Below, one piece after another: positions 1 to 64,000 of a stretch of DNA of 64,000 nt; position 1 is the stretch's first letter, and every line of letters begins with the position of its first letter. Below the pieces are notes generated by a model that had not been told where the DNA came from, did no database searches, and saw only the letters and a list, made by a program, of their open reading frames with translations. The translations under genes and the position numbers were made by a program. Source of the stretch: Candidatus Woesearchaeota archaeon (GTDB taxonomy: Archaea > Nanobdellota > Nanobdellia > Woesearchaeales > GW2011-AR4); NCBI GenBank assembly GCA_016185755.1, contig JACPMX010000010.1:3863-67862 (forward strand). The letters are read 5' to 3'.

Positions 1-165
1 TGGCTTGTTTTTTGGAATATTTTCCTTTCCTTCAACTTTCCTTATCCACGGCCAGTAGACAGCAGGAATTAATATCCTGCCAATAGGGTAAGCCATAAGG
101 CAGAATTATAGGTATCGGGTTAAAAATGTTTTGCTTGGGCTGGAAAAAAGGGAAAAATAAAAAAA

Positions 166-1167
166 TTATTCTACGTCCTTGACCCCTGTCTCGTCAACGT
201 AGAAATTAGCCTCTCCTTCAGGCATTGATGGGCTGTCAATGAGCTTTGCAACCCTTGTTCCCTTCTTGCCTTTTCTTAGGTAAAGCCTGAACGTTGAGGC
301 ATGCGCCACAATATGACCCCCTATGGCCTGTGTTGGATCTCCAAAAAACATGTCGGGCTTTGCCATGACCTGGTTTGTGACATAAACAGCCAGGTTGTAC
401 ATATCGGCTAATTTAGCTAAAACGTGCATGTGCTTGTTCAGCTTCTGCTGCCTGTCAGCCAAAGTTCCTCTCCCGATGAACTCCGCCCTGAAATGGGCTG
501 TCAAAGAGTCTATGACAACAAGCTTTACATTCAAGCCTTGTTTTTTTATCAGGTCTTCAACCTTTTCAGCCAATAACATCTGATGGTCAGAATTGTATGC
601 CCTTGCCACTTTGATGTTTTTCAGCACTTGCTCTTCGTCCAGTCCGGCGCCTTTTGCAAGCTGCTGTATCCTTTCCGGCCTGAAGGTGTTTTCTGTATCT
701 ATGTAGACAGCGACTGCATCTTTGTCAGCGGCCTGTGACTTAACAGCCAGGACATGGCCGATTTGGGTTTTTCCACTTCCAAATTCACCAAAGCATTCCG
801 TTATAGCTCCTGTTTCCAGGCCGCCGCCAATCAATGTGTCGAATGACTTGCTTCCGGTCGGTATCCTTATGACCCTTTCCCTTCTTTTCAGGAGCTCTTC
901 TCCTGACTCGAAACCCATCTCTAAAGAAGACCTGGCCACAGCTATCATTTTTTTGGCCAATGCATCTCCCATGCCGGTTGCCTCTATGAGCTCTGCCGGC
1001 GATGCAACTGCAATGCTCATCAGGTCAGAGTATCCCACTGCTATCAGCTTTTCAGCTGTTGCAGCCCCGACTCCAGGAAGATCGTATATCGTCTTTTCTT
1101 CTTTTTCCATCTTTATTTCTTTTCTTTTCTTTTTTGTTTCCTGCACTTCTATAAGTTCCTGTTCCAT
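166..1167 (-). CDS. radA: DNA repair and recombination protein RadA
   Basis: 333 aa. N-terminal HhH region with DLPGVG. Walker [10 protein letters not shown]. Matches RecA/Rad51-family archaeal RadA throughout its length. Confidence 0.95.
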
Positions 1168-1223
1168 CTAGTATCACCTTTGGTTTTTTATATTTATGTT
1201 TTTTAAAAAAATAAAAAAAAGTC

Positions 1224-1532
1224 TTAAATGACTTCTTCTATTATGTCTTCATCCACCTCATAGTCAGAGGCATTTGCTGTTTCCCTTATCACAAGGTACT
1301 CGTATGCCTTCTGAAGGACCAATGCGGCCTTTGGCAGGTCATTAATTCTCAAAGAATTAGCTGTTTGCCAGACTCCACTCTTGTCTTTATACCTTCTCTG
1401 CAAAGAAACGGTTCTGTAACCTACTGGTTCTCCGCTTCTGCTCTTGCCTTGGTTCTGCCAGACAGTTGCAGTTATAACTCCTGTGCTGAATTTCTTTTCA
1501 GGCACGTTTCTAGTTTCGTTCATTTTCTTCAC
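1224..1532 (-). CDS. hypothetical small protein (102 aa)
   Basis: Single clean ORF with an acidic C-terminus and no recognisable motif. Preceded at 1673-1713 by a TATA box plus the ACCACTGGACA motif on the same strand. Confidence 0.4.
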   Translation of the reverse strand: MKKMNETRNVPEKKFSTGVITATVWQNQGKSRSGEPVGYRTVSLQRRYKDKSGVWQTANSLRINDLPKAALVLQKAYEYLVIRETANASDYEVDEDIIEEVI

Positions 1533-1692
1533 CCATTTGCTATTCGCGTTTTTTTCAAAGCCTCCTTGATTATGGATGCAAAGGTATTAGGCGGATTTAC
1601 GCCATTAACCTGCATTCCCAGAGGCTGGGTAAAATCGCTTTTTACGATTTCAAAAGTATAGAGTACGAGTTTCTTTATATATTCTAGGCAGA

Positions 1693-1713
1693 GATGTCCA
1701 GTGTCCAGTGGTT
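1693..1713 (-). promoter_or_regulatory. duplicated ACCACTGGACA motif (AACCACTGGACACTGGACATC) upstream of a TATA box
   Basis: Plus strand reads GATGTCCAGTGTCCAGTGGTT. On the minus strand it lies 11 nt upstream of TATATAAAG at 1673-1686 and about 140 nt upstream of the 102-aa ORF. Confidence 0.4.
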
Positions 1714-1873
1714 GTGGAATATATATGTTGGAGGAGATAGGAAGCTTAATCTAATCTTCTTTAATTACAAAAGCGCATAGTCTCTCTCGATATACCGGAC
1801 ATTTACCATTACAATAATCCAACGCTTGTAAGCATTTTAAGGAGCAAGATTAACGATTTAACCTAGCCATTCT

Positions 1874-2080
1874 TCACATAGAAATAAGATTATCTACCTG
1901 CAGCTCTTTTAGAATATTGGGATTTCTTTCCTTGACAAACAATATTTCAACCCCTATCACATCACCTTTCTTGTTGAAATCTATCACTGTGTTTTCGTCT
2001 ATCTCTTTCGTCTTGGCAACCTTATCCTTCTTCAGGGATATGTACATTGCATCCGCATCGGAATCATATCTTATTCTCAT
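1874..2080 (-). CDS. DUF2283-family protein (putative antitoxin-like partner)
   Basis: 68 aa. Opens MRIRYDSDADAMYISL, typical of DUF2283. Overlaps the upstream DUF4258 gene by 4 nt (ATGA). Confidence 0.7.
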   Translation of the reverse strand: MRIRYDSDADAMYISLKKDKVAKTKEIDENTVIDFNKKGDVIGVEILFVKERNPNILKELQVDNLISM

Positions 2081-2289
2081 TTTATGAAATAGGAGGTTAT
2101 TACCTTTATATAATTTTCTTTTACATAAATGACTTTGAGAGTGTTGCCATTCAGCCTTTTCACTGCATAAAATTTGCGCCCTTCAACTCTTGTTTCATCG
2201 GGAGCTTTAAGAGCCTCCTCGACCCAGATTTTAGGTATTTTACGTTCCCTTATCTGCTCTTCAGCATGCAGTGTATAACTAATTTTCAT
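2077..2289 (-). CDS. DUF4258-family protein (putative toxin-like partner)
   Basis: 70 aa. Start MKISYTLHAEEQIRERKI and VKRLNGNTLKVIYV are typical of DUF4258. Forms a two-gene operon with the DUF2283 gene. TATA box TTTATAAA at 2313-2320. Confidence 0.7.
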   Translation of the reverse strand: MKISYTLHAEEQIRERKIPKIWVEEALKAPDETRVEGRKFYAVKRLNGNTLKVIYVKENYIKVITSYFIK

Positions 2290-2330
2290 AAAAATTTATC
2301 AAACTTCTATAGTTTATAAATCTCATCCAA

Positions 2331-2344
2331 GAATGTCCAGTGGT
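2331..2344 (-). promoter_or_regulatory. ACCACTGGACATTC motif upstream of the TA-operon TATA box
   Basis: Reverse complement of GAATGTCCAGTGGT. TTTATAAA at 2313-2320 lies 10 nt downstream in the gene direction. The DUF4258 ATG is at 2289. Confidence 0.5.
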
Positions 2345-2346
2345 AT

Positions 2347-3336
2347 CTATCCCTGCAGCCTCTTCATCTCTTCCTCAGGGTTTGGATTTGTATCGACGCT
2401 TTGCACGACAAACTCGAGCCTGTTGAACATGGAATTCTTGTTTGTCCTTCCGTTCAGCTTGACAATAGTCCCGAGCAGGTCGTTCTTCACAGCCTCAAAG
2501 TCGGCAGGATTGTTCTTGAAATTAAGCATCTGCTCCTGGTTCTTGCCAAGCAGTTTTTCAAGCTGGTTCCTGAAAAACACGCACCTTATAGTTTCAGTTC
2601 CGTCATCAAGCACGGAGTTAAGGACATAAGCATAGGCCGGAATCACGTTTCCGTGCTCTGAGCATTCAAACAAGGCTGCAGTCGGTTTTGCCCTTTTTCC
2701 GCATCTCGGGCAGATTTCATAAAACCTTATGTCAAATACCTGCACTATTGTGCCCAGTAATTCAACTTCATTGTCGTTCTCTTTCAGCTCCTTTATCTCC
2801 TTCCTTGTGCCATTCTTGGCTTCGACAGCGACTTCCTTTACAGCCTCTCCTTTCGGATTAATCAATAGTTGCGACTTGTCATTAAGATGAATTTCTTTCC
2901 TTCCGTTATTTTCCCTTACATAGCCGCCGACAACCTTGACAATAAAGCCCTGGCCTAGATTGGCTGCATTATCTGCTTGACTGCCCCACATCACAACCCT
3001 TATCGTTCCTGTTTCATCGCCGACAAGCATGGAAGCGACTTTGCTCAATGAATCTCCCTTCATGAACTCCCTTGTCTCGTAAATCTGCAGAACTTTTCCT
3101 ACAGTCTCCACGTCCCTCATTCCGCTAAGAATGTTCTTTATCTGCAGTTTCCCGCTCAGGGGCTCGAAAATCTTCACTCCAAGCTCGTTCGCAATGATGT
3201 GGGCAGCCCCCTCTTTGCTTATCAGACCTGAAAGCTGCTTCAGCTTCTTCTCTATTCTTTCCTCGATTTCCGATACTGACATCTGCGTCTTCTCGTTTAT
3301 CTTCAGAATTATCTCCTCGTAAGGAATCTTTATCAT
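2347..3336 (-). CDS. rpa: replication protein A (ssDNA-binding, OB folds plus zinc ribbon)
   Basis: 329 aa. OB-fold regions and a C4-type Zn ribbon CPRCGK...CSEHG. Archaeal RPA architecture. Lies next to radA. Confidence 0.8.
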   Translation of the reverse strand: MIKIPYEEIILKINEKTQMSVSEIEERIEKKLKQLSGLISKEGAAHIIANELGVKIFEPLSGKLQIKNILSGMRDVETVGKVLQIYETREFMKGDSLSKVASMLVGDETGTIRVVMWGSQADNAANLGQGFIVKVVGGYVRENNGRKEIHLNDKSQLLINPKGEAVKEVAVEAKNGTRKEIKELKENDNEVELLGTIVQVFDIRFYEICPRCGKRAKPTAALFECSEHGNVIPAYAYVLNSVLDDGTETIRCVFFRNQLEKLLGKNQEQMLNFKNNPADFEAVKNDLLGTIVKLNGRTNKNSMFNRLEFVVQSVDTNPNPEEEMKRLQG

Positions 3337-3425
3337 GGGAGTAGAGGGTGCCGGATTCTTTATAAGTATTTTGGTTTGGTTCGTTGCTCAATGGATTTGG
3401 TAATTTTAAAAATTTTGAAATATAT

Positions 3426-4352
3426 CTATTGTTTTTTAGGGATATAAGCTGCAAACTTCACAACCAAAGGCCTTTCCTTCATCATTCCGTCTGTCTTGTC
3501 ATAAGCCATTATCTTGAAATCCTTCTTTTCAGCGCAAAGCCTGTAAATGCTCTTAGGATTTATGCTGCAGCTTTGGAGCTTGCTTATTTCAACAGGCTTG
3601 TTGCCGGCATCCAAAATAAGGCCGTCCTTTGGATTTTTAAGGTTGTCATTCTCCTGCTTGGCAAAGATTATGGAATTTTGCCCTTTGTAAAGGACGATCT
3701 TTTCCACTGGACCGGGGCCTTCATAGTTGCCGCTTGCGTCATTGAAAAATAGGTTAATATTTGGTGTTCCGTATTGGTTGTAATGGAATACATACCTCGC
3801 TGGTGACCATATTGAAATTCCATTTGTACCTATATCCTGCGACGTCCCGGCATCTGATTCTATCTTTATTTTCTTAAAGCTTGCCTCTTCAAACTTGAGC
3901 TCAAAGTTCTTGTTCAAAAGCCCATAATCCTCTATCTGCCATTTTGTCAATGAGAACTCCTTAGTGCATATGCAATTATTGCTGCCGGAATCAATGCAGT
4001 CCTGGAAGAACTCTGCAAATTCGTAAAGGACTTTTTCAGTCCCTTTGTCGCAGTTCAATGACCATGCAAAAGACTTGTCATTATCATTAATTTCATTCAG
4101 GCACAGGTAAATGTCTTTTTCCTTGGCGCAGCTTGAAATAGAGGCAAATGATTCCTTTATCTTCCTGTAATCATCCAGGCCATAATCAATCTTTGCCCTG
4201 AACGAAGGGTTTATGGAGTAAGTCCCGAGCAGATTGGAATCTTTCTGCCCTGCTGCAACAGCCCCGGTTATTTTATTGGCATCAGTATATACGACAAGCC
4301 CCATCAACAGCGCCGGGATCAGCATCAGCAAAAAAAGGTCTTTTGCTTCCAT
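3426..4352 (-). CDS. secreted hypothetical protein
   Basis: 308 aa. N-terminal hydrophobic signal/anchor LFLLMLIPALLMGLVV. Cys-containing. Last gene of the surface cluster. Confidence 0.5.
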   Translation of the reverse strand: MEAKDLFLLMLIPALLMGLVVYTDANKITGAVAAGQKDSNLLGTYSINPSFRAKIDYGLDDYRKIKESFASISSCAKEKDIYLCLNEINDNDKSFAWSLNCDKGTEKVLYEFAEFFQDCIDSGSNNCICTKEFSLTKWQIEDYGLLNKNFELKFEEASFKKIKIESDAGTSQDIGTNGISIWSPARYVFHYNQYGTPNINLFFNDASGNYEGPGPVEKIVLYKGQNSIIFAKQENDNLKNPKDGLILDAGNKPVEISKLQSCSINPKSIYRLCAEKKDFKIMAYDKTDGMMKERPLVVKFAAYIPKKQ

Positions 4353-4353
4353 T

Positions 4354-5475
4354 TTATGATATTGCCCTTACCTCCTGTCCTGTTTTCTGCTCGAGAGCGA
4401 CTGCCCTGTTGTACCTGTCAGTTCCGCAGCATTCGTAATGCCAAAGCTCTGCAGAATATCTTCTGAAGCCTGCCTTGTACATTACCCCTTCAAGCTCTTT
4501 CCAGTCTGCAACCGTCATTGTTTTTTTGAACCTGACATCAACGGCTTTTCCGCTCATGTGCGGGCATGAAGCAAGCCCCTTATTGGGATTGCAGACATAC
4601 TTTGCTCTTTCCGCATCAGTTGGGAATCTTTGCGCGTATTTTTCAGGAGTCCTTCCTTCCCACAGGTCTCTTTGCTCCTGCTCAGACCTGAAAGCTGAAT
4701 AAACCTCAAGTTCTTTCCCTTTTTCCTTTGCAATCCTTTGCGCATCGGCTGCTTTTTGGTAAGCTTCTAATGTCAGCCTGCATTTGATTCCTTTTGCGCA
4801 CAAATTCTCGTCGCTAAAGTCCTTGAAGCCTGAAATCTCCTGCAGAGTGGGCATCTGCTCCGGGCCGATTATTCTTTTCTCTTCTTTGGGAATTCGCTTC
4901 AGCGTCTCTTCTTTCTTCTTTATGCTTTCATCCTTCAGAATCTCAAATTTCAATGGATCTTTCGAAATACCGATAATTTCTGTGCTGCCCCTTATGTCAT
5001 AGATATAGTTGTTAAGCTGGATTTCTGAAGGGTAATTGGCAATGTATCCGCTGAATTTTTCATTGAACTGCAGCTCAAGGTTTAATTTTATTTTATTCTC
5101 GCTGAAGCAGTCAACACCTTTGTCATTCCATAGGAAATAGCCGTAATATTTTCCGCACTCTTTAATTGGAGAATGCAGGGTTGGGTGCTCTCTTGGAGTC
5201 AGGATTTCGCTTGCATAAACCTCGCTTAATCCCCCGTCTCTCGCAAGGTCGTAAACTGCCTGCTGCAAAGAATACTTTGCTGACTGGTCGATGTAAAACA
5301 AGGCTCCCTCGGCTTTCATGTAAACTTTGAGCAGTGTGAATTGCCTGTCTCCGATCGGGGAGCTGGAAAACGTCCCTGTCTTTGACAAAAGAACAATAAA
5401 CAAGTAAATCAGGATTAATGATGACAGAATAACCAGTAAAGGCAGGAAAAAAAATGATGCTTTTTTATTTTTCAT
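4354..5475 (-). CDS. membrane-anchored peptidase M15 (VanY / D-Ala-D-Ala carboxypeptidase-like) domain protein
   Basis: 373 aa. N-terminal TM segment. C-terminal domain has CPHMSGKAVD (the H-x2-G-x-A-x-D zinc-ligand motif) and ELWH (E-x-x-H), the VanY/M15 signature. Confidence 0.6.
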   Translation of the reverse strand: MKNKKASFFFLPLLVILSSLILIYLFIVLLSKTGTFSSSPIGDRQFTLLKVYMKAEGALFYIDQSAKYSLQQAVYDLARDGGLSEVYASEILTPREHPTLHSPIKECGKYYGYFLWNDKGVDCFSENKIKLNLELQFNEKFSGYIANYPSEIQLNNYIYDIRGSTEIIGISKDPLKFEILKDESIKKKEETLKRIPKEEKRIIGPEQMPTLQEISGFKDFSDENLCAKGIKCRLTLEAYQKAADAQRIAKEKGKELEVYSAFRSEQEQRDLWEGRTPEKYAQRFPTDAERAKYVCNPNKGLASCPHMSGKAVDVRFKKTMTVADWKELEGVMYKAGFRRYSAELWHYECCGTDRYNRAVALEQKTGQEVRAIS

Positions 5476-5966
5476 TTTAGAGGTATATTTTTGGTTGATG
5501 GCTGGGCTATGTCTGATTTAAATGCGACTTCTATCGCTGCGCCATATGCTGGGACAGAGATGACATTTTCAGAGCATCCAAAATGCTGCAGGCTTGAGCA
5601 TCCCCTGCTCTTGAGCTTTTCTCCGTCTATGCAAAAAATGCTGCATTTATTTCCGAAATAATCATCCATGATCTGCATTATGCTCTTTTCAGCTAATTGA
5701 TTTTTCGAGCTGTCAAATCTTGACAATGCTATAAGCTCTGCTATGCTCATTTTTGAGTTGTTTATTTCGACTGGTGTCTTGAGTATATTTATCAAAGAGA
5801 TTGTGTCTGCAACATTGCCTGATTCTTCTGGTATCTGAAAAGTGGCTTTTCCAAGTGTAAGCTTTATCAGCAGGTAAAACACCAGGATGACGAAAGCGTA
5901 GGCTAGGATGGAAAAAAAGTCAAGGAATCCCATTCCCTTTTTTCTAGTTCGGCAAAACTGCATCAA
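5472..5966 (-). CDS. class-III-signal-peptide-like (pilin-like) membrane protein
   Basis: 164 aa. N-terminus RTRKKG/MGFLDFFSILAYAFVILVFYLLI: basic stretch, Gly, then a hydrophobic helix with an acidic residue at +5. This resembles prepilins. Confidence 0.45.
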   Translation of the reverse strand: MMQFCRTRKKGMGFLDFFSILAYAFVILVFYLLIKLTLGKATFQIPEESGNVADTISLINILKTPVEINNSKMSIAELIALSRFDSSKNQLAEKSIMQIMDDYFGNKCSIFCIDGEKLKSRGCSSLQHFGCSENVISVPAYGAAIEVAFKSDIAQPSTKNIPLK

Positions 5967-6459
5967 CAGTAAGCACCCCTTTTTTTATATTATCTTTGTC
6001 TTTTATCAGAACGTAAAAGTTTGTTGAAAGCCCCCTTGCAGCGCCCTCCCCGATTAATTTTGCTTCAACAAGCACTTTTTTCTCTTTATAGAGTGGCTCA
6101 TTGTAATAGGTGGTGTACACATCACCTGACTCAATATCTTCCAGCTCAAGCTTCGCAGATGCCTCCGAATTTACGCTGCCGTAATAAATTGAGTTCAGTA
6201 TGCTGCTTTTGAATTCTTCCGATGAGAATTTTTCCAGGTCTATTGTTCCGATGTACTGCCTTTTAATCTCATCATCAACATGGCTGATATCCTTTGACAG
6301 CAGCAAGCTATGCGTCAGCAATCTTGATTCTGTCTCGAAAACATCTATTTTTTCCTTGATGGCTGCATTTGCAACCAGTGTGATGGAGTAAAACACGAAA
6401 ATTGCAAAGATTATCCTAAAAAAGTTCAGTATGTCGTCCATTGATGCTGTTTTATTCAT
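5944..6459 (-). CDS. N-terminally anchored hypothetical protein
   Basis: 171 aa. TM helix IIFAIFVFYSITLV near the N-terminus. Overlaps its neighbours by 8 and 23 nt, so translationally coupled. Confidence 0.4.
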   Translation of the reverse strand: MNKTASMDDILNFFRIIFAIFVFYSITLVANAAIKEKIDVFETESRLLTHSLLLSKDISHVDDEIKRQYIGTIDLEKFSSEEFKSSILNSIYYGSVNSEASAKLELEDIESGDVYTTYYNEPLYKEKKVLVEAKLIGEGAARGLSTNFYVLIKDKDNIKKGVLTVDAVLPN

Positions 6460-6901
6460 TCCTGCTCACTTTGATTTTTCCTTCGGATTTGGAAAACCTG
6501 AAAGACTTGGCGCCTGCAACAGAATATTTCTCTGTATCAGCATGATTTCTTCCATAATGGTAGTTCTTTGGCATGCCTTCAGCGCCTATCCTTATTGTCG
6601 GTGTTTTGTCATCCTCATACTCTGTGATTTGCAGATTGAATTTTGACAAATCAAGCTTGTTAAAAGAATATTCATAGTCAACATTGCCGGGCGCGCTGTA
6701 GAGAGTGTTCATTAAAAGCGCAATATCCCTGCTCAGAAAAATGTTCTGGAATCCTGTATCGTTCTCTATGGACTTTACATATATTACCATCAATACAACC
6801 ACAAAAAGAAGCAGCGCGGCCATTGCAATATGAATCAGCATCTGCCTTATGGTAACTTGGCTTTTTTTGCTTGAGAAATGCAAAACTGCTCTTTTTTTCA
6901 T
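6452..6901 (-). CDS. N-terminally anchored hypothetical protein
   Basis: 149 aa. TM helix IAMAALLLFVVVLMVIYV after a basic N-terminus. Confidence 0.4.
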   Translation of the reverse strand: MKKRAVLHFSSKKSQVTIRQMLIHIAMAALLLFVVVLMVIYVKSIENDTGFQNIFLSRDIALLMNTLYSAPGNVDYEYSFNKLDLSKFNLQITEYEDDKTPTIRIGAEGMPKNYHYGRNHADTEKYSVAGAKSFRFSKSEGKIKVSRNE

Positions 6902-6935
6902 AATTATTCTTTAGAATTGCACTTTAAATGCTTTT

Positions 6936-7724
6936 CTAATGAGTTGTTCCTTGAGCGCCAGCACCGCCAATAGCTCCGCCGCTTGGCTTAAAATCGCTTT
7001 TTTTGTTTAATTCTCCGATTACAATGAAAATATTTTCCCCTTCCCTGATTTTGTCAAGAGAAACCTGCTTTATTCCCCAGCTGCTGCGCCAGAAGCCGCC
7101 GCATATTCCGTAAAGCACGAGATAATTGTAGCTGGGCCACCTGTTCGAGCTCGGCTTGGCATTGGCTTGGGTGCCGAAAAAATTTGAGTCTCTTGTTGAT
7201 GCCAAAAAGACTATTTTTTCTTCGAATGGCTTGCACTTTACCGGTGCTGCATCCCCTTTAAGGTCAAAATCATTTCCAGACCAGTCTGTTATGCCGCCTG
7301 TGTTTTGGTAGATGCACAGGCATGACTTTGACTGGCATAATTTCGGCCTTGATGTAATTATGCTTTCCCCTGTGCATTCTGTCCTAACCCCATTATCATT
7401 ATAGCTAAAGCCCGCAAGTATGTAGTCATCTGTAATGCTGTACACTGTTGTTTGTGTTGTCACAGCTTTTCTGTCGTTTGCAAGCTCTTTTACCCTGTTT
7501 GACAATGCCTCAAGGTTATTAACTGTTGACTGGTACTCCTGGCCGCTGAGAAAAAGGCCGCTGAGCCTTAAGATGTAATAAAACAATACAGAAAGTATTA
7601 TTATTCCAGCTATAATCTCGATCAGAGTCCATAAAGAAAGGTCTATTATTGATCTTTTGCCTTTGAAAAAAGGTATTTTTGGCATTTCATACCTTGGCAA
7701 CAGGTGCGGCACCGCCTTCAACAC
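6936..7724 (-). CDS. N-terminally anchored secreted hypothetical protein
   Basis: 262 aa. KGKRS then LWTLIEIIAGIIILSVLFYYIL, a pilin-like N-terminal helix. Gly-rich C-terminus. Confidence 0.4.
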   Translation of the reverse strand: MLKAVPHLLPRYEMPKIPFFKGKRSIIDLSLWTLIEIIAGIIILSVLFYYILRLSGLFLSGQEYQSTVNNLEALSNRVKELANDRKAVTTQTTVYSITDDYILAGFSYNDNGVRTECTGESIITSRPKLCQSKSCLCIYQNTGGITDWSGNDFDLKGDAAPVKCKPFEEKIVFLASTRDSNFFGTQANAKPSSNRWPSYNYLVLYGICGGFWRSSWGIKQVSLDKIREGENIFIVIGELNKKSDFKPSGGAIGGAGAQGTTH

Positions 7725-8118
7725 ATCTTCGGTCGCTTGTCATGACAAAATTATCGCAGTCCCTTGCAATCTTGTCATTGTCATTTTTATCGCAGCTTCT
7801 TGGCACATCATCACCATCGCCGTCATGAGTAACATCATTATTCTTGCATCCTGCATCAGAACATACACACGGGTCGCAGTCATCCTTAAGCCCATCTCCA
7901 TCCCTGTCATTGGATTGTGTTAGTACCAATCCCCTTTCCATTGCCCTTTGGGTGTCAAATCCGCATCTCGCGAGCGCTGCCTTGTAAAGCTCAGAAGCGG
8001 TTATTCTTGCAGCTTCTGAGGTAGGCCTTCTTATGAGATTAGTGCCTGTAATCAGGACGAGCACTCCTAAAACAAGCAGTACTATAAATCCGATTCCAAT
8101 AGCCTTTTTATTCATCAT
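7687..8118 (-). CDS. pilin-like protein with thrombospondin-type-3-like Ca-binding repeats
   Basis: 143 aa. N-terminus MMNKKAIGIGFIVLLVLGVLVLI looks like a class III signal. DRDGDGLKDDCD and HDGDGDDV are Asp-rich Ca-binding loops. Confidence 0.55.
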   Translation of the reverse strand: MMNKKAIGIGFIVLLVLGVLVLITGTNLIRRPTSEAARITASELYKAALARCGFDTQRAMERGLVLTQSNDRDGDGLKDDCDPCVCSDAGCKNNDVTHDGDGDDVPRSCDKNDNDKIARDCDNFVMTSDRRCVEGGAAPVAKV

Positions 8119-8119
8119 T

Positions 8120-8374
8120 TCAGCCTCTTAGCGGGTTAATGCAGCATACTTCCTTCTGAGCATTATCTTTTTCAGGGCATGTAAATTCGGTTTTTTCGTA
8201 TTGGCAGCTAGATTCATCAACACATTCTCCGTTCTTGGACTCGCAGGAGAAAGCAGCCTTGCTAAATCCTCCTGATGCATTGCCAAGCATATATATCAAA
8301 ATTACAACTGCTATCAAGGATATCGTTGCTATCACAATTATGTTTATTGGCAATCCCTGCGCTTTTCTTTTCAT
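8120..8374 (-). CDS. class III signal peptide (type IV pilin-like) protein
   Basis: 84 aa. MKRKAQG/LPINIIVIATISLIAVVIL followed by a small Cys-rich globular part. Confidence 0.6.
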   Translation of the reverse strand: MKRKAQGLPINIIVIATISLIAVVILIYMLGNASGGFSKAAFSCESKNGECVDESSCQYEKTEFTCPEKDNAQKEVCCINPLRG

Positions 8375-8619
8375 TTTAAATTAAAAATAATAAAGCTTGG
8401 TAATGTGATAAGCCTGCCAGCGTTTATTATTAAGTTTTTTGTCTTGCCTGGTTCTGGGGTCTTGTCCTTATCAAAGTCAATTGAGCCATATGATGTTCCT
8501 ATCCCCAAAAGCTGTTTTATATAGCCCCCAAAAAATATGGAAATCAAAAAAGCAAGTATTGCTAATATAAGCAGTATAACCCAGAAAGGTACTCCGCTTC
8601 CCTGGCCTTTTCTGTTCAT
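8371..8619 (-). CDS. class III signal peptide (pilin-like) protein
   Basis: 82 aa. MNRKGQG/SGVPFWVILLILAILAFLI. Confidence 0.55.
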   Translation of the reverse strand: MNRKGQGSGVPFWVILLILAILAFLISIFFGGYIKQLLGIGTSYGSIDFDKDKTPEPGKTKNLIINAGRLITLPSFIIFNLK

Positions 8620-8822
8620 GTGAATGCGCCACCAATCGCTTTTCCAAGATTTGCCATCCTGACGCTGATAGGGCCAATCCCAAAATACAGCAATATTATA
8701 AGCAAGATTACCGCTCCCGCTACCCCAAGCGCAAAATAGTTTACATCAGCTTTTCTGTTTTTCATGTTTTTCATTTGTTTTGCCTGCAATATAAATAATT
8801 TATTGTTTGACCGGTATTTCAT
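8616..8822 (-). CDS. small membrane protein
   Basis: 68 aa with a single TM helix ALGVAGAVILLIILLYFGI. Overlaps both neighbours. Confidence 0.3.
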   Translation of the reverse strand: MKYRSNNKLFILQAKQMKNMKNRKADVNYFALGVAGAVILLIILLYFGIGPISVRMANLGKAIGGAFT

Positions 8823-9696
8823 TGCAGTTCAGGCTCTGCAGGCTTTCTGCATCATACGGGATAAAAGACAGAAATGCGGCGTGCTCAAAAGGAACCCCGC
8901 TGAAATACGCCGCGAACCCGGCCCAATAAGTCCCCCCGACAATCATTGCTCCGCCGGTTAGGGAGATAAAAGTTCCTACTGGAACTCCAACAAATGGTGT
9001 TAAGAAAGCTGAAATCACCCCTCCGGCGCCGATGCCAAGCTTGACAACAGCAAATCCAAGGGCGACAGTTCCGACAGCAGGGGCAGTGTATTTTGTTTTT
9101 TCCCAGTAATTTTTGATTTTTTCCTTGCCTTTGATGTAAGTGAATACAACAGCATACTCATTATTTACAGAGGCATCAATCACATCCTCAATTTTCCTGT
9201 TGCCAAGCGAGGCCAGATATTTAGAATACTCCGATTCACCGGGCTTTTCTGTAGTGAATAGCTGCAGATAGTTCAATTTCTCATTTTCTGGATGTGCATT
9301 GCTGAGATAATCTGTGATGCCCTTTACCTTGATGTCTTTGTTAAGGGTTATTCTTGTGCATATTGTGCAGTATACATTGTCGTCTGAAAAAAGCTCCAGC
9401 TTTCCCCTGCCATACTTGTCCCAGCAGTCAAACATCGACGAGGCTATCTGACCCTTGACTGCATTTTCGTCTTTGTCATCTATCTTAAGCTCGATTTTAG
9501 GGCAGTTTATTTTCCCTGAAAAATCGGCATATTTCAGCTTCAGCCTTGAATGGGTAAGCACGCTTGTCTTGCATATCTGCTTTTCAGCTGCCTTGTTATA
9601 AGCCTCTTTGAGGCTTGCCCACGATGTGGCTGCGACAAAAAGTATTAATATAAAAATAACCACAAAAACGAATCCGTAGTTAATTGTATTGTCCAT
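8800..9696 (-). CDS. membrane-anchored secreted protein, paralog A of a tandem pair
   Basis: 298 aa. N-terminal TM. Shares CP(K/R)x(E/N)(L/I)KI and (D/L)CW(D/Y)K motifs with the adjacent 9698-10474 product. Gly-rich hydrophobic C-terminal segment. Confidence 0.5.
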   Translation of the reverse strand: MDNTINYGFVFVVIFILILFVAATSWASLKEAYNKAAEKQICKTSVLTHSRLKLKYADFSGKINCPKIELKIDDKDENAVKGQIASSMFDCWDKYGRGKLELFSDDNVYCTICTRITLNKDIKVKGITDYLSNAHPENEKLNYLQLFTTEKPGESEYSKYLASLGNRKIEDVIDASVNNEYAVVFTYIKGKEKIKNYWEKTKYTAPAVGTVALGFAVVKLGIGAGGVISAFLTPFVGVPVGTFISLTGGAMIVGGTYWAGFAAYFSGVPFEHAAFLSFIPYDAESLQSLNCNEIPVKQ

Positions 9697-9697
9697 A

Positions 9698-10474
9698 TTA
9701 GTTCATTAAAATGTCGCATTCCTCTCTGATTTTATCCTGCTTGCCCAGGCCTATGTAATAGGCTGATGTGTAAGCCTCTGTCTGCTCAACCAGCCACGTA
9801 GGCTTCATCGCCAGAAAATAGATTAAATATCTGCTGTTTGTGTCAAATTTTTGGTCGTCTATTTTTCCAGTTTTTCCGTGTCCATATGGAGTATACTGGG
9901 TCCAGCCGATGCCGCCCCATAAAAGGTACAGATTTCTTTGTGACCTTATCAGATACTCGAAATAGCTGATGGCTTCGTTTGGAATTTTGCTTGATTTAAG
10001 GTAATCATCAAGGCCTTCAAACATTCTTCCTCTTAATTTTTCATCAAATTCTATCTCTGAGCAGATTAGGCACTGGTAATATTTAGAGTCGCTGAAAAAG
10101 ATTGACTGCTCGAGAACGTTTCTGTTGCCTTCTGCCATTTTGTACCAGCAAAGCCTGAGCTCCTCTGCAGCTATTTTGTTTACTTCCTCTTGTGTTAATT
10201 TTCCAAAGCTGTATTTTTTAGAAGTCTTTCCATTCAATTCCACTTTATTTTCAAAGATTTTAATATTTCTTCTTGGGCAGTCAAGCTTTACAACGCTTTT
10301 CCCGAAAAACTTGGTTTGTGCCTGCGCCAAAACGCTCAGCCTGCATGTATCTACATCTGCATTTTCTTTAAGTTGGCCGGCAGTTGAATATGCGAAACTG
10401 AACAAAATTAGGGCGCCGGCCATGACTATTATCAGAACGACCAAAACCTGCGGCTCTACTCCTCTTTTGTTCAT
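9698..10474 (-). CDS. membrane-anchored secreted protein, paralog B of a tandem pair
   Basis: 258 aa. N-terminal TM VLVVLIIVMAGALILF. Conserved Cys spacing matches paralog A. Confidence 0.5.
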   Translation of the reverse strand: MNKRGVEPQVLVVLIIVMAGALILFSFAYSTAGQLKENADVDTCRLSVLAQAQTKFFGKSVVKLDCPRRNIKIFENKVELNGKTSKKYSFGKLTQEEVNKIAAEELRLCWYKMAEGNRNVLEQSIFFSDSKYYQCLICSEIEFDEKLRGRMFEGLDDYLKSSKIPNEAISYFEYLIRSQRNLYLLWGGIGWTQYTPYGHGKTGKIDDQKFDTNSRYLIYFLAMKPTWLVEQTEAYTSAYYIGLGKQDKIREECDILMN

Positions 10475-10682
10475 CTTACTTAAAGATTATGTTCATGGCC
10501 CTTAAAATGATAAATCCCATTACGCCTACTGTAAATAATGCTGCAAGAATGTAAAATAATGTCCTGAGGTTTATTTCAAAGGCTTTTTTGCTGTTAAAAA
10601 TTTGGATGTTATTTATTCTAACCATGCCAAAATACTTCAGAACCGGATATATAAATATGTCGAAATTAAATTTAGAACTGAG

Positions 10683-10964
10683 CTAAGTGCAGCAGCACTT
10701 CTTCCTTACGCCGTCAACAATGACGGAGTAGCCCGGCAATGGAGGCCTTCCTGAGCCGCAATCTGTTGCTGTCTCATCAGTTGCTGATCCGTCTGCATAT
10801 CCTGCTGACTTACAAGCCTGCTTGCAGTCAGTCGCCTCTGAAAGGCCTTTGCTGAAAAGGCCGAGCCTGCCTGTGAAAATCATGAAAAGGACGACAAGAA
10901 CGGCAAGCGCAATGGCTGCTATTATTATCACATTGATGGAAATGCCCTGTGCTTTCTTGCGCAT
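10683..10964 (-). CDS. class III signal peptide (pilin-like) protein, Cys-rich
   Basis: 93 aa. MRKKAQG/ISINVIIIAAIALAVLVVLF. C-terminus KKCCCT. Nearly the same prepilin-like leader as the 8120-8374 product. Confidence 0.6.
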   Translation of the reverse strand: MRKKAQGISINVIIIAAIALAVLVVLFMIFTGRLGLFSKGLSEATDCKQACKSAGYADGSATDETATDCGSGRPPLPGYSVIVDGVRKKCCCT

Positions 10965-11031
10965 ATCTTTGCCTCTTTGACATCTAATCTGTTGAGCAAG
11001 TTATATTTAAATATATCGGAACATGGCATCC

Positions 11032-11502
11032 TCATCCGCAAATGTCGAGTTTTGTGTACATAGTGGCTGTGCTTATCGGTATAGGGAACAGCTTTGACCT
11101 TTTCTCAGCCCCGCACTTCTTTCCGAGCTTTATGAGCGGCTGGTTTGCATCAGTATATGCCAGAAACTCGTACTCCATGTTCCACTTGTCAAATGTGCTC
11201 TCAAATATTTCCTTGGATACAGCCTCTACAAACCTGCATGAATCCTGGCCGTTGTCGCACACTACGCTTCTCGCCTGGGCGCAGTCCTGCAGCAACTCTG
11301 TCATTGTAAGCTGCGAGCAGTCCTTGGCAGCTGTCTTCAGCAGGGTGCTCAGCATATTGGATGCCGTCTCTGAGCTTACGAAGCCTTTCCTGTATTCTGT
11401 AGGGGCCTTGACAACCAGAAACCTGACAACAAAGACTGCAGCCACAAGTATCAAAACAACCACTATGGCCAATCCAAGTATCTCCATCTGGGCTTTTCTC
11501 AT
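11032..11502 (-). CDS. class III signal peptide (pilin-like) protein
   Basis: The ORF track extends to 11631. I place the start at the internal Met, giving MRKAQMEILGLAIVVVLILVAAVFVV. That start abuts the stop of the upstream gene at 11499-11501, so the two are coupled. Confidence 0.5.
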   Translation of the reverse strand: MRKAQMEILGLAIVVVLILVAAVFVVRFLVVKAPTEYRKGFVSSETASNMLSTLLKTAAKDCSQLTMTELLQDCAQARSVVCDNGQDSCRFVEAVSKEIFESTFDKWNMEYEFLAYTDANQPLIKLGKKCGAEKRSKLFPIPISTATMYTKLDICG

Positions 11503-12011
11503 TTTGTCATGGTCTCTATAGTCATTATGCCGAACCCGTGCCTTCTTGCAGCCGGGTCGTATATTGAAATCGGGACATTTGTAACAAACTTGCTCTTGAA
11601 GTCGCTTGTTTTCCTGGAATATAGGTTCCATCTGGCTTCATTCGGGTATATCTGCACTATGCTTACGTTGCTGTACTCAAGCAGGTCATAGTAATAAATC
11701 TCATTTTGCTTCATGAGGCTTTGCGCAGGATCAAGCTTCATGATATCAACGCAGTTGTCAATTATTATATTGTCCCCGCTGCACTGGACTTCAGGCAAAA
11801 ACATCACTCTTTGCGCTATGCCGACAGACTTGAGCTGGGACAGCTCTTCCTTTTCAAGCTCTATATTGCTCTTGATGACTTTTACATAAAAAATGAATCC
11901 TATGATTATCAGTATGAAAAATACGAACAGGACCGCTATAGTCTCCCCTATCTGGATTTGTGATTTAGTAGATAAGGGTGCACGAGTATATCTGCGCATT
12001 CTTGTTTTCAC
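11499..12011 (-). CDS. N-terminally anchored pilin-like protein
   Basis: 170 aa. KSQIQIGETIAVLFVFFILIIIGFIF hydrophobic helix follows a basic N-terminus. Confidence 0.45.
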   Translation of the reverse strand: MKTRMRRYTRAPLSTKSQIQIGETIAVLFVFFILIIIGFIFYVKVIKSNIELEKEELSQLKSVGIAQRVMFLPEVQCSGDNIIIDNCVDIMKLDPAQSLMKQNEIYYYDLLEYSNVSIVQIYPNEARWNLYSRKTSDFKSKFVTNVPISIYDPAARRHGFGIMTIETMTK

Positions 12012-12960
12012 CTGCCAGAATCTTTGCCGATTCTGATATTATATCTGCATTCTCCTTGTTAAAGTCAGGAGCTGCGAGGATTCTGTTTAATTGGGTTAGT
12101 GCACTGTTATAGAATTGGTTGCACTGAACTTGCCTGCTTGAAGTGCCGCTTTGGACAAGTTTCTTTGTCCTTTCAGCGTATATTTTAGTCACAAGGTTGA
12201 GCTTCAAAAATGCATTTTGCATGCTGCATTCATAAGCCTCCAGGGTGTCAGAGTATACTGCAGCAACCAGGGAATTTCTGCCGATATAAATAGAGCTGCC
12301 TCTAGAAAGCCATGAGTTCCCGTTTTTTTGGTAGAATTCTACAGCCCCTTTTTCTGCATCGCCAATAACCCTAAGGGAAGTAACATCCTCATCGCGCATT
12401 TTTCCCAGCGAGCTTGGAAGAGGAATCATTTCCTCAAAAGCCACGATCCTTACCTTGTAGTTGTTGGCATTTACTATTGGGGCAGCTGTTTGATAAAATT
12501 CCTTATTAAGCTCTGCAGGAAGGGTCTTGTTTATCTCCCTTGCAAGGTTGGTATTGCCTATGATTATGTACCTTGCCCCTGTGCTTGTGGCATAAAGAAG
12601 GTTTGTTGCCCTGTACGGCGCGTTGAAAGACAATGTCTGTGTTGTTATCCTGCTTCCCCTGATGGAGCCAGGCGCAAACAAAATAAGGCTCTGGTATTGT
12701 TTTGACACTCCGCCTATTGATATCCTGCCGCAGCCTACATCAATATCCGATTCCGGTATGTTTACTGTGTTTATAGTGTCAGAGCTTATGCCTGCCCCGG
12801 TTATTATGGCTTCTATGCTCTTGAGCACAGCTGCCTTTGTGGATGTTTCTGACACGCTTTTCTGCTTTGCAACTACAACAGTGAAAAAAAGAAGTATGGC
12901 GGCGCCTGCAACCAGCACGAAAAGCCAGTTGAACTGCACTTCAAATCCTTTCTTGTTCAT
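11965..12960 (-). CDS. class III signal peptide (pilin-like) protein, large
   Basis: 331 aa. MNKKG/FEVQFNWLFVLVAGAAILLFF: the G-F junction with an acidic residue at +2 resembles bacterial and archaeal prepilins. Confidence 0.55.
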   Translation of the reverse strand: MNKKGFEVQFNWLFVLVAGAAILLFFTVVVAKQKSVSETSTKAAVLKSIEAIITGAGISSDTINTVNIPESDIDVGCGRISIGGVSKQYQSLILFAPGSIRGSRITTQTLSFNAPYRATNLLYATSTGARYIIIGNTNLAREINKTLPAELNKEFYQTAAPIVNANNYKVRIVAFEEMIPLPSSLGKMRDEDVTSLRVIGDAEKGAVEFYQKNGNSWLSRGSSIYIGRNSLVAAVYSDTLEAYECSMQNAFLKLNLVTKIYAERTKKLVQSGTSSRQVQCNQFYNSALTQLNRILAAPDFNKENADIISESAKILAGENKNAQIYSCTLIY

Positions 12961-12969
12961 TTTGAAAAG

Positions 12970-13458
12970 CTAATTCCATTGCCCCAGCGAAGCATGATTC
13001 CCCTTTCCCTCCAGTTTCAGGCTTATTTTGCCGTTTAAAGCCTTTATGCACAGCACGTCCGGCTCGACAGATATCTTTCCGGCAAAAAATGATTCTTTGG
13101 CTATGTTCTCAACAAGAAAAACATTCTTTCCAGTGCTGGAGAGTATGCTGTCTTTGATTATAGGATCAATGCTGCCCGGAATGTTGGGGCTTTCAAAACT
13201 CTCGACAAAGCATGCCTGCGTATAGCCGGAGCATAATTGAAGGTCTTTTCTCTTTACGCTTCCGAAATCGCTGGATATGCTTTCCACTGCATTCTGCAGG
13301 TCGTTCTTGAACTTGAGGCAGGACACCTGTTCAGCCCTGTTCTTGAAGTTCTGGACTGCGTTATAGCCGTAGACCAGTATGAAAGATATGAGTATTATCG
13401 TCAGTATGTATATGAACACCTGGCTGTAGATTTGCGCCTTGGATTTTTTCGCTGCCAT
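12970..13458 (-). CDS. class III signal peptide (pilin-like) protein
   Basis: I place the start at the internal Met, giving MAAKKSKAQ/IYSQVFIYILTIILISFIL. That start lies 1 nt after the stop of the 1692-aa gene. The longer ORF would overlap that gene by 125 nt. Confidence 0.5.
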   Translation of the reverse strand: MAAKKSKAQIYSQVFIYILTIILISFILVYGYNAVQNFKNRAEQVSCLKFKNDLQNAVESISSDFGSVKRKDLQLCSGYTQACFVESFESPNIPGSIDPIIKDSILSSTGKNVFLVENIAKESFFAGKISVEPDVLCIKALNGKISLKLEGKGNHASLGQWN

Positions 13459-13459
13459 A

Positions 13460-16400
13460 TCATTTTTTTCTCTTGGATTTTGATTTGGCAAGCTCGTAAA
13501 GTTTTCCAATATTGTCCTTAGGTTTTGCGCTTGGCTGCCTTTGCTTGTCTTTTTTTGCAATCTGGGCAAGTTTTGAGATAGCATCCTCTTTTGGCTTCTT
13601 TTGCTCGGGTTTTTTTGTTTCCTTGCTCTCTTTTGGCTGCTCCTTTATGGTTTTTTCCGCAGCTCTAGGTGCGCCGAACGGCTCGAAAAGCTTTGCTCTT
13701 TCCTGCTCTTTCTGCTGCTCTTTCTTTTTTAATGCTTCCCTTATATTTGCATCTTCCTGCTTTTGGATTGTTTGCTTCGCCTGCTGCTGCGGCTGGAAAA
13801 TAGGTTTTGGGTGCTCCTCCCCCTTTGGCATTTCAAATTTTTCTGCTTTTCTTTTGGTTATTGCTTTATGGGCCAGGTATCCAAATCCTGACAGCAGGAG
13901 AATTATCCCTATGGCAAATGCCAATACCTTGGCGAAGCTTGATTTTGGGAAATCGTCAGGGTTTACAGGGCTTGTTCCTGCGTCAATTTCTTCCTTGTCT
14001 GTAAAGCTGTCTTTGTCTGTGTCTGCAGCGTTTGGGTTGGTGCTTTCGCCATAAGTCCTTTGTACATTAAACTCTTCAAGATTTGTAAGCCCGTCAGAAT
14101 CCGAATCCAGCCCTGAATCATTCGGATTATTTGGGTCGAAATTATTTTTAATTTCCCATTCGTCAGGAATTCCGTCGCCGTCAGTGTCTTTTATTCCTGC
14201 GCTTTCCTGCTCGTCAGGAATTCCGTTGCAGTTTGCATCGTTGCTCTGGCACCTTTTGCACGCAGACAGTATGCACTGCAGGCCCTCTCCGCAGTCCTCG
14301 TTAATGCCGCAGCTCTTGTCTTCAGGGCACTTGGATGGGCAGTGCCCTCCGCAGTCAACATCTGATTCGCCCGGGCTTAGCTTGCTGTCGGAGCAGCTTT
14401 CCTGCGGCTTGCAGAATCCAAAGCTGCAGAATCCGCTGTCGCAGTCGTTGCTGCTTGAGCATGCCTTGTTGATTTCGCATTTTCTGCATTGCCCTCCGCA
14501 GTCAACATCGCTTTCTTCCTGATTTTTTGCATTGTCGTCGCATTTTGGGGCTGAGCATATTCCGCTGTTGCAGAAATTCGATACGCAGTCGCTGTTTATC
14601 GAGCATTTTTTGCCTGTGATGCACAAGTCGCATCCGGAGCCGCAGTCCACATCCGGCTCTTTTTCATCTTTTATGCCGTTTGTGCAGTTGAGGGGCTTTA
14701 GGCTTGTGTCCACGGTTATTCCGTCGCTCTCGCTTATATTGCTCGATAGCCCGGCAATGTTCTGCGCCTTGACCCTGAAGAGATACCTGTTGCCGTTCAG
14801 TAGCCCCAGGCTCGTCCCGTTTGGCCTTGTTGCTATTACATATTCATTATTAAGCAGGCTTTTGGTATTATTTAGTACAACTCTTGATGTTCCAGATTCA
14901 ACAATAGAGTAAACATGGGAGATGACTCTGGATTCATTGTCTATGCTGTTCCATTTGACCCTGAGTACATCAGTGCTGAAAGTGAATTCTGGCTTGTCCT
15001 GGAGTGAGCTGCTGTCATTGATGGATAATATTGCCGGCGGGGTCAGGTCTATTGTAAATTCAACCTGCTTCACATCAGAGAATTTCTGCAGGAACTGGTC
15101 CTTGCATACAACATAAAAAGTGTGCTTTCCGGCAGTTGAGCTCAGCTGCCTTGTATGGCTGTATCCGGGCGCTCCAAATATGTCGCCGTTCTGCGCTGTA
15201 TTGTCTGTCTCGGAGAATTTGCATTGTGATTTCTTGTTTGTCTCTATGGCAAGTATAGCACTTGTTGAATTGAAAAATTCCGGCGTATGGGAGATTATTG
15301 AAATTGGAATTGTCAGATCAATCTTGATTTGCACCTCTTTTGCATCTGAAACAAGCTCTGCCCTGTTTTCGCATGCTATGAAGTATGTATGGCTGCTTCC
15401 ATTCCCGGCAGTTATTGGCTGCCTGCTGATAAGCTTGAAATTTCCCTCATCAAATCCCTCAAATTTGCCCTCCATATTGGCAAATTCCTTTGTGGTGGTG
15501 CTGAACTTGCACCTGACAGGCTCGTCCGATTCGACAGCAAACGCAGTTTCAAAAGGCTCCTCAATGATGGGATTTGGGAATGCAAATGCGCTTTTCAGCT
15601 GCGGAATTGTCGGGTCAACGTTAATATCAAACGACTTGAATGTTATGCCCTTTTGGTCTTTGCATCTTATGTTAAGCTTGTGTGCATTTGCATCTCCGCT
15701 CGCTATCTTGCTGAAGCCCAGTATTGTATGGATTGTTCCTGAAGTGTTTGTGAAAGGCTCCATGAACTCGAACTCGAAATTATTGTCAAGCGAGAATCTG
15801 CAGGATGCGTCATTGTCTGTTTCAGCGACAACATCAAAGACTGATTTGGGCGCGACTCCAAACCTCGGCTTTAAAAGGCTGATTACGCCGGGGTTTGCGT
15901 CAACCACAAATGAAACAGAGCCAGTGGCCCTGTTCCTGGCAAAGTCGCTTGCTGTGACCTCAAGATTTTTGTTCCCGTCAGAAATGTTCAAAGTTGCTGT
16001 GAATGCCTTGTTGTCTATAGTGGAAAAAGACTGCTTTATCTCCTCAGAGTTTATCTTGGCTGATTCCAGGCTGACTTCCTTGTCGAATGCAAGCTTTATA
16101 TTTACCGCCGAGGTGTTGACTATGCTGCCGTCAGGGGGGGTTATTTCAAGCAGCGGCTTGCTGTTGTCTATGACTATTATCTGGGATACTGCAGGGTCCA
16201 TGAATATGTTGTTTTTGTTTTTTGCATCCAGCTCTAGCGTGTACTCCCCATTCGGCAGTGTTTCTGCGACCGAAAATGACGCCTTTATATTCAGCTCAGC
16301 GCCGGCCTGCAGGGTGACGATCAATCCTGTTTTTTTGTTCACAAGCCTTGAGTGGGTTATTGCTGCAGGCTCGAAAAACTGCACGTCTATGGCCGGCTTT

Positions 16401-18538
16401 TGATTGCTTGTGAATATTTTGTCAAGGGCTTTTAGGCCGTCTGTCACATTGATGCTCAATATTCTCGGCCCGCCTGTTGTGCTGTGGGCTTCTATCAGCA
16501 GTTTTTTTGCCTCTCCGATGTTTTTTGCAGGGTCTTGGGAATAATACCTCAGTACATTTGTGCCTTCGTTCAATGTGGCAAGCTTGTCCCCGTTGCTGCC
16601 GTCAAAAACATTGAGATTGCTTACTATGGCAATCCTGCCTGTAGTTGAAGTGTTGTAAGGGTGCCCGCCTGCACCGCAAGGCTCGATGCAGAAAAAAGTA
16701 GCGTAGTCCTGCGATGTCTTTAGTATTACGGAGCTGTTGATGCTCGTCCTGTCGTAAATCTGTATGATAAGGCTGTCTATTATCCCTTTCTTGATTATCG
16801 GGAGCAATGTGGTGTTTGGGGCAAAGAAATCAGCCTCGCATGAGCTTGTTGTGCAGTCAGCTTTTGCGTCTCCGTCCGCGTTCTTGGAGCAAGCGCTGTT
16901 TATATTCTGGCATACTTTTATGCCGCACTCATCAAGTGACGGGTTTGTTATCCTGTTGTTTTCGTCATGAGTTATTTGTGCATTGCTGCACTGCTCTGCA
17001 TCATAGTCTTTGCACACTACCTCCTCGCAGTTTTTTGATTTTCCGTTGCGGAAATAGCACATGAAGCTGCCTTCAGATAACGCGTTTGATTTTTCCCTTG
17101 TGCAGAAGTCAAAAACCTCGTTAAATGACCTTAAGTTTTCCAAAGATTGCGTTCCCTTTTCCTCGCACCACTGGCAGTTGTATTCTGTTGTGCTTACGCA
17201 TGCCCCTATCCCGATCTGCTCGGCCAGTTTCTTCCACTTGCAGCCGCCGACCCTGCAGTTGTCCCTGCCGCATGCGTCTTCTGTCTTGTAGTCATAGCAG
17301 CCCATTGAGGGATCGCAGCCGAAGCATGAGTTTACAGCAGAGTGCGACCTGTCATAAAAACAGTACCTGTTTGATTCGCAGTCGTCAAGATTGTAAAACA
17401 GCCCAAACGGGTTCGCTGCATTGTAATTGCAGCTGACCTTGCTCAGGCATGAAGGCTTGTTGTTGCTCACAATGCATATCTGTGTTGGCAGGCATGCCGT
17501 GCCCTCTGCTATGAGCCTGTTTGAAGCGTCGCAGGAGAATGCCTTGTTGAACTTATCGCTGAATTTGTTTTTCACGCCCTGCTGGAAATTTTTTAGGAAT
17601 AGCTCGGGGAAGTTTGTGTTCAGGTAATTACTGTATCTTGTATAGTATGATTCATGTATGCAGAAATTGTTGCTTGCAGGATGGTCCATGCATTCTACAT
17701 TGCCCAATGTGGATGTTTTTGTTATTGTGGGGGTTGCGGTCTGCAGGTTGTACCTTGCCTTGATTTGGTAGGTGTATGTTGTGTCAAACATCAGGTCTCC
17801 TGAAGAGTCCTCAAAAGAATTTGTGTTTGTTATTCCTGCCATAGCGAAGTTTGTGCAGCCGCTGTCCTTGCACCTCATCACATCATATGAGACTGCATTG
17901 CTGCTGCACTCGTCTTTCCATTTAAGCTGGAATTTTTTTTGCCCTTTGGCCGGGATTATTTCAAGATTGCTCAGCTTTGGCAGGTAGCTTGGATTGCTGC
18001 ATCCTACTCCTTCAATAGAGCAGCTCCCCCCTGATTCAGCGCTGTCTGCAGGGCTTGTACACCCAAAATCACCTCCTTCAAAATCAGCGCAGCCATTATT
18101 GTCGTTGTCTATTCCGTCGTTGCACTGCGGCACCGGGCAAACCTGGTTGCAGTTTGTCTGGCCTTTGTTGAACGTCAATCCAGTTCCTTTGCACTGGGCT
18201 TCCGGGGCAATCGAGCCGCCGAGCTCTGAGCAGCAGCAGCCAAGAGAGCACGCGTCAACAGCCAGGCATGCCTTGTTTGGGAAAAAGAATGTTGTTGAGC
18301 AGTCATTGTAGTTTGCAGGTCCATCGGGATTTTGCTGCGACTTGTAATATCCCGGGAAGCTTGTTTCAGGCTTTGGGCAGCATTCTTTGTCCCTTAAAGC
18401 AAGCCTGTCAGCGGAGCATGCAAGCTGGCCGGCACCGGGATTGCTGCAGCATCCAACTTCATCGGCATAAACAGCCTGCAGGCTAATTAAAAATAAAAAA
18501 GCTGAAAATACAATCGCCTCTTTTTTTAATCTTGTCAT
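13460..18538 (-). CDS. giant Cys-rich type I membrane surface protein (adhesin-like) with thrombospondin type 3 Ca-binding repeats
   Basis: 1692 aa. Sec signal peptide MTRLKKEAIVFSAFLFLISLQAVYA. Three repeats of about 95 aa ending in IDLT(I/P)P. Three Cys-rich modules each opening DVDCG(G/S)xC. TSP3-like DTDGDGIPDEWE, DSDSDGLTNLEE and DTDKDSFTDKEE. C-terminal TM VLAFAIGIILLLSGFGYL, then a Lys/Glu/Gln-rich tail of about 130 aa. Confidence 0.8.
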   Translation of the reverse strand: MTRLKKEAIVFSAFLFLISLQAVYADEVGCCSNPGAGQLACSADRLALRDKECCPKPETSFPGYYKSQQNPDGPANYNDCSTTFFFPNKACLAVDACSLGCCCSELGGSIAPEAQCKGTGLTFNKGQTNCNQVCPVPQCNDGIDNDNNGCADFEGGDFGCTSPADSAESGGSCSIEGVGCSNPSYLPKLSNLEIIPAKGQKKFQLKWKDECSSNAVSYDVMRCKDSGCTNFAMAGITNTNSFEDSSGDLMFDTTYTYQIKARYNLQTATPTITKTSTLGNVECMDHPASNNFCIHESYYTRYSNYLNTNFPELFLKNFQQGVKNKFSDKFNKAFSCDASNRLIAEGTACLPTQICIVSNNKPSCLSKVSCNYNAANPFGLFYNLDDCESNRYCFYDRSHSAVNSCFGCDPSMGCYDYKTEDACGRDNCRVGGCKWKKLAEQIGIGACVSTTEYNCQWCEEKGTQSLENLRSFNEVFDFCTREKSNALSEGSFMCYFRNGKSKNCEEVVCKDYDAEQCSNAQITHDENNRITNPSLDECGIKVCQNINSACSKNADGDAKADCTTSSCEADFFAPNTTLLPIIKKGIIDSLIIQIYDRTSINSSVILKTSQDYATFFCIEPCGAGGHPYNTSTTGRIAIVSNLNVFDGSNGDKLATLNEGTNVLRYYSQDPAKNIGEAKKLLIEAHSTTGGPRILSINVTDGLKALDKIFTSNQKPAIDVQFFEPAAITHSRLVNKKTGLIVTLQAGAELNIKASFSVAETLPNGEYTLELDAKNKNNIFMDPAVSQIIVIDNSKPLLEITPPDGSIVNTSAVNIKLAFDKEVSLESAKINSEEIKQSFSTIDNKAFTATLNISDGNKNLEVTASDFARNRATGSVSFVVDANPGVISLLKPRFGVAPKSVFDVVAETDNDASCRFSLDNNFEFEFMEPFTNTSGTIHTILGFSKIASGDANAHKLNIRCKDQKGITFKSFDINVDPTIPQLKSAFAFPNPIIEEPFETAFAVESDEPVRCKFSTTTKEFANMEGKFEGFDEGNFKLISRQPITAGNGSSHTYFIACENRAELVSDAKEVQIKIDLTIPISIISHTPEFFNSTSAILAIETNKKSQCKFSETDNTAQNGDIFGAPGYSHTRQLSSTAGKHTFYVVCKDQFLQKFSDVKQVEFTIDLTPPAILSINDSSSLQDKPEFTFSTDVLRVKWNSIDNESRVISHVYSIVESGTSRVVLNNTKSLLNNEYVIATRPNGTSLGLLNGNRYLFRVKAQNIAGLSSNISESDGITVDTSLKPLNCTNGIKDEKEPDVDCGSGCDLCITGKKCSINSDCVSNFCNSGICSAPKCDDNAKNQEESDVDCGGQCRKCEINKACSSSNDCDSGFCSFGFCKPQESCSDSKLSPGESDVDCGGHCPSKCPEDKSCGINEDCGEGLQCILSACKRCQSNDANCNGIPDEQESAGIKDTDGDGIPDEWEIKNNFDPNNPNDSGLDSDSDGLTNLEEFNVQRTYGESTNPNAADTDKDSFTDKEEIDAGTSPVNPDDFPKSSFAKVLAFAIGIILLLSGFGYLAHKAITKRKAEKFEMPKGEEHPKPIFQPQQQAKQTIQKQEDANIREALKKKEQQKEQERAKLFEPFGAPRAAEKTIKEQPKESKETKKPEQKKPKEDAISKLAQIAKKDKQRQPSAKPKDNIGKLYELAKSKSKRKK

Positions 18539-19719
18539 ATTCTATTGACAGTTACTGTCTGGTAATCCGAAAGGCTGCCGTCGCTGGCTTCGACCCTGAA
18601 ATTGATTTGCGGAATTTCAAGTTTTTTCGGCAATGAGGGGGTTATGGTGAAAGTAATGTTGTCCTCGTCAGGATCCTCCGCCTTCAGCCGGTAATTATCT
18701 AAAAGATCATCTTGTTTTATTTCAAAATTGTGCGGAAATTCAAGTGTGCCCTTCCTTATGTAATAAAGTGCCGGCATCCTGTTCCTCCTTGCAAAAATAT
18801 ACTCGAGCGGCTTTCCGTAAACCAGTGATTTGGCATCTTCTACAATTATGATGTCATCATTGGAAATTTCATTTTTCCTTGTTTTAACTTCAAAAAAATC
18901 CTTGCTGTTTTTTGCATCGCTTATGTCAAATTTTATGTTTTTGATGTCGTTTTCAATCAGCTCTTTCGAAAAAAAGTAAAGGTCCCTGAGCCTTACGCCA
19001 GCATTTGCCGAGAATTCATTCATCTCCGCAAGCTCATTTGTTGCAGGGTTCCTTATTGTTATGGGCATTTTTGTCCTTATGCTGACATCGCCGCTTCCTA
19101 TAGTCACTTCTGTCTTCGAGGGCTGCACCTCAATTTCCAGGCCCTGTTTTTCAAAAGGCTCAAGATTAGCGCAGCTTTCCATGTTCTTGTCAATGAATGA
19201 TTCTATCTGCACCTGGATTGAGTTTGGCCCCTCGGAAGAGTTCAGCGGCGGCATGTTGCTTATCCCGAAAAACCCGTCAAAAATTTCTGCATTTGAAGCT
19301 GCTGTCCTGTAAGGGAATGCCGCCCATGGATAGTCCGGGGCATCTGATGCGTACGGCGCCACCGCAAATTTTGGAGGTAAAATATTATATGCCACTTTGA
19401 AATTGTTGTGGTTGGCAAAAAAAATTCCCTCGTCAGTATCCTGGTAGTCGACCAAAGTTCCGCCCTGGCTCGCATATATGTATCCCCCCTGCCTGCCGAG
19501 CAAAATTATCGCGTCCTTTGCAAGCTTGTCAATGCATTTTGCGGCAAATTCCTTGATCGGCTGCACTTCAGCTGCTGCGTCCTGCGTCCTTTTTATGTTC
19601 TGCTGGCTTTGCTTCCTGACAGCCGATTTTGACAGGTACAGGGCAAGGCTGATCGCGATGAAAATAACCAGGCCTACAATGAGCAGCATCGTGACCTGTG
19701 ACTTCAGCTTCAGCCTCAT
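18535..19719 (-). CDS. N-terminally anchored secreted protein
   Basis: 394 aa. TM VTMLLIVGLVIFIAISLALYL. Overlaps both neighbours by 4 nt. Confidence 0.6.
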   Translation of the reverse strand: MRLKLKSQVTMLLIVGLVIFIAISLALYLSKSAVRKQSQQNIKRTQDAAAEVQPIKEFAAKCIDKLAKDAIILLGRQGGYIYASQGGTLVDYQDTDEGIFFANHNNFKVAYNILPPKFAVAPYASDAPDYPWAAFPYRTAASNAEIFDGFFGISNMPPLNSSEGPNSIQVQIESFIDKNMESCANLEPFEKQGLEIEVQPSKTEVTIGSGDVSIRTKMPITIRNPATNELAEMNEFSANAGVRLRDLYFFSKELIENDIKNIKFDISDAKNSKDFFEVKTRKNEISNDDIIIVEDAKSLVYGKPLEYIFARRNRMPALYYIRKGTLEFPHNFEIKQDDLLDNYRLKAEDPDEDNITFTITPSLPKKLEIPQINFRVEASDGSLSDYQTVTVNRI

Positions 19720-22097
19720 TTCAACCTCAGCTTTGAAGTCAAATCAGGCCATATTGTCTCGGGATTTATATTCGTGAACTGGCTGCCCTGGACAAGAACA
19801 TAATAATTGTTTCCTTCTTTCTTGCACGATATTCCTGATGACACATCTTTCTTCGCCTCGCTGAACTGGTCCAGGAAATTGCATACATCCACGTCAAAGC
19901 CCGAGTATTCAATAACTGCATTCTTGAACCTTGCCCCTTCTATTGTTCCCTTTATTGTCTTGCCGCTGTCCTGTGAGATATAGAGCTTGTCAAATTTATT
20001 TACTCCTTTTAGGTATGACTCGTCAAATGGCGGGGTTGTCACGAGCCTTTTTATTGAATCTATTATATTCCTGATGGGGCCGCCTATAAGCTCGCTGAAA
20101 GGGCCGGATGAATCCTGCCCGGAAGGCACTGTTATTGCGCTTGCGCTGTAGATGAGGCTCTTAAGCTTCTTGTTAAACCACACCTTGTTCGTTGGGTCGC
20201 AAGGGTGGTACTGGCCGTCATCAATCAGGGCATCATCGCAGCTTTCCACTCCGAATATGTTCAGGCTGTCCCCTGTGATTTCCGACAGGTTTTTGTTTAT
20301 GGATGTGGCTGCCGCTATTTTGCTGCCGGTTTTCAAAACGCAGAAATTATTTGATTTGAGGCTTGACAGGATATTTGTTGCTGCAGCATTGGATTCAGTG
20401 AGGTACTGGAGGTCGTTAAGCGTGTTTTCCTTGTTGTCGCAGGAAAGCGCAAAGTCGCCGCTCTTCATTTCCAGCAGCTTCATGGCCAGCAATTTTGTCC
20501 TTGTGGACCATGCTCCGTTCTCGCAGAAATTATCGTCAAAATAGTCTCCTGATTCCAGGCATTGTGTTCGTTCCTCTTTTCCAAAAACATTTGCAAGGCA
20601 TTGTGATTTCTTCGGGCAGAATCCTGAAGCCCCGTCATCAACAGTAAATCTAAGCTCCGATTCTGTCCACTCGCCGTCAATGCACCTGGAGTTTGCGCCT
20701 GTCGGCTGCGCCAATGGATCGTCTCTTTGGTTTTCGGCGCATTTTTCACCATCCCAGCATTCTTCTGCAGCGCAGCAGTCTGCGGCTTGCTTTGGATTTT
20801 GGACTGGTGCAAAGCTGACATGCGCCTTGTCCGTGCCGTCAGTTTGCATCCATTTTTCAGTGTATGAGCAATAATAGTTTTTTCCCGGGTCATTGAAGCA
20901 GTATTCGTGGTTTGTTATCAATGCTGCTCCGGTATGCTTGTCAGCGAGGCTCGATAAGCCGTCATTATTCTTATTGAAATTATTTTTATCAACTGCGCAG
21001 CCATGGAATTCCCCGTTGAAATTCACAACAGACTCTTCGGTGCCTTCAACAAAAGAAACACTTATGACTGGCTTCTTGTCAAAGCATCCGCCTGTCCCTC
21101 CAATGTCATTATAGTTCTCCCCAGGGTCATCATCCTCGCTGCAGCATTTTGTGCCAGTCCATGTGAACCCTGCCTTCTCGCATGTTGCCTTGTTTTTTCC
21201 TATTAGTGTCTTATCTTTGATTTGTGAATTTGGAACATCCAAATCAGTGACAAATTTCCTGTCTGAGCGGCAGTAATAGGTTTTTGCATCATTTGTTGAG
21301 ACTGCATTTGCCGTTATTTCATTTGCAACAGCATTGCCTGTGATTTCATCACGATTTGCAATGGTTTTTTGGGCTGCCTCGTTCTCGGATTTCTCCGGGT
21401 TTACAGATTGCCCTGTTGAGAGCCTTTTCCCGTCAACCCTTGATTTGCATGAGCCGTCGCCGCAGCATTCTACAACTGATTCCCTTCCTTTTCCGATGCA
21501 TACGTACTCGCTGTTACCGATTGTTCTTCTCCAGAATGTGCCGTCGCACTTAATCCAGTTGACTCCGTCAGACAGGTATTCTATTCCTGCGCAGCCTACA
21601 AACCTTATATCCCCCAAATTCGGGGTTGAAGGCAGCCATTGCGCAGATTCTGCGTTTGAATCTATATTGCACAATACCCCTGAGCTTACCTTGCCGCAGT
21701 CTTCTGCATCGTCGCCGCAGCATTTTGCCTTTGCGTTCCAGTCTGTTCCGGCAATGCAGTTGCACGCGCCGCTTGAGTCATCAGGATTGCTTTCCTGAGG
21801 CACTGACTCTGAAACGCCTCTGCAGTCGCAGCCATCGCCTCTTTTGCACTTATTTTCCGGAAGAAAATATCCAAAATCTGCTGGGCCTAATTCTCCGAAT
21901 CCCGCTTTTGCGTCGCCTGTTTTATAGCAGCCTGCGCTCTGTACCGGGCATGGAGGTGGAGGTGGCGGACTTCCCCCTCCTCTTCTTCCCCTTCCTCCCC
22001 CTGCCTCAGCGAAAATTGAAAAAGATGCAAATAGTATTATTGCAATGCATAAGATAGAATAAATCCTAGAACACGTATTATTCTTGCTGCCCGTCAT
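19716..22097 (-). CDS. Cys-rich secreted protein
   Basis: 793 aa. Signal peptide, then a GGGRGRRGGGSPPPPPPCP linker. More than 50 Cys. No C-terminal TM. Confidence 0.7.
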   Translation of the reverse strand: MTGSKNNTCSRIYSILCIAIILFASFSIFAEAGGGRGRRGGGSPPPPPPCPVQSAGCYKTGDAKAGFGELGPADFGYFLPENKCKRGDGCDCRGVSESVPQESNPDDSSGACNCIAGTDWNAKAKCCGDDAEDCGKVSSGVLCNIDSNAESAQWLPSTPNLGDIRFVGCAGIEYLSDGVNWIKCDGTFWRRTIGNSEYVCIGKGRESVVECCGDGSCKSRVDGKRLSTGQSVNPEKSENEAAQKTIANRDEITGNAVANEITANAVSTNDAKTYYCRSDRKFVTDLDVPNSQIKDKTLIGKNKATCEKAGFTWTGTKCCSEDDDPGENYNDIGGTGGCFDKKPVISVSFVEGTEESVVNFNGEFHGCAVDKNNFNKNNDGLSSLADKHTGAALITNHEYCFNDPGKNYYCSYTEKWMQTDGTDKAHVSFAPVQNPKQAADCCAAEECWDGEKCAENQRDDPLAQPTGANSRCIDGEWTESELRFTVDDGASGFCPKKSQCLANVFGKEERTQCLESGDYFDDNFCENGAWSTRTKLLAMKLLEMKSGDFALSCDNKENTLNDLQYLTESNAAATNILSSLKSNNFCVLKTGSKIAAATSINKNLSEITGDSLNIFGVESCDDALIDDGQYHPCDPTNKVWFNKKLKSLIYSASAITVPSGQDSSGPFSELIGGPIRNIIDSIKRLVTTPPFDESYLKGVNKFDKLYISQDSGKTIKGTIEGARFKNAVIEYSGFDVDVCNFLDQFSEAKKDVSSGISCKKEGNNYYVLVQGSQFTNINPETIWPDLTSKLRLK

Positions 22098-22188
22098 AGT
22101 ACCTCTTTTTTGGTTTTAAAGTATGTCAAATATAGGTTTATACTCCAATATCTCCTATTAAAATCTTTTGTTTTTAAATATATGGCAA

Positions 22189-23403
22189 TCACCTGGCAAG
22201 GAATGTTGCTATCTGGCTGGCTGCTCTTGCCGTTTCATTGTTTAAATCCTGCTTTGGGAGAAGCTCCTGTATGTCTCCAAGAATGGTGATGTTGCCATTA
22301 GAAGTTCCAAATTTTATGCCATTTACCGCTGCCTGATATTTGATATGTCTGATGTAATGTTTAATCTCAATTGGCTCAAGCCCCTCTGAAAACCCTTCTT
22401 CTGATTCGGCAAAGCTAGGCTGGCTTCTGTTTTCAAACCTTATTGATGCTATTGCAGGGGCGAGTATGGAGTATTCAAACCCAGCATATTTGGTTGGAAG
22501 CACATCCAGGTCCACACTTATCATTATGTTTGTGATACCTGCTTCCCTCATGTTTCTAATGCTGCCTGACAAAACCGGTTGCCATTTTCCATCCGCTAAG
22601 TTCTTGTCAGAGTATATTTCCATTATCTTGAAAATGTCGTATCTTGTGAAATCCTGGCCAACAGAATATTGTGCCCATTGCTTTGCAGCCTCTGAAGCTC
22701 CAAGAAAGACGATGTAATCTGCATACCCCTCTATGAGCAGCTTTCCAAATATATTTTCTTTCCCTACTATGTTTTCCTTGTCTCTGGTGCCGTATATGTC
22801 AACATGCTCGTCAAAAACGATTATCCCTATTTTTGCGTTTGGATTGATTTCTTTTGCTGCCTTGAAAGTCAGGAGAGACAATCCATGGTCCGTGCCAATG
22901 AATATGTAGCTGGAATATTTGCCTGAAATTAATCTCTTTATGCATGCTGTGATTTTTCCAGCAAATTCCTCAGTTGAGTTGTATATTTCAGTGTCCTTGA
23001 GCATCAATTCTCTGTAATCAGGGCTGCATTCCTCTGCGCTGTACTGCATGATCAGCCTTGTGGTGTTTTCCAAAGAAGAGATGTTGTATTGTATATTCAC
23101 CCTTTCTTTTATGTTTTCAATTTCAGGTTCTCTTGTTTCAGCATCAGGGTTCTGAGCGTGCACTTTAGAAAGCTGCCGGAAGCTCTGCAGCAGGAATTTG
23201 TCGTCTATGTTTTCCGTTATCTTGCCGCTAGCTGCAATATAATCCCGTATATCCCCGGCATATTCAAGGTTTTTGCTCATTGGTTCCTTTTCAAGGCTAA
23301 TCCATACTACAGAAGAAGTTTCTGCAGTATTTTCAGTGATGAATTGCCATGCAAACAAAAGCAGGAAAAATAAAAATGCCAGTGCACATTTGCTGATTTT
23401 CAT
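22189..23403 (-). CDS. secreted arginase/agmatinase-fold (ureohydrolase superfamily) protein
   Basis: I place the start at the internal MKISKCALAFLFFLLLFAWQ signal; the ORF track extends to 23442. IGTDHGLS, FDEHVD and SVDLDVL match the three Mn-binding arginase-family motifs GGDHS, DAHxD and SxDxDxxDP. About 170 extra residues at the N-terminus. Confidence 0.5.
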   Translation of the reverse strand: MKISKCALAFLFFLLLFAWQFITENTAETSSVVWISLEKEPMSKNLEYAGDIRDYIAASGKITENIDDKFLLQSFRQLSKVHAQNPDAETREPEIENIKERVNIQYNISSLENTTRLIMQYSAEECSPDYRELMLKDTEIYNSTEEFAGKITACIKRLISGKYSSYIFIGTDHGLSLLTFKAAKEINPNAKIGIIVFDEHVDIYGTRDKENIVGKENIFGKLLIEGYADYIVFLGASEAAKQWAQYSVGQDFTRYDIFKIMEIYSDKNLADGKWQPVLSGSIRNMREAGITNIMISVDLDVLPTKYAGFEYSILAPAIASIRFENRSQPSFAESEEGFSEGLEPIEIKHYIRHIKYQAAVNGIKFGTSNGNITILGDIQELLPKQDLNNETARAASQIATFLAR

Positions 23404-23422
23404 TTTAAATCCCAAAACGAAG

Positions 23423-23436
23423 CTTTTTATATATAT
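23423..23436. promoter_or_regulatory. palindromic TATA element in a 50-bp divergent intergenic region
   Basis: TTTTTATATATATTT lies between the minus-strand arginase-fold gene (start 23403) and the plus-strand acyltransferase-like gene (start 23454). Confidence 0.35.
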
Positions 23437-23453
23437 TTGCAAAGATTTGGTTT

Positions 23454-24506
23454 ATGGAGCCAAAAAGGTGGGTTGCCCTTGACTGCTTCAAGGCTGCCGC
23501 GATTTTTGTCATGATATCATGGCACCTTTCAATCTGGTGGGCCAATCTGAACCCGGCAGTTGGAAAAAGCCTTCTTATGGTTGGTGTCACGCCGTGGCCT
23601 TACTTTCTCCAGGTTGTTGTTGCCTTTTCCGGCCATTTCGTGATGTCTATACCTGTCATTGCCGGGGCATCGCTGAGATTTTATTTGGATAAGCATGGCA
23701 GCCGGCTAAACAGGAAAAAAGTGATGGCTGCTATAGCAAAAAGGGCTTCTGCGCTTGCTGCCCTTGGATTCACAATGAATTTACTTGCTTTCGGGCCGGA
23801 ATACTGGCATTTATGGAATGTGCTGCAGCTGGTTTCCCTGAGCATGGTTATAATAGCTTTTTTGGCCTTGTACTCTTCGCCATATCTTCTTGCCATATCC
23901 GGCTTCGCGGTGATTTTCTCTGCTCCATTCATGAGGGATTTTTTGCAGGGGGCAGATTACTATCCCGCTTTTGCCCTTGTTGGGGACAGGCTTGGCGACA
24001 ATATATGGTCTTTTTTCCCGTGGTATGGCGTGGTTGTTTACGGCTTCCTGGCTGCGCATCTGTACCTTAGCTTCAAGGCAAAAAAACAAGAAAATATTTT
24101 CAGGGTTGTTCTTGCTTCTGCGAGCCTGTTGATTATTTTTATTGCATTTATTAAGGGCAGTTTCTTTTATGCAGTAGATCTGCAGTATCCTTGGGGCCCG
24201 TTGCTTTTCCAGCCCCATACGCTGACCGTTTTAGCGCAGCTTTCAGTTTTTACTTTATTGATAATGCTGGCGGATGTTATTTCATCCGGAATTAAACTAA
24301 GCAAGTTCGGAATTATTAATGTTTTTTCAAAAGGAATTTTATGGATTTACATTGCCCATATGGTTGTTGGATTCCGCCTCATCGAATTTCTTGTTGATAA
24401 CGGATTCCAAAGCGGCCCGGTGCTGTTTTTTGTAATGGCTTTCATTTTTATGCTGAGCTATGCTGTTGGAGCTGCCTTGGTTTTAAAAAAAGAAAACTCG
24501 TCATAG
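23454..24506 (+). CDS. polytopic membrane protein, acyltransferase-3/DUF1624-like
   Basis: 350 aa with 9-10 TM segments. N-terminal RWVALDCFKAAAIFVMISWH matches the R..lD..R..A...v...H opening of membrane acyltransferase family 3. Confidence 0.45.
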   Translation: MEPKRWVALDCFKAAAIFVMISWHLSIWWANLNPAVGKSLLMVGVTPWPYFLQVVVAFSGHFVMSIPVIAGASLRFYLDKHGSRLNRKKVMAAIAKRASALAALGFTMNLLAFGPEYWHLWNVLQLVSLSMVIIAFLALYSSPYLLAISGFAVIFSAPFMRDFLQGADYYPAFALVGDRLGDNIWSFFPWYGVVVYGFLAAHLYLSFKAKKQENIFRVVLASASLLIIFIAFIKGSFFYAVDLQYPWGPLLFQPHTLTVLAQLSVFTLLIMLADVISSGIKLSKFGIINVFSKGILWIYIAHMVVGFRLIEFLVDNGFQSGPVLFFVMAFIFMLSYAVGAALVLKKENSS

Positions 24507-25097
24507 CCCTTTTGCTTTGCCCATTCCAAGAATTTTGAACATGCTTCCTATATCGTGATGCGCCCTCAGCCCATACGGCTTTTCAGAAAAAGCCCCTATG
24601 GCCGTTTTTGCCCCATACTTATGGCAAAGCCTGATGTTCTGCATCATCCTGCCTATCGTTAAGGATGCTGCTGGCGGATTTTGGCTTACCAGTGAGCTGT
24701 AGGAAAATCCGATTGCTACATTGTTTTTTGCCGCAAGCTCGCATAAAACATGGTTCAGCCCTGAAGCCCTCTGGTGCAGATAATCTTTTCTTGGCACAAA
24801 CTCAAATCCGTAGATGATTTTTATTTTCCTGCTTTCGATGAAAAACCTGTCATTGCCCGAGCTTCTCGCTACAATAAATTTTGAATGCTTCGATGCCGTG
24901 TTGATGTTTTTTTCATTGGCAATGATGCCGATTTCAGCTTCTACGCTGCTTTTTATTGAATCCAGCCTTTCCTGGATTTTTCCCATTTCGAATCCGTCAA
25001 AATCATAAAGAAAATAGAGCTTTTTAATGCCAAGCTTTGATGCTATTTCAATGAACCCTATTTCATTGTTTCTAGGCAGTACAAAATCAGCATCCAT
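24501..25097 (-). CDS. rnp3: RNase P protein component 3 (Rpp30/p30)-like
   Basis: 198 aa. The C-terminal half AIGFSYSSLV...IGRMMQNIRLCHKYGAKTAIGAFSEKPYGLRAHHDIGSMFKILGM resembles archaeal Rpp30 TIM-barrel proteins. Confidence 0.55.
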   Translation of the reverse strand: MDADFVLPRNNEIGFIEIASKLGIKKLYFLYDFDGFEMGKIQERLDSIKSSVEAEIGIIANEKNINTASKHSKFIVARSSGNDRFFIESRKIKIIYGFEFVPRKDYLHQRASGLNHVLCELAAKNNVAIGFSYSSLVSQNPPAASLTIGRMMQNIRLCHKYGAKTAIGAFSEKPYGLRAHHDIGSMFKILGMGKAKGL

Positions 25098-25137
25098 ATA
25101 AATATTTTAGCCGCTTTTTATATAAAGCTATTGCTGC

Positions 25138-25155
25138 TTCCATGCGAAATGAAGG
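25138..25155 (+). promoter_or_regulatory. ORB-like element TTCCATGCGAAATGAAGG followed by a G-string
   Basis: Exact copy of the 18-mer at the cdc6 promoter, followed by GGG. It sits 41 bp upstream of the Rpp30-like start and 193 bp upstream of tbp. Confidence 0.5.
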
Positions 25156-25347
25156 GGGCATATTTCTTCAAAAATCCATTTTGCGATCGCTCTATTTAAA
25201 AACAAAAGTATTTATAAATAAATCCACTTTATAAATATTTATAAAGAAATTACATAAAAAGAGCTGATTTAAAGCCTTATAGGTTTATTGGGGGTGTTTT
25301 AAGGCTTTATCAATGGAATTAACTATTAATAATCGGAGGAATCTAAA

Positions 25348-25902
25348 ATGGTAAAGAAAGAAACCAAAAGAGACATAAAAGTAGTTAATATAGTAGTTTC
25401 TACGTCTTTAAAGCACGATATACCGCTTGAAAAGATGGCTGCGACATTAAGCAACACTGAATACAATCCCGAGCAGTTTCCCGGGCTTGTAATAAGGATA
25501 AAAGAGCCTAAAACATCCGCTTTGATATTCTCAAGCGGCAAAGTGGTCTGCACAGGCGCAAGGTCAATGGACAAGGTGGAGGAGAGCATAAAGAAGATAA
25601 TAAAGAGCCTGGAAAAGATAAATGTGAAGATAACCATAAAGCCTGAAATCAAGATACAGAACATTGTCGCATCAGGCAGCGTTGGCATGGACCTTAACCT
25701 GAATACTTTGGCCATGAAGCTTGAAAATACAGAGTACGAGCCGGAGCAGTTTCCAGGGTTGGTCTACAAGCTGGCTGCTGCAAAGGCAACTTTCCTGTTG
25801 TTTAGCAACGGAAAAGTCGTTTGCACTGGAACAAAAAGCGAGAAGGAAGTGCATGCAGCCCTGGATAAGCTGATTGAAAACCTGAAAAGGGTAAAGGCCT
25901 GA
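25348..25902 (+). CDS. tbp: TATA-box binding protein
   Basis: 184 aa. Two direct repeats, each containing NTEY(N/E)PEQFPGLV and SGKVVCTG. Confidence 0.95.
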   Translation: MVKKETKRDIKVVNIVVSTSLKHDIPLEKMAATLSNTEYNPEQFPGLVIRIKEPKTSALIFSSGKVVCTGARSMDKVEESIKKIIKSLEKINVKITIKPEIKIQNIVASGSVGMDLNLNTLAMKLENTEYEPEQFPGLVYKLAAAKATFLLFSNGKVVCTGTKSEKEVHAALDKLIENLKRVKA

Positions 25903-26076
25903 TTTCAATTTTATTTAATTGGAAATTTAAAAAACGAGAACGGCCTCTGGCTATAAAGCAAATTGAGGCGACCGTTTTTGGATACAAAAGGGGAAGTTTG
26001 AGGGGCACCCATTATTGCTTACGGAGCATGGGTCTCAGCGTTTATTTGAAATTTTGATTTGAAATGAGCATGCCTG

Positions 26077-26090
26077 ACCACTGGACATTC
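26077..26090 (+). promoter_or_regulatory. ACCACTGGACATTC motif upstream of the mcm TATA box
   Basis: Identical 14-mer occurs, in the gene-direction orientation, upstream of the DUF4258 gene at 2331-2344. The TATA-like ATATTTAAAG at 26100-26109 is 9 nt downstream. Confidence 0.5.
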
Positions 26091-26131
26091 CCATGCAAGA
26101 TATTTAAAGGGCAAAAACAAAGTTGGTGATC

Positions 26132-28156
26132 ATGGAAATAAATGCTATAGAGCAGATAAAGAGGTTCCAGGAATTTATAGACAGCAATTACTATAATTCG
26201 CTGCTCGAGAATGCAAGGAAAGGGACCAAGTCGCTGCTTATAGATTTCTCGGAGCTTTCAAAATACGACCCTGATTTGGCTACAGAGCTCCTTGATTCCC
26301 CGGAAGAAACCATAAAGGCAATTGAAAAATCGATTGAGCAGTTTGACGTCGACGGCCTGGCAGATTTCAGGATCCGGTTTAATAACCTGCCCCTGACCCA
26401 GCATGTAATGATAAGAGACATCAGGAGCAAGCACATAAACAGGCTTCTCTTTATAGAAGGGCTGATAAGGCAGAAATCCGATGTAAGGCCCCAGGTCACA
26501 TCTGCAAGGTTTGAATGCCCTATGTGCGGCAACATAATGAATGTGCTGCAGCTTGAAGGCACATTCAAGGAGCCGACAAAGTGCGGCTGCGGAAGAAAAG
26601 GGAAATTTATCATGCTTGACAAGGATCTTGTTGATGCCCAGGGCATCGTGCTCGAAGAGGCTTCTGAAAATTTGCAAGGAGGGGAGCAGCCGAAGCGCAT
26701 AAGCGTTCTTCTGACAGACGATCTTGTCAGCCCGTTGAGCGAGAAAAGGACTTCTCCGGGGAGCAAGGTGCAGGTTTTTGGAATTGTGAAGGAAGTGCCT
26801 ATTATATCAAAATCCGGGGCAAAATCAACAAGGTTTGACCTGATGATTGATGCCAATTACATACAGCCGACAGAAGACACTTTTTATGAAGTCAATATAA
26901 CTGAGGATGAAGAAAAGCAGATTCTCGAAATTGCAAACGATCCTAAAGGCTACGACAAGTTGGTGAACTCGATTGCCCCTTCAATTTATGGCTATGAAAA
27001 GGTAAAGGAAGCTTTATTGCTCCAACTGATGGGCGGTGTAAGAAAAACAAGGACAGACAGCGTGGTGAGCAGGGGTGATATGCATATTTTGCTGGTTGGC
27101 GACCCTGGATCTGGAAAATCAGCATTGCTGAAAAGAATAACGCAAATTGCGCCAAAAGGCCGCTATGTGAGCGGAAAAGGGGTTAGCGGTGCGGGCATTA
27201 CGGCAGCTGTTGTAAGGGACGAGTTTTTGAGGGGATGGGCATTGGAAGCCGGTGCAATGGTCCTCAGCAGCGACGGCCTTGTGTGTGTTGACGAGCTTGA
27301 CAAGATGAGCTCTGAAGACAGGGCAGCTATGCACGAGGCTCTTGAAAATCAGACTGTCAGCATATCAAAGGCAAACATACAGGCCACCCTGATAGCAAGG
27401 ACTACCGTGCTTGCGGCAGCCAATCCGAAATTTGGAAGATTTGATCCTTATGGGGTTATTGCAGACCAGATTGACTTGCCTCCGACATTGATCAACAGGT
27501 TCGACTTGATATTTCCGATAAAGGATTTGCCAGAGGAAACAAGGGACGAGAGAATGGCAAAGCATATCCTTACATTGCATCAGAATCCTGACATACAGGA
27601 GCCTGAGATATCGACTGATATTTTGAGGAAATTCGTGGCTTATGCAAGGCAAAGAGTCTCTCCAAAGCTGACAGAAGGGGCTTTGGAAGAGATAAAGGAA
27701 TTTTACTTGAAGATGAGGAGAAGCGGCAGCGGCGGGGAAAGCGGCATACATGCAGTGCCTATTTCTGCAAGGCAGCTTGAGGCATTGGTCAGGCTGAGCG
27801 AGGCATCTGCAAGGTCCAGGCTGGATGACAGGGTTACAAGAAGGGATTCAAAAAAGGCAATAGAGCTTCTTGATTATTGCCTGATGCAGATTGGGCTTGA
27901 CAAGGAAACCGGAAAGATAGACATAGACAGGCTTGCAACCGGAATAGCTGCAACACAGAGAAGCCACATAATGGTTGTCAAGGACATCATAGGCGAGCTT
28001 GAGGTTAAGCTTGGAAAATCAATTCCTGTAGAGGAAGTTTTTGCCGAGGCAAGAACAAGGAACCTGGACGAGGACAAGGTGGAGGAAGCCCTTGAAAGGC
28101 TGAAGCGTTCGGGTGACATTTTTGAGCCGAAAAGGGGATTTTTGAGCAGGATATAA
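26132..28156 (+). CDS. mcm: MCM replicative helicase
   Basis: Zn finger CPMCGN...CGCG. Walker A GDPGSGKS. Walker B CVDELDKM. Arginine finger region. C-terminal winged helix. The track start at 26123 is TTG, so I use the ATG at 26132. Confidence 0.95.
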   Translation: MEINAIEQIKRFQEFIDSNYYNSLLENARKGTKSLLIDFSELSKYDPDLATELLDSPEETIKAIEKSIEQFDVDGLADFRIRFNNLPLTQHVMIRDIRSKHINRLLFIEGLIRQKSDVRPQVTSARFECPMCGNIMNVLQLEGTFKEPTKCGCGRKGKFIMLDKDLVDAQGIVLEEASENLQGGEQPKRISVLLTDDLVSPLSEKRTSPGSKVQVFGIVKEVPIISKSGAKSTRFDLMIDANYIQPTEDTFYEVNITEDEEKQILEIANDPKGYDKLVNSIAPSIYGYEKVKEALLLQLMGGVRKTRTDSVVSRGDMHILLVGDPGSGKSALLKRITQIAPKGRYVSGKGVSGAGITAAVVRDEFLRGWALEAGAMVLSSDGLVCVDELDKMSSEDRAAMHEALENQTVSISKANIQATLIARTTVLAAANPKFGRFDPYGVIADQIDLPPTLINRFDLIFPIKDLPEETRDERMAKHILTLHQNPDIQEPEISTDILRKFVAYARQRVSPKLTEGALEEIKEFYLKMRRSGSGGESGIHAVPISARQLEALVRLSEASARSRLDDRVTRRDSKKAIELLDYCLMQIGLDKETGKIDIDRLATGIAATQRSHIMVVKDIIGELEVKLGKSIPVEEVFAEARTRNLDEDKVEEALERLKRSGDIFEPKRGFLSRI

Positions 28157-28157
28157 A

Positions 28158-28775
28158 ATGCCAGAGCTAGAGCAGAAAACATTCCAGAGGCAGGTAGCCT
28201 ACAAAATCAGGATTTCCGATATACTTGACAGTTCCTTGAAAAAGGACGAGACTTCTGCAGGCTATATTATTTTAAATGGCATGAACGTGTCAAGAGTCAA
28301 TATAATTGCAACCGTGGTTTATATTTCTGAAGATTCCGGCTTCAGGAGCACCCTGATTGATGACGGCACAGGCAGGATATCATTGAGGGCTTTCGATAAC
28401 TCTAATCTTTTCTCTGCTCTTGAAATAGGGGATGTTGTACTGATGGTCGGGAAAATAAGGGAATTCAGCAATGACAAGTACATCATGCCCGAAATACTCA
28501 AGAAGCTCGGCGATACAGGATGGCTGGGACTGAGAAAAGCTGAATTGGACAGGCTGCCTGATATAAAGGGTGAATCCCAAAAGCCTGATGAGGCAGTAAA
28601 TACCGGCGAGCATATCTATTCATTGATCAGGTCGCTTGACATTGGCGACGGTGTGCCAATAGAGGATATAATTAAGAAATCAAATGATTCTATGGCAGAA
28701 AAAATTATCAGCAGGCTGCTTGAGAGCGGTGATATTTTTGAAGTGAGGCCCGGCATGCTTAAAGTTCTAGAATAA
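28158..28775 (+). CDS. OB-fold nucleic-acid-binding protein coupled to mcm
   Basis: 205 aa. Starts 1 nt after the mcm stop. VNIIATVVYISE...LIDDGTGRISLRAFD...GDVVLMVGKIREF is an OB-fold pattern of RPA/SSB type. C-terminal helical region. Confidence 0.5.
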   Translation: MPELEQKTFQRQVAYKIRISDILDSSLKKDETSAGYIILNGMNVSRVNIIATVVYISEDSGFRSTLIDDGTGRISLRAFDNSNLFSALEIGDVVLMVGKIREFSNDKYIMPEILKKLGDTGWLGLRKAELDRLPDIKGESQKPDEAVNTGEHIYSLIRSLDIGDGVPIEDIIKKSNDSMAEKIISRLLESGDIFEVRPGMLKVLE

Positions 28776-29618
28776 AACCGGAGTTACATATACTTCAAGA
28801 AACGCAGCTGCAATCAGGAATCCTCCTGCTATAAGGATAAGCTCTGTAAAGTCCCTTGTTATTGTGTGGAATTTTTTTGTCTTGAAATGCCCCCTTATCA
28901 GCGCTACCGAGAGTATTCCTCCTGCCAGTCCGCCATAGAAATATGCTATAATTTCAGGTATGCCATGAAGGGAATATTTCAAAAGCCCGAGTGAAACTAT
29001 ATGGAAATAATTCCCTGCTTCAAGCAGGCCAAGTGAGCTTGTATAATTGCTCATGTTCGCCCTTATGAAATTCCCTATTGCAGCCCCTATGACCGTGGCA
29101 TTCCACGACAGTATGAATATGGCTCCGGCCCCGTAAATCAAGGAAAAGAGGATTGCAAATGCAAGCACCTTGAAATTGTTGAAGAATATCTTCCAGAATG
29201 CATTCATGCTGTGTATCACATTTCCTGAAACCTGGTTGTTGATTGCCTGTATCGTGCCGGTCTGCTTGTCAAAAAGCAGGTTGACCGTGGTTGTCGGGAG
29301 CACTGCATACCATAATGCGCATGCAACTGTAATGCCGACAAAAAGGTACATGAAAAAAGATATCGCCTTGTTGTGCTCCTTCAGTATGGCTGATTCCTTG
29401 TCCATCAGCATGTCCTTGCTTTCCTCAAGCTTCATTGTGTTGTAGAATATAGGCAGGGCTGCCATTGTTATCATGAACACCATTATAAGGCTTGCCTCTG
29501 CCCTGAAAATCCACAGCGAGATGAAAATTCCGATTGAGGTGTAAAGAAATCCCATGAAGAACATTTCCCACGGCTTTTTCTCCGCCCTGAAAGGGAACAG
29601 TAAAGACTCGACAACCAT
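28767..29618 (-). CDS. DUF95 / SpoIIM-like membrane protein
   Basis: 283 aa with 6 TM segments. Conserved YFYGGLAGGILS and IAAAFLEVYVTP near the C-terminus. Confidence 0.65.
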   Translation of the reverse strand: MVVESLLFPFRAEKKPWEMFFMGFLYTSIGIFISLWIFRAEASLIMVFMITMAALPIFYNTMKLEESKDMLMDKESAILKEHNKAISFFMYLFVGITVACALWYAVLPTTTVNLLFDKQTGTIQAINNQVSGNVIHSMNAFWKIFFNNFKVLAFAILFSLIYGAGAIFILSWNATVIGAAIGNFIRANMSNYTSSLGLLEAGNYFHIVSLGLLKYSLHGIPEIIAYFYGGLAGGILSVALIRGHFKTKKFHTITRDFTELILIAGGFLIAAAFLEVYVTPVLF

Positions 29619-29753
29619 AGCCGTTTAACTTAAATGGCCAGTTTATATATTTTTTGAATTGCCAGTTTTGCCATCAAAATGTGAGCATCTTAAAGCTGGA
29701 AATATCCAGCAAAAAGGAAATTGCAATGGGAATTTTTGCCTTAAAGAAAATGT

Positions 29754-29771
29754 TTACATGCGAACCGATGG
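29754..29771 (+). promoter_or_regulatory. degenerate ORB-like element TTACATGCGAACCGATGG (14/18)
   Basis: Shares TT-CATGCGAA--GA-GG with the 18-mer. It lies 49 bp upstream of the aIF2-beta start. Confidence 0.3.
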
Positions 29772-29819
29772 CAAAACCGAACTGATATGTAGGTTTTTCA
29801 ATTAACTTTATAAATAAAC

Positions 29820-30251
29820 ATGGCTTGCTTCAGGCCTATGGAAGACTACAAAAAAATGCTCGAGGAAGTGAGGAAAAACCTGCCTGAGGCTGTGTTCCTC
29901 AAGGAAAGGTTTGAGATTCCAAAAGTTCTTGGTCACATGCAGGGCAACAGGACCATAGTCAGCAATTTTCTCCAGATAGCCTCTGCCTTGAGGAGGGATG
30001 CCGACCATCTTCTCAAGTATGTCCTGAAGGAGCTTGCCACCCCGGGCGAGGTCAAGAAAAGCGGTGCATTGATTTTGGGCACGAAGGTTCCTGCCTCAAG
30101 GATAAACGAGAAGATAAGGCAGTATGCAAATGACTTCGTGCTTTGCTTCGAGTGCGGCAAGCCCGACACAAAGATAGAGAAGGAAGGCAGCCTGAGCTAC
30201 ATGAAGTGCACAGCATGCGGCGCGAAGAACATCGTCAAGGCGAAGATTTAA
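29820..30251 (+). CDS. translation initiation factor 2 beta subunit (aIF2-beta)
   Basis: 143 aa. C-terminal Zn ribbon CFECGKPDT...CTACGA. Confidence 0.85.
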   Translation: MACFRPMEDYKKMLEEVRKNLPEAVFLKERFEIPKVLGHMQGNRTIVSNFLQIASALRRDADHLLKYVLKELATPGEVKKSGALILGTKVPASRINEKIRQYANDFVLCFECGKPDTKIEKEGSLSYMKCTACGAKNIVKAKI

Positions 30252-30268
30252 GGGATTTAATTTTAGAA

Positions 30269-30829
30269 TTAATGATGAGTAATAGCATTTTTCCAGATGG
30301 CGTCTTCAAGTACTCCTTCCCTAAATAATCTTTCCAGCTCTCCAGGTGGGCAGTCTTTATCTCTCAAAGATATTCGTAATAAATCCCTATCGGGTTTTTT
30401 GTGAACGTACCCTGCACGTTTCATACATTCAATGATCTCCCCTTCTTGATTAATTGTGTAGCCATCAAATATTATAGTTCTTCTAAATATAATATCATAT
30501 TCAACAACCTGCGATAAAACAAAGGATCCTTTTGCGCTAGGAATTGTTGATTCGGCGTGCTCTATTAGTTTAGCTGCATCAGCCTCACTTCTAACTATCG
30601 AAGGATGGTCTGAAACTTTTATTTTGTTGCTATTTTCAGGTTCCAAAAACCTTCTGACATTTTTCGCGGCCGCAAGAAATCTTCTGAGCTCTTCTCCTGA
30701 TGTTGCCTTGGGATCTAATTTACCTTCCCCAACAGACTCAAAATCTGCACACCAGCCTACATACAAACATAGTTCTGTGTATTCCATAAACTTCAGCAGA
30801 AATAGATAGGGTTTTAAAAACCTACCCAA
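30269..30829 (-). CDS. hypothetical protein downstream of PolD large subunit
   Basis: 186 aa with no recognised motif. Overlaps the DP2 stop by 8 nt. An alternative start is 30787. Confidence 0.4.
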   Translation of the reverse strand: MGRFLKPYLFLLKFMEYTELCLYVGWCADFESVGEGKLDPKATSGEELRRFLAAAKNVRRFLEPENSNKIKVSDHPSIVRSEADAAKLIEHAESTIPSAKGSFVLSQVVEYDIIFRRTIIFDGYTINQEGEIIECMKRAGYVHKKPDRDLLRISLRDKDCPPGELERLFREGVLEDAIWKNAITHH

Positions 30830-33800
30830 ACCACCTGTTCAATCCTTCCTGCCTGTCTTTGTCTTTTCCGAAAACGCCCTCGACCCTGCTTTTTGTCAGC
30901 TCCAGGACCTGCTTGAGATAAGGCGGGAGGTTGTACTTGTCAGACAATGATATTGCCGGCTCAAGGTATTTTATTATCGAGCCCTCGCTTACCGTGAACA
31001 TCAGCTTGCTCCCGCATGCAAGGCATTTCCCGGTAAGCGGCGGCCTCCGGTATTTCTCCGTGCATTTGCTGCACCTGAATTCCTGCATCGAGAACCTCCT
31101 TAAATTGCCTTTGATGTCTCTCAATAAATGCTTCTCTATCACGAGCCTCGCGACATCGGCCGCGTCAACAGCCCTTATCTTGTCCGCAAGCTCCATCTGC
31201 CCCTTTAATTTGTCCTCCATCGAGGGGATGGTCTTGTAAGAAGAGCATTTGACTCCGATGTTTATGTTGCTCACAGGATGGGTATACCATATCCTTCCCA
31301 GCTGGCCTGAATTCATTATGTTTGCAAACCTTTCTATCTTTACATTCCATGGCAGCTCATAGCGCAGCGTTGCCTCGTAAAATTCCAGGGGATACCTGCT
31401 CACAATGTCCACATCAAATATCATGTCGTCAACTTCTGTCGGCACAAGCTTTGATGTCAAAACCAATGGCGCATCCTGCGTCGAGCCTCTTGTGTTTGGC
31501 AGGAACTGCCTTGAGAAATTAAGCAGAACATCCATGAGCAAAGTCACTGATGCTTCGTCCCCGTCGCAGTCCCTTCTTGTTGCAGCGTGCATCAGCGGAT
31601 GCGCATAGAAGGCCTGTGTTTTTGAAAACCCTATTATCCTCCCGACTATGCCCGCTGAAGTATGCGGCGCCAGGGCCACCACCAGGTGCCCCACAAGATC
31701 CTTCCATGATTCCAGGTTATAAAATTTTTCCAGGCCGTAAAGCGACGCCAAAAGCTCGTCTATGAACTGGCTCACGTTGTAGAGTATCTTGTCAGCTCCA
31801 AGTTCCGGAGCGTCTTCGCATTTTGGAAGTATGATATCCTGCGGCTTCAGTTCCAGTATTTGCTCCGCATCTTCAAGCTCATTTTCATAAATGTCCTTGG
31901 TATAGCCCAGATTTTTAAGCTCCTCTACAGAAGTCCCTATCTCTTTTGGCTTGAAATGGGTTATGGGCAGCTGGGTCATGTCATACCTTGTGGTGCCGTC
32001 TTTATTGACAGGCACATCATGCTTTGCCCTCAGGATTCCCTTTGCGAAATGCTCTATGACATGGTCTTTGTTTGACGTGCCCCTTACTCCCTTTATCAGG
32101 TCCGGGTACTGCTGCATGCCTAATTTCTTCAGCGTCTTTTTGAAATAATTGTTTATGTCTATTCTTTGCTTCTTGTAAAGGTCTGCATTTCCATGGGGGC
32201 ATTTTCCATCTGGAACCGTGCCGCATGCGCTGCAGTATCCCTGCCTGCCTGCTTTCTTGTCGCATTGCTCGCAGACGCTGAATATTGTCTCTTTCCTGCA
32301 TCCGCTGCAAAAATATATCGGAAATTCCGCCTCAACCGAGCCGAATTCCATCGCGCTCTGGAAGGACCTCATCTTGCCGCCTTCCTTGCCTATAGGAAAA
32401 AGAGTATGCGGGTCCCCGTCAAGCTTCCTGGCTTTTGCCTTTTCCGGCCTCCCCATCCTTGCCCCGATGAATGTTCCTGACTTGTCCCTCATTTTTATTT
32501 CAGAAATTGAATTTATGATGTCAAGGACATCCTCGAGCTCGCTTGCAATGAGTTTGCTGTGAAATTCATTGTTGCAAATGAATAGCTTATGCAGTATTCC
32601 TGCCGTGTCCCCTTCAATCACCGTAAGTTCATTGTTGATAAAAGTGTGTGGAACCCCTGCCAATTCCAGCACTCTTTTTGCAACTTCGTTTTTTGGCAGG
32701 ACTATTTTTTTGATGTCATCTCCTTCCGATTCTGCCTCCCCTTCTTTCAGCCACTTTGCCAGCTCTATGAAATTTTCCTTTGACAGGGTTTTCCAGTGGA
32801 AAGTGTAGCATGGGTGAAGTGGTATCCCAAGTGCCTGGCTCAGTTTTATTGCAACTCCTGCTGAAGGCTTCTCAAAGAAATAATCTTTGGCCAGTTTTTC
32901 TAGATGCCCTGATTCGATGCCTACCCATTCAGACAGCTTTTCATAATCCACCGAGCCGAATTTTTCGGATATTGCTTTCTCGAATTCCAGTGCCCACCAT
33001 TCCTCGCAATACCCTGCAGGAACTAAAGTATGCGCCCTGTTGAAGAAATCGCCGTAGTTTATCAGTATGTCCCCCAAGAAAATTATTTCCTTGACTGAAT
33101 TGGAATATTGTTTTGCCTGCTGCTCGCTTTCTATCTTTACGACGCTGTTGTCATTCAGCTTTATGATTGGGCCTTCAATTGAGTCACAAACCGTTATGGC
33201 TGTTGCCTTGCCCGGCCTTTCAACTTTCAATTGCGTGCCGATTGCTATGTACTTGTTCAGTATAATCATTGTAGCAGGGTGTATTGCCGTTGCCGAGTAT
33301 CCTGAAGTCCTGCACCTGCCGTATCTCAGCCTCAGACCTCCTGGCATAAGGGGGTGGGTAAGCACCGGCCTTCCGGCAACTAAATCCTGTATGTAAGTGT
33401 AGATTGGGACAATCCCTTTCTTCGCTGTTTTTTCTTTTGCCTTCATTTCTTTTTGCAGATGGACGAATTCCTGCAGGAATGCCCAGTGCTCCAGATTGAA
33501 TTCTTCACCCCATTTTTTGAGTTGTGTCCACACTTTTGCAGCTTTCTGCGCTACACATTCCCCAAGTACAAGGCACGGGCCGCTCCTTATCCTGTTTGTC
33601 TCTATTCTTTCGATGTCCTTGTAATTGGAGACTTCTATGTCTTCTGACGCATCCCCGTCGATCTGCACGGGCAGGTTGCCCACAAGAAATCTTATTTCCT
33701 TTTCGCTTGGAAGATACTGCAGATTTGTGACCCTCTCATGATAATCATAAAGCTCTGTAACCATTCTCCTTATTTCCTTTTCCGACGGGTCATATACATC

Positions 33801-34310
33801 ATATCCCATGGATTTCCTGATGTAATCTGCTATGACGACGCTTGCCGCCCCTGCCGTTCCTCCTGCGCTCCTTATAGGTCCGGAATACATCAGGCAGAAA
33901 TATTCCTTGTTGTCCTTCCTTTTGTTTATCTTCAGGCCTACAAATCCTTCGAGGGGCGATGCCACAATGCCGAGAGTCATGTACGCAAGCCCTATCCTGA
34001 TTCCTGTTTCGATTGCCTCTGTTTGTGTGCCGAATTTGCAGAATTTTTCCTGTGCTGTTTCAAGTGATATTTTAAGCGCAACTCTCCAGTCTAGCTTCCC
34101 GTAGCTTGCCTCAAGTTCTTTTATCCTTTGGGGTATCCCCTTGTTTGTTATTTTAGGCGCTGAAACGCTTACAAGCCCCTCCACCCTTTCTGCCATGTCT
34201 TTTGCAAGCGGTATGTTTACCGTATCTTCGGGATCGTACCCTTTTGCCCTTGCCTCGTTTGCAGCTTTGTATGCTGCATTTACATTTTCAAGTATTCCAG
34301 CCTTCATCAT
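30822..34310 (-). CDS. DNA polymerase II (PolD) large subunit DP2
   Basis: 1162 aa. Cys clusters CSGCRKET...CEQCDK and CSACGTVPDGKCPHG. Full-length match to the archaeal DP2 catalytic subunit. No intein-sized insertion. Confidence 0.95.
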   Translation of the reverse strand: MMKAGILENVNAAYKAANEARAKGYDPEDTVNIPLAKDMAERVEGLVSVSAPKITNKGIPQRIKELEASYGKLDWRVALKISLETAQEKFCKFGTQTEAIETGIRIGLAYMTLGIVASPLEGFVGLKINKRKDNKEYFCLMYSGPIRSAGGTAGAASVVIADYIRKSMGYDVYDPSEKEIRRMVTELYDYHERVTNLQYLPSEKEIRFLVGNLPVQIDGDASEDIEVSNYKDIERIETNRIRSGPCLVLGECVAQKAAKVWTQLKKWGEEFNLEHWAFLQEFVHLQKEMKAKEKTAKKGIVPIYTYIQDLVAGRPVLTHPLMPGGLRLRYGRCRTSGYSATAIHPATMIILNKYIAIGTQLKVERPGKATAITVCDSIEGPIIKLNDNSVVKIESEQQAKQYSNSVKEIIFLGDILINYGDFFNRAHTLVPAGYCEEWWALEFEKAISEKFGSVDYEKLSEWVGIESGHLEKLAKDYFFEKPSAGVAIKLSQALGIPLHPCYTFHWKTLSKENFIELAKWLKEGEAESEGDDIKKIVLPKNEVAKRVLELAGVPHTFINNELTVIEGDTAGILHKLFICNNEFHSKLIASELEDVLDIINSISEIKMRDKSGTFIGARMGRPEKAKARKLDGDPHTLFPIGKEGGKMRSFQSAMEFGSVEAEFPIYFCSGCRKETIFSVCEQCDKKAGRQGYCSACGTVPDGKCPHGNADLYKKQRIDINNYFKKTLKKLGMQQYPDLIKGVRGTSNKDHVIEHFAKGILRAKHDVPVNKDGTTRYDMTQLPITHFKPKEIGTSVEELKNLGYTKDIYENELEDAEQILELKPQDIILPKCEDAPELGADKILYNVSQFIDELLASLYGLEKFYNLESWKDLVGHLVVALAPHTSAGIVGRIIGFSKTQAFYAHPLMHAATRRDCDGDEASVTLLMDVLLNFSRQFLPNTRGSTQDAPLVLTSKLVPTEVDDMIFDVDIVSRYPLEFYEATLRYELPWNVKIERFANIMNSGQLGRIWYTHPVSNINIGVKCSSYKTIPSMEDKLKGQMELADKIRAVDAADVARLVIEKHLLRDIKGNLRRFSMQEFRCSKCTEKYRRPPLTGKCLACGSKLMFTVSEGSIIKYLEPAISLSDKYNLPPYLKQVLELTKSRVEGVFGKDKDRQEGLNRWFG

Positions 34311-34312
34311 TT

Positions 34313-35806
34313 TTATTGCCCGAATTTGAGTATTTTTATGTCTCTCGTCTGCAAATTCACGATCGGGACCCTGCTCGGTTCCGGATTATGCCCAACTTTT
34401 TCCTGGAAGCTGGTCTTGCCCTGCCAGCAGCTTCCGCAGATCAGTGTGGTGTTTCTGTAATTTGCCGTAGCTGTTTTGTGTATGTGCCCGCTCAGGAAAA
34501 AATCAGGGACCTTTTCTATCACAAGCGGGTCTTTCTTGGTGTCTGGGATGTAAAGTGTTGAAAGGTGGGATGGTGCCAAGTGCCTCCTTTTCAGTAAAAA
34601 TTTCATGATTAAGTCTGCCCGGTCATACCCTCCCTGGTTCCTGAGCGAATCCACCTCGGCAACAAAATAGTCAAATGAGTATCCATGGTACATCATCACG
34701 TCAAATCCTGCAAAGTTTGCAGATGAGCTGATGTTGACCATTGAAGGGTTTGACACCATGATTGCATTGTTAAGCTCGTACATCGGCGCTGCAAAGTTTC
34801 TCGACAACGGCGGCTGCGGCTCTGAAATTCTTATTGCATCATGGTTCCCGGGGCAAATTACCAAGGGGATATTATTGGGTATCTGCTTGAGCAGCTCTGC
34901 GCATTCCCTGTATTGCTGGTAGATGTCTTTTATGGAAAGCTCCTTGTCCTGCTCGGGGTAAATTCCGCAGCCGTCAACCAGGTCTCCTGCAATGAATATG
35001 CATTCAACATTTTTTGCTATGTGCCTTTGCTGCTCATTGCCGGCCTCGCAGTTTATCCACCTGAGGAATTTTTCAAAATCGTCGGGCAGGAATTTGGACG
35101 ATCCGACATGAAGGTCTGACAGGAACAGTGCATATTTTTCCTGCTCTGATTTTTTAAGCTCCTTGCTTGAGGGAGTGTCCGGCCAGACAATGCTGTTGGC
35201 GAATATCATAGTTTCCGCATTCACCCCAGTGATCCCTATCACTTCGTCCATAACCAGGTCTTTCGCTTCCTTGAATAGGTCCGGCCTGTTCTTATTGACA
35301 AGAACCCTCTTCCTTCCCGTCGGGTCTTCAAGCATCAAAAGCATATTGCCGTTCTTCGTCACTTGCTTGTCGCTGACCATTCCAATGATTGTTATTTTCT
35401 CTTTCTCTTTTTTGTTCTGTATCTTGTTTAATGAAATTGTATTTTTAAGCTCCTGGTGCTGCTTGAGTATTTTTTCCATTGCCTTGTACCTGTTGTTGAA
35501 GTAATCGGCAAAATCCTGTGTTTCCCTTTTTTTCGGCTCTTCCTTGTGTGAAAAAATGACCTTGACTTTTTCTCCGGTCTTCTCAATATATCCCTCCGCT
35601 AATTTTTCAGGTTGGGGCTCTTCTATAAGCCTGCCGAGCTCCAGGCCCAGCACTGCAGAATCAGTGTGCTTTGATTTGAGCAATTCAAAAAGTTTGGAAA
35701 TATGGTTGTAATCTTTTATCTCCAGCAGCTTGGGGCTGATTAAAACGCCGTTTTTCAGGCACGTGTCTATGATCTCGCGCTTCTTTTTGATGATTTCTTC
35801 CTGCAT
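34313..35806 (-). CDS. DNA polymerase II (PolD) small subunit DP1
   Basis: 497 aa. Calcineurin-like phosphoesterase motifs GDLVD and CPGNHD. N-terminal OB region. Confidence 0.9.
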   Translation of the reverse strand: MQEEIIKKKREIIDTCLKNGVLISPKLLEIKDYNHISKLFELLKSKHTDSAVLGLELGRLIEEPQPEKLAEGYIEKTGEKVKVIFSHKEEPKKRETQDFADYFNNRYKAMEKILKQHQELKNTISLNKIQNKKEKEKITIIGMVSDKQVTKNGNMLLMLEDPTGRKRVLVNKNRPDLFKEAKDLVMDEVIGITGVNAETMIFANSIVWPDTPSSKELKKSEQEKYALFLSDLHVGSSKFLPDDFEKFLRWINCEAGNEQQRHIAKNVECIFIAGDLVDGCGIYPEQDKELSIKDIYQQYRECAELLKQIPNNIPLVICPGNHDAIRISEPQPPLSRNFAAPMYELNNAIMVSNPSMVNISSSANFAGFDVMMYHGYSFDYFVAEVDSLRNQGGYDRADLIMKFLLKRRHLAPSHLSTLYIPDTKKDPLVIEKVPDFFLSGHIHKTATANYRNTTLICGSCWQGKTSFQEKVGHNPEPSRVPIVNLQTRDIKILKFGQ

Positions 35807-35807
35807 T

Positions 35808-37013
35808 TTATGACCTTACATTATCTTCCAGGATTGTTTTTATTTTTGGCAGCACTGTTTCGGAAATTTCAACTGATATTTCCCTTGTCCTGCCGTATCT
35901 TCCCTTCGATATTACTTTCGCGTTGACTATGCCGAGCATGTCAAATTCAGATATGATGTCTGAGACGCGCCTCTGTGTGAGTGTGCTCGTGTTGGTCTTG
36001 CCGCACAATGACTTGTATATCTCATAAACTTCGCCGGTGAATATGCTGTTTCCCCTCCCTTTCCTTAGGGAAAGTATTGAATAAAGCACAAGCTGGTACT
36101 GCTTTGGCTGTGTTGTGACTATGTCTATTATCCTGTCCCGGTCTATTTTTTCCTCTGCCTCGTCTATGTGGCTTATTGTGATTTTTCTGGAATTTTTCCT
36201 GTCAGCCACCTCTCCGGCAACCCTCAGCAGCTCAAGCGCCCTCCTTGCATCGCCGTGGTCCCTTGCAGCATATGCTGCGCATTTTTCCACCACTCCGTGC
36301 TCAAGGACATCCTTGTTGAATGCGAGCTCTGCCCTCTGCTTGAGTATTGCCTGTATCTGCAGCGCGTTGTATGGCGGGAAAACAACTTCTTCTTCAGAAA
36401 GCGATGACCTCACCCTTGGGTCAAGGTTATCAACAAACATTATGTCGTTGGATATCCCGATTATCGAGATTTGTGATTCTGTGTCTTCATTCATCCTTGT
36501 GAGGTTATAAAGGACGCTGTCTCCGGTTTTGTTTATTAGCTGGTCTATCTCGTCCAGAATCAGAATATAGTTCTGCTCGTTTTTGTTTACTGCCCTTAAA
36601 AACGCCTTGTAAATCTCTTCAGTAGGCAATCCCGTAGCCGGCAAGGACTTTCCAAGCTCTGTGGCCAGCTGCGCAATCAGCCTGTATTCCGTGTCTGCGC
36701 TTCTTTTAAGCTTGCAGTTGATATACAAAACCCGGATAGGTATGTTTTCCTTTTCAGCTATTTCCAGCAGTTTTTTTGTTGTGTGCTTGATTGTAAGTGT
36801 TTTTCCTGTGCCGGTTTTCCCGTAAATGAATATATTGGATGGTTTGTCCCTTTTTAGTGCCGGAGCAAGTATATTAGCGATTTGTTTTGTTTGTTCTTCC
36901 CTGTGAGGTATTGTTTCGGGTATATAACCTGATTGAAGCACTTTTTTGTCAAAAAAGACGCTTTCTTTTCTTAGAAATACCTCAAAGAAACCATCCAACC
37001 CCTTTTCAGTCAT
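35808..37013 (-). CDS. cdc6: Orc1/Cdc6 replication initiator
   Basis: AAA+ Walker A IYGKTGTGKT and Walker B LILDEID. C-terminal winged helix. I place the start at the second Met (MTEKG) because the first 11 codons of the track ORF overlap an ORB-like repeat. Confidence 0.9.
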   Translation of the reverse strand: MTEKGLDGFFEVFLRKESVFFDKKVLQSGYIPETIPHREEQTKQIANILAPALKRDKPSNIFIYGKTGTGKTLTIKHTTKKLLEIAEKENIPIRVLYINCKLKRSADTEYRLIAQLATELGKSLPATGLPTEEIYKAFLRAVNKNEQNYILILDEIDQLINKTGDSVLYNLTRMNEDTESQISIIGISNDIMFVDNLDPRVRSSLSEEEVVFPPYNALQIQAILKQRAELAFNKDVLEHGVVEKCAAYAARDHGDARRALELLRVAGEVADRKNSRKITISHIDEAEEKIDRDRIIDIVTTQPKQYQLVLYSILSLRKGRGNSIFTGEVYEIYKSLCGKTNTSTLTQRRVSDIISEFDMLGIVNAKVISKGRYGRTREISVEISETVLPKIKTILEDNVRS

Positions 37014-37017
37014 GCTT

Positions 37018-37035
37018 TTCCATGCGAAATGAAGG
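37018..37035 (+). promoter_or_regulatory. ORB-like element TTCCATGCGAAATGAAGG (copy 1 at cdc6)
   Basis: Identical 18-mer to 25138-25155. It resembles an archaeal origin recognition box of the TCCA-N4-GAAATGAA type, as I recall the consensus. It lies immediately upstream of the cdc6 start. Confidence 0.6.
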
Positions 37036-37065
37036 TATTTAAACATTTCCTTTACTCTCGCTACC

Positions 37066-37083
37066 CCTTCATTTCTTATGGAA
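37066..37083 (-). promoter_or_regulatory. ORB-like element, inverted copy (16/18 match)
   Basis: CCTTCATTTCTTATGGAA on the plus strand is the reverse complement of the 18-mer with 2 mismatches. It is separated from the first copy by 30 nt. Confidence 0.5.
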
Positions 37084-37281
37084 CCGGTTTCTTTTTGTTT
37101 TTTGTTATATGATATAATATCTATCTATATAGAAAATAAATAAGGTAACACAAAAACAAAAAAAAGAAAAAACAAATTCCAATGGAAATAATGGGGTGAG
37201 CACGGTAATTTTTTATTTATTTATCACTTAATAATAATAAAAACAGTAATATTTTTAAACAAAAGACACATACCCAAAAAC
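37084..37281. other. AT-rich tract, putative DNA unwinding element of oriC
   Basis: About 200 bp of roughly 75% AT lying between the ORB pair at cdc6 and the trmB-like gene. Confidence 0.45.
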
Positions 37282-38061
37282 ATGCCCACACCAACAACAG
37301 AAAAACAGCTCAGGAATTTGGGGTTGAACCTTTACGAAGTGAAGATCTGGGCTGCTTTATTGAGCAGGGGGGTTTCCACAGCAGGGGAGCTGAGCGACAT
37401 AGCCAATGTCCCGAGGTCAAGAAGCTATGACGTGCTTGAAAGCCTTGAGAAAAAGGGGTTTGTGATCATGAAGCCCGGAAAACCGGCACAGTATACTTCA
37501 ATACCCCCGAACGAAGCAATTGAAAAAACAAAGAAAAGAGCACGGGAAGAAACAAGGCTGGAAATAAGCAATTTAAACAACCCACAAGGTAAAAAAATTT
37601 TATCAAACTTGAAAAAATTACATGCGCAAGGACTTAAACATGTGGATTCACCAGACCTTTCCGGATCCCTGAAAGGCAGAACCAACATATACAATCATAT
37701 GGAAAACATGTTTAAAAGAGCAAACACCCAAATAATTATAGCAGCGGCACAAAAGGAGCTGGAAAACATTGCAGATCATTTTAATGTGCTCTTTGAGCAA
37801 CTCCACAGGAAAAATATCAAAATAAAACTTTTGACACAGCCAGGCGCAAAAGCCGGAGAGAATATGGCAAGGCTTGCAGGCATGGCAGAAACCACAAATA
37901 TTGGGAGCAATGCAAGATTCTGCATCGTTGACGGCAGGGAAATTATATTTATGGTGGGGGATGGCAATGAAGTCCATCCGGCTTATGATTTTGGGGTATG
38001 GGTGACCACCCCATTAGCCAAAGATATGGAAGAAGTGTGCTTAAGGAAGGTAAATTCATAA
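37282..38061 (+). CDS. TrmB-family transcriptional regulator
   Basis: 259 aa. N-terminal wHTH LGLNLYEVKIWAALLSRGVSTAGELSDIANVPRSRSYDVLESLEKKGFV. Confidence 0.7.
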   Translation: MPTPTTEKQLRNLGLNLYEVKIWAALLSRGVSTAGELSDIANVPRSRSYDVLESLEKKGFVIMKPGKPAQYTSIPPNEAIEKTKKRAREETRLEISNLNNPQGKKILSNLKKLHAQGLKHVDSPDLSGSLKGRTNIYNHMENMFKRANTQIIIAAAQKELENIADHFNVLFEQLHRKNIKIKLLTQPGAKAGENMARLAGMAETTNIGSNARFCIVDGREIIFMVGDGNEVHPAYDFGVWVTTPLAKDMEEVCLRKVNS

Positions 38062-38278
38062 GCAAAAATTTGCTTTGGGAACCACCGCAACCTTTATAAA
38101 TCACCCACTATTTCTTAGACTATAAATTTGCACATTGTTTAAGCAATTAAACAAAGCACATAGCCTGAAAAGATTGCCTTTTCAGTACAGTTGATTAAAC
38201 TGTTTTCTACAAAGGCCGTCAACAAAAGGCTTATTTTGCAGCAAATGACCATTAGACATAATAGTCTGTGACTATAAG

Positions 38279-39250
38279 ATGCCCAGAACAAGACACCCGA
38301 GAGCAGGAAGCATGCAGTTTTGGCCTAGAGTTCGCTCCAGGCAAAGCTATCCTAGGATCAGGAATTGGCCGTCTGCAAAAGAAGCAAAACCGCTTGGCTT
38401 CGCAGGCTACAAGGCCGGCATGACACATGCCCTCATCAACGACGCTAATCCGAACTCACTGACAAAAGGCACTGAAATTTTTTATCCCCTGACAGTCATC
38501 GAATGTCCCCCCATCAAAACTGCTTCTATACGATTTTACAAAAAAACCCAAAATGGGTTAAGGCTTGTTTCTGAAATTATTGCGGATTCGCTTGACAAAG
38601 AAACCGAAAGAAAAATAACGCTGCCCAAGAAAAAGGGAAAAGAAGCGGCAGATTTTGATTTTGTAAGGCTAAGCTGTCATACGCAGCCGAAACTCACCGG
38701 AATAGGGAAGAAGAAGCCTGAAATTTTTGAAATTGCAATAGGCGGAAACAAGGAGCAGCAGCTGGCTTATGCGAAAGAAAAGCTCGGCAAGGATATAAGC
38801 ATAGGCGAAGTTTTCAGGGAAGGACAGCGGCTCGATGCCCATTCATTGACGAGGGAAAAAGGGTTCCAGGGTCCGATGAGGAGGTTTGGAATCCAGCTAA
38901 GGCACCACAAGTCAGAAAAAAGCAGGAGAAACCCAGGGTCTTTGGGGCCATGGAAGGCGCAAGGCCACGTAATGTGGAGGGTAGCGCATGCAGGCAAGAC
39001 CGGCAAGCACCTGAGGACAGAATACAACAAAATAATAGTAAAGATAGGGGAAAAGTCTGATGAAATAAACCCCAAGGGGGGTTTTTTGCATTACGGTCTG
39101 GTAAAGAACCACTACCTTCTTGTCAAGGGATCTATTTCAGGGCCGCAAAAAAGGCTGATAAGGTTTACAGAATCAATCAGGGCTAAAAAAATGATAAGCG
39201 AAGCGCCGCAAATAGCGTACGTCAGCATTGAATCAAAGCAGGGGAGATAA
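38279..39250 (+). CDS. rpl3: ribosomal protein L3
   Basis: FAGYKAGMTH and full-length similarity to the uL3 family. Confidence 0.95.
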   Translation: MPRTRHPRAGSMQFWPRVRSRQSYPRIRNWPSAKEAKPLGFAGYKAGMTHALINDANPNSLTKGTEIFYPLTVIECPPIKTASIRFYKKTQNGLRLVSEIIADSLDKETERKITLPKKKGKEAADFDFVRLSCHTQPKLTGIGKKKPEIFEIAIGGNKEQQLAYAKEKLGKDISIGEVFREGQRLDAHSLTREKGFQGPMRRFGIQLRHHKSEKSRRNPGSLGPWKAQGHVMWRVAHAGKTGKHLRTEYNKIIVKIGEKSDEINPKGGFLHYGLVKNHYLLVKGSISGPQKRLIRFTESIRAKKMISEAPQIAYVSIESKQGR

Positions 39251-39252
39251 AA

Positions 39253-40059
39253 ATGAAGCTTGATGTTTTTGATTCCGCAAAAAACAGGGTTGGAGAGATA
39301 ACCCTGCCGGAGCAGTTCAAAGAAGAAATCAGGCCGGACATAATAAACAGGGCAGTATTGTCCATACAAAGCCACAACAGGCAGCCGTACGCGTCAAGCG
39401 ACGAGGCCGGGAAAAGGTCATCGGCAAAATTATCGAGAAGAAGAAGAGACTACAGGGGTTCATACGGTTTAGGAATTTCAAGAGTGCCGAGGAAAATAAT
39501 GTCCAGGCGCGGTATGAGGATGAACTGGGTCGGCGCATTTGCCCCTGGAACCGTCGGCGGAAGAAGGGCCCACCCTCCCAAAACTGAAAAGATATGGTGG
39601 AAAAAAATTAATGAAAAAGAAAGGTCAAAAGCCATCAGAAGCACTATCTCGGCAACAATCCTGAAGCTGGTTGTTGCTGAAAGGGGCCACAAGGTCCCGG
39701 AGAACTACCCCTTTGCATTGGATGGAAAATTCGAAGAAATGAGCAAGACCAAAAGCGTGCTGGACGCGTTAGTCAAGCTTGGGCTGGCAAATGAATTGGA
39801 AAGAGTCGAGGGGAAAAAAGTAAGGGCCGGGAAGGGAAAATCAAGGGGCAGGAAATACAGGAGAAAAAAAGGGCCGCTGATTGTTGTGTCAAAAACAAAC
39901 CACCTAAGCAAGGCAGTTGCAAATATACCTGGGGTGGACATTGTTGATGTCAAGAATCTTAATGCCGAGCTGCTCGCGCCTGGAGGGAAAGCTGGAAGGC
40001 TTACCCTATGGACCAGCAACGCAATCAGCATTTTGGAGAAAGAAAAATTATTCAGATAA
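39253..40059 (+). CDS. rpl4: ribosomal protein L4
   Basis: uL4 (L1e) family. Position in the conserved operon. Confidence 0.9.
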   Translation: MKLDVFDSAKNRVGEITLPEQFKEEIRPDIINRAVLSIQSHNRQPYASSDEAGKRSSAKLSRRRRDYRGSYGLGISRVPRKIMSRRGMRMNWVGAFAPGTVGGRRAHPPKTEKIWWKKINEKERSKAIRSTISATILKLVVAERGHKVPENYPFALDGKFEEMSKTKSVLDALVKLGLANELERVEGKKVRAGKGKSRGRKYRRKKGPLIVVSKTNHLSKAVANIPGVDIVDVKNLNAELLAPGGKAGRLTLWTSNAISILEKEKLFR

Positions 40060-40060
40060 A

Positions 40061-40321
40061 ATGGACCCGTACACTATAATCAAATACCCTTTGTCGACTG
40101 AAAAATCGATAAGGCTGATGGAAGCCGAGAACAAGCTGATATTTGTAGTAAACAAAAAAGCAACCAAGAAAGAAATCAAGAAATCCATAGAGGACATGTT
40201 CAAGGTCGAAGTTGACAGCATAAATACATTCGTGAATGCTGACGGGGAGAAAAGGGCGTATGTCAAGTTTGCTGCCAAAAATCCGGCGATTGACATAGCC
40301 ACTCAGATGGGGTTGATGTAA
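40061..40321 (+). CDS. rpl23: ribosomal protein L23
   Basis: I place the start at the internal Met, giving MDPYTIIKYPLSTEKSIRLMEAENKLIFVV. The longer track ORF would overlap L4. Confidence 0.9.
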   Translation: MDPYTIIKYPLSTEKSIRLMEAENKLIFVVNKKATKKEIKKSIEDMFKVEVDSINTFVNADGEKRAYVKFAAKNPAIDIATQMGLM

Positions 40322-40322
40322 G

Positions 40323-41042
40323 GTGGGTAAAAATCTTATACAGCAGAAAAGGGGAAAAGGAAGCCCAAGGTACAGGGCGCCTAGCTTTAATTACAAGGGC
40401 AAGGCAAGCTTTTCAAGATATGATGATGGCAAGGCAATAAGCGGGGCAATTACAGACATAGTGCACAGCAGCGGCCACAGCGCCCCCTTGATGGAGCTGA
40501 AATATACGAACGGCGAAATAGGCTTGTTGCAGGCCCCGGAAGGCGTGAAGGTAGGGGACCAGATTGAGGTAGGGACTGATGTTGAAGTTAAAACCGGAAA
40601 CATACTTCCTCTCAAAAGCATGCCTGAAGGCACATCCATCTATAATATAGAGTCAAACCCCGGCGATGGGGGAAAATTTGTAAGGTCAAGCGGTGCATTT
40701 GCAAAGATAATAACAAAGACAAGCGAAGGAATTGTTGTGCAGCTCCCTTCAAACAAGAGAAGAATTTTTTTGCCTGAATGCAAGGCCGCAGTAGGCATCG
40801 TGGCTGGCTCGGGAAGGACGGAAAAGCCATTTTTGAAAGCCGGCAGCAAATTTTATGCAATGAAAGCCAAGAACAAACTATGGCCAAACGTGAGCGGGAC
40901 ATCAATGAATTCAGTAAGCCACCCGTTTGGAGGCTCAAGTTCGCATGCAAAGGGAATACCGACACAATCTGCAAGAAATTCACCGCCTGGGCGAAAAGTG
41001 GGAAAGATAGCACCTAAAAGAACAGGCAGGCACAAGAGGTAG
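40323..41042 (+). CDS. rpl2: ribosomal protein L2
   Basis: uL2 family, with the C-terminal SHPFGGSSSH motif region. Confidence 0.95.
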   Translation: MGKNLIQQKRGKGSPRYRAPSFNYKGKASFSRYDDGKAISGAITDIVHSSGHSAPLMELKYTNGEIGLLQAPEGVKVGDQIEVGTDVEVKTGNILPLKSMPEGTSIYNIESNPGDGGKFVRSSGAFAKIITKTSEGIVVQLPSNKRRIFLPECKAAVGIVAGSGRTEKPFLKAGSKFYAMKAKNKLWPNVSGTSMNSVSHPFGGSSSHAKGIPTQSARNSPPGRKVGKIAPKRTGRHKR

Positions 41043-41044
41043 CA

Positions 41045-41428
41045 ATGGCAAAAAAAGAATTCACTTTCAGGGGGAAGACAATTGACGAGCTTAAGAAGTT
41101 AAGCATGAATGAGCTGTCCCAGCTTTTGGCATCAAGGCAAAGAAGAACTATCAAGAGGGGATTCACCGACCAGCAGAAGATACTGCTCAAAAAGCTGAGG
41201 GCAAACGAGAAAAACATAGAAACCCATTGCAGGGACATGGTAATCCTGCCCGAGATGGTAGGCTCAACAATCAAAGTGCACCAGGGCAAGGAATTTGTCC
41301 CTGTTATGGTGGAGCCTGATATGGTCGGCCATTACCTCGGAGAATTTGCGTTGACAAGAAAAAGAGTTGCGCACAGCGCGCCTGGAATAGGGGCCACAAG
41401 GTCAAGCGCAAGCCTGTCGGTGAAGTAA
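41045..41428 (+). CDS. rps19: ribosomal protein S19
   Basis: GHYLGEFALTRK hallmark. Confidence 0.95.
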   Translation: MAKKEFTFRGKTIDELKKLSMNELSQLLASRQRRTIKRGFTDQQKILLKKLRANEKNIETHCRDMVILPEMVGSTIKVHQGKEFVPVMVEPDMVGHYLGEFALTRKRVAHSAPGIGATRSSASLSVK

Positions 41429-41899
41429 ATGAAAGGGCACACTTTTAGGGAATACCAAAAGGAGCACATGGCAAGGGCCGTGAGCATGGCATTGCCGATA
41501 TCAGTCAAGCAAAGTGTGGAGATATGCAATTATATCAGGAACAAGAACGTTTCCAGTGCAAAAAAGATGCTGCAGGATGTAATAGAAAAAAAGGCAGCAG
41601 TACCGTTCAAAAGATACAATTTCGACCTTGGGCACAAGACAAAAATAGGCCCGGCAAGGTACCCTGAAAAGGCATCCAAAGAATTCATCAAATTGATAGA
41701 CAACGTAGAGGCAAATGCCCAGTTCAAGGGGCTGAACACATCAAACCTCGTGATAGCGCACGCAAGCGCCCACAAGGCCGGCAAGGCATGGCATTTCGGA
41801 AGGAAGTCAAGAAGAAGAATGAAGAGGACAAACCTCGAGATAGTTGTCGAGGAAAAATCAAAAACAGAAAGCAAAGCAGCTAAAGAAGCAAAAAAATGA
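41429..41899 (+). CDS. rpl22: ribosomal protein L22
   Basis: uL22 family. Position in the operon. Confidence 0.9.
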   Translation: MKGHTFREYQKEHMARAVSMALPISVKQSVEICNYIRNKNVSSAKKMLQDVIEKKAAVPFKRYNFDLGHKTKIGPARYPEKASKEFIKLIDNVEANAQFKGLNTSNLVIAHASAHKAGKAWHFGRKSRRRMKRTNLEIVVEEKSKTESKAAKEAKK

Positions 41900-42624
41900 T
41901 CGAAAGAAAATTTGTGGCGCAAAAAATGAAGGAATTCCAGATTGAAGAATACATAACGCAGAGCCTCGAGAACGTAGGCCACAGCCACACGAAAATGGTC
42001 AAGACCCCTTTAGGCGAGAAAATAATAATTTATGCATCAAGGCCCGGGCTTATAGTTGGAAGAAAAGGCCAGAACATCAAGCAGCTGACTAAAACTTTGA
42101 AGAGGAAATTTGACCTTGAGAACCCGCAGATAGAGATAAGTGAGGTGGAAAATCCGAGCCTCGATGCGCATATAGTGTCAGAGAAAATTGTTGACGCACT
42201 GGAAAAATTCGGCTCAGAAAAATTCAAGGCAATAGGGCACAAGATAATGACTGATGTTATGAGGTCAGGCGCCCTCGGTATAGAAATAGTTGTCAGCGGC
42301 AAAGTGCCGAGCTCAAGGGCAAAATCATGGAGGTTTTATTCAGGCTACCTCAAGAAATGCGGCGATATAGCCATCACTGGGGTAAGGAAATCAAATGCGC
42401 AGGCCCAGCTTAAGACTGGGATAATCGGAATCAAAGTCAAGATAATGCCTCCTGACATAAAGCTTCCTGACGACATAGAATTAGTCGAGGAAAAAGAAGT
42501 AAAAGTCGAGGCAGTAAAGGAAGGAGAGGACAAGGCGGAGCAGAAAGAAGCAAAAGAAAAGCCCAAGAGGAGGAGCCCGCGCAAGAAGAAAAATGAAGCA
42601 GAAAGAACTGAAAGCAATGAATGA
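41896..42624 (+). CDS. rps3: ribosomal protein S3 with Lys/Glu-rich C-terminal extension
   Basis: KH domain GLIVGRKGQNIKQL. The C-terminal 45 residues are K/E-rich. Confidence 0.95.
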   Translation: MIERKFVAQKMKEFQIEEYITQSLENVGHSHTKMVKTPLGEKIIIYASRPGLIVGRKGQNIKQLTKTLKRKFDLENPQIEISEVENPSLDAHIVSEKIVDALEKFGSEKFKAIGHKIMTDVMRSGALGIEIVVSGKVPSSRAKSWRFYSGYLKKCGDIAITGVRKSNAQAQLKTGIIGIKVKIMPPDIKLPDDIELVEEKEVKVEAVKEGEDKAEQKEAKEKPKRRSPRKKKNEAERTESNE

Positions 42625-42811
42625 GCAGGACCTTAACAGCAAGGTTGCCGAGCTGAAAAAGGAGCTCATGAAAACATACTCCCAGATAGCTATAGGCACA
42701 ATACCAAAAAGCCCGGGCAGGGTAAAGGAGATGAAAAAAACAATTGCTAAAATTTTCACAATAAACAATCAAAAAATTCGAATGAAGGAGGAACAAAAAA
42801 GGAATGACTGA
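42593..42811 (+). CDS. rpl29: ribosomal protein L29
   Basis: [22 protein letters not shown] matches the uL29 coiled-coil. The start may be the Met at 42617. Confidence 0.85.
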
Positions 42812-43112
42812 AGTATGCCCGATGTGCGGCTTGGTGAAGGAGCTTTGTGTATGCGAGACAATAGCCAAGGAAAGCCAGAAGATTTTTGTTTATATCGAGA
42901 GGAAGAAATTCAACAAGAACTACACGATTGTGGAAGGCATAGACGAAAAGGAGATAGACCTGAAAGAGCTGGCAAAGAAGCTTAAGTCTGAGCTTGCATG
43001 CGGCGGCACAATAAAAGACGGCAAGATAGAGCTGCAGGGCGAGCACAAGCAAAAGGCAAAAAGGATATTGGTTGAGCATGGCTTTGCGCCGGGCAGCGTT
43101 GAGGTAAGGTAA
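42804..43112 (+). CDS. translation initiation factor SUI1 (aSUI1/eIF1 family)
   Basis: 102 aa. Ends [31 protein letters not shown], the SUI1 fold signature. N-terminal CPMCG...CVC. Confidence 0.85.
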
Positions 43113-43128
43113 CACTTTAAGAAATAAA

Positions 43129-43557
43129 ATGGCAAAAGAAGCAAGAAATATAGGAGTTGCTGTGGAAATTCCGAAGCAGGAATGCAGCGATGCAAATTGC
43201 CCCTTCCACGGAAATTTAAGCGCTAGGGGCAGGCAGTTCACAGGCATAGTGGTATCCTCAAAAATGAGAAAGACGGCAGTCATTGAATTTGAAAGGCAGT
43301 ACTTCCTTCCAAAATATGAGAGGTATGAAAAAAGGAGGACATCCATCAAAGTTCATAATCCTGAATGTGTCAATGCAAAAGACGGCGACATAGTAAAGAT
43401 AATGGAATGCAGGCCGCTGAGCAAGACAAAAAATTTTGTAATACTCCAGAAGCTGGGTTCAGAAAAAGGATTCAAGGGAAAAATGGAAGCAAGGGAAATG
43501 TCAAAGGCAGAGAAGCCGAAGAAAGACGAAAAAGCTGAAACGGGGGAGGAATCATAA
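43129..43557 (+). CDS. rps17: ribosomal protein S17 with Lys/Glu-rich C-terminal extension
   Basis: uS17 OB fold FTGIVVSSKMRKTAVIEFER. K/E tail of about 30 aa. Confidence 0.9.
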   Translation: MAKEARNIGVAVEIPKQECSDANCPFHGNLSARGRQFTGIVVSSKMRKTAVIEFERQYFLPKYERYEKRRTSIKVHNPECVNAKDGDIVKIMECRPLSKTKNFVILQKLGSEKGFKGKMEAREMSKAEKPKKDEKAETGEES

Positions 43558-43958
43558 TGCAGCCGCTAAAAGCACGCGTGGCAAAGGCGCTTCCTGTTTA
43601 CAGCAAGATTGAGACATGCGACAATTCAGGGGCTAAAGTAATCAAGGTATTCACGGTCATGGGGTCCAAGACAGTAAAGGGAAGGATATCGAGCTGCGGC
43701 GTAGGTGACTTGGTCATGGCATCTGTAATAAAAGGCAGGCCTGACATGAGAAAACAGGTGGTTTTAGCAGTTATAGTCCGGCAGAAAAAGGAGTATAGGA
43801 GAGCTGACGGCATGAGGATAAAATTTGAAGACAATGCGGCAGTAGTGCTGAAGGATGACAAGGGAAATCCAAAAGGCACAATATTCAAGGGGGCAATTGC
43901 AAAGGAAGCCTGCGAACGATGGCCTGGCATAGCAAAACTAGCAAGTGTGGTGGTGTGA
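43557..43958 (+). CDS. rpl14: ribosomal protein L14
   Basis: uL14 family. CDNSGAKVIKV. Confidence 0.95.
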   Translation: MQPLKARVAKALPVYSKIETCDNSGAKVIKVFTVMGSKTVKGRISSCGVGDLVMASVIKGRPDMRKQVVLAVIVRQKKEYRRADGMRIKFEDNAAVVLKDDKGNPKGTIFKGAIAKEACERWPGIAKLASVVV

Positions 43959-44340
43959 TAGCATGAAAAAATTTTCAAGGGAATGGAAGAGCAGCACAAA
44001 GGCAGGCAAGCAGAAAAAGTACAGGTTTAATGCCCCGCTCCACATCAGGAAAAAGCTTTTGCATTCGCACCTTTCAAAAGATCTCAGGAAAAAATACGGA
44101 AAGAGGAACACCGGCCTGAGAAAAGGAGACAAGGTGAAAATACTGCGCGGGCAGTTCAGGAAGCATGAGGGGAAGGTAGAACGAGTGGATGCAAAAAAGC
44201 TCAGGATATTCGTTAATGGCGTTGAAATGCCGAAAAGGGACGGCACAAAAAAACTGCTTCCCCTGGACCCGTCGAACCTCATGATAACCGAGCTAAATAT
44301 GGATGACAAGCTAAGGCAAAAGACATTGGAGAGGAAATAA
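43945..44340 (+). CDS. rpl24: ribosomal protein L24
   Basis: KOW motif KGDKVKILRGQFRKHEGKV. Confidence 0.9.
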   Translation: MWWCDSMKKFSREWKSSTKAGKQKKYRFNAPLHIRKKLLHSHLSKDLRKKYGKRNTGLRKGDKVKILRGQFRKHEGKVERVDAKKLRIFVNGVEMPKRDGTKKLLPLDPSNLMITELNMDDKLRQKTLERK

Positions 44341-44341
44341 A

Positions 44342-45031
44342 ATGGGAAAAGACCACCTTAAAAGGCTCGCAGCGCCAAAGACCTGGAATGTCAGGAGGAA
44401 GGGGATAAAGTTCATCACCAAGCCGGTGCCGGGCCCGCACAGCATTGAAAAAGGAATTCCGCTGAGTGCGCTGCTGAAGGAAGTGCTTGATTACGCTGCA
44501 ACAACCCGCGAGGTAAAGAAAATACTGCACACAAGCGAAATAAAGATAGACGGAAAGCCGAGAAAAGATTTTAGGTTCCCAATTGGCGTGTTTGACACGC
44601 TGGAATTTAAGGGGACAAATGAATTTTTTAGGATAATAATGGACAAAAAAGGGAAAGTCGGACTGATAAAAATAGGCAGGGAAGAGGCATCGCTCAAGCC
44701 GTGCAAGATAATAGGAAAAAGGCTGGTCAGGGGAAAAACCCAGCTGAATCTTTACGACGGGAAAAACATACTTGTGGATAAAGACGGCTACAAGGTCGGG
44801 GACACAGTGTTACTGTCGCTGCCGGACCAGAAGATAAGCAAGCACTTCAAGCTTGGCAAAAAATCGGCAATATTCCTGACAGGGGGGAAGCACATAGGCG
44901 AGACAGGAAAAGTGGAGGATATTGCAGAGAGCAGGATAATATACAAAAACAAGGATGGGGAGCTCGTCGAGACATTAAAGGACTATGCATTTGTCATTGG
45001 AAGCGACAACCCGATAATTTCACTTGAATAA
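44342..45031 (+). CDS. rps4e: ribosomal protein S4e
   Basis: eS4 family. HLKRLAAPKTW opening. Confidence 0.9.
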   Translation: MGKDHLKRLAAPKTWNVRRKGIKFITKPVPGPHSIEKGIPLSALLKEVLDYAATTREVKKILHTSEIKIDGKPRKDFRFPIGVFDTLEFKGTNEFFRIIMDKKGKVGLIKIGREEASLKPCKIIGKRLVRGKTQLNLYDGKNILVDKDGYKVGDTVLLSLPDQKISKHFKLGKKSAIFLTGGKHIGETGKVEDIAESRIIYKNKDGELVETLKDYAFVIGSDNPIISLE

Positions 45032-45545
45032 GATGGACTCAATGAAGCACATAAAGATAGAAAAAGTGACGCTTAACATTGGCGCCGGAAAGGACCAGTC
45101 AAGGCTAGAGAAAGGAATTGCATTATTGAGGGCAATTACAAATGCCACTCCTATTAAGACCGTGACAAAAAAAAGAATACAGGAATGGGGCCTGAGGCCG
45201 GGGCTCCCTATCGGATGCAAGCTTACGTTAAGAAAAGACAAGGCTGCCAAAATTCTTCCAAGGCTTTTGGACGCAGTCGAAAACAAGCTTATGGAGAGGC
45301 AGTTTGACCATAATGGGAATATAGCATTCGGCATCCCGGAATATATAGAGATCCCCGGGGTAAAATACGACCCAAAGATAGGCATAATGGGGCTTGAAGT
45401 ATGCATAACACTTGAAAGGCCGGGCTTCAGGATAAAGAAAAGAAGGATGCTCCAAAGAAGAATACCGGCAAGGCACAGGATATCCAAGCAGGAAGCCGTG
45501 GAATTCATGGCAAAAAATTTCAACACGATAGTGGGGGCAGAATAA
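45024..45545 (+). CDS. rpl5: ribosomal protein L5
   Basis: uL5 family. Confidence 0.95.
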   Translation: MNKMDSMKHIKIEKVTLNIGAGKDQSRLEKGIALLRAITNATPIKTVTKKRIQEWGLRPGLPIGCKLTLRKDKAAKILPRLLDAVENKLMERQFDHNGNIAFGIPEYIEIPGVKYDPKIGIMGLEVCITLERPGFRIKKRRMLQRRIPARHRISKQEAVEFMAKNFNTIVGAE

Positions 45546-45776
45546 ATGACTTACAGCGACTACAGGAAAGTTTTCAAGCAATTGAAGGAGAAGCCCGTTA
45601 AGATGCAGAAATACATAAAGCACAATTCTCCAAAGCCGAGAAAATACGGAAGATCCACAAAAAAATGCAGAAGATGCGGACGCCCCGGGGGATACATAAG
45701 CAAGTACGGGCTTGGGCTGTGCAGGACATGTTTCAGGGAAATAGCGACAAACCTTGGATTTAAAAAATACAGTTAA
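45546..45776 (+). CDS. rps14: ribosomal protein S14 (zinc-binding type)
   Basis: [25 protein letters not shown]. Confidence 0.9.
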
Positions 45777-45785
45777 GCATTAAAA

Positions 45786-46175
45786 ATGATGAACGACCCA
45801 TTAGCAACCATGATGTCATTGATTTTGAACAATGAGTCAGTAGGAAAATCAGAATGCCTGATAAAGCCGTCTTCAAAAATGATAAGGGAGCTGCTCAAAG
45901 TGATGAAAGAAAACGGCTATGTCGGAGAATTTGAAGAGGTGGAGGACAGCAGAGGCAACTACATCAGGCTCAGCCTGACCGGCAGCATAAACCGCTGCAA
46001 TGTCATAAAGCCAAGGTACAGCGTCAAAGGAACAGGATTTGAAAAATTTGAAAGAAGATACCTGCCGGCAAAAGATGTAGGCATTTTAGTGGTGTCAACG
46101 CCGAGGGGCATAATGACGCATTATGATGCCAAGGCAAAGAAAATAGGAGGAAGGCTTTTGGCCTATTGCTACTGA
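45786..46175 (+). CDS. rps8: ribosomal protein S8
   Basis: uS8 family. Confidence 0.95.
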   Translation: MMNDPLATMMSLILNNESVGKSECLIKPSSKMIRELLKVMKENGYVGEFEEVEDSRGNYIRLSLTGSINRCNVIKPRYSVKGTGFEKFERRYLPAKDVGILVVSTPRGIMTHYDAKAKKIGGRLLAYCY

Positions 46176-46176
46176 A

Positions 46177-46719
46177 ATGAAGGAAAAAATAACGAAAGAA
46201 ATTGAGCTGCCGGAAAATGCAGCGGCTTCTGTGAATGAAAAATTCATCACCATAAAAGGCCTCAAAGAAGTCAAAAGGGAGTTCAGCCAGCGCAGCGTTT
46301 CAATCAGGATAGAGGGCAGGAAGGTAGTGCTTGAATCGAGAAGCGGGACAAAAGAAGACAAGAAGATAATAGGCTCAATCGCAGCTCACATTAAAAACAT
46401 GATCAATGGCAGCCAGAGGGACCATACTTATACATTGAAGATCTGCTCCGGGCATTTTCCGATGAATGTCAGCGTTGCAGGCAGCAAATTCATAATCAAG
46501 AATTTTCTTGGAGAAAAGGTCCCGAGGACCCTTGATTTGAAGGCAGGCGCAGAAGTCAAAGTTGAGGGGGATATAATCCATGTCACAAGCCCGAACAAGG
46601 AAACAGCCGGCCAGGTAAGCGCAGACATAGAGCAGCTCACAAGAAGGCCGGGCTATGATACAAGGATATTCCAGGATGGCATTTACATAACAAACAAGGA
46701 TGGAAAAGAACTAAAATGA
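46177..46719 (+). CDS. rpl6: ribosomal protein L6
   Basis: uL6 two-domain family. Confidence 0.95.
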   Translation: MKEKITKEIELPENAAASVNEKFITIKGLKEVKREFSQRSVSIRIEGRKVVLESRSGTKEDKKIIGSIAAHIKNMINGSQRDHTYTLKICSGHFPMNVSVAGSKFIIKNFLGEKVPRTLDLKAGAEVKVEGDIIHVTSPNKETAGQVSADIEQLTRRPGYDTRIFQDGIYITNKDGKELK

Positions 46720-47273
46720 AGAGGCTTTTGGAAGTCAGGAAGGAATTGAAAGAGAGAAAGCCGGTTTTTATCAGGCAGGACAATCCCAAGAGGATGAAGC
46801 TCAATTACAAGTGGAGAAAGCCGAAAGGAATTCATTCAAAAATAAGGCACAAGTTCAAAGGAAGAAGAAAAATGCCGTCTCCTGGCTACAAGTCGCCAAG
46901 AAAAGTGAAAGGGCTGCACCATTCCGGGCTGAAAATGATTCATGTTTTTTCCGCCAGCGATGTATCAGGAATAAAAAAGGAAAGCGAGGGGATAATAATG
47001 CCAAAATCAGTCGGCATGAGGAAAAGGCTGGGGATACTGGAAAAGGCAAAAGAGCTCAATATCATGGTTCTCAACATAAATGCTGACGAGCACATGGCAA
47101 AAATAAAAGATTTTGTAAGCTCGAAGAGGAAAGGGCAAAAGGCCGCAAAGAAAGAGGAAGTTAAAGAGCTTAAAGAACAGAAAAAGCAGGAAAAGAACCC
47201 CGAGCTAAGCGACGAGCAGAAAAAAGAGGAAGAGAAGAAAGAAAAGAACAGGATATTGACCAAGAAGGTTTAA
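46716..47273 (+). CDS. rpl32e: ribosomal protein L32e with Lys/Glu-rich C-terminal extension
   Basis: NYKWRKPKGIHSK eL32 signature. About 55 aa of K/E-rich tail. Confidence 0.9.
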   Translation: MKRLLEVRKELKERKPVFIRQDNPKRMKLNYKWRKPKGIHSKIRHKFKGRRKMPSPGYKSPRKVKGLHHSGLKMIHVFSASDVSGIKKESEGIIMPKSVGMRKRLGILEKAKELNIMVLNINADEHMAKIKDFVSSKRKGQKAAKKEEVKELKEQKKQEKNPELSDEQKKEEEKKEKNRILTKKV

Positions 47274-47274
47274 A

Positions 47275-47730
47275 ATGCTTGATGTACAAAGAAGACTGGC
47301 TGCCAAAATTTTAAAATGCGGCAGGAACAGGATAAGGTTTGACCCCGGCAGGCTGGATGAAATAAAAGAGGCAATAACGAAAACCGACATAAGGTCGCTA
47401 ATCAGCAACGGGGCAATCTCCAGAAAAAGAGTGCTGAGCACCTCAAGGTTCTGGGCAAGGAAAAAAGCGGCGCAAAAGGCATCAGGCAGGCAAAAAGGGT
47501 TTGGATCCAGAAAGGGAAAAAAGACGGCAAGGCTCGAGCCTAAGAGGGAATGGATAAACAAGATAAGGCTGCAGAGGGGATTCATCAAGTCATTGAGGGA
47601 CAATGAGCAGATATCCGATGAGGCGTACCATGAGCTTTACGCCAAAAGCAAAGGGGGATTTTTCAGGAGCCTGAGGCACCTGAAGCTTTATACAAAAGAG
47701 AGGGAAATGGTCAAAAATGAAGCAAGGTAA
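47275..47730 (+). CDS. rpl19e: ribosomal protein L19e
   Basis: MLDVQRRLAAKILKCGRNRIRFDP opening typical of eL19. Confidence 0.95.
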   Translation: MLDVQRRLAAKILKCGRNRIRFDPGRLDEIKEAITKTDIRSLISNGAISRKRVLSTSRFWARKKAAQKASGRQKGFGSRKGKKTARLEPKREWINKIRLQRGFIKSLRDNEQISDEAYHELYAKSKGGFFRSLRHLKLYTKEREMVKNEAR

Positions 47731-48295
47731 AGTTTTCACAGTTCCTTTCAGGAGAAAAAGGCAGGGAAGGACATACTACAAGAAAAGGATAAGGATACTT
47801 TTATCAAATAAGTACCGGTTTGTAGTCAGGAAATCCCTTAAAAATTTCCAGGCATCGGTGATAGAATACAGCCCAAAAGGCGACAAAGTGCTGCTCACGA
47901 TAAACTCAAATGCCCTGGGCAAGATCGGATGGAAAGGAAGCAGCGGGAACCTGCCAAGCGCATATTTGATAGGCCTTCTCGCAGGCAAAAAGGCAATTGA
48001 AAAAGGAGTCAAAGACGCAATACTTGACCTGGGATTCAACAATTCCGTCAAGGGATCCAGGCTGTACGCAGCGCTTGCAGGAGCGATAGATGCAGGATTA
48101 AAAATACCGTTCAATCCGGAGGTCCTTCCGCCAAAGGAAAGGATCGAGGGGGAGCATATAGCAAAATATGCCCAGCAGCTGAAGAATGACAAGCAGAAAT
48201 ACGATGCCCAGTTTTCAGATTATATAAAGAAAGGAGTCAGTCCGGAAAATATAGCAAAACATTTCAATGAGATCAAGGGGAAAATACATGGCTAA
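47717..48295 (+). CDS. rpl18: ribosomal protein L18
   Basis: uL18 (L5e) family. Confidence 0.9.
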   Translation: MKQGKVFTVPFRRKRQGRTYYKKRIRILLSNKYRFVVRKSLKNFQASVIEYSPKGDKVLLTINSNALGKIGWKGSSGNLPSAYLIGLLAGKKAIEKGVKDAILDLGFNNSVKGSRLYAALAGAIDAGLKIPFNPEVLPPKERIEGEHIAKYAQQLKNDKQKYDAQFSDYIKKGVSPENIAKHFNEIKGKIHG

Positions 48296-49169
48296 GAAAA
48301 AAGAAGAAAAGCCCGAGGAAAAAGAAGTAAAAGTCGAGGCAGTAAAGGTAGAAGAGATTCAGGAGGAAGAGGCAATAATAGAAAAGCCGAAAGAAGGACT
48401 TGCCACAGAAATGGGCGAGGTCAAGGAGCTTGAAGAAGAGATTGTAGAAGAAGTCAAAAAGAAAGGCGCTTTCGAAAAAGAATCATGGAAGCCAAAAACT
48501 TCGCTTGGCATCAGGGTAAAAGCCGGCGAGGTCAGGGATATCAATTATGTGCTGGACAGCAGAATAAAGATACTGGAGCCGGAGATTGTCGATGCCCTGC
48601 TGCCGAACCTCACAACAGACTTGCTAATGATCGGCCAGTCAAAGGGAAAATTCGGCGGCGGCCAAAAAAGGATTTTCAAGCAGACGCAGAAAAAAACGCA
48701 GGAAGGGAATAAGCCGAATTTTGCAACATTCGCTGTTACAGGAAATGAAGACGGCTATGTAGGCGTGGGGTACGGCAAATCAAGGGAAACCGTACCTGCA
48801 AGAGAAAAGGCGATAAGGCAGGCAAAGCTCAAAGTCATAAAGATAAGGAGAGGCTGCGGAAACTGGAGATGCGGCTGCGGCGAAGCCCACACAGTCCCAT
48901 TCATGGTAAAGGGAAAAGCAGGCTCTGTTGAAATCACACTCATACCTGCACCTAAAGGGACAGGCCTGATAGTTGAGAAGGAATGCCAGAAGATACTTAA
49001 GCTGGCTGGCATAAAAGACATTTGGTCAAGGACAGAAGGCCAGACAAGAAGCAAGCTTAACCTGTTGTACGCATGCTTCGACGCATTGCAAAAGCTCATG
49101 CAGTTCAAGATGAACAACAAAAGCGCAGGAATGCTTAGCGTTGCAGAAGGCTCGCTGAAGGCAGCATAA
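48288..49169 (+). CDS. rps5: ribosomal protein S5 with Lys/Glu-rich N-terminal extension
   Basis: uS5 dsRBD plus C-terminal domain. About 70 aa of K/E-rich N-terminus. I place the start at MAKKKEEK. Confidence 0.9.
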   Translation: MAKKKEEKPEEKEVKVEAVKVEEIQEEEAIIEKPKEGLATEMGEVKELEEEIVEEVKKKGAFEKESWKPKTSLGIRVKAGEVRDINYVLDSRIKILEPEIVDALLPNLTTDLLMIGQSKGKFGGGQKRIFKQTQKKTQEGNKPNFATFAVTGNEDGYVGVGYGKSRETVPAREKAIRQAKLKVIKIRRGCGNWRCGCGEAHTVPFMVKGKAGSVEITLIPAPKGTGLIVEKECQKILKLAGIKDIWSRTEGQTRSKLNLLYACFDALQKLMQFKMNNKSAGMLSVAEGSLKAA

Positions 49170-49171
49170 AA

Positions 49172-49612
49172 ATGGACAAAAAGGAAAAACAGCTGGCAGC
49201 AGTCAGGGTAAGGGGAATAACAGAAATAAGGGTCAAGGTAGAAGACACTTTAAGAATGCTCAGGCTTTACAGGAAAAATTATTGTGCAGTTATCCCCGGT
49301 AATGAGACTTACCTTGGCATGCTAAAAATGGCGAAAGACTACATCACATGGGGTGAGATTGACGACGAAACTTTCAGGATTTTAGTAGACAAAAGAGGGG
49401 AAGCCTTTAACGGAAAAGAAAAAGACTCCAGGGGAAAGATAAACTACAATGACTTTGTTGTTGTTGGCAATAAAAAAATAAAGAAATATTTCAGGCTAAG
49501 CCCGCCGGTAAAGGGATTTGGAAGGAAAGGAATAAAGCACTCTTTCCAGCAGGGCGGCGCCCTTGGCTACAGGGGAGATAAAATAAACGATTTGATCAGG
49601 AGGATGGTTTAA
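49172..49612 (+). CDS. rpl30: ribosomal protein L30
   Basis: uL30 (L7e) family. LRLYRKNYCAVIPGNETYLGMLK. Confidence 0.9.
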   Translation: MDKKEKQLAAVRVRGITEIRVKVEDTLRMLRLYRKNYCAVIPGNETYLGMLKMAKDYITWGEIDDETFRILVDKRGEAFNGKEKDSRGKINYNDFVVVGNKKIKKYFRLSPPVKGFGRKGIKHSFQQGGALGYRGDKINDLIRRMV

Positions 49613-49933
49613 ATGTTAAATGAATTAGAAGTAGCAGATTTTATCCAAATGGATTATCAGAATAAGGAAAGAAGAATGGGTTACCATGCTTTTGTTAGTG
49701 GGGACGCATCCGCACAAGAAACCGTGCCTCATGCAAGAGCAGCGATTTTAAGAGCATTAAGAATTATATATGAAGTCCCAACAAGCGATGCGGAATTCGC
49801 TGAACTCATGGCTCGGGAAATGTGCAGCCGGCCAGGCTTTCCAACAGATGAGGTTGTGGAAAGGGCATTAGTTTTAGCCAGGCCTAAATTAGAACAATTA
49901 GAAAGTAGGTTAGTAATTAATGTTGAAAAATAA
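49613..49933 (+). CDS. hypothetical 106-aa protein inserted between L30 and L15
   Basis: The ATG directly follows the L30 stop. No similarity to any ribosomal protein. 10 of 11 Leu codons are TTA, unlike the flanking genes. Confidence 0.45.
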   Translation: MLNELEVADFIQMDYQNKERRMGYHAFVSGDASAQETVPHARAAILRALRIIYEVPTSDAEFAELMAREMCSRPGFPTDEVVERALVLARPKLEQLESRLVINVEK

Positions 49934-49960
49934 ATTGATAAAAATTGTAAGTAATCTAAA

Positions 49961-50413
49961 ATGACAGTCAACAAAAGAAAAAAAAATACAAGGCAGCGCG
50001 GCTACAAGACGCACGGCTGGGGCTCCAAGAAGAAGCACAGGGGGCAGGGCCATAGGGGGGGAAGAGGATTGGCCGGCACCGGGAAAAGGTCAGACGCGAA
50101 AAAACCAAGCTACTGGAAAGAAGACTATTTCGGAAAATACGGATTTGTGAGCAAAACACCCGGCATAAAGATAAGCGCAGTCAACATCAGATTCATCGAG
50201 CAGCATTTTAACAAATTCCTTTCAGGCAAGCTGGTATCCCATGAAGGCGGATTTTATATTGTTGAGCTTGAAAAGCTTGGATTCAACAAGCTGTTGGGTG
50301 ATGGAAAAGTTTCCATGAAATTCAGGATAAAAACCCCGTATGCCTCAAAAGCAGCTGTAGAAAAAGTCAAGCAGGCCGGCGGCGAAGTCATAGGCCTGGC
50401 AGAGTCAAAATAA
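49961..50413 (+). CDS. rpl15: ribosomal protein L15
   Basis: uL15 Gly/Arg-rich N-terminus KKKHRGQGHRGGRGLAGTGKR. Confidence 0.95.
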   Translation: MTVNKRKKNTRQRGYKTHGWGSKKKHRGQGHRGGRGLAGTGKRSDAKKPSYWKEDYFGKYGFVSKTPGIKISAVNIRFIEQHFNKFLSGKLVSHEGGFYIVELEKLGFNKLLGDGKVSMKFRIKTPYASKAAVEKVKQAGGEVIGLAESK

Positions 50414-50443
50414 TTTTAAATCATAGCATACACTGAAACAAAA

Positions 50444-51847
50444 ATGTCTGTCTGGAATTCGATAATCTCCAATCTGCCGGAAGTTGAAGGACCTACGCAA
50501 AAAACGCTTTCTTTCAGGGAGAAATTAAAGTGGACTGGGATTGTGCTTGTGATATTCTTCGTGCTCGGGCTTCTGCCCTTGTTCGGCCTTGGGATAAACG
50601 CCCTTGAGAGATTTGAGACCTTGTCTATAATCCTTGGGGCAGAATTCGGGTCGATAATATCGCTTGGAATAGGGCCCATCGTAACGGCATCCATTGTTCT
50701 GCAGCTGCTCAACGGCTCAGGAATATGGAAATTTGACCTGACAAATCCTGATGGCAAAAGGACGTTCCAGGGGACTCAAAAGCTGCTCGCATTGTTTTTC
50801 ATAATTTTTGAGAGCTCAATCTACGTGTTTTTAGGCGGCCTTGCCCCGGCAGAGCAGTTCATCGGGACTGGATTTTATTTCCAGCTGCAGCTGATACTGA
50901 TATTCCAGCTTTTCCTTGGAGGGCTTTTGATATTGTTTTTGGACGAAGTCGTAAGCAAATGGGGTTTCGGCTCGGGAATCAGCCTTTTCATAGCGGCAGG
51001 TGTGAGCAAGAGCATTTTCCTGCAGGCATTCAACTGGATTGTGCCATCCGGCTCGACTTATCCTCCCGGGGCGATACCTGCATTTTTCGTGAGCCTTGTC
51101 AACGGAGATGTTACAACAGCATTGATAATGGCAGCTGCAGTCATTGCAACAATACTTGTTTTTGTCATTGCAGTTTACGCCCAGGCAATGAAGGTTGAAA
51201 TCCCCCTGTCATTTGGAATGGTCAGGGGGCATGGAATAAGGTGGCCATTGTCGTTCATTTATACTTCTAACATTCCGGTCATTTTAGTTGCTGCGCTGAT
51301 TGCTAACTTCCAGCTTTGGGGGAGGCTCCTGCAGAATGCAGGCTGGCCATTGCTCGGGAGCTTCAGCTCTTCATCAGGCCAGCCGGTCTCGGGATTTGTT
51401 TACTGGCTCCAGGGCCCGGACATTGTGAGGAGCATAATACAGCAGCATACACTGCTTATTGGCTTGGCCCCATATTTGCAGGCACTGTTTTACATGTTTT
51501 TCTTCATACTTGGAAGCGTGGTGTTCAGCATATTTTGGGTGCAGACAGCAGGCATGGATTCAAGATCACAGGCCCAGCAGATGATTTCAAGCGGCCTGCA
51601 GATTCCAGGGTTCAGGAAAGATGAAAGGGTTCTGGAAAGGCTTTTGAACAGGTACATCTGGCCATTGACTATAATGGGCGGGATAACCGTGGGATTTCTT
51701 GCCGCGTTTGCAGACCTGACAGGCGCACTGGGAAGCGGAACAGGGATATTGCTTACTGTGATGATTGTTTATAGGCTTTACGAGGACATAGCAAGGCAGC
51801 ACATGATGGACATGAATCCCATGATGAGAAAGTTCATGGGTGGCTAA
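50444..51847 (+). CDS. secY: preprotein translocase SecY
   Basis: 467 aa, 10 TM segments. Position immediately after L15. Confidence 0.95.
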   Translation: MSVWNSIISNLPEVEGPTQKTLSFREKLKWTGIVLVIFFVLGLLPLFGLGINALERFETLSIILGAEFGSIISLGIGPIVTASIVLQLLNGSGIWKFDLTNPDGKRTFQGTQKLLALFFIIFESSIYVFLGGLAPAEQFIGTGFYFQLQLILIFQLFLGGLLILFLDEVVSKWGFGSGISLFIAAGVSKSIFLQAFNWIVPSGSTYPPGAIPAFFVSLVNGDVTTALIMAAAVIATILVFVIAVYAQAMKVEIPLSFGMVRGHGIRWPLSFIYTSNIPVILVAALIANFQLWGRLLQNAGWPLLGSFSSSSGQPVSGFVYWLQGPDIVRSIIQQHTLLIGLAPYLQALFYMFFFILGSVVFSIFWVQTAGMDSRSQAQQMISSGLQIPGFRKDERVLERLLNRYIWPLTIMGGITVGFLAAFADLTGALGSGTGILLTVMIVYRLYEDIARQHMMDMNPMMRKFMGG

Positions 51848-52594
51848 ATGGCATACTACGATTTTCTTAACATTATTTTTGCCCCGCTGCTTAAGCTGCC
51901 AGTATTGTGGGCAGTCATCCTTTTGTCTTTTATCGTTTCCGTGATCATAATTGTAATCACAAAGTACACAACCAATCAGACTTTGATGAAAAAGCTGAAG
52001 GACGACATGAAAGACTACCAAAAGCAGATCAAGGAGCTGAAAGGAAACCCTTCAAAAGCGATGGAAGTGCAAAAAAAGGCGATGGAATTGAACATGAAAT
52101 ACATGATGCATTCTTTGAAGCCTACAATAATAACATTCATCCCGATAATCCTGATATTCGGCTGGATGAGCTCTACCTTCGCATATGAAGGCATAAAGCC
52201 CGGCCAGGAATTTTCAGTCACAGCCATTTTTGAAAAGAATGCAGCGGGCAACGCCGAATTGATAGCTCCTGAAGGAATAACGCTGAATGGTGAAAAAGCC
52301 CAAAAAATCGAGGATAGCCAATCCACATGGAAACTTAAAGGAGAGGAAGGGCTGCACACCCTTGAAATTAGCTATAATGATGAAAAACAGCAGAAGGATG
52401 TCTTGATAACAAATTCTGAAAAATACATTGAGCCAACAAAAAAAACCGAGGGACAAATTAAGTCAATACAGATAGGCTACAAGCCAAAGAAAATACTTAA
52501 CCTGCTTGGATGGAAGCTAGGATGGCTTGGCACTTATATAATATTCTCAATAATATTCACAATGGCATTAAGAAAGCTGTTGAAGGTTTATTGA
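51848..52594 (+). CDS. DUF106 / EMC3-like membrane protein (archaeal YidC/Oxa1-family candidate)
   Basis: 248 aa. N-terminal TM, coiled-coil K/E region, then two C-terminal TM segments. The start overlaps the secY stop. Confidence 0.5.
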   Translation: MAYYDFLNIIFAPLLKLPVLWAVILLSFIVSVIIIVITKYTTNQTLMKKLKDDMKDYQKQIKELKGNPSKAMEVQKKAMELNMKYMMHSLKPTIITFIPIILIFGWMSSTFAYEGIKPGQEFSVTAIFEKNAAGNAELIAPEGITLNGEKAQKIEDSQSTWKLKGEEGLHTLEISYNDEKQQKDVLITNSEKYIEPTKKTEGQIKSIQIGYKPKKILNLLGWKLGWLGTYIIFSIIFTMALRKLLKVY

Positions 52595-52595
52595 T

Positions 52596-53066
52596 TTACT
52601 CCTTAAAGTAGTGCTTAACCACTTCAGAAAATTTTTCTATTATTTTTGAATCAATTTTAGTGTACCTATCAGTCTCTAATGGAAACAATTTCTCTGTTTT
52701 TAGAAAATTCTCTATGTAGTTTATCAAAAAATGAGGCTTTGTGGGTATTACCAATAGGATTCTGGCTTCTTTCCAAAATTCAGCATATTTGTTTAATCTG
52801 CTCTTTTGTATATCGCCGTTGCCTGAATATTTGACTTCAATTAGCTGGACAGACCCACTTGGGCTCACAACAAGAAAATCCGGAATGCTCTTTATTCTTT
52901 CAAGCGTGTCGCTGCCTTGAAGCTCTCTTCTGTTTTGGGATAAATTTTCAAGAACAGCTTCGTACCCAAACCTATAAACCATGTATCCGCTTTTCTTAAA
53001 CATCTCTTCAATTAAAGTCTCAGCAATCCGACCTTTAACTACATTAGAAGCAAAGTCATATCCCAT
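52596..53066 (-). CDS. PD-(D/E)xK nuclease, Hjc-like (possible Holliday junction resolvase)
   Basis: 156 aa. G..AE.LIEEMF..GYMVYR then IPDFLVV...LIEVK, the PD...E.K catalytic motif. Confidence 0.4.
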   Translation of the reverse strand: MGYDFASNVVKGRIAETLIEEMFKKSGYMVYRFGYEAVLENLSQNRRELQGSDTLERIKSIPDFLVVSPSGSVQLIEVKYSGNGDIQKSRLNKYAEFWKEARILLVIPTKPHFLINYIENFLKTEKLFPLETDRYTKIDSKIIEKFSEVVKHYFKE

Positions 53067-53067
53067 T

Positions 53068-53559
53068 TTAGGTGCAAATCCCTATTTTCTCGGCCTTGAT
53101 TGAATTCTTCGGGCAGATTTCTGTGGATTGCCCTGATTTTACCTTCGGTATGAACTGCACCTGCTTTATGTTGCCGAACATTGAGAAATCGTATGTAACT
53201 TCCTTGTCCTTCTTGTCGTATAATGAGCCTTTCCTGATTAGGATATTGTCAATGTCAAAAAGCCTTGTTCCCTTGTCCCCTACAATCCAGATTGCAAGCC
53301 CGCTGATATCCATATTTCCCGTGTTGTCAAGTATGAAGTTTATGTAGCCGTTTTGGCCAAACCCCCCGAAGCAGACTTCCCCAACATCAAGGTCTCTTGT
53401 CTTGATTTCAACGCCCCTGCACAAGTCCGTGGATTTCCCAAGATTAAGGTTCAGGCCCCAGTTCATCACGACAGAGCCGAGGGCAACGGCAAAAGCTATG
53501 AGAAGCACAGTGGCTATTAATGGCGATACCCCTTTTTTTGAACTGTAAAATTTTAGCAT
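53068..53559 (-). CDS. archaeal type IV pilin-like protein (class III signal peptide, DUF1628-like)
   Basis: 163 aa. SKKG/VSPLIATVLLIAFAVALGSVV matches the classic archaeal prepilin leader. It would be cleaved by a PibD/FlaK-type peptidase. Confidence 0.7.
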   Translation of the reverse strand: MLKFYSSKKGVSPLIATVLLIAFAVALGSVVMNWGLNLNLGKSTDLCRGVEIKTRDLDVGEVCFGGFGQNGYINFILDNTGNMDISGLAIWIVGDKGTRLFDIDNILIRKGSLYDKKDKEVTYDFSMFGNIKQVQFIPKVKSGQSTEICPKNSIKAEKIGICT

Positions 53560-53636
53560 ATCTTCAAATTTGCTTTGAAGTATTCATATTTAAACATTAT
53601 GCTAACCTTTTTAAATAGCTAAACTTTCCCAAGACC

Positions 53637-53900
53637 ATGCCAAAGCCAAGTTTAAGGTCGAGGAGCCTTAGAAGGGTATTCAGGAAAGTGCCTGGAAACA
53701 GGGTTAGCCTGCAATACAAGAAAAAGAAGCCGAAATCCGCAAGATGCGGAGGCTGCGGCGCCGTGCTGAAGGGCGTTCCAAGAGAGCTTCCTTTCAGGAT
53801 GAGAAACATGGCCAAGACAAAGAAGAGGCCTGAAAGGCCGTTTGGCGGAGTCTTGTGCAGCAGATGCATGAGGCAGCAGATAGTCAGTAAAATAAGATAA
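53637..53900 (+). CDS. rpl34e: ribosomal protein L34e
   Basis: Zn-binding CGGCG...CSRC and a basic N-terminus. Confidence 0.85.
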   Translation: MPKPSLRSRSLRRVFRKVPGNRVSLQYKKKKPKSARCGGCGAVLKGVPRELPFRMRNMAKTKKRPERPFGGVLCSRCMRQQIVSKIR

Positions 53901-54025
53901 ATTTCATAATATTAATGAATATTTGCCGAAGGCAGATTGAATTAGCAAAATAAAATATAAGAATTAACAAAGAAATCACTTGGGCAGATGGTGACACTGC
54001 TCGTTTAGGGTGATCGGAGGGAAAA

Positions 54026-54547
54026 ATGATTGAAATCGGAAGATTGGTTGTTAAGACTGCTGGAAGAGATGCTGGAAAAAAAGCAGTCATAGTTGATATT
54101 CTTGATGACAAGTTTGTTCTTCTGGACGGCGAGACAAGAAGAAGGAAATGCAATGTCGTCCATATTGAATCTCTTGACAAAGTCCTGAAGATAGAAAAGA
54201 ATGCCGGTCATGACGCTGTCGCCGAAGCACTGAAAGAGCTGGGCATAGAGGCAAGAGTCTCAAAGCCGAAGCAAAAGACAGCAAGGCCAAAGGCAAAGAG
54301 AAAGACACAGGAGCAGATAAGGGAGCAGAAAGAAGAAAAGAGAAAGCTAATGGATGTTTTCAGGCCAAAGAAGAAAGATGAGAAGGCTGAGAAAGAAGAG
54401 TCTTTGGAAGCGAAGGCAGGCTTAACAGAGGAGAAAGAAGAAGCAAAACCGGAAGAAAAGAAGACAACTGAGAAAGCAGAAAAACCGAAAGAAACAAAGC
54501 CGAAGAAACTTTCTCCAAAGAAAACCGCTCCAAAGAAAAAGGAGTGA
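54026..54547 (+). CDS. rpl14e: ribosomal protein L14e with long Lys/Glu-rich C-terminal extension
   Basis: KOW-like GRLVVKTAGRDAGKKAVIV, then about 100 aa of K/E-rich tail. Confidence 0.8.
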   Translation: MIEIGRLVVKTAGRDAGKKAVIVDILDDKFVLLDGETRRRKCNVVHIESLDKVLKIEKNAGHDAVAEALKELGIEARVSKPKQKTARPKAKRKTQEQIREQKEEKRKLMDVFRPKKKDEKAEKEESLEAKAGLTEEKEEAKPEEKKTTEKAEKPKETKPKKLSPKKTAPKKKE

Positions 54548-54553
54548 TTTTAT

Positions 54554-54859
54554 TTATTTTAATAATTTATCATAATTTTCTTCAATTTTTTTATTTATGC
54601 CTTTTAACTTATCAGTTCTGGATTTGATAGGGTTTTTAAATATATAGCCTAATATACCCAATAAAAGAAAATAAAATGAGGCTGCAAATCCTTTACTTAA
54701 TAGTGTATCTACTGCTATAATAACTGATACACCAATTGCAGCAATCCCAATAGTAATCGTCACTGAATATATCAAAAACTTATCTATTTCAAATTGTAAA
54801 GTATCTTTATCATGTTTAAGTTTCTCAATAATTATTTTTATTTCCTTTGAGTTTTTCAT
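54554..54859 (-). CDS. small membrane protein
   Basis: 101 aa with two TM helices. Overlaps the pheT stop by 4 nt. Confidence 0.4.
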   Translation of the reverse strand: MKNSKEIKIIIEKLKHDKDTLQFEIDKFLIYSVTITIGIAAIGVSVIIAVDTLLSKGFAASFYFLLLGILGYIFKNPIKSRTDKLKGINKKIEENYDKLLK

Positions 54860-56514
54860 CTCTGCTCCATCACTTCAAACAGTTCTGTCAAATTCAATTC
54901 CAAAGCAGCAACCGGCATCTCAAGTCCCCAATTCGAAAGAACTTGAGGGTTAATTTCCCCAAGATAAGCGAATTTCTTGCCTTTCACAATAGCCCTTCCA
55001 ACCCTTCCTTCGATGAATGAATTATGCTCCGCTTCTTCAATGTCATAGCTTAACCCAAAGCACCTCATTATGTAGTCAAGCGCCTGTCTCATGTCCGTGT
55101 AGTTTACATCTTCATGGGAAGAGGCAATTGCAATCCTGTGGCTCTCAAAAATCTCATCACCTTTCCTTGAATTTACCAAGCCCTGCTCAAAGATTTTTTG
55201 AGGAAATTCAACGTGCTTGTTCTTGGAGAAGACCTCCATTAAGTTTGGCAAAAGCCAGCTCCTCACAACAGAGTAAGTCTCTGACATGTAGTCATCTATC
55301 TCAATAGTGCCAAAATCCTCAATGTTCATCTTCCTGTAGAGTATTTCCTTGTTTGTCAATATCGCGCTCAATACTTCCTGATAGCCCAGGCCAACAACAA
55401 TCTCCCTTATCTTGTCAATGAATTCATTCAATTTGAAAGTCGAGCCGTGCGTGAATGTTGTCAGTGGAAGTTCCTTTATCTTGTCAAAGCCATAGGCTAT
55501 CCCAATGTCCTCGATGACATCATAAGGGTGCAAAATGTCATTCCTGTAAGCCGGGATTTTCACTTTCCAGTCGCTGAAGTCATATTGCGCCTTTTCAAGC
55601 AGATGCTTTATTTCACTTTCCTTCAGCTCCAATCCAAAAAGATTCTTTATCTGCTCGCTTTTGATTTGGATGGACTCACTTTTTAAATTTGGCATCGTGA
55701 TTTTCTTGTCAGGGTATTTTGCCTCAACGGAATAAATCTGGAAGCCCCTGTCATGAAGCGCATAGGCAAATATGCTTGCAGCAAGGTTGACAGCTTCCTC
55801 GTCAATTCCAGTCGCCTCAAAAAACAGGTCTTCATCCCCAATCTCAAGCTTCCCTGTAAAATTAGAGTTTATAATCGGGACAAAGCTCATCACCTCGTTT
55901 TTGTCGTCTATCAGCACAGGATATTTCTCAAAGCCCTCAAGCACCCATGCATAGTCCTTCCCTTTCGGATGCTCAGCCAGGATTTCTTTCAAATTCATCT
56001 TTGCCTTGAATTCCAAAGGCACGAATTCTATTGACAAAGGATCAACAGCCTTGTAATGCACCGGAAATTTCAGCCTTCTGTAAGAATACAGTCCAATTGA
56101 AACCTTCTGCCTTCTCCTCCCATAGCTCTCGCAGAATTTTTCCTGCAATTGCACCATCTGCTTTATCAGGTAATCATCCATCTTTTTTCCTTTTGCAGCG
56201 AAGCATGCAATATATGGCCTGTAATTCATCACAGACTTGTCAACTATCACTTGATAATCTCCTTTGTTCACTTTTATTTCCGGAATGCCTTTCTGCAGGC
56301 CGAGAATTCCCCTGAGCAGGCGTGCAAATCCCTCAGCGCTCCACAAATAAGGAAGGTTCGTGTCCCCAAAATCAATCTTGGCTTCATCAGTCTCTTCATC
56401 ATAGCCTTCAAAGTCACCCTTGCCGCAGTGCGCAAGCTCATGAAGCTCCTCAACTGTTATTTTCCTACCTGTCAAATGCTGCAGGTCCCTCAATGAAAAA
56501 GCTATTGTCGGCAT
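54856..56514 (-). CDS. pheT: phenylalanyl-tRNA synthetase beta subunit (archaeal type)
   Basis: 552 aa with B3/4 and B5 domains. Follows pheS. Confidence 0.9.
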   Translation of the reverse strand: MPTIAFSLRDLQHLTGRKITVEELHELAHCGKGDFEGYDEETDEAKIDFGDTNLPYLWSAEGFARLLRGILGLQKGIPEIKVNKGDYQVIVDKSVMNYRPYIACFAAKGKKMDDYLIKQMVQLQEKFCESYGRRRQKVSIGLYSYRRLKFPVHYKAVDPLSIEFVPLEFKAKMNLKEILAEHPKGKDYAWVLEGFEKYPVLIDDKNEVMSFVPIINSNFTGKLEIGDEDLFFEATGIDEEAVNLAASIFAYALHDRGFQIYSVEAKYPDKKITMPNLKSESIQIKSEQIKNLFGLELKESEIKHLLEKAQYDFSDWKVKIPAYRNDILHPYDVIEDIGIAYGFDKIKELPLTTFTHGSTFKLNEFIDKIREIVVGLGYQEVLSAILTNKEILYRKMNIEDFGTIEIDDYMSETYSVVRSWLLPNLMEVFSKNKHVEFPQKIFEQGLVNSRKGDEIFESHRIAIASSHEDVNYTDMRQALDYIMRCFGLSYDIEEAEHNSFIEGRVGRAIVKGKKFAYLGEINPQVLSNWGLEMPVAALELNLTELFEVMEQR

Positions 56515-56515
56515 T

Positions 56516-56701
56516 TTATTTTATCAGGCTTTTCCTGAATTTTTCAATCTCGTTAATCTCTATTTCCGGAAATAATCCGCTATAATCGCATTTCCTGCAT
56601 TTCTCCGGTGTCGGCATAAGCATATCAACAAAATTTGTCCTAACAGGCAAGTCTATGCTTCCGCATTTCGGGCAGATTTTTGTGTATTGTGCATCAGCCA
56701 T
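56516..56701 (-). CDS. small zinc-ribbon protein between pheS and pheT
   Basis: 61 aa. CPKCG...CRKCDYSG. Abuts both flanking genes with gaps of 0-1 nt. Confidence 0.5.
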   Translation of the reverse strand: MADAQYTKICPKCGSIDLPVRTNFVDMLMPTPEKCRKCDYSGLFPEIEINEIEKFRKSLIK

Positions 56702-58219
56702 TCAAACCACTTTTGCGTTTCTCAAAAACCCAAGGTCATGCGAAAATAATTGCCTTATATCCTTGATTCCTAGCTTGAACATCGCAATCCTGTCTATCCC
56801 GATGCCCCAGGCCAAAACAGGAACTTCCCTTCCGAGCAGCGGCTTCACGACTTCCGGGCGGAAAATTCCCGAGCCGCCAAGCTCAATCCACCCAAGCTCG
56901 GGATGCTTTGCATGCAATTCTGCGCTCGGCTCCGTGAATGGAAAATACCCCGGAGTTATCTTAATCTGGTCGGTTTCTGCAAATTCCTCAGCAAACATTT
57001 TCAGCACACTTTTAAGGTGCCTGAAGTTTAACCCCTCTTCTATAATAATTCCCTCTGTCTGGTTGAATTCAGGGAAATGAGTTGCATCAACAACGTCATA
57101 CCTGAAGCACCTTGAAATCGCAAAATATTTTCCCGGGATCTCAAGCCCTTTTGATGCAAGCATCCTTGCGGAAGAGGCTGTTCCCTGCGTCCTCAGCATG
57201 TGCCTGTGGGTCCTTTTTGCATCAAAATCATAGCGCCAGCCCCTTGATCCTGTATCAATCCCATTTTCATGAGCTTCCTTCACTTTCTTCACAAGAGCCT
57301 CATCCAGCTTTCCGTATTTCGGCTCCTTTATGTAATAAGCCTGGTGGATGTCCCTTGCAGAATGGAACTGCGGCATGAACAATACATCCATGTCCCAGAA
57401 ATCAGTCTCTACTATAGGGCCCGTCATCTCCTTAAAGCCAAGCGCTATAAATTTCTGCCTGACTTCATCAAGAAATCTTCTGTAATGCTGTTTTCTGCCA
57501 CCAAAAATCGAGGGGACGTTGATCTTGACGTCAAACCTCCTGAATTTCTTGCCCTTCCAAGCGCTTGTCTTTATCAATGAGGGGCTTAATTTCTCAATCA
57601 AATCATCTTCAATCTTTTCCTTCAGCAGCTTTTTTCCTGTTTCTGTCAGCTCTGCGCTTATTATTTTGGACATCTCAACTTTTATAATTCTCTTTCTTTT
57701 CCTTAGATTGTCAAGAACAAACCTTTCCTCTTCATTCAAAGAAAGCAATTCCTTCGGAAAGCTCTCTTTCAGAAACTGTTCTTCAGGAAACCCATGCTTC
57801 ATCAAGTGCTTTCCGTCATCTGTTATGGTGGCAGCAAGCTCCTTTCCCTTTTCTATCTCAATTGCAGCTTTTGACTTCAGTGCGCCAATGGAGATTGCCA
57901 TTTCCTCATTGCTCAGGCCTGTTTTTTTTGCAATCTCAGGAATTGTTGTTTTCTTGTCGATTGCTTCAAGGAATTTCCTTTCAGGAAGGCCTTCTTTTAG
58001 GTATCTCCTCCCGTTATCGTCCAGCACCACTAATTCTTTCTGCTGCTCCTTCAATTTCACAACATTCTTGTTCTGCAGCCACTGCAATGCCCTTGAGACC
58101 TCGACATCCTTCAATCCTGTCACTTTCATGATGTCATGGAAAGAGCTGAAATTATCAAGAACCCTCAAAACTTTCCTTTCAACAGGATTTAAGCTTTCTG
58201 CTAATTTTTTAGTGTCCAT
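56702..58219 (-). CDS. pheS: phenylalanyl-tRNA synthetase alpha subunit
   Basis: 505 aa. Class II core motifs FRPE and HFPEFNQTEG. N-terminal winged-helix repeats. Confidence 0.9.
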   Translation of the reverse strand: MDTKKLAESLNPVERKVLRVLDNFSSFHDIMKVTGLKDVEVSRALQWLQNKNVVKLKEQQKELVVLDDNGRRYLKEGLPERKFLEAIDKKTTIPEIAKKTGLSNEEMAISIGALKSKAAIEIEKGKELAATITDDGKHLMKHGFPEEQFLKESFPKELLSLNEEERFVLDNLRKRKRIIKVEMSKIISAELTETGKKLLKEKIEDDLIEKLSPSLIKTSAWKGKKFRRFDVKINVPSIFGGRKQHYRRFLDEVRQKFIALGFKEMTGPIVETDFWDMDVLFMPQFHSARDIHQAYYIKEPKYGKLDEALVKKVKEAHENGIDTGSRGWRYDFDAKRTHRHMLRTQGTASSARMLASKGLEIPGKYFAISRCFRYDVVDATHFPEFNQTEGIIIEEGLNFRHLKSVLKMFAEEFAETDQIKITPGYFPFTEPSAELHAKHPELGWIELGGSGIFRPEVVKPLLGREVPVLAWGIGIDRIAMFKLGIKDIRQLFSHDLGFLRNAKVV

Positions 58220-58246
58220 ACCAAAGCAAAAACATAAAAATAGCCT

Positions 58247-58759
58247 TTAATGAAGTTCCATCTGCACATAGTGCGCTATAAGGTCGCACACTTCTTCCGG
58301 CGATAAGCCTGATGTGTCAATTGTGTAGTCAGAGGCTCTTTTGTATTTGTCCTGGCACTCGTCAAGAATGCCCTTCATCTTGTCTATGTAATTCTTCTTC
58401 ATGAAATCAGCCTTTTCCTGGCCCTTCCTTATCCTCATCTCTATGACCTTTGGGTCGCACGTCAAAAACACAATCAGCCCGTTCCTTTTGAGGTTTATGA
58501 TGTTCTCGTTTCTTAGCACAGCCACGCTGCCGGTGTCAAATATGCACTCGTCAAGGCTGCTCAGTTCATCTATGACATCAGACTCTATCTCAAGCGCCTT
58601 GTCCCAGCCGTATCTCTTGACGAGCCTGTCAACGCTTAATTTTGTCTTTTTTGCTATTTCTTCGTCAGTGGAAACAAGCTTTTTCCCAAGCGTCCTTGCA
58701 AGCAGCCTTGAAACGGCAGTTTTGCCCGTCCCCCCGAACCCCATCAATGAAATGTTCAT
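58247..58759 (-). CDS. P-loop kinase, shikimate kinase (AroK)-like
   Basis: 170 aa. Walker A GFGGTGKT. STDEEI...FDTGSVAVL...LIVFL has the same spacing as the AroK/NMP-kinase fold. Confidence 0.5.
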   Translation of the reverse strand: MNISLMGFGGTGKTAVSRLLARTLGKKLVSTDEEIAKKTKLSVDRLVKRYGWDKALEIESDVIDELSSLDECIFDTGSVAVLRNENIINLKRNGLIVFLTCDPKVIEMRIRKGQEKADFMKKNYIDKMKGILDECQDKYKRASDYTIDTSGLSPEEVCDLIAHYVQMELH

Positions 58760-59025
58760 TTTGCCTGTTTTATATTATACATTATTTATTCTTTTTGTTT
58801 TTTGTAGTTTTATCATGCGAAGACAATGAGATTAGCAGTTTTTAAGGAAGCTAATCAGTGCTTAAAGAAGAAAAAAATGTATGTGAAGCTCGAGAACAGC
58901 CTGTAGAATGCAAACCCAATCCTTGCCATCGCGTTTTCGATCTTTTTCATTTTGATTGGTAAGTCGAAGTGATATTTAAATGTTGCGGGAAAAGGCATAT
59001 AATGTAAATATAGAAATTAATATAA

Positions 59026-60162
59026 CTACTTTAAGTGTATCTCAACAATATCCCTGTCTTCCAGGGCATGCTCGAGCCTTCTTATAGGCATTCCCGGGAA
59101 TCTCGACGATTTCCCCCATATTCTTGCAAACCTGAATTTTGATATGAAGTCCTTGTGCAGCTTCATGCACACCTCTTTCATTGTATTCCCTTTTCTCATT
59201 ATCAAAGGAACGTCCATATCGGCCTTTTTCCCTATTTCCTTGCAGTAAACCCTGATGAACTCAAGCTTCTTGAAGATTAAATCTTTAAGCTCGTTTGTGT
59301 TTACTTTGTTCTCTGCCGAGATGCAGATGTCAGGCTCTACAATGGACTTTATCCTTTCCAGCTCTTCCTTGTCGACCATGTCTATCTTGTTCAGCACAGT
59401 TATCCCGGGCACGTATTTCTTGTTGCCCTCAATCACATCAATCAGCTGGTCATCGGTTATGTCTTCCCTCACCACAACGCTTGAATTCTCAAGCCTGAAC
59501 TCTTTCAAGATGTTTTTTATGGTTTCCTCTGTTATCTTTGTCAGCTTGACAGTCAAGCCAAGATCAATTCCACCTCTCAGTTTTTTTGCAATCTTCACTT
59601 GCGGCGGCTTCTGGTTTATCCTTAACCCTGTTTCATAGATTTCTTTTTTTACAACCTCAAGATGCTGCGGGTTGAAAGCATCAAGCAAAATAATGACTAA
59701 ATCAGCGCTCTGCGCGCACGCTAAAACTTCTTTCCCCCTTCCCCTTCCTGTCGCAGCTCCCTCCACGATTCCCGGCACATCCAATACCTGTATCTGTGCA
59801 TGGTTATATTCCAGCAATCCCGGGATGCAAGTCAAAGTGGTGAATGCGTAAGCTCCAACCGGAGAGTTTGCGTTTGTTATCGCATTTAACAAAGTTGATT
59901 TCCCAACGCTTGGAAAGCCAACCATTATGACAGTCGCATCCCCCGTCCTTCTTACAGAAAATCCTTCCTGCTTCCCCTTTGAAGAGGCCTTTCTTTGGTA
60001 TTCCTCCTTTAATTTCGCTAATTTTGCCTTTACCAAGCCAATATGAGCCTGTGTCTTCTTGTTGTACTTTGTAGTTGAGAGCTCTTCCTCTAATTCCTTT
60101 ACCTTCCTGTCATATGCAGACTCGTGGGATTTAGCATCCTTTATGTTATACTGCTGCGCCAT
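59026..60162 (-). CDS. DRG-family (Obg-like) GTPase with TGS domain
   Basis: 378 aa. G1 GFPSVGKST, G3 DVPG, G4 NKID. C-terminal TGS domain. Confidence 0.85.
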   Translation of the reverse strand: MAQQYNIKDAKSHESAYDRKVKELEEELSTTKYNKKTQAHIGLVKAKLAKLKEEYQRKASSKGKQEGFSVRRTGDATVIMVGFPSVGKSTLLNAITNANSPVGAYAFTTLTCIPGLLEYNHAQIQVLDVPGIVEGAATGRGRGKEVLACAQSADLVIILLDAFNPQHLEVVKKEIYETGLRINQKPPQVKIAKKLRGGIDLGLTVKLTKITEETIKNILKEFRLENSSVVVREDITDDQLIDVIEGNKKYVPGITVLNKIDMVDKEELERIKSIVEPDICISAENKVNTNELKDLIFKKLEFIRVYCKEIGKKADMDVPLIMRKGNTMKEVCMKLHKDFISKFRFARIWGKSSRFPGMPIRRLEHALEDRDIVEIHLK

Positions 60163-60199
60163 ACGGTAAAGATTAAGAAAAGGTTATAAAAAGGTTTGT

Positions 60200-60898
60200 T
60201 TGGAAAAGATATTTAAACAAATAAACAATCAAATCAATATGTTAGAAGGAATTGAAGCATTGTCAAAAGATGTGTTATATATAATTATTTTTTTAGTTCC
60301 AGGTTATATAGGATTTCAAACAACATTAATGATTTTTTCAGTATTATTCAAACCATTTAAATATCGTTCAAAGAAGATATCTACTTTAGATAAGGCAATA
60401 ATTTCTATTTTATGGAGTGCATTAACTTTTGCAATAATGTTCAATGTTTGGGAAATTGAACAACTTTTTAGTTCAGTAAACATTAAAAACATGGCCCTAA
60501 TGGTAGTCATATCAGTAGGAATCGCAGAATTTATTTCTATAGGTTTCTGGATTTTGTTTTTAGTCATCTTTGGATTTAATACCATATTGGACTTCATAAC
60601 TTATAGTGATAAAACCTTGCCTTTTATCTCGCTTCCAAGGCTAAAACTAATATGGTCTAAGCATTATCAGAATCTTCAAAAAATCCTTTCTGATGATAAC
60701 TATTATGAACTATACTCATCTGCAGCAAACAAAAAAATTATTTCTTTACATCTTATAAATGGGAAAACTTTAAAAGGTATAGTTATAAAAGAAAAGGTCA
60801 TAGATATAACTCAGTTTAAATTTGATGTAGGCAATGAAATATTCATCATCAGTTTAGAAGATGTATACAATATCTCCATCCCTAAAAATCCTCAGTAG
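60200..60898 (+). CDS. membrane protein, AT-rich gene of atypical composition
   Basis: 232 aa with 4 TM segments. Visibly lower GC than its neighbours. Confidence 0.4.
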   Translation: MEKIFKQINNQINMLEGIEALSKDVLYIIIFLVPGYIGFQTTLMIFSVLFKPFKYRSKKISTLDKAIISILWSALTFAIMFNVWEIEQLFSSVNIKNMALMVVISVGIAEFISIGFWILFLVIFGFNTILDFITYSDKTLPFISLPRLKLIWSKHYQNLQKILSDDNYYELYSSAANKKIISLHLINGKTLKGIVIKEKVIDITQFKFDVGNEIFIISLEDVYNISIPKNPQ

Positions 60899-60902
60899 TT
60901 TT

Positions 60903-61553
60903 TCATTTCCTCTTCGGAACTTTCTCCCAATCCTCTAAGAACTTTTTAATCCCAACATCAGTCAATGAGTGCTTGAACAGCTGCTCGAAAACAGAATAAG
61001 GCACTGTTGCTATGTCTGCTCCTATTTTGGCGGCGTCAAGAACATGGATTGGATTCCTCACAGAGGCAACAAGTATCTGTGTAGTAAACTTGTAATTGTC
61101 ATAAATCAGCTTTATATCTTTTACCAGCTCCATCCCCGGCTGGCTGATATCATCCAATCTGCCGACAAAAGGGCTTACGATAAAAGCCCCTGATTTTGCT
61201 GCTAACAAAGCCTGGTTTGCGGAAAAAACTAAAGTGACATTGACCCTTATTCCCTTTTTTGTTAGCCTTTGGCAGGCTTTCATGCCCTCAACAGTCATCG
61301 GAACCTTGACAACAATGTTCTTTGCAATCTTTGAAAATGCAATCCCTTCTTTAACCATTCCGTCAGCATCAAGGGAAACGGTCTCTGCGCTTACAGGACC
61401 TTTGACAATTGAGCAGATTTCTTTTAAAGTTTCGTTATAATCACGGCCTGCTTTCATGATCAAGGATGGATTTGTAGTAACTCCATCGCAATTGCCAGTT
61501 TCAGCGGCCCGCTTTATCTCAGAAACATCTGCAGAGTCGATAAAGATTTGCAT
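60903..61553 (-). CDS. transaldolase / fructose-6-phosphate aldolase (short Tal/FSA type)
   Basis: 216 aa. [14 protein letters not shown]...GVTTNPSL, with the Schiff-base Lys region. Confidence 0.85.
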
Positions 61554-61590
61554 TCTAATGAGTAAGCCGTTATTATTTTAAAACCTTTCC

Positions 61591-62019
61591 CTATATGCTG
61601 ACCAGAACAGAGCCAATCACAATCAGCACAGCCCCTGAAATTATCCTAAAAACCTGGGAAACATCCGGGATTTCCTTCAAAAATATTATTCCAAGAAGTA
61701 CGGCAAGTATGGTGTTTGTATTATAGATTGGAGCAAGCTGAGATACATTTCCTCCTTTTGATATGGCAATAGCAATTGCCAAAAATCCAAGCCCCCAAAC
61801 AACTCCTGCAATCATGGCTAAACTGCCTGATTTCCATTCAAAGCTGAAACTTGGTTTGAAAACAAACAATATGCTGAACAATAAGACTATTCCAAGCCCG
61901 AACACGAAGCTGCCATAGTAAGGCGAGAAATTTCCTTTCTGCGCAGCAACCTTATAGACGATAGTATTAATCGCAAAAAACACCGATGCAGCAATCCCGT
62001 ATAAAATCCAGTTCTGCAT
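61591..62019 (-). CDS. EamA/DMT-like small membrane transporter
   Basis: 142 aa, 4 TM segments. Single EamA-like half domain. Confidence 0.5.
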   Translation of the reverse strand: MQNWILYGIAASVFFAINTIVYKVAAQKGNFSPYYGSFVFGLGIVLLFSILFVFKPSFSFEWKSGSLAMIAGVVWGLGFLAIAIAISKGGNVSQLAPIYNTNTILAVLLGIIFLKEIPDVSQVFRIISGAVLIVIGSVLVSI

Positions 62020-62020
62020 T

Positions 62021-62953
62021 TTATCTTTTCTTTACAAATCGAATAACTTCTTCAGCAATCGATTCAGCATCTAGCCCATACTTCTTGTACAATTCATCCG
62101 GCTTGCCGGATTCTGCATATTTGTCCTGCAGCCCGATCCTTTTCATTCTGCATGGGAAGTTTTCGCTCAAGACCTCTGCAACAGCCGATCCAAGGCCACC
62201 AATAACGTTATGGTCTTCTGCCGTTACAACGCAATTAGTTTTTTTGGCCAGCTCTATAACGAGATTATTGTCAAGCGGCTTTATTGTATGGATGTTGACA
62301 ACATAAACTTTTATTCCTTCTTTTTCAAGTATCTCAGCTGCTTTCAAAGCCTCGTGAACTAAAGTGCCTGTAGCGAAAATTACAGCATCCTTCCCCTGTT
62401 TCAGAACTTCTCCTTTTCCAATCTCAAACTTATAGTCTGCTTTATGGATAACAGGCACAGGATTCCTGTGCATCCTCATGTAAGAAGGTCCCTTGTAATC
62501 AGCCAATGCAAAAACCATTTTTTCAGCCTCGACTGAATCGCATGGCTGCAGCACAATCATGTTCGGCAAAGCCCTGTAAATGGCAATGTCCTCTATAGCC
62601 TGTGCAGATTTGCCGTCTTCCCCTGTAAAAATTCCCGCATGCGAGCCTGCTATTTTGACGTTCAGCTTATTCCTAGAAACAATATTTCTTATAAATTCGT
62701 AAGCCCTCTCGCTGAAGATGGCGAAGGTGCTTGCATACGCTATTTTGCCGGAAAATGCAAGCCCTGCAGCAGCCCCAATCAAGTCCTGCTCGGCAATCCC
62801 CATAGAGAAAAACCTGTCAGGGAACTGCTTTGCAAAGTACTCGCTCCTTGTGCTGTCGCTCAGGTCAGCGTCAAGAGCAACAACATTCTGGTTTTGCTTT
62901 CCCAGTTCGAGCAAAGCCTTTCCATAGCCGTCTCTCGTTGCAAGTTTTTCCAT
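62021..62953 (-). CDS. transketolase, C-terminal (pyrimidine-binding) subunit
   Basis: 310 aa. Matches the C-terminal half of transketolase. Split-gene arrangement. Confidence 0.85.
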   Translation of the reverse strand: MEKLATRDGYGKALLELGKQNQNVVALDADLSDSTRSEYFAKQFPDRFFSMGIAEQDLIGAAAGLAFSGKIAYASTFAIFSERAYEFIRNIVSRNKLNVKIAGSHAGIFTGEDGKSAQAIEDIAIYRALPNMIVLQPCDSVEAEKMVFALADYKGPSYMRMHRNPVPVIHKADYKFEIGKGEVLKQGKDAVIFATGTLVHEALKAAEILEKEGIKVYVVNIHTIKPLDNNLVIELAKKTNCVVTAEDHNVIGGLGSAVAEVLSENFPCRMKRIGLQDKYAESGKPDELYKKYGLDAESIAEEVIRFVKKR

Positions 62954-63049
62954 TTTTTGATTTTTATTATAGGATTTTATTAATGAGTTTTTCGTTAATG
63001 TTCAACCGTTAATGAATTTTCTCGATTTATTTTTGTTTAAATCCGTTGC

Positions 63050-63892
63050 TTACCTAAACTTTTTAACATCTATCTTATCAATCTCCTCAATAGCTTTATT
63101 GTACTCTTCATCATTTGGAGTTTTGCCGTGGAATTTGTGGTTCAGCTCCATGAAAGAAACGCCTTTTCCCTTGATAGTATTTGATATGATTATTGTAGGC
63201 TTCTTGTTTTTCATTTTTGAAGCCTTGTCAAGCGCCTTTACAATCTGCGACATGTCATGGCCGTTTATGTCAATCACGTTCCATCCGAATGCCTTCCATT
63301 TAAGCCCGGCATTGCCGATGTCCATTACATCCTTTACCTTGCCAGTCTGCTGCACCTGGTTCTTGTCAAGAATTACAATAAGATTCTCAAGCTTATAGAA
63401 GGATGCAGCCATCGAGGCTTCCCAAACAGCGCCCTCTTGGGCTTCTCCGTCGCCTATCATTGCATACACGCTGCAGCTTTTCCTGTCAAGCCTGCATGCC
63501 AGCGCAATTCCGAGGGCAAAGCATATCCCCTGCCCAAGCGCCCCGCCGGCAAAATCTATTCCAGGAGTGCTTAATTCAGGATGTCCCTGAAGCATGCTGT
63601 TTATTTTCCTATAGCTTCCTAATTCAGATTTCGGAAAAAATCCCCTGTCAGCCAAAACAGCATATATTGCAGGGCTGCAATGCCCCTTGCTGAGCACAAA
63701 CCTGTCCCTGTCGCCCCAAAGAGGATTTTTAGGATCAACTTTTAACTTGTAATGATAAAGGCCAACCATCACATCTATTGCGCTTAAAGATCCGCCTGGA
63801 TGCCCGGACTGGGCATGGTAAACCATGGTAAGAATTTCTTTTCTAAGCTCCTTTGCCTTCTGCTTAAGCTCCAAGACAGCTTCTTTTGCCAT
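63050..63892 (-). CDS. transketolase, N-terminal (thiamine diphosphate-binding) subunit
   Basis: 280 aa. ThDP-binding GDG...N motif region. Confidence 0.85.
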   Translation of the reverse strand: MAKEAVLELKQKAKELRKEILTMVYHAQSGHPGGSLSAIDVMVGLYHYKLKVDPKNPLWGDRDRFVLSKGHCSPAIYAVLADRGFFPKSELGSYRKINSMLQGHPELSTPGIDFAGGALGQGICFALGIALACRLDRKSCSVYAMIGDGEAQEGAVWEASMAASFYKLENLIVILDKNQVQQTGKVKDVMDIGNAGLKWKAFGWNVIDINGHDMSQIVKALDKASKMKNKKPTIIISNTIKGKGVSFMELNHKFHGKTPNDEEYNKAIEEIDKIDVKKFR

Positions 63893-64000
63893 AGGCCTGT
63901 AGAATTACCATTATCTTTTATACTTTTGCATTAAAATAAAATCAAAAATAAAAGAATTATCTCTTGATTGCTTCTGCTGCCGGCTTCATGTTTTTCCATG

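Follow-up and report, generated by a model that had tools for sequence, protein, structure and literature searches.

A candidate accessory gene family between uL30 and uL15 in the spc ribosomal protein cluster of Woesearchaeota

Replacement-type flexible genomic islands, reportedly described by Rodriguez-Valera and colleagues, are said to consist of variable cassettes which reside at a fixed site between conserved core genes and are exchanged via homologous recombination in the flanks. Prokaryotic 'ORFan' genes, reportedly characterized by Daubin and Ochman in 2004, are said to be AT-rich, short, fast-evolving and lineage-restricted. Small acidic helical immunity, antitoxin and anti-defence proteins occur in polymorphic conflict systems. 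Within archaeal S10-spc clusters, adk and cmk belong to the regular non-ribosomal residents.

Other non-ribosomal residents of these clusters are the RNase P protein RNP1, SUI1 and secY, and the canonical archaeal gene order, DPANN included, is uL18-uS5-uL30-uL15-secY with an empty gap between uL30 and uL15 (PMC10833476). Literature search yielded nothing beyond this canonical order; an intervening gene at uL30/uL15 was not reported. In the window analyzed here (a 64-kb stretch of DNA of Candidatus Woesearchaeota archaeon), the + strand S10-spc cluster comprises S8, L6, L32e, L19e, L18, S5, L30, ORF106, L15, SecY and an EMC3/TMCO1-like insertase, with the product of ORF106 being annotated as hypothetical protein HYX08_04195 (Table 1). 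ORF106 resembles the residents RNP1, SUI1, secY, adk and cmk in being non-ribosomal, embedded in and presumably co-expressed with the ribosomal protein cluster; however, these residents are broadly conserved, evolve slowly and have known functions, whereas ORF106 is patchily distributed, hypervariable and confined to one clade.

Table 1 Features of the uL30/uL15 slot in the window and in related genomes or contigs
Feature	Position	Strand	Remarks
uL30, 146 aa, upstream flank	49172..49612	+	PF00327, E=1.7e-9
GGAGG in uL30 3' end	49599..49603	+	9 nt ahead of ORF106 ATG
ORF106, putative accessory gene, 106 aa	49613..49933	+	ATG start, TAA stop
Central family motif, ORF106 residues 24-42, YHAFVSGDASAQETVPHAR	49682..49738	+	Alignments
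C-terminal family motif, ORF106 residues 77-100, PTDEVVERALVLARPKLEQLESRL	49841..49912	+	Alignments, model
AT-rich spacer before uL15, 27 nt, without Shine-Dalgarno-like motif	49934..49960	+	
uL15, 150 aa, downstream flank	49961..50413	+	PF00828, E=4.3e-11
secY, next cluster gene, flank marker	50444..51847	+	tblastn against relatives
MNT (PF01909) + HEPN (PF05168) toxin-antitoxin pair in slot	L034, insert 3272-4004		
Yip1-domain membrane protein in slot	L042:3366-4004 (=L125, L128)		
MBL-fold protein in slot	L074:3424-3999		
NUDIX protein in slot	L137:1674-2057		
Zinc-ribbon protein in slot, 80 aa, basic tail	L071:3726-3968		
Complete slot-family copies			L010, 126 aa; L014 (=L086), 108 aa; L019, 127 aa; L023, 153 aa; L027, 153 aa; L032, 132 aa; L084, 119 aa; L099, 151 aa; L102, about 143 aa; L160, 144 aa
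Incomplete slot-family copies			L082 and L094, partial (contig ends); L093, frameshifted

The first-pass annotation had correctly placed the start of ORF106 on the nucleotide following the uL30 stop (TAA at 49610-49612), and its premise that archaeal uL30 normally runs straight to uL15 and secY agrees with the canonical order as well as with the relatives, most of which are 'empty' at this site. In these relatives the uL30 stop abuts the uL15 ATG ('...AGGATGGTTTAA/ATGACAGTCAAC', the slash marking the junction), which is preceded by an equivalent A/GGAGGAT. ORF106 and the 27-nt spacer together represent the 348 nt missing from the 'empty' relatives, and the ATG of ORF106 occupies the position of their uL15 ATG. 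The last codons of uL30 (RRMV and stop) encode GGAGG, the putative ribosome-binding site of ORF106. From this layout, ORF106 may take over the position of uL15 together with the GGAGG of the uL30 3' end, and would then share the transcript of the operon and have its translation coupled to that of uL30. Exploitation of ribosomal-operon transcription, as postulated earlier, is thus compatible with the abutting ATG and the GGAGG upstream, expression as such being presumed. Since a Shine-Dalgarno survey of the window cluster revealed mixed usage, the missing motif ahead of uL15 is uninformative when taken alone.

The 8 Logan contigs listed, which stem from different sequencing runs, have the identical L30-ORF106-L15 junction (the ORF106 protein being present in 9 overall), and it is therefore no assembly chimera. 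Codon-position GC of ORF106 decreases from GC1 (0.54) via GC2 (0.38) to GC3 (0.29), as is typical of genuine coding DNA whose background is richer in AT. An antisense ORF of 81 aa (49729..49974) also exists, with the GC gradient and family conservation favouring the + strand. Covariance models of Rfam had no match at E<=1 on either strand between 49000 and 50600, and ARAGORN detected no tRNA genes in the whole 64-kb window (1-64000). Repeat search found no meaningful direct or inverted repeats flanking ORF106, and neither a mobility gene nor an att-like repeat flanks it, its neighbours being uL30 and uL15. Terminal repeats, target duplication and recombinase or transposase of a self-mobile element are all lacking around ORF106.

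Further features of the window cluster are (i) the absence of an adenylate kinase gene after secY (50444-52594), (ii) the start of the EMC3/TMCO1-like (PF01956) membrane-insertase gene one base past the secY stop, (iii) a Glu/Lys-rich N-terminal extension of ~70 aa in S5 as called (48267-49169), with relatives aligning only from residue ~30-70, and (iv) a long Lys/Glu-rich C-terminal tail of L32e as called (46716-47273).

With respect to codon usage, TTA accounts for 9 of the 10 Leu codons of ORF106 (the remaining one is CTC; the first-pass annotation had counted 10 of 11), as compared to 5/103 in S5, L30, L15 and SecY of the window and 182/1700 (10.7 %) in its 68 long ORFs. The binomial probability for at least 9/10 is 1.7e-8, and the bias as such is therefore real. 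GC3 is likewise low (0.29) compared to the window mean of 0.49 (sd 0.08). Comparison against the ribosomal protein genes, the check recommended at the time, thus marks both GC3 and TTA usage of ORF106 as foreign to its neighbours. Four other ORFs of the window also have low GC3, i.e., 30269-30829 (-; 0.30), 54554-54859 (-; 0.17), 60200-60898 (+; 0.25) and 52596-53066 (-; 0.36); they combine a high share of TTA with the lack of a Pfam match and may represent further AT-rich accessory or orphan genes of the same genome.

Direct homology search renders ORF106 an orphan, since a word-indexed search of 5.8 billion proteins as well as an exhaustive phmmer search against 1.84 billion cluster representatives returned only ORF106 itself. 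Its relatives are recovered only by synteny, which calls for caution in annotation. Among the uL15 neighbourhoods gathered from 71 GTDB species genomes and 80 metagenome contigs, the same uL30/uL15 slot harbours collinear + strand ORFs of 106-153 aa (range including ORF106). Thirteen further versions were found, of which 9 are complete, 1 hardly differs from another, 2 are truncated at contig ends and 1 is frameshifted. The latter (L093:294-710) is split, with frame 2 ending in REYLLAQ and a stop and frame 1 running on to the conserved C-terminal motif, and represents either a pseudogene or a sequencing error. Several pairs of members are significantly similar (e.g., L019-L023, 1e-17; L023-L032, 1.6e-8). 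Identity is 20-30 % among members whose L15 proteins share 65-91 %. Two profile searches of the 5.8 billion proteins retrieved slot members only, including one new allele (P0008), and the family looks genuinely small and limited to the uL30/uL15 position. On balance, it probably constitutes an undescribed, very fast-diverging family whose only known location is this junction of the spc cluster. ORF106 shares with ORFans the short length, AT-richness relative to the host, rapid divergence, narrow range and lack of annotated function, but differs from them by a recoverable syntenic family, a confident predicted fold and residence in the ribosomal operon instead of a prophage or island.

Affiliation of ORF106 with this family was assessed by an HMM of 12 members from which ORF106 had been left out. 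ORF106 scored top among 8344 non-member sequences (about 3300 real six-frame ORFs and 5000 shuffles of ORF106) with 14.2 bits, the best shuffle reaching 11.4 bits; E=0.017 for this database is weak in absolute terms, and as a single position-defined test E is about 2e-6. Alignment of ORF106 with the family by hhalign (P=2.1e-4, probability 46 %) covers 76 columns that span the central and C-terminal motifs. Taking these weak scores together with synteny, ORF106 is the most divergent known member of the slot family.

Three collinear motifs are common to the family: (i) N-terminal h-x-x-[DE]-[FM]-x-x-Y, (ii) central Y-x-x-h-K-x-h-h-x-G-x-h-S-A-x-[ED]-h-h-P-x-h-[RK], and (iii) C-terminal [ST]-D-[ED]-x-h-h-x-A-L-x-x-x-[KR]-P-x-L-x-x-L-h-x-x-Y-E, the latter being the strongest. 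D79 is the sole invariant column across all sequences in the alignment, and most members have a Pro directly preceded by a basic residue (R90-P91 in ORF106). The proteins are mildly acidic (pI 4.8-6.2 across ten complete copies measured), as is the small ORF106 protein (pI 5.0). For ORF106 on its own, AlphaFold2 reaches a pLDDT of 49 only; supplying 8 family sequences raises this to 84.2 (pTM 0.75), which also links ORF106, indirectly, to the family. The model comprises five helices, of which the long last one is the most confident part and carries the C-terminal motif. The conserved positions look structural, i.e., an S/T-D-E helix N-cap and a K/R-P kink in the last helix, and most others vary, which suggests a scaffold with rapidly changing surface acting as protein-binding module. 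The structure search proposed earlier gave no match, since Foldseek with the ORF106 model against PDB and BFVD attained a best E of 2.7 at TM about 0.25-0.39.

These findings bear on the question whether ORF106 has a functional product at all. A reading frame that is spurious, in decay or newly born de novo from an expanded, AT-rich spacer between L30 and L15 would agree with the orphan status in direct search, the AT-richness resembling the spacers of some 'empty' relatives, the frameshifted family copy and the dN/dS of up to 0.65 in one pair. However, ORFs of 106-153 aa have been kept in 10 distinct lineages despite the low identity, and the collinear motifs, the coding GC gradient, dN/dS below 1 and the confident five-helix model obtained once family sequences are added all argue against this possibility, rendering it quite improbable. 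ORF106 is accordingly regarded, as judged from these predictions, as a genuine protein-coding gene.

The gene organization at the slot is tight in most members: their starts overlap or abut the uL30 stop (TGATG, TAAATG) and their stops overlap the uL15 ATG or stand 1-3 nt from it (ATGA, TAAAAATG), an arrangement in which uL15 translation would be coupled to the slot-gene stop. Long AT-rich non-coding stretches between slot gene and uL15 are present in L094 (270-488, ~220 nt) and L102 (711-804, ~95 nt) and could hold an internal promoter for L15-secY.

In a neighbour-joining tree of concatenated S5, L30, L15 and SecY, the slot family is found in 13 of 45 dereplicated lineages (~29 %) of one Woesearchaeota clade (L15 at least about 64 % identical to that of the window), with carriers being scattered, and is absent from all outgroup lineages of this tree. 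Some 'empty' clade members possess AT-rich spacers of 26-74 nt at this site, which may be deletion scars. The first-pass annotation had named orthologues of normal codon usage at the same position in all relatives as the observation contrary to its view; instead, orthologues are present in some relatives, and all have atypical usage.

The slot gene has a GC3 of 0.18-0.29 in all ten complete copies measured, compared to 0.24-0.54 in the host flanks (S5, L30, L15, SecY). The contrast found in the window is equally pronounced in the other hosts whose GC3 is close to 0.5 (L019, L023, L027, L032, L099 and L102), while in low-GC hosts such as L010 the slot gene blends in. Since low GC3 is found in every copy whatever the host, the TTA bias is a property of the family rather than a trace of a single recent transfer. 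Either AT-rich members of the clade exchange the cassette among themselves and pass it on, or its third positions are held AT-rich. Low GC3 in every host is not obviously explained by recurrent transfer alone, and a selective or mutational cause is possible.

The view of ORF106 as a horizontally acquired passenger consequently holds in part: foreign codon usage, patchy presence and uncoupled divergence (see below) agree with it, but the gene is not unique to this genome and there is no sign of a distant donor. Specifically, a single recent acquisition by the window genome from a compositionally different, unrelated donor would account for the deviating GC3 and TTA share relative to the host and for the failure of direct searches to find anything but ORF106. 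Against it, homologues in the same slot of relatives place the origin of ORF106 inside the clade, GC3 is low in every complete copy measured, and no relative is found in viral contigs, phage records or plasmids (scans of IMG/VR with ORF106 and P0002; tblastn against phage and plasmid collections). Such a recent import is therefore very improbable.

Divergence of the slot gene relative to its flanks was measured in three pairs of relatives, none of which includes the window genome. In L023/L027, synonymous differences amount to 10/94 in the slot gene versus 207/470 in the flanks (Fisher p=1e-10), corresponding to a dS of 0.115 versus 0.42-0.82, i.e., about 4-7 times lower, and DNA identity is 93-97 % within the slot gene versus 80-90 % outside. 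Judged by these values, the L023/L027 cassette is younger than the genes around it. The opposite applies to L099/L160, where the L15 proteins are 100 % identical (dS 0.01) and the slot gene only 82 %, with synonymous differences of 13/90 versus 1/101 in L15 (p=4e-4; 16 times higher) and non-synonymous ones of 33/342 versus 0/370 (p=1e-11), a contrast that collapse of strain variation in conserved genes of metagenome assemblies could inflate, although such collapse cannot create the L023/L027 pattern. In L099/L160, divergence sets in within the final ~100 nt of L30, differences in the slot gene cluster in its terminal ~90 nt, and from the L15 start onwards the two sequences are abruptly 100 % identical again. 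In the third pair (L019/L023), L15 and SecY are 91 and 96 % identical, the slot proteins 28 %. Slot-gene dN/dS of 0.23-0.65 is below 1, the upper value deriving from one pair, and indicates a protein that is apparently constrained but fast-evolving.

Discordance of both signs cannot be produced by vertical descent at constant rate, but can be produced by allele exchange through the flanks. Related genomes thus appear to swap alleles of the slot family by homologous recombination, with the highly conserved flanking ribosomal protein genes as substrate, which would explain the uncoupled divergence as well as the family's own AT-rich third positions. Roughly 30 % of lineages possess the cassette; in the others it is missing, decayed or replaced by different cargo. 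ORF106 shares with flexible islets the fixed slot, presence/absence and divergent alleles among close relatives, uncoupled divergence (in the relatives) and atypical composition. It differs from flexible islands in being one small gene packed against both neighbours inside the genome's most conserved operon, and its product appears to be cytoplasmic rather than a surface structure. Even for a genomic islet, the location inside the spc ribosomal cluster and the tight packing between two ribosomal protein genes are unusual.

Two other explanations compete with allele exchange at this point. The first is a vertically inherited, lineage-specific ribosome-associated factor, such as an acidic chaperone or assembly helper for uL30/uL15 or an accessory ribosomal protein, that arose once at the clade base, evolves very fast and was lost repeatedly. 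The invariable slot and orientation, overlapping or abutting uL30 and uL15, fit long residence and near-stoichiometric co-expression, and dN/dS below 1, confinement to a single clade and potential deletion scars in some 'empty' relatives are likewise in accord with this explanation. Simple vertical descent, however, does not predict synonymous divergence deviating from the flanks in both directions, nor a protein only 28 % identical where SecY is 96 % identical. Moreover, the gene is dispensable in about 70 % of the clade, one copy is frameshifted, and the acidic product matches no profile of a ribosomal protein or assembly factor. Such a factor is therefore considered unlikely. According to the second, the slot gene is targeted by a diversity-generating retroelement. 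Retroelements of this kind are common among DPANN archaea and could explain local C-terminal hypervariability as observed in L099/L160, their typical targets having a C-type-lectin fold. However, the 64-kb window contains no second copy (template repeat) of ORF106 DNA, the L099/L160 substitutions are mostly ordinary transitions rather than adenine-specific, and the predicted fold is helical and not of the C-type-lectin kind, which makes a retroelement target exceedingly improbable.

The slot also accommodates unrelated cargo in other lineages, a further likeness to flexible islets. Apart from a toxin-antitoxin pair (L034), genes for four other protein types occupy it in more distant Woesearchaeota (Table 1). 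A 46-nt direct repeat, its copies (L034:3254-3299 and 3983-4028) being 98 % identical, encloses the L034 insert and is composed of 19 nt of AT-rich spacer and the first 27 nt of L15. Since the repeat contains the L15 start, the MNT gene begins with the L15 N-terminus MTVNKRKKN. The insert looks like an integration via single crossover or homology at the L15 start. On account of its various contents, the uL30/uL15 junction is regarded as an insertion-permissive slot. A second cluster junction with extra cargo is that of L15 and SecY in L160 (1495-2106) and L161 (1494-1934), where a 203-aa multi-pass membrane ORF without Pfam match is located.

Taken together, ORF106 is probably an accessory, recombination-exchanged cassette gene, presumably expressed from the operon and encoding a small protein-binding module. 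What this reading says on evolution and anatomy, considered by itself, can be held with rather high confidence.

With respect to function, profile searches provide few clues. Pfam and NCBIfam yielded no match for ORF106 and nothing consistent for 12 family members, PHROGs no credible match for ORF106 and none consistent across family members, and PADLOC a best E of 0.01, in single family members only. Sequence-profile searches of the PDB gave marginal matches to helical proteins only. Those to uL18 and uL29m, considered as a ribosomal link, are noise, since their E values are at least 0.057, unstable between two profiles and weaker with ORF106 added. The earlier statement that ORF106 lacks ribosomal-protein motifs is borne out by every sequence and profile test: there is no match to a ribosomal protein profile or chain, and the gene is patchily distributed, fast-evolving and acidic in its product. 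By these tests, ORF106 is unlikely to be a ribosomal protein.

Membership in a known toxin-antitoxin, immunity or defence system is likewise not apparent, as ORF106 is a single gene between two ribosomal protein genes and matches no known family. It resembles proteins of conflict systems in size, acidity, helical bundle, hypervariability on a conserved scaffold and patchy distribution, and a bona fide MNT-HEPN pair fills the same slot in L034. However, this is resemblance only, since an adjacent toxin gene as well as matches in PADLOC, Pfam, PHROGs or structure databases are absent. Conflict-related (immunity- or antitoxin-like) and ribosome-associated roles are both possible. One may speculate, at rather low probability, that the slot family represents a protective factor associated with the translation apparatus, hypervariable and strongly expressed, e.g., an orphan immunity protein or decoy versus ribosome- or translation-targeting toxins. 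If true, such toxins would come from hosts, competitors or viruses of these episymbiotic archaea, the factor would be kept by diversifying, frequency-dependent selection with its alleles shuffled throughout the population by recombination via the conserved flanks, and placement between uL30 and uL15 would allow synthesis in step with ribosomes.

The slot family adds an undescribed protein family with a predicted fold lacking a match in PDB or BFVD, and raises the question why a streamlined symbiont keeps a variable small protein presumably made at the level of ribosomal proteins. Ribosomal protein clusters are treated as most stable and vertically inherited and serve as backbone of genome phylogenies and binning checks. 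In Woesearchaeota, the uL30/uL15 junction repeatedly holds accessory cargo, including one cargo family with a history unlike that of both neighbours. The slot thereby provides a concrete case of recombination tracts whose apparent ends lie within marker genes of DPANN archaea or at their borders.
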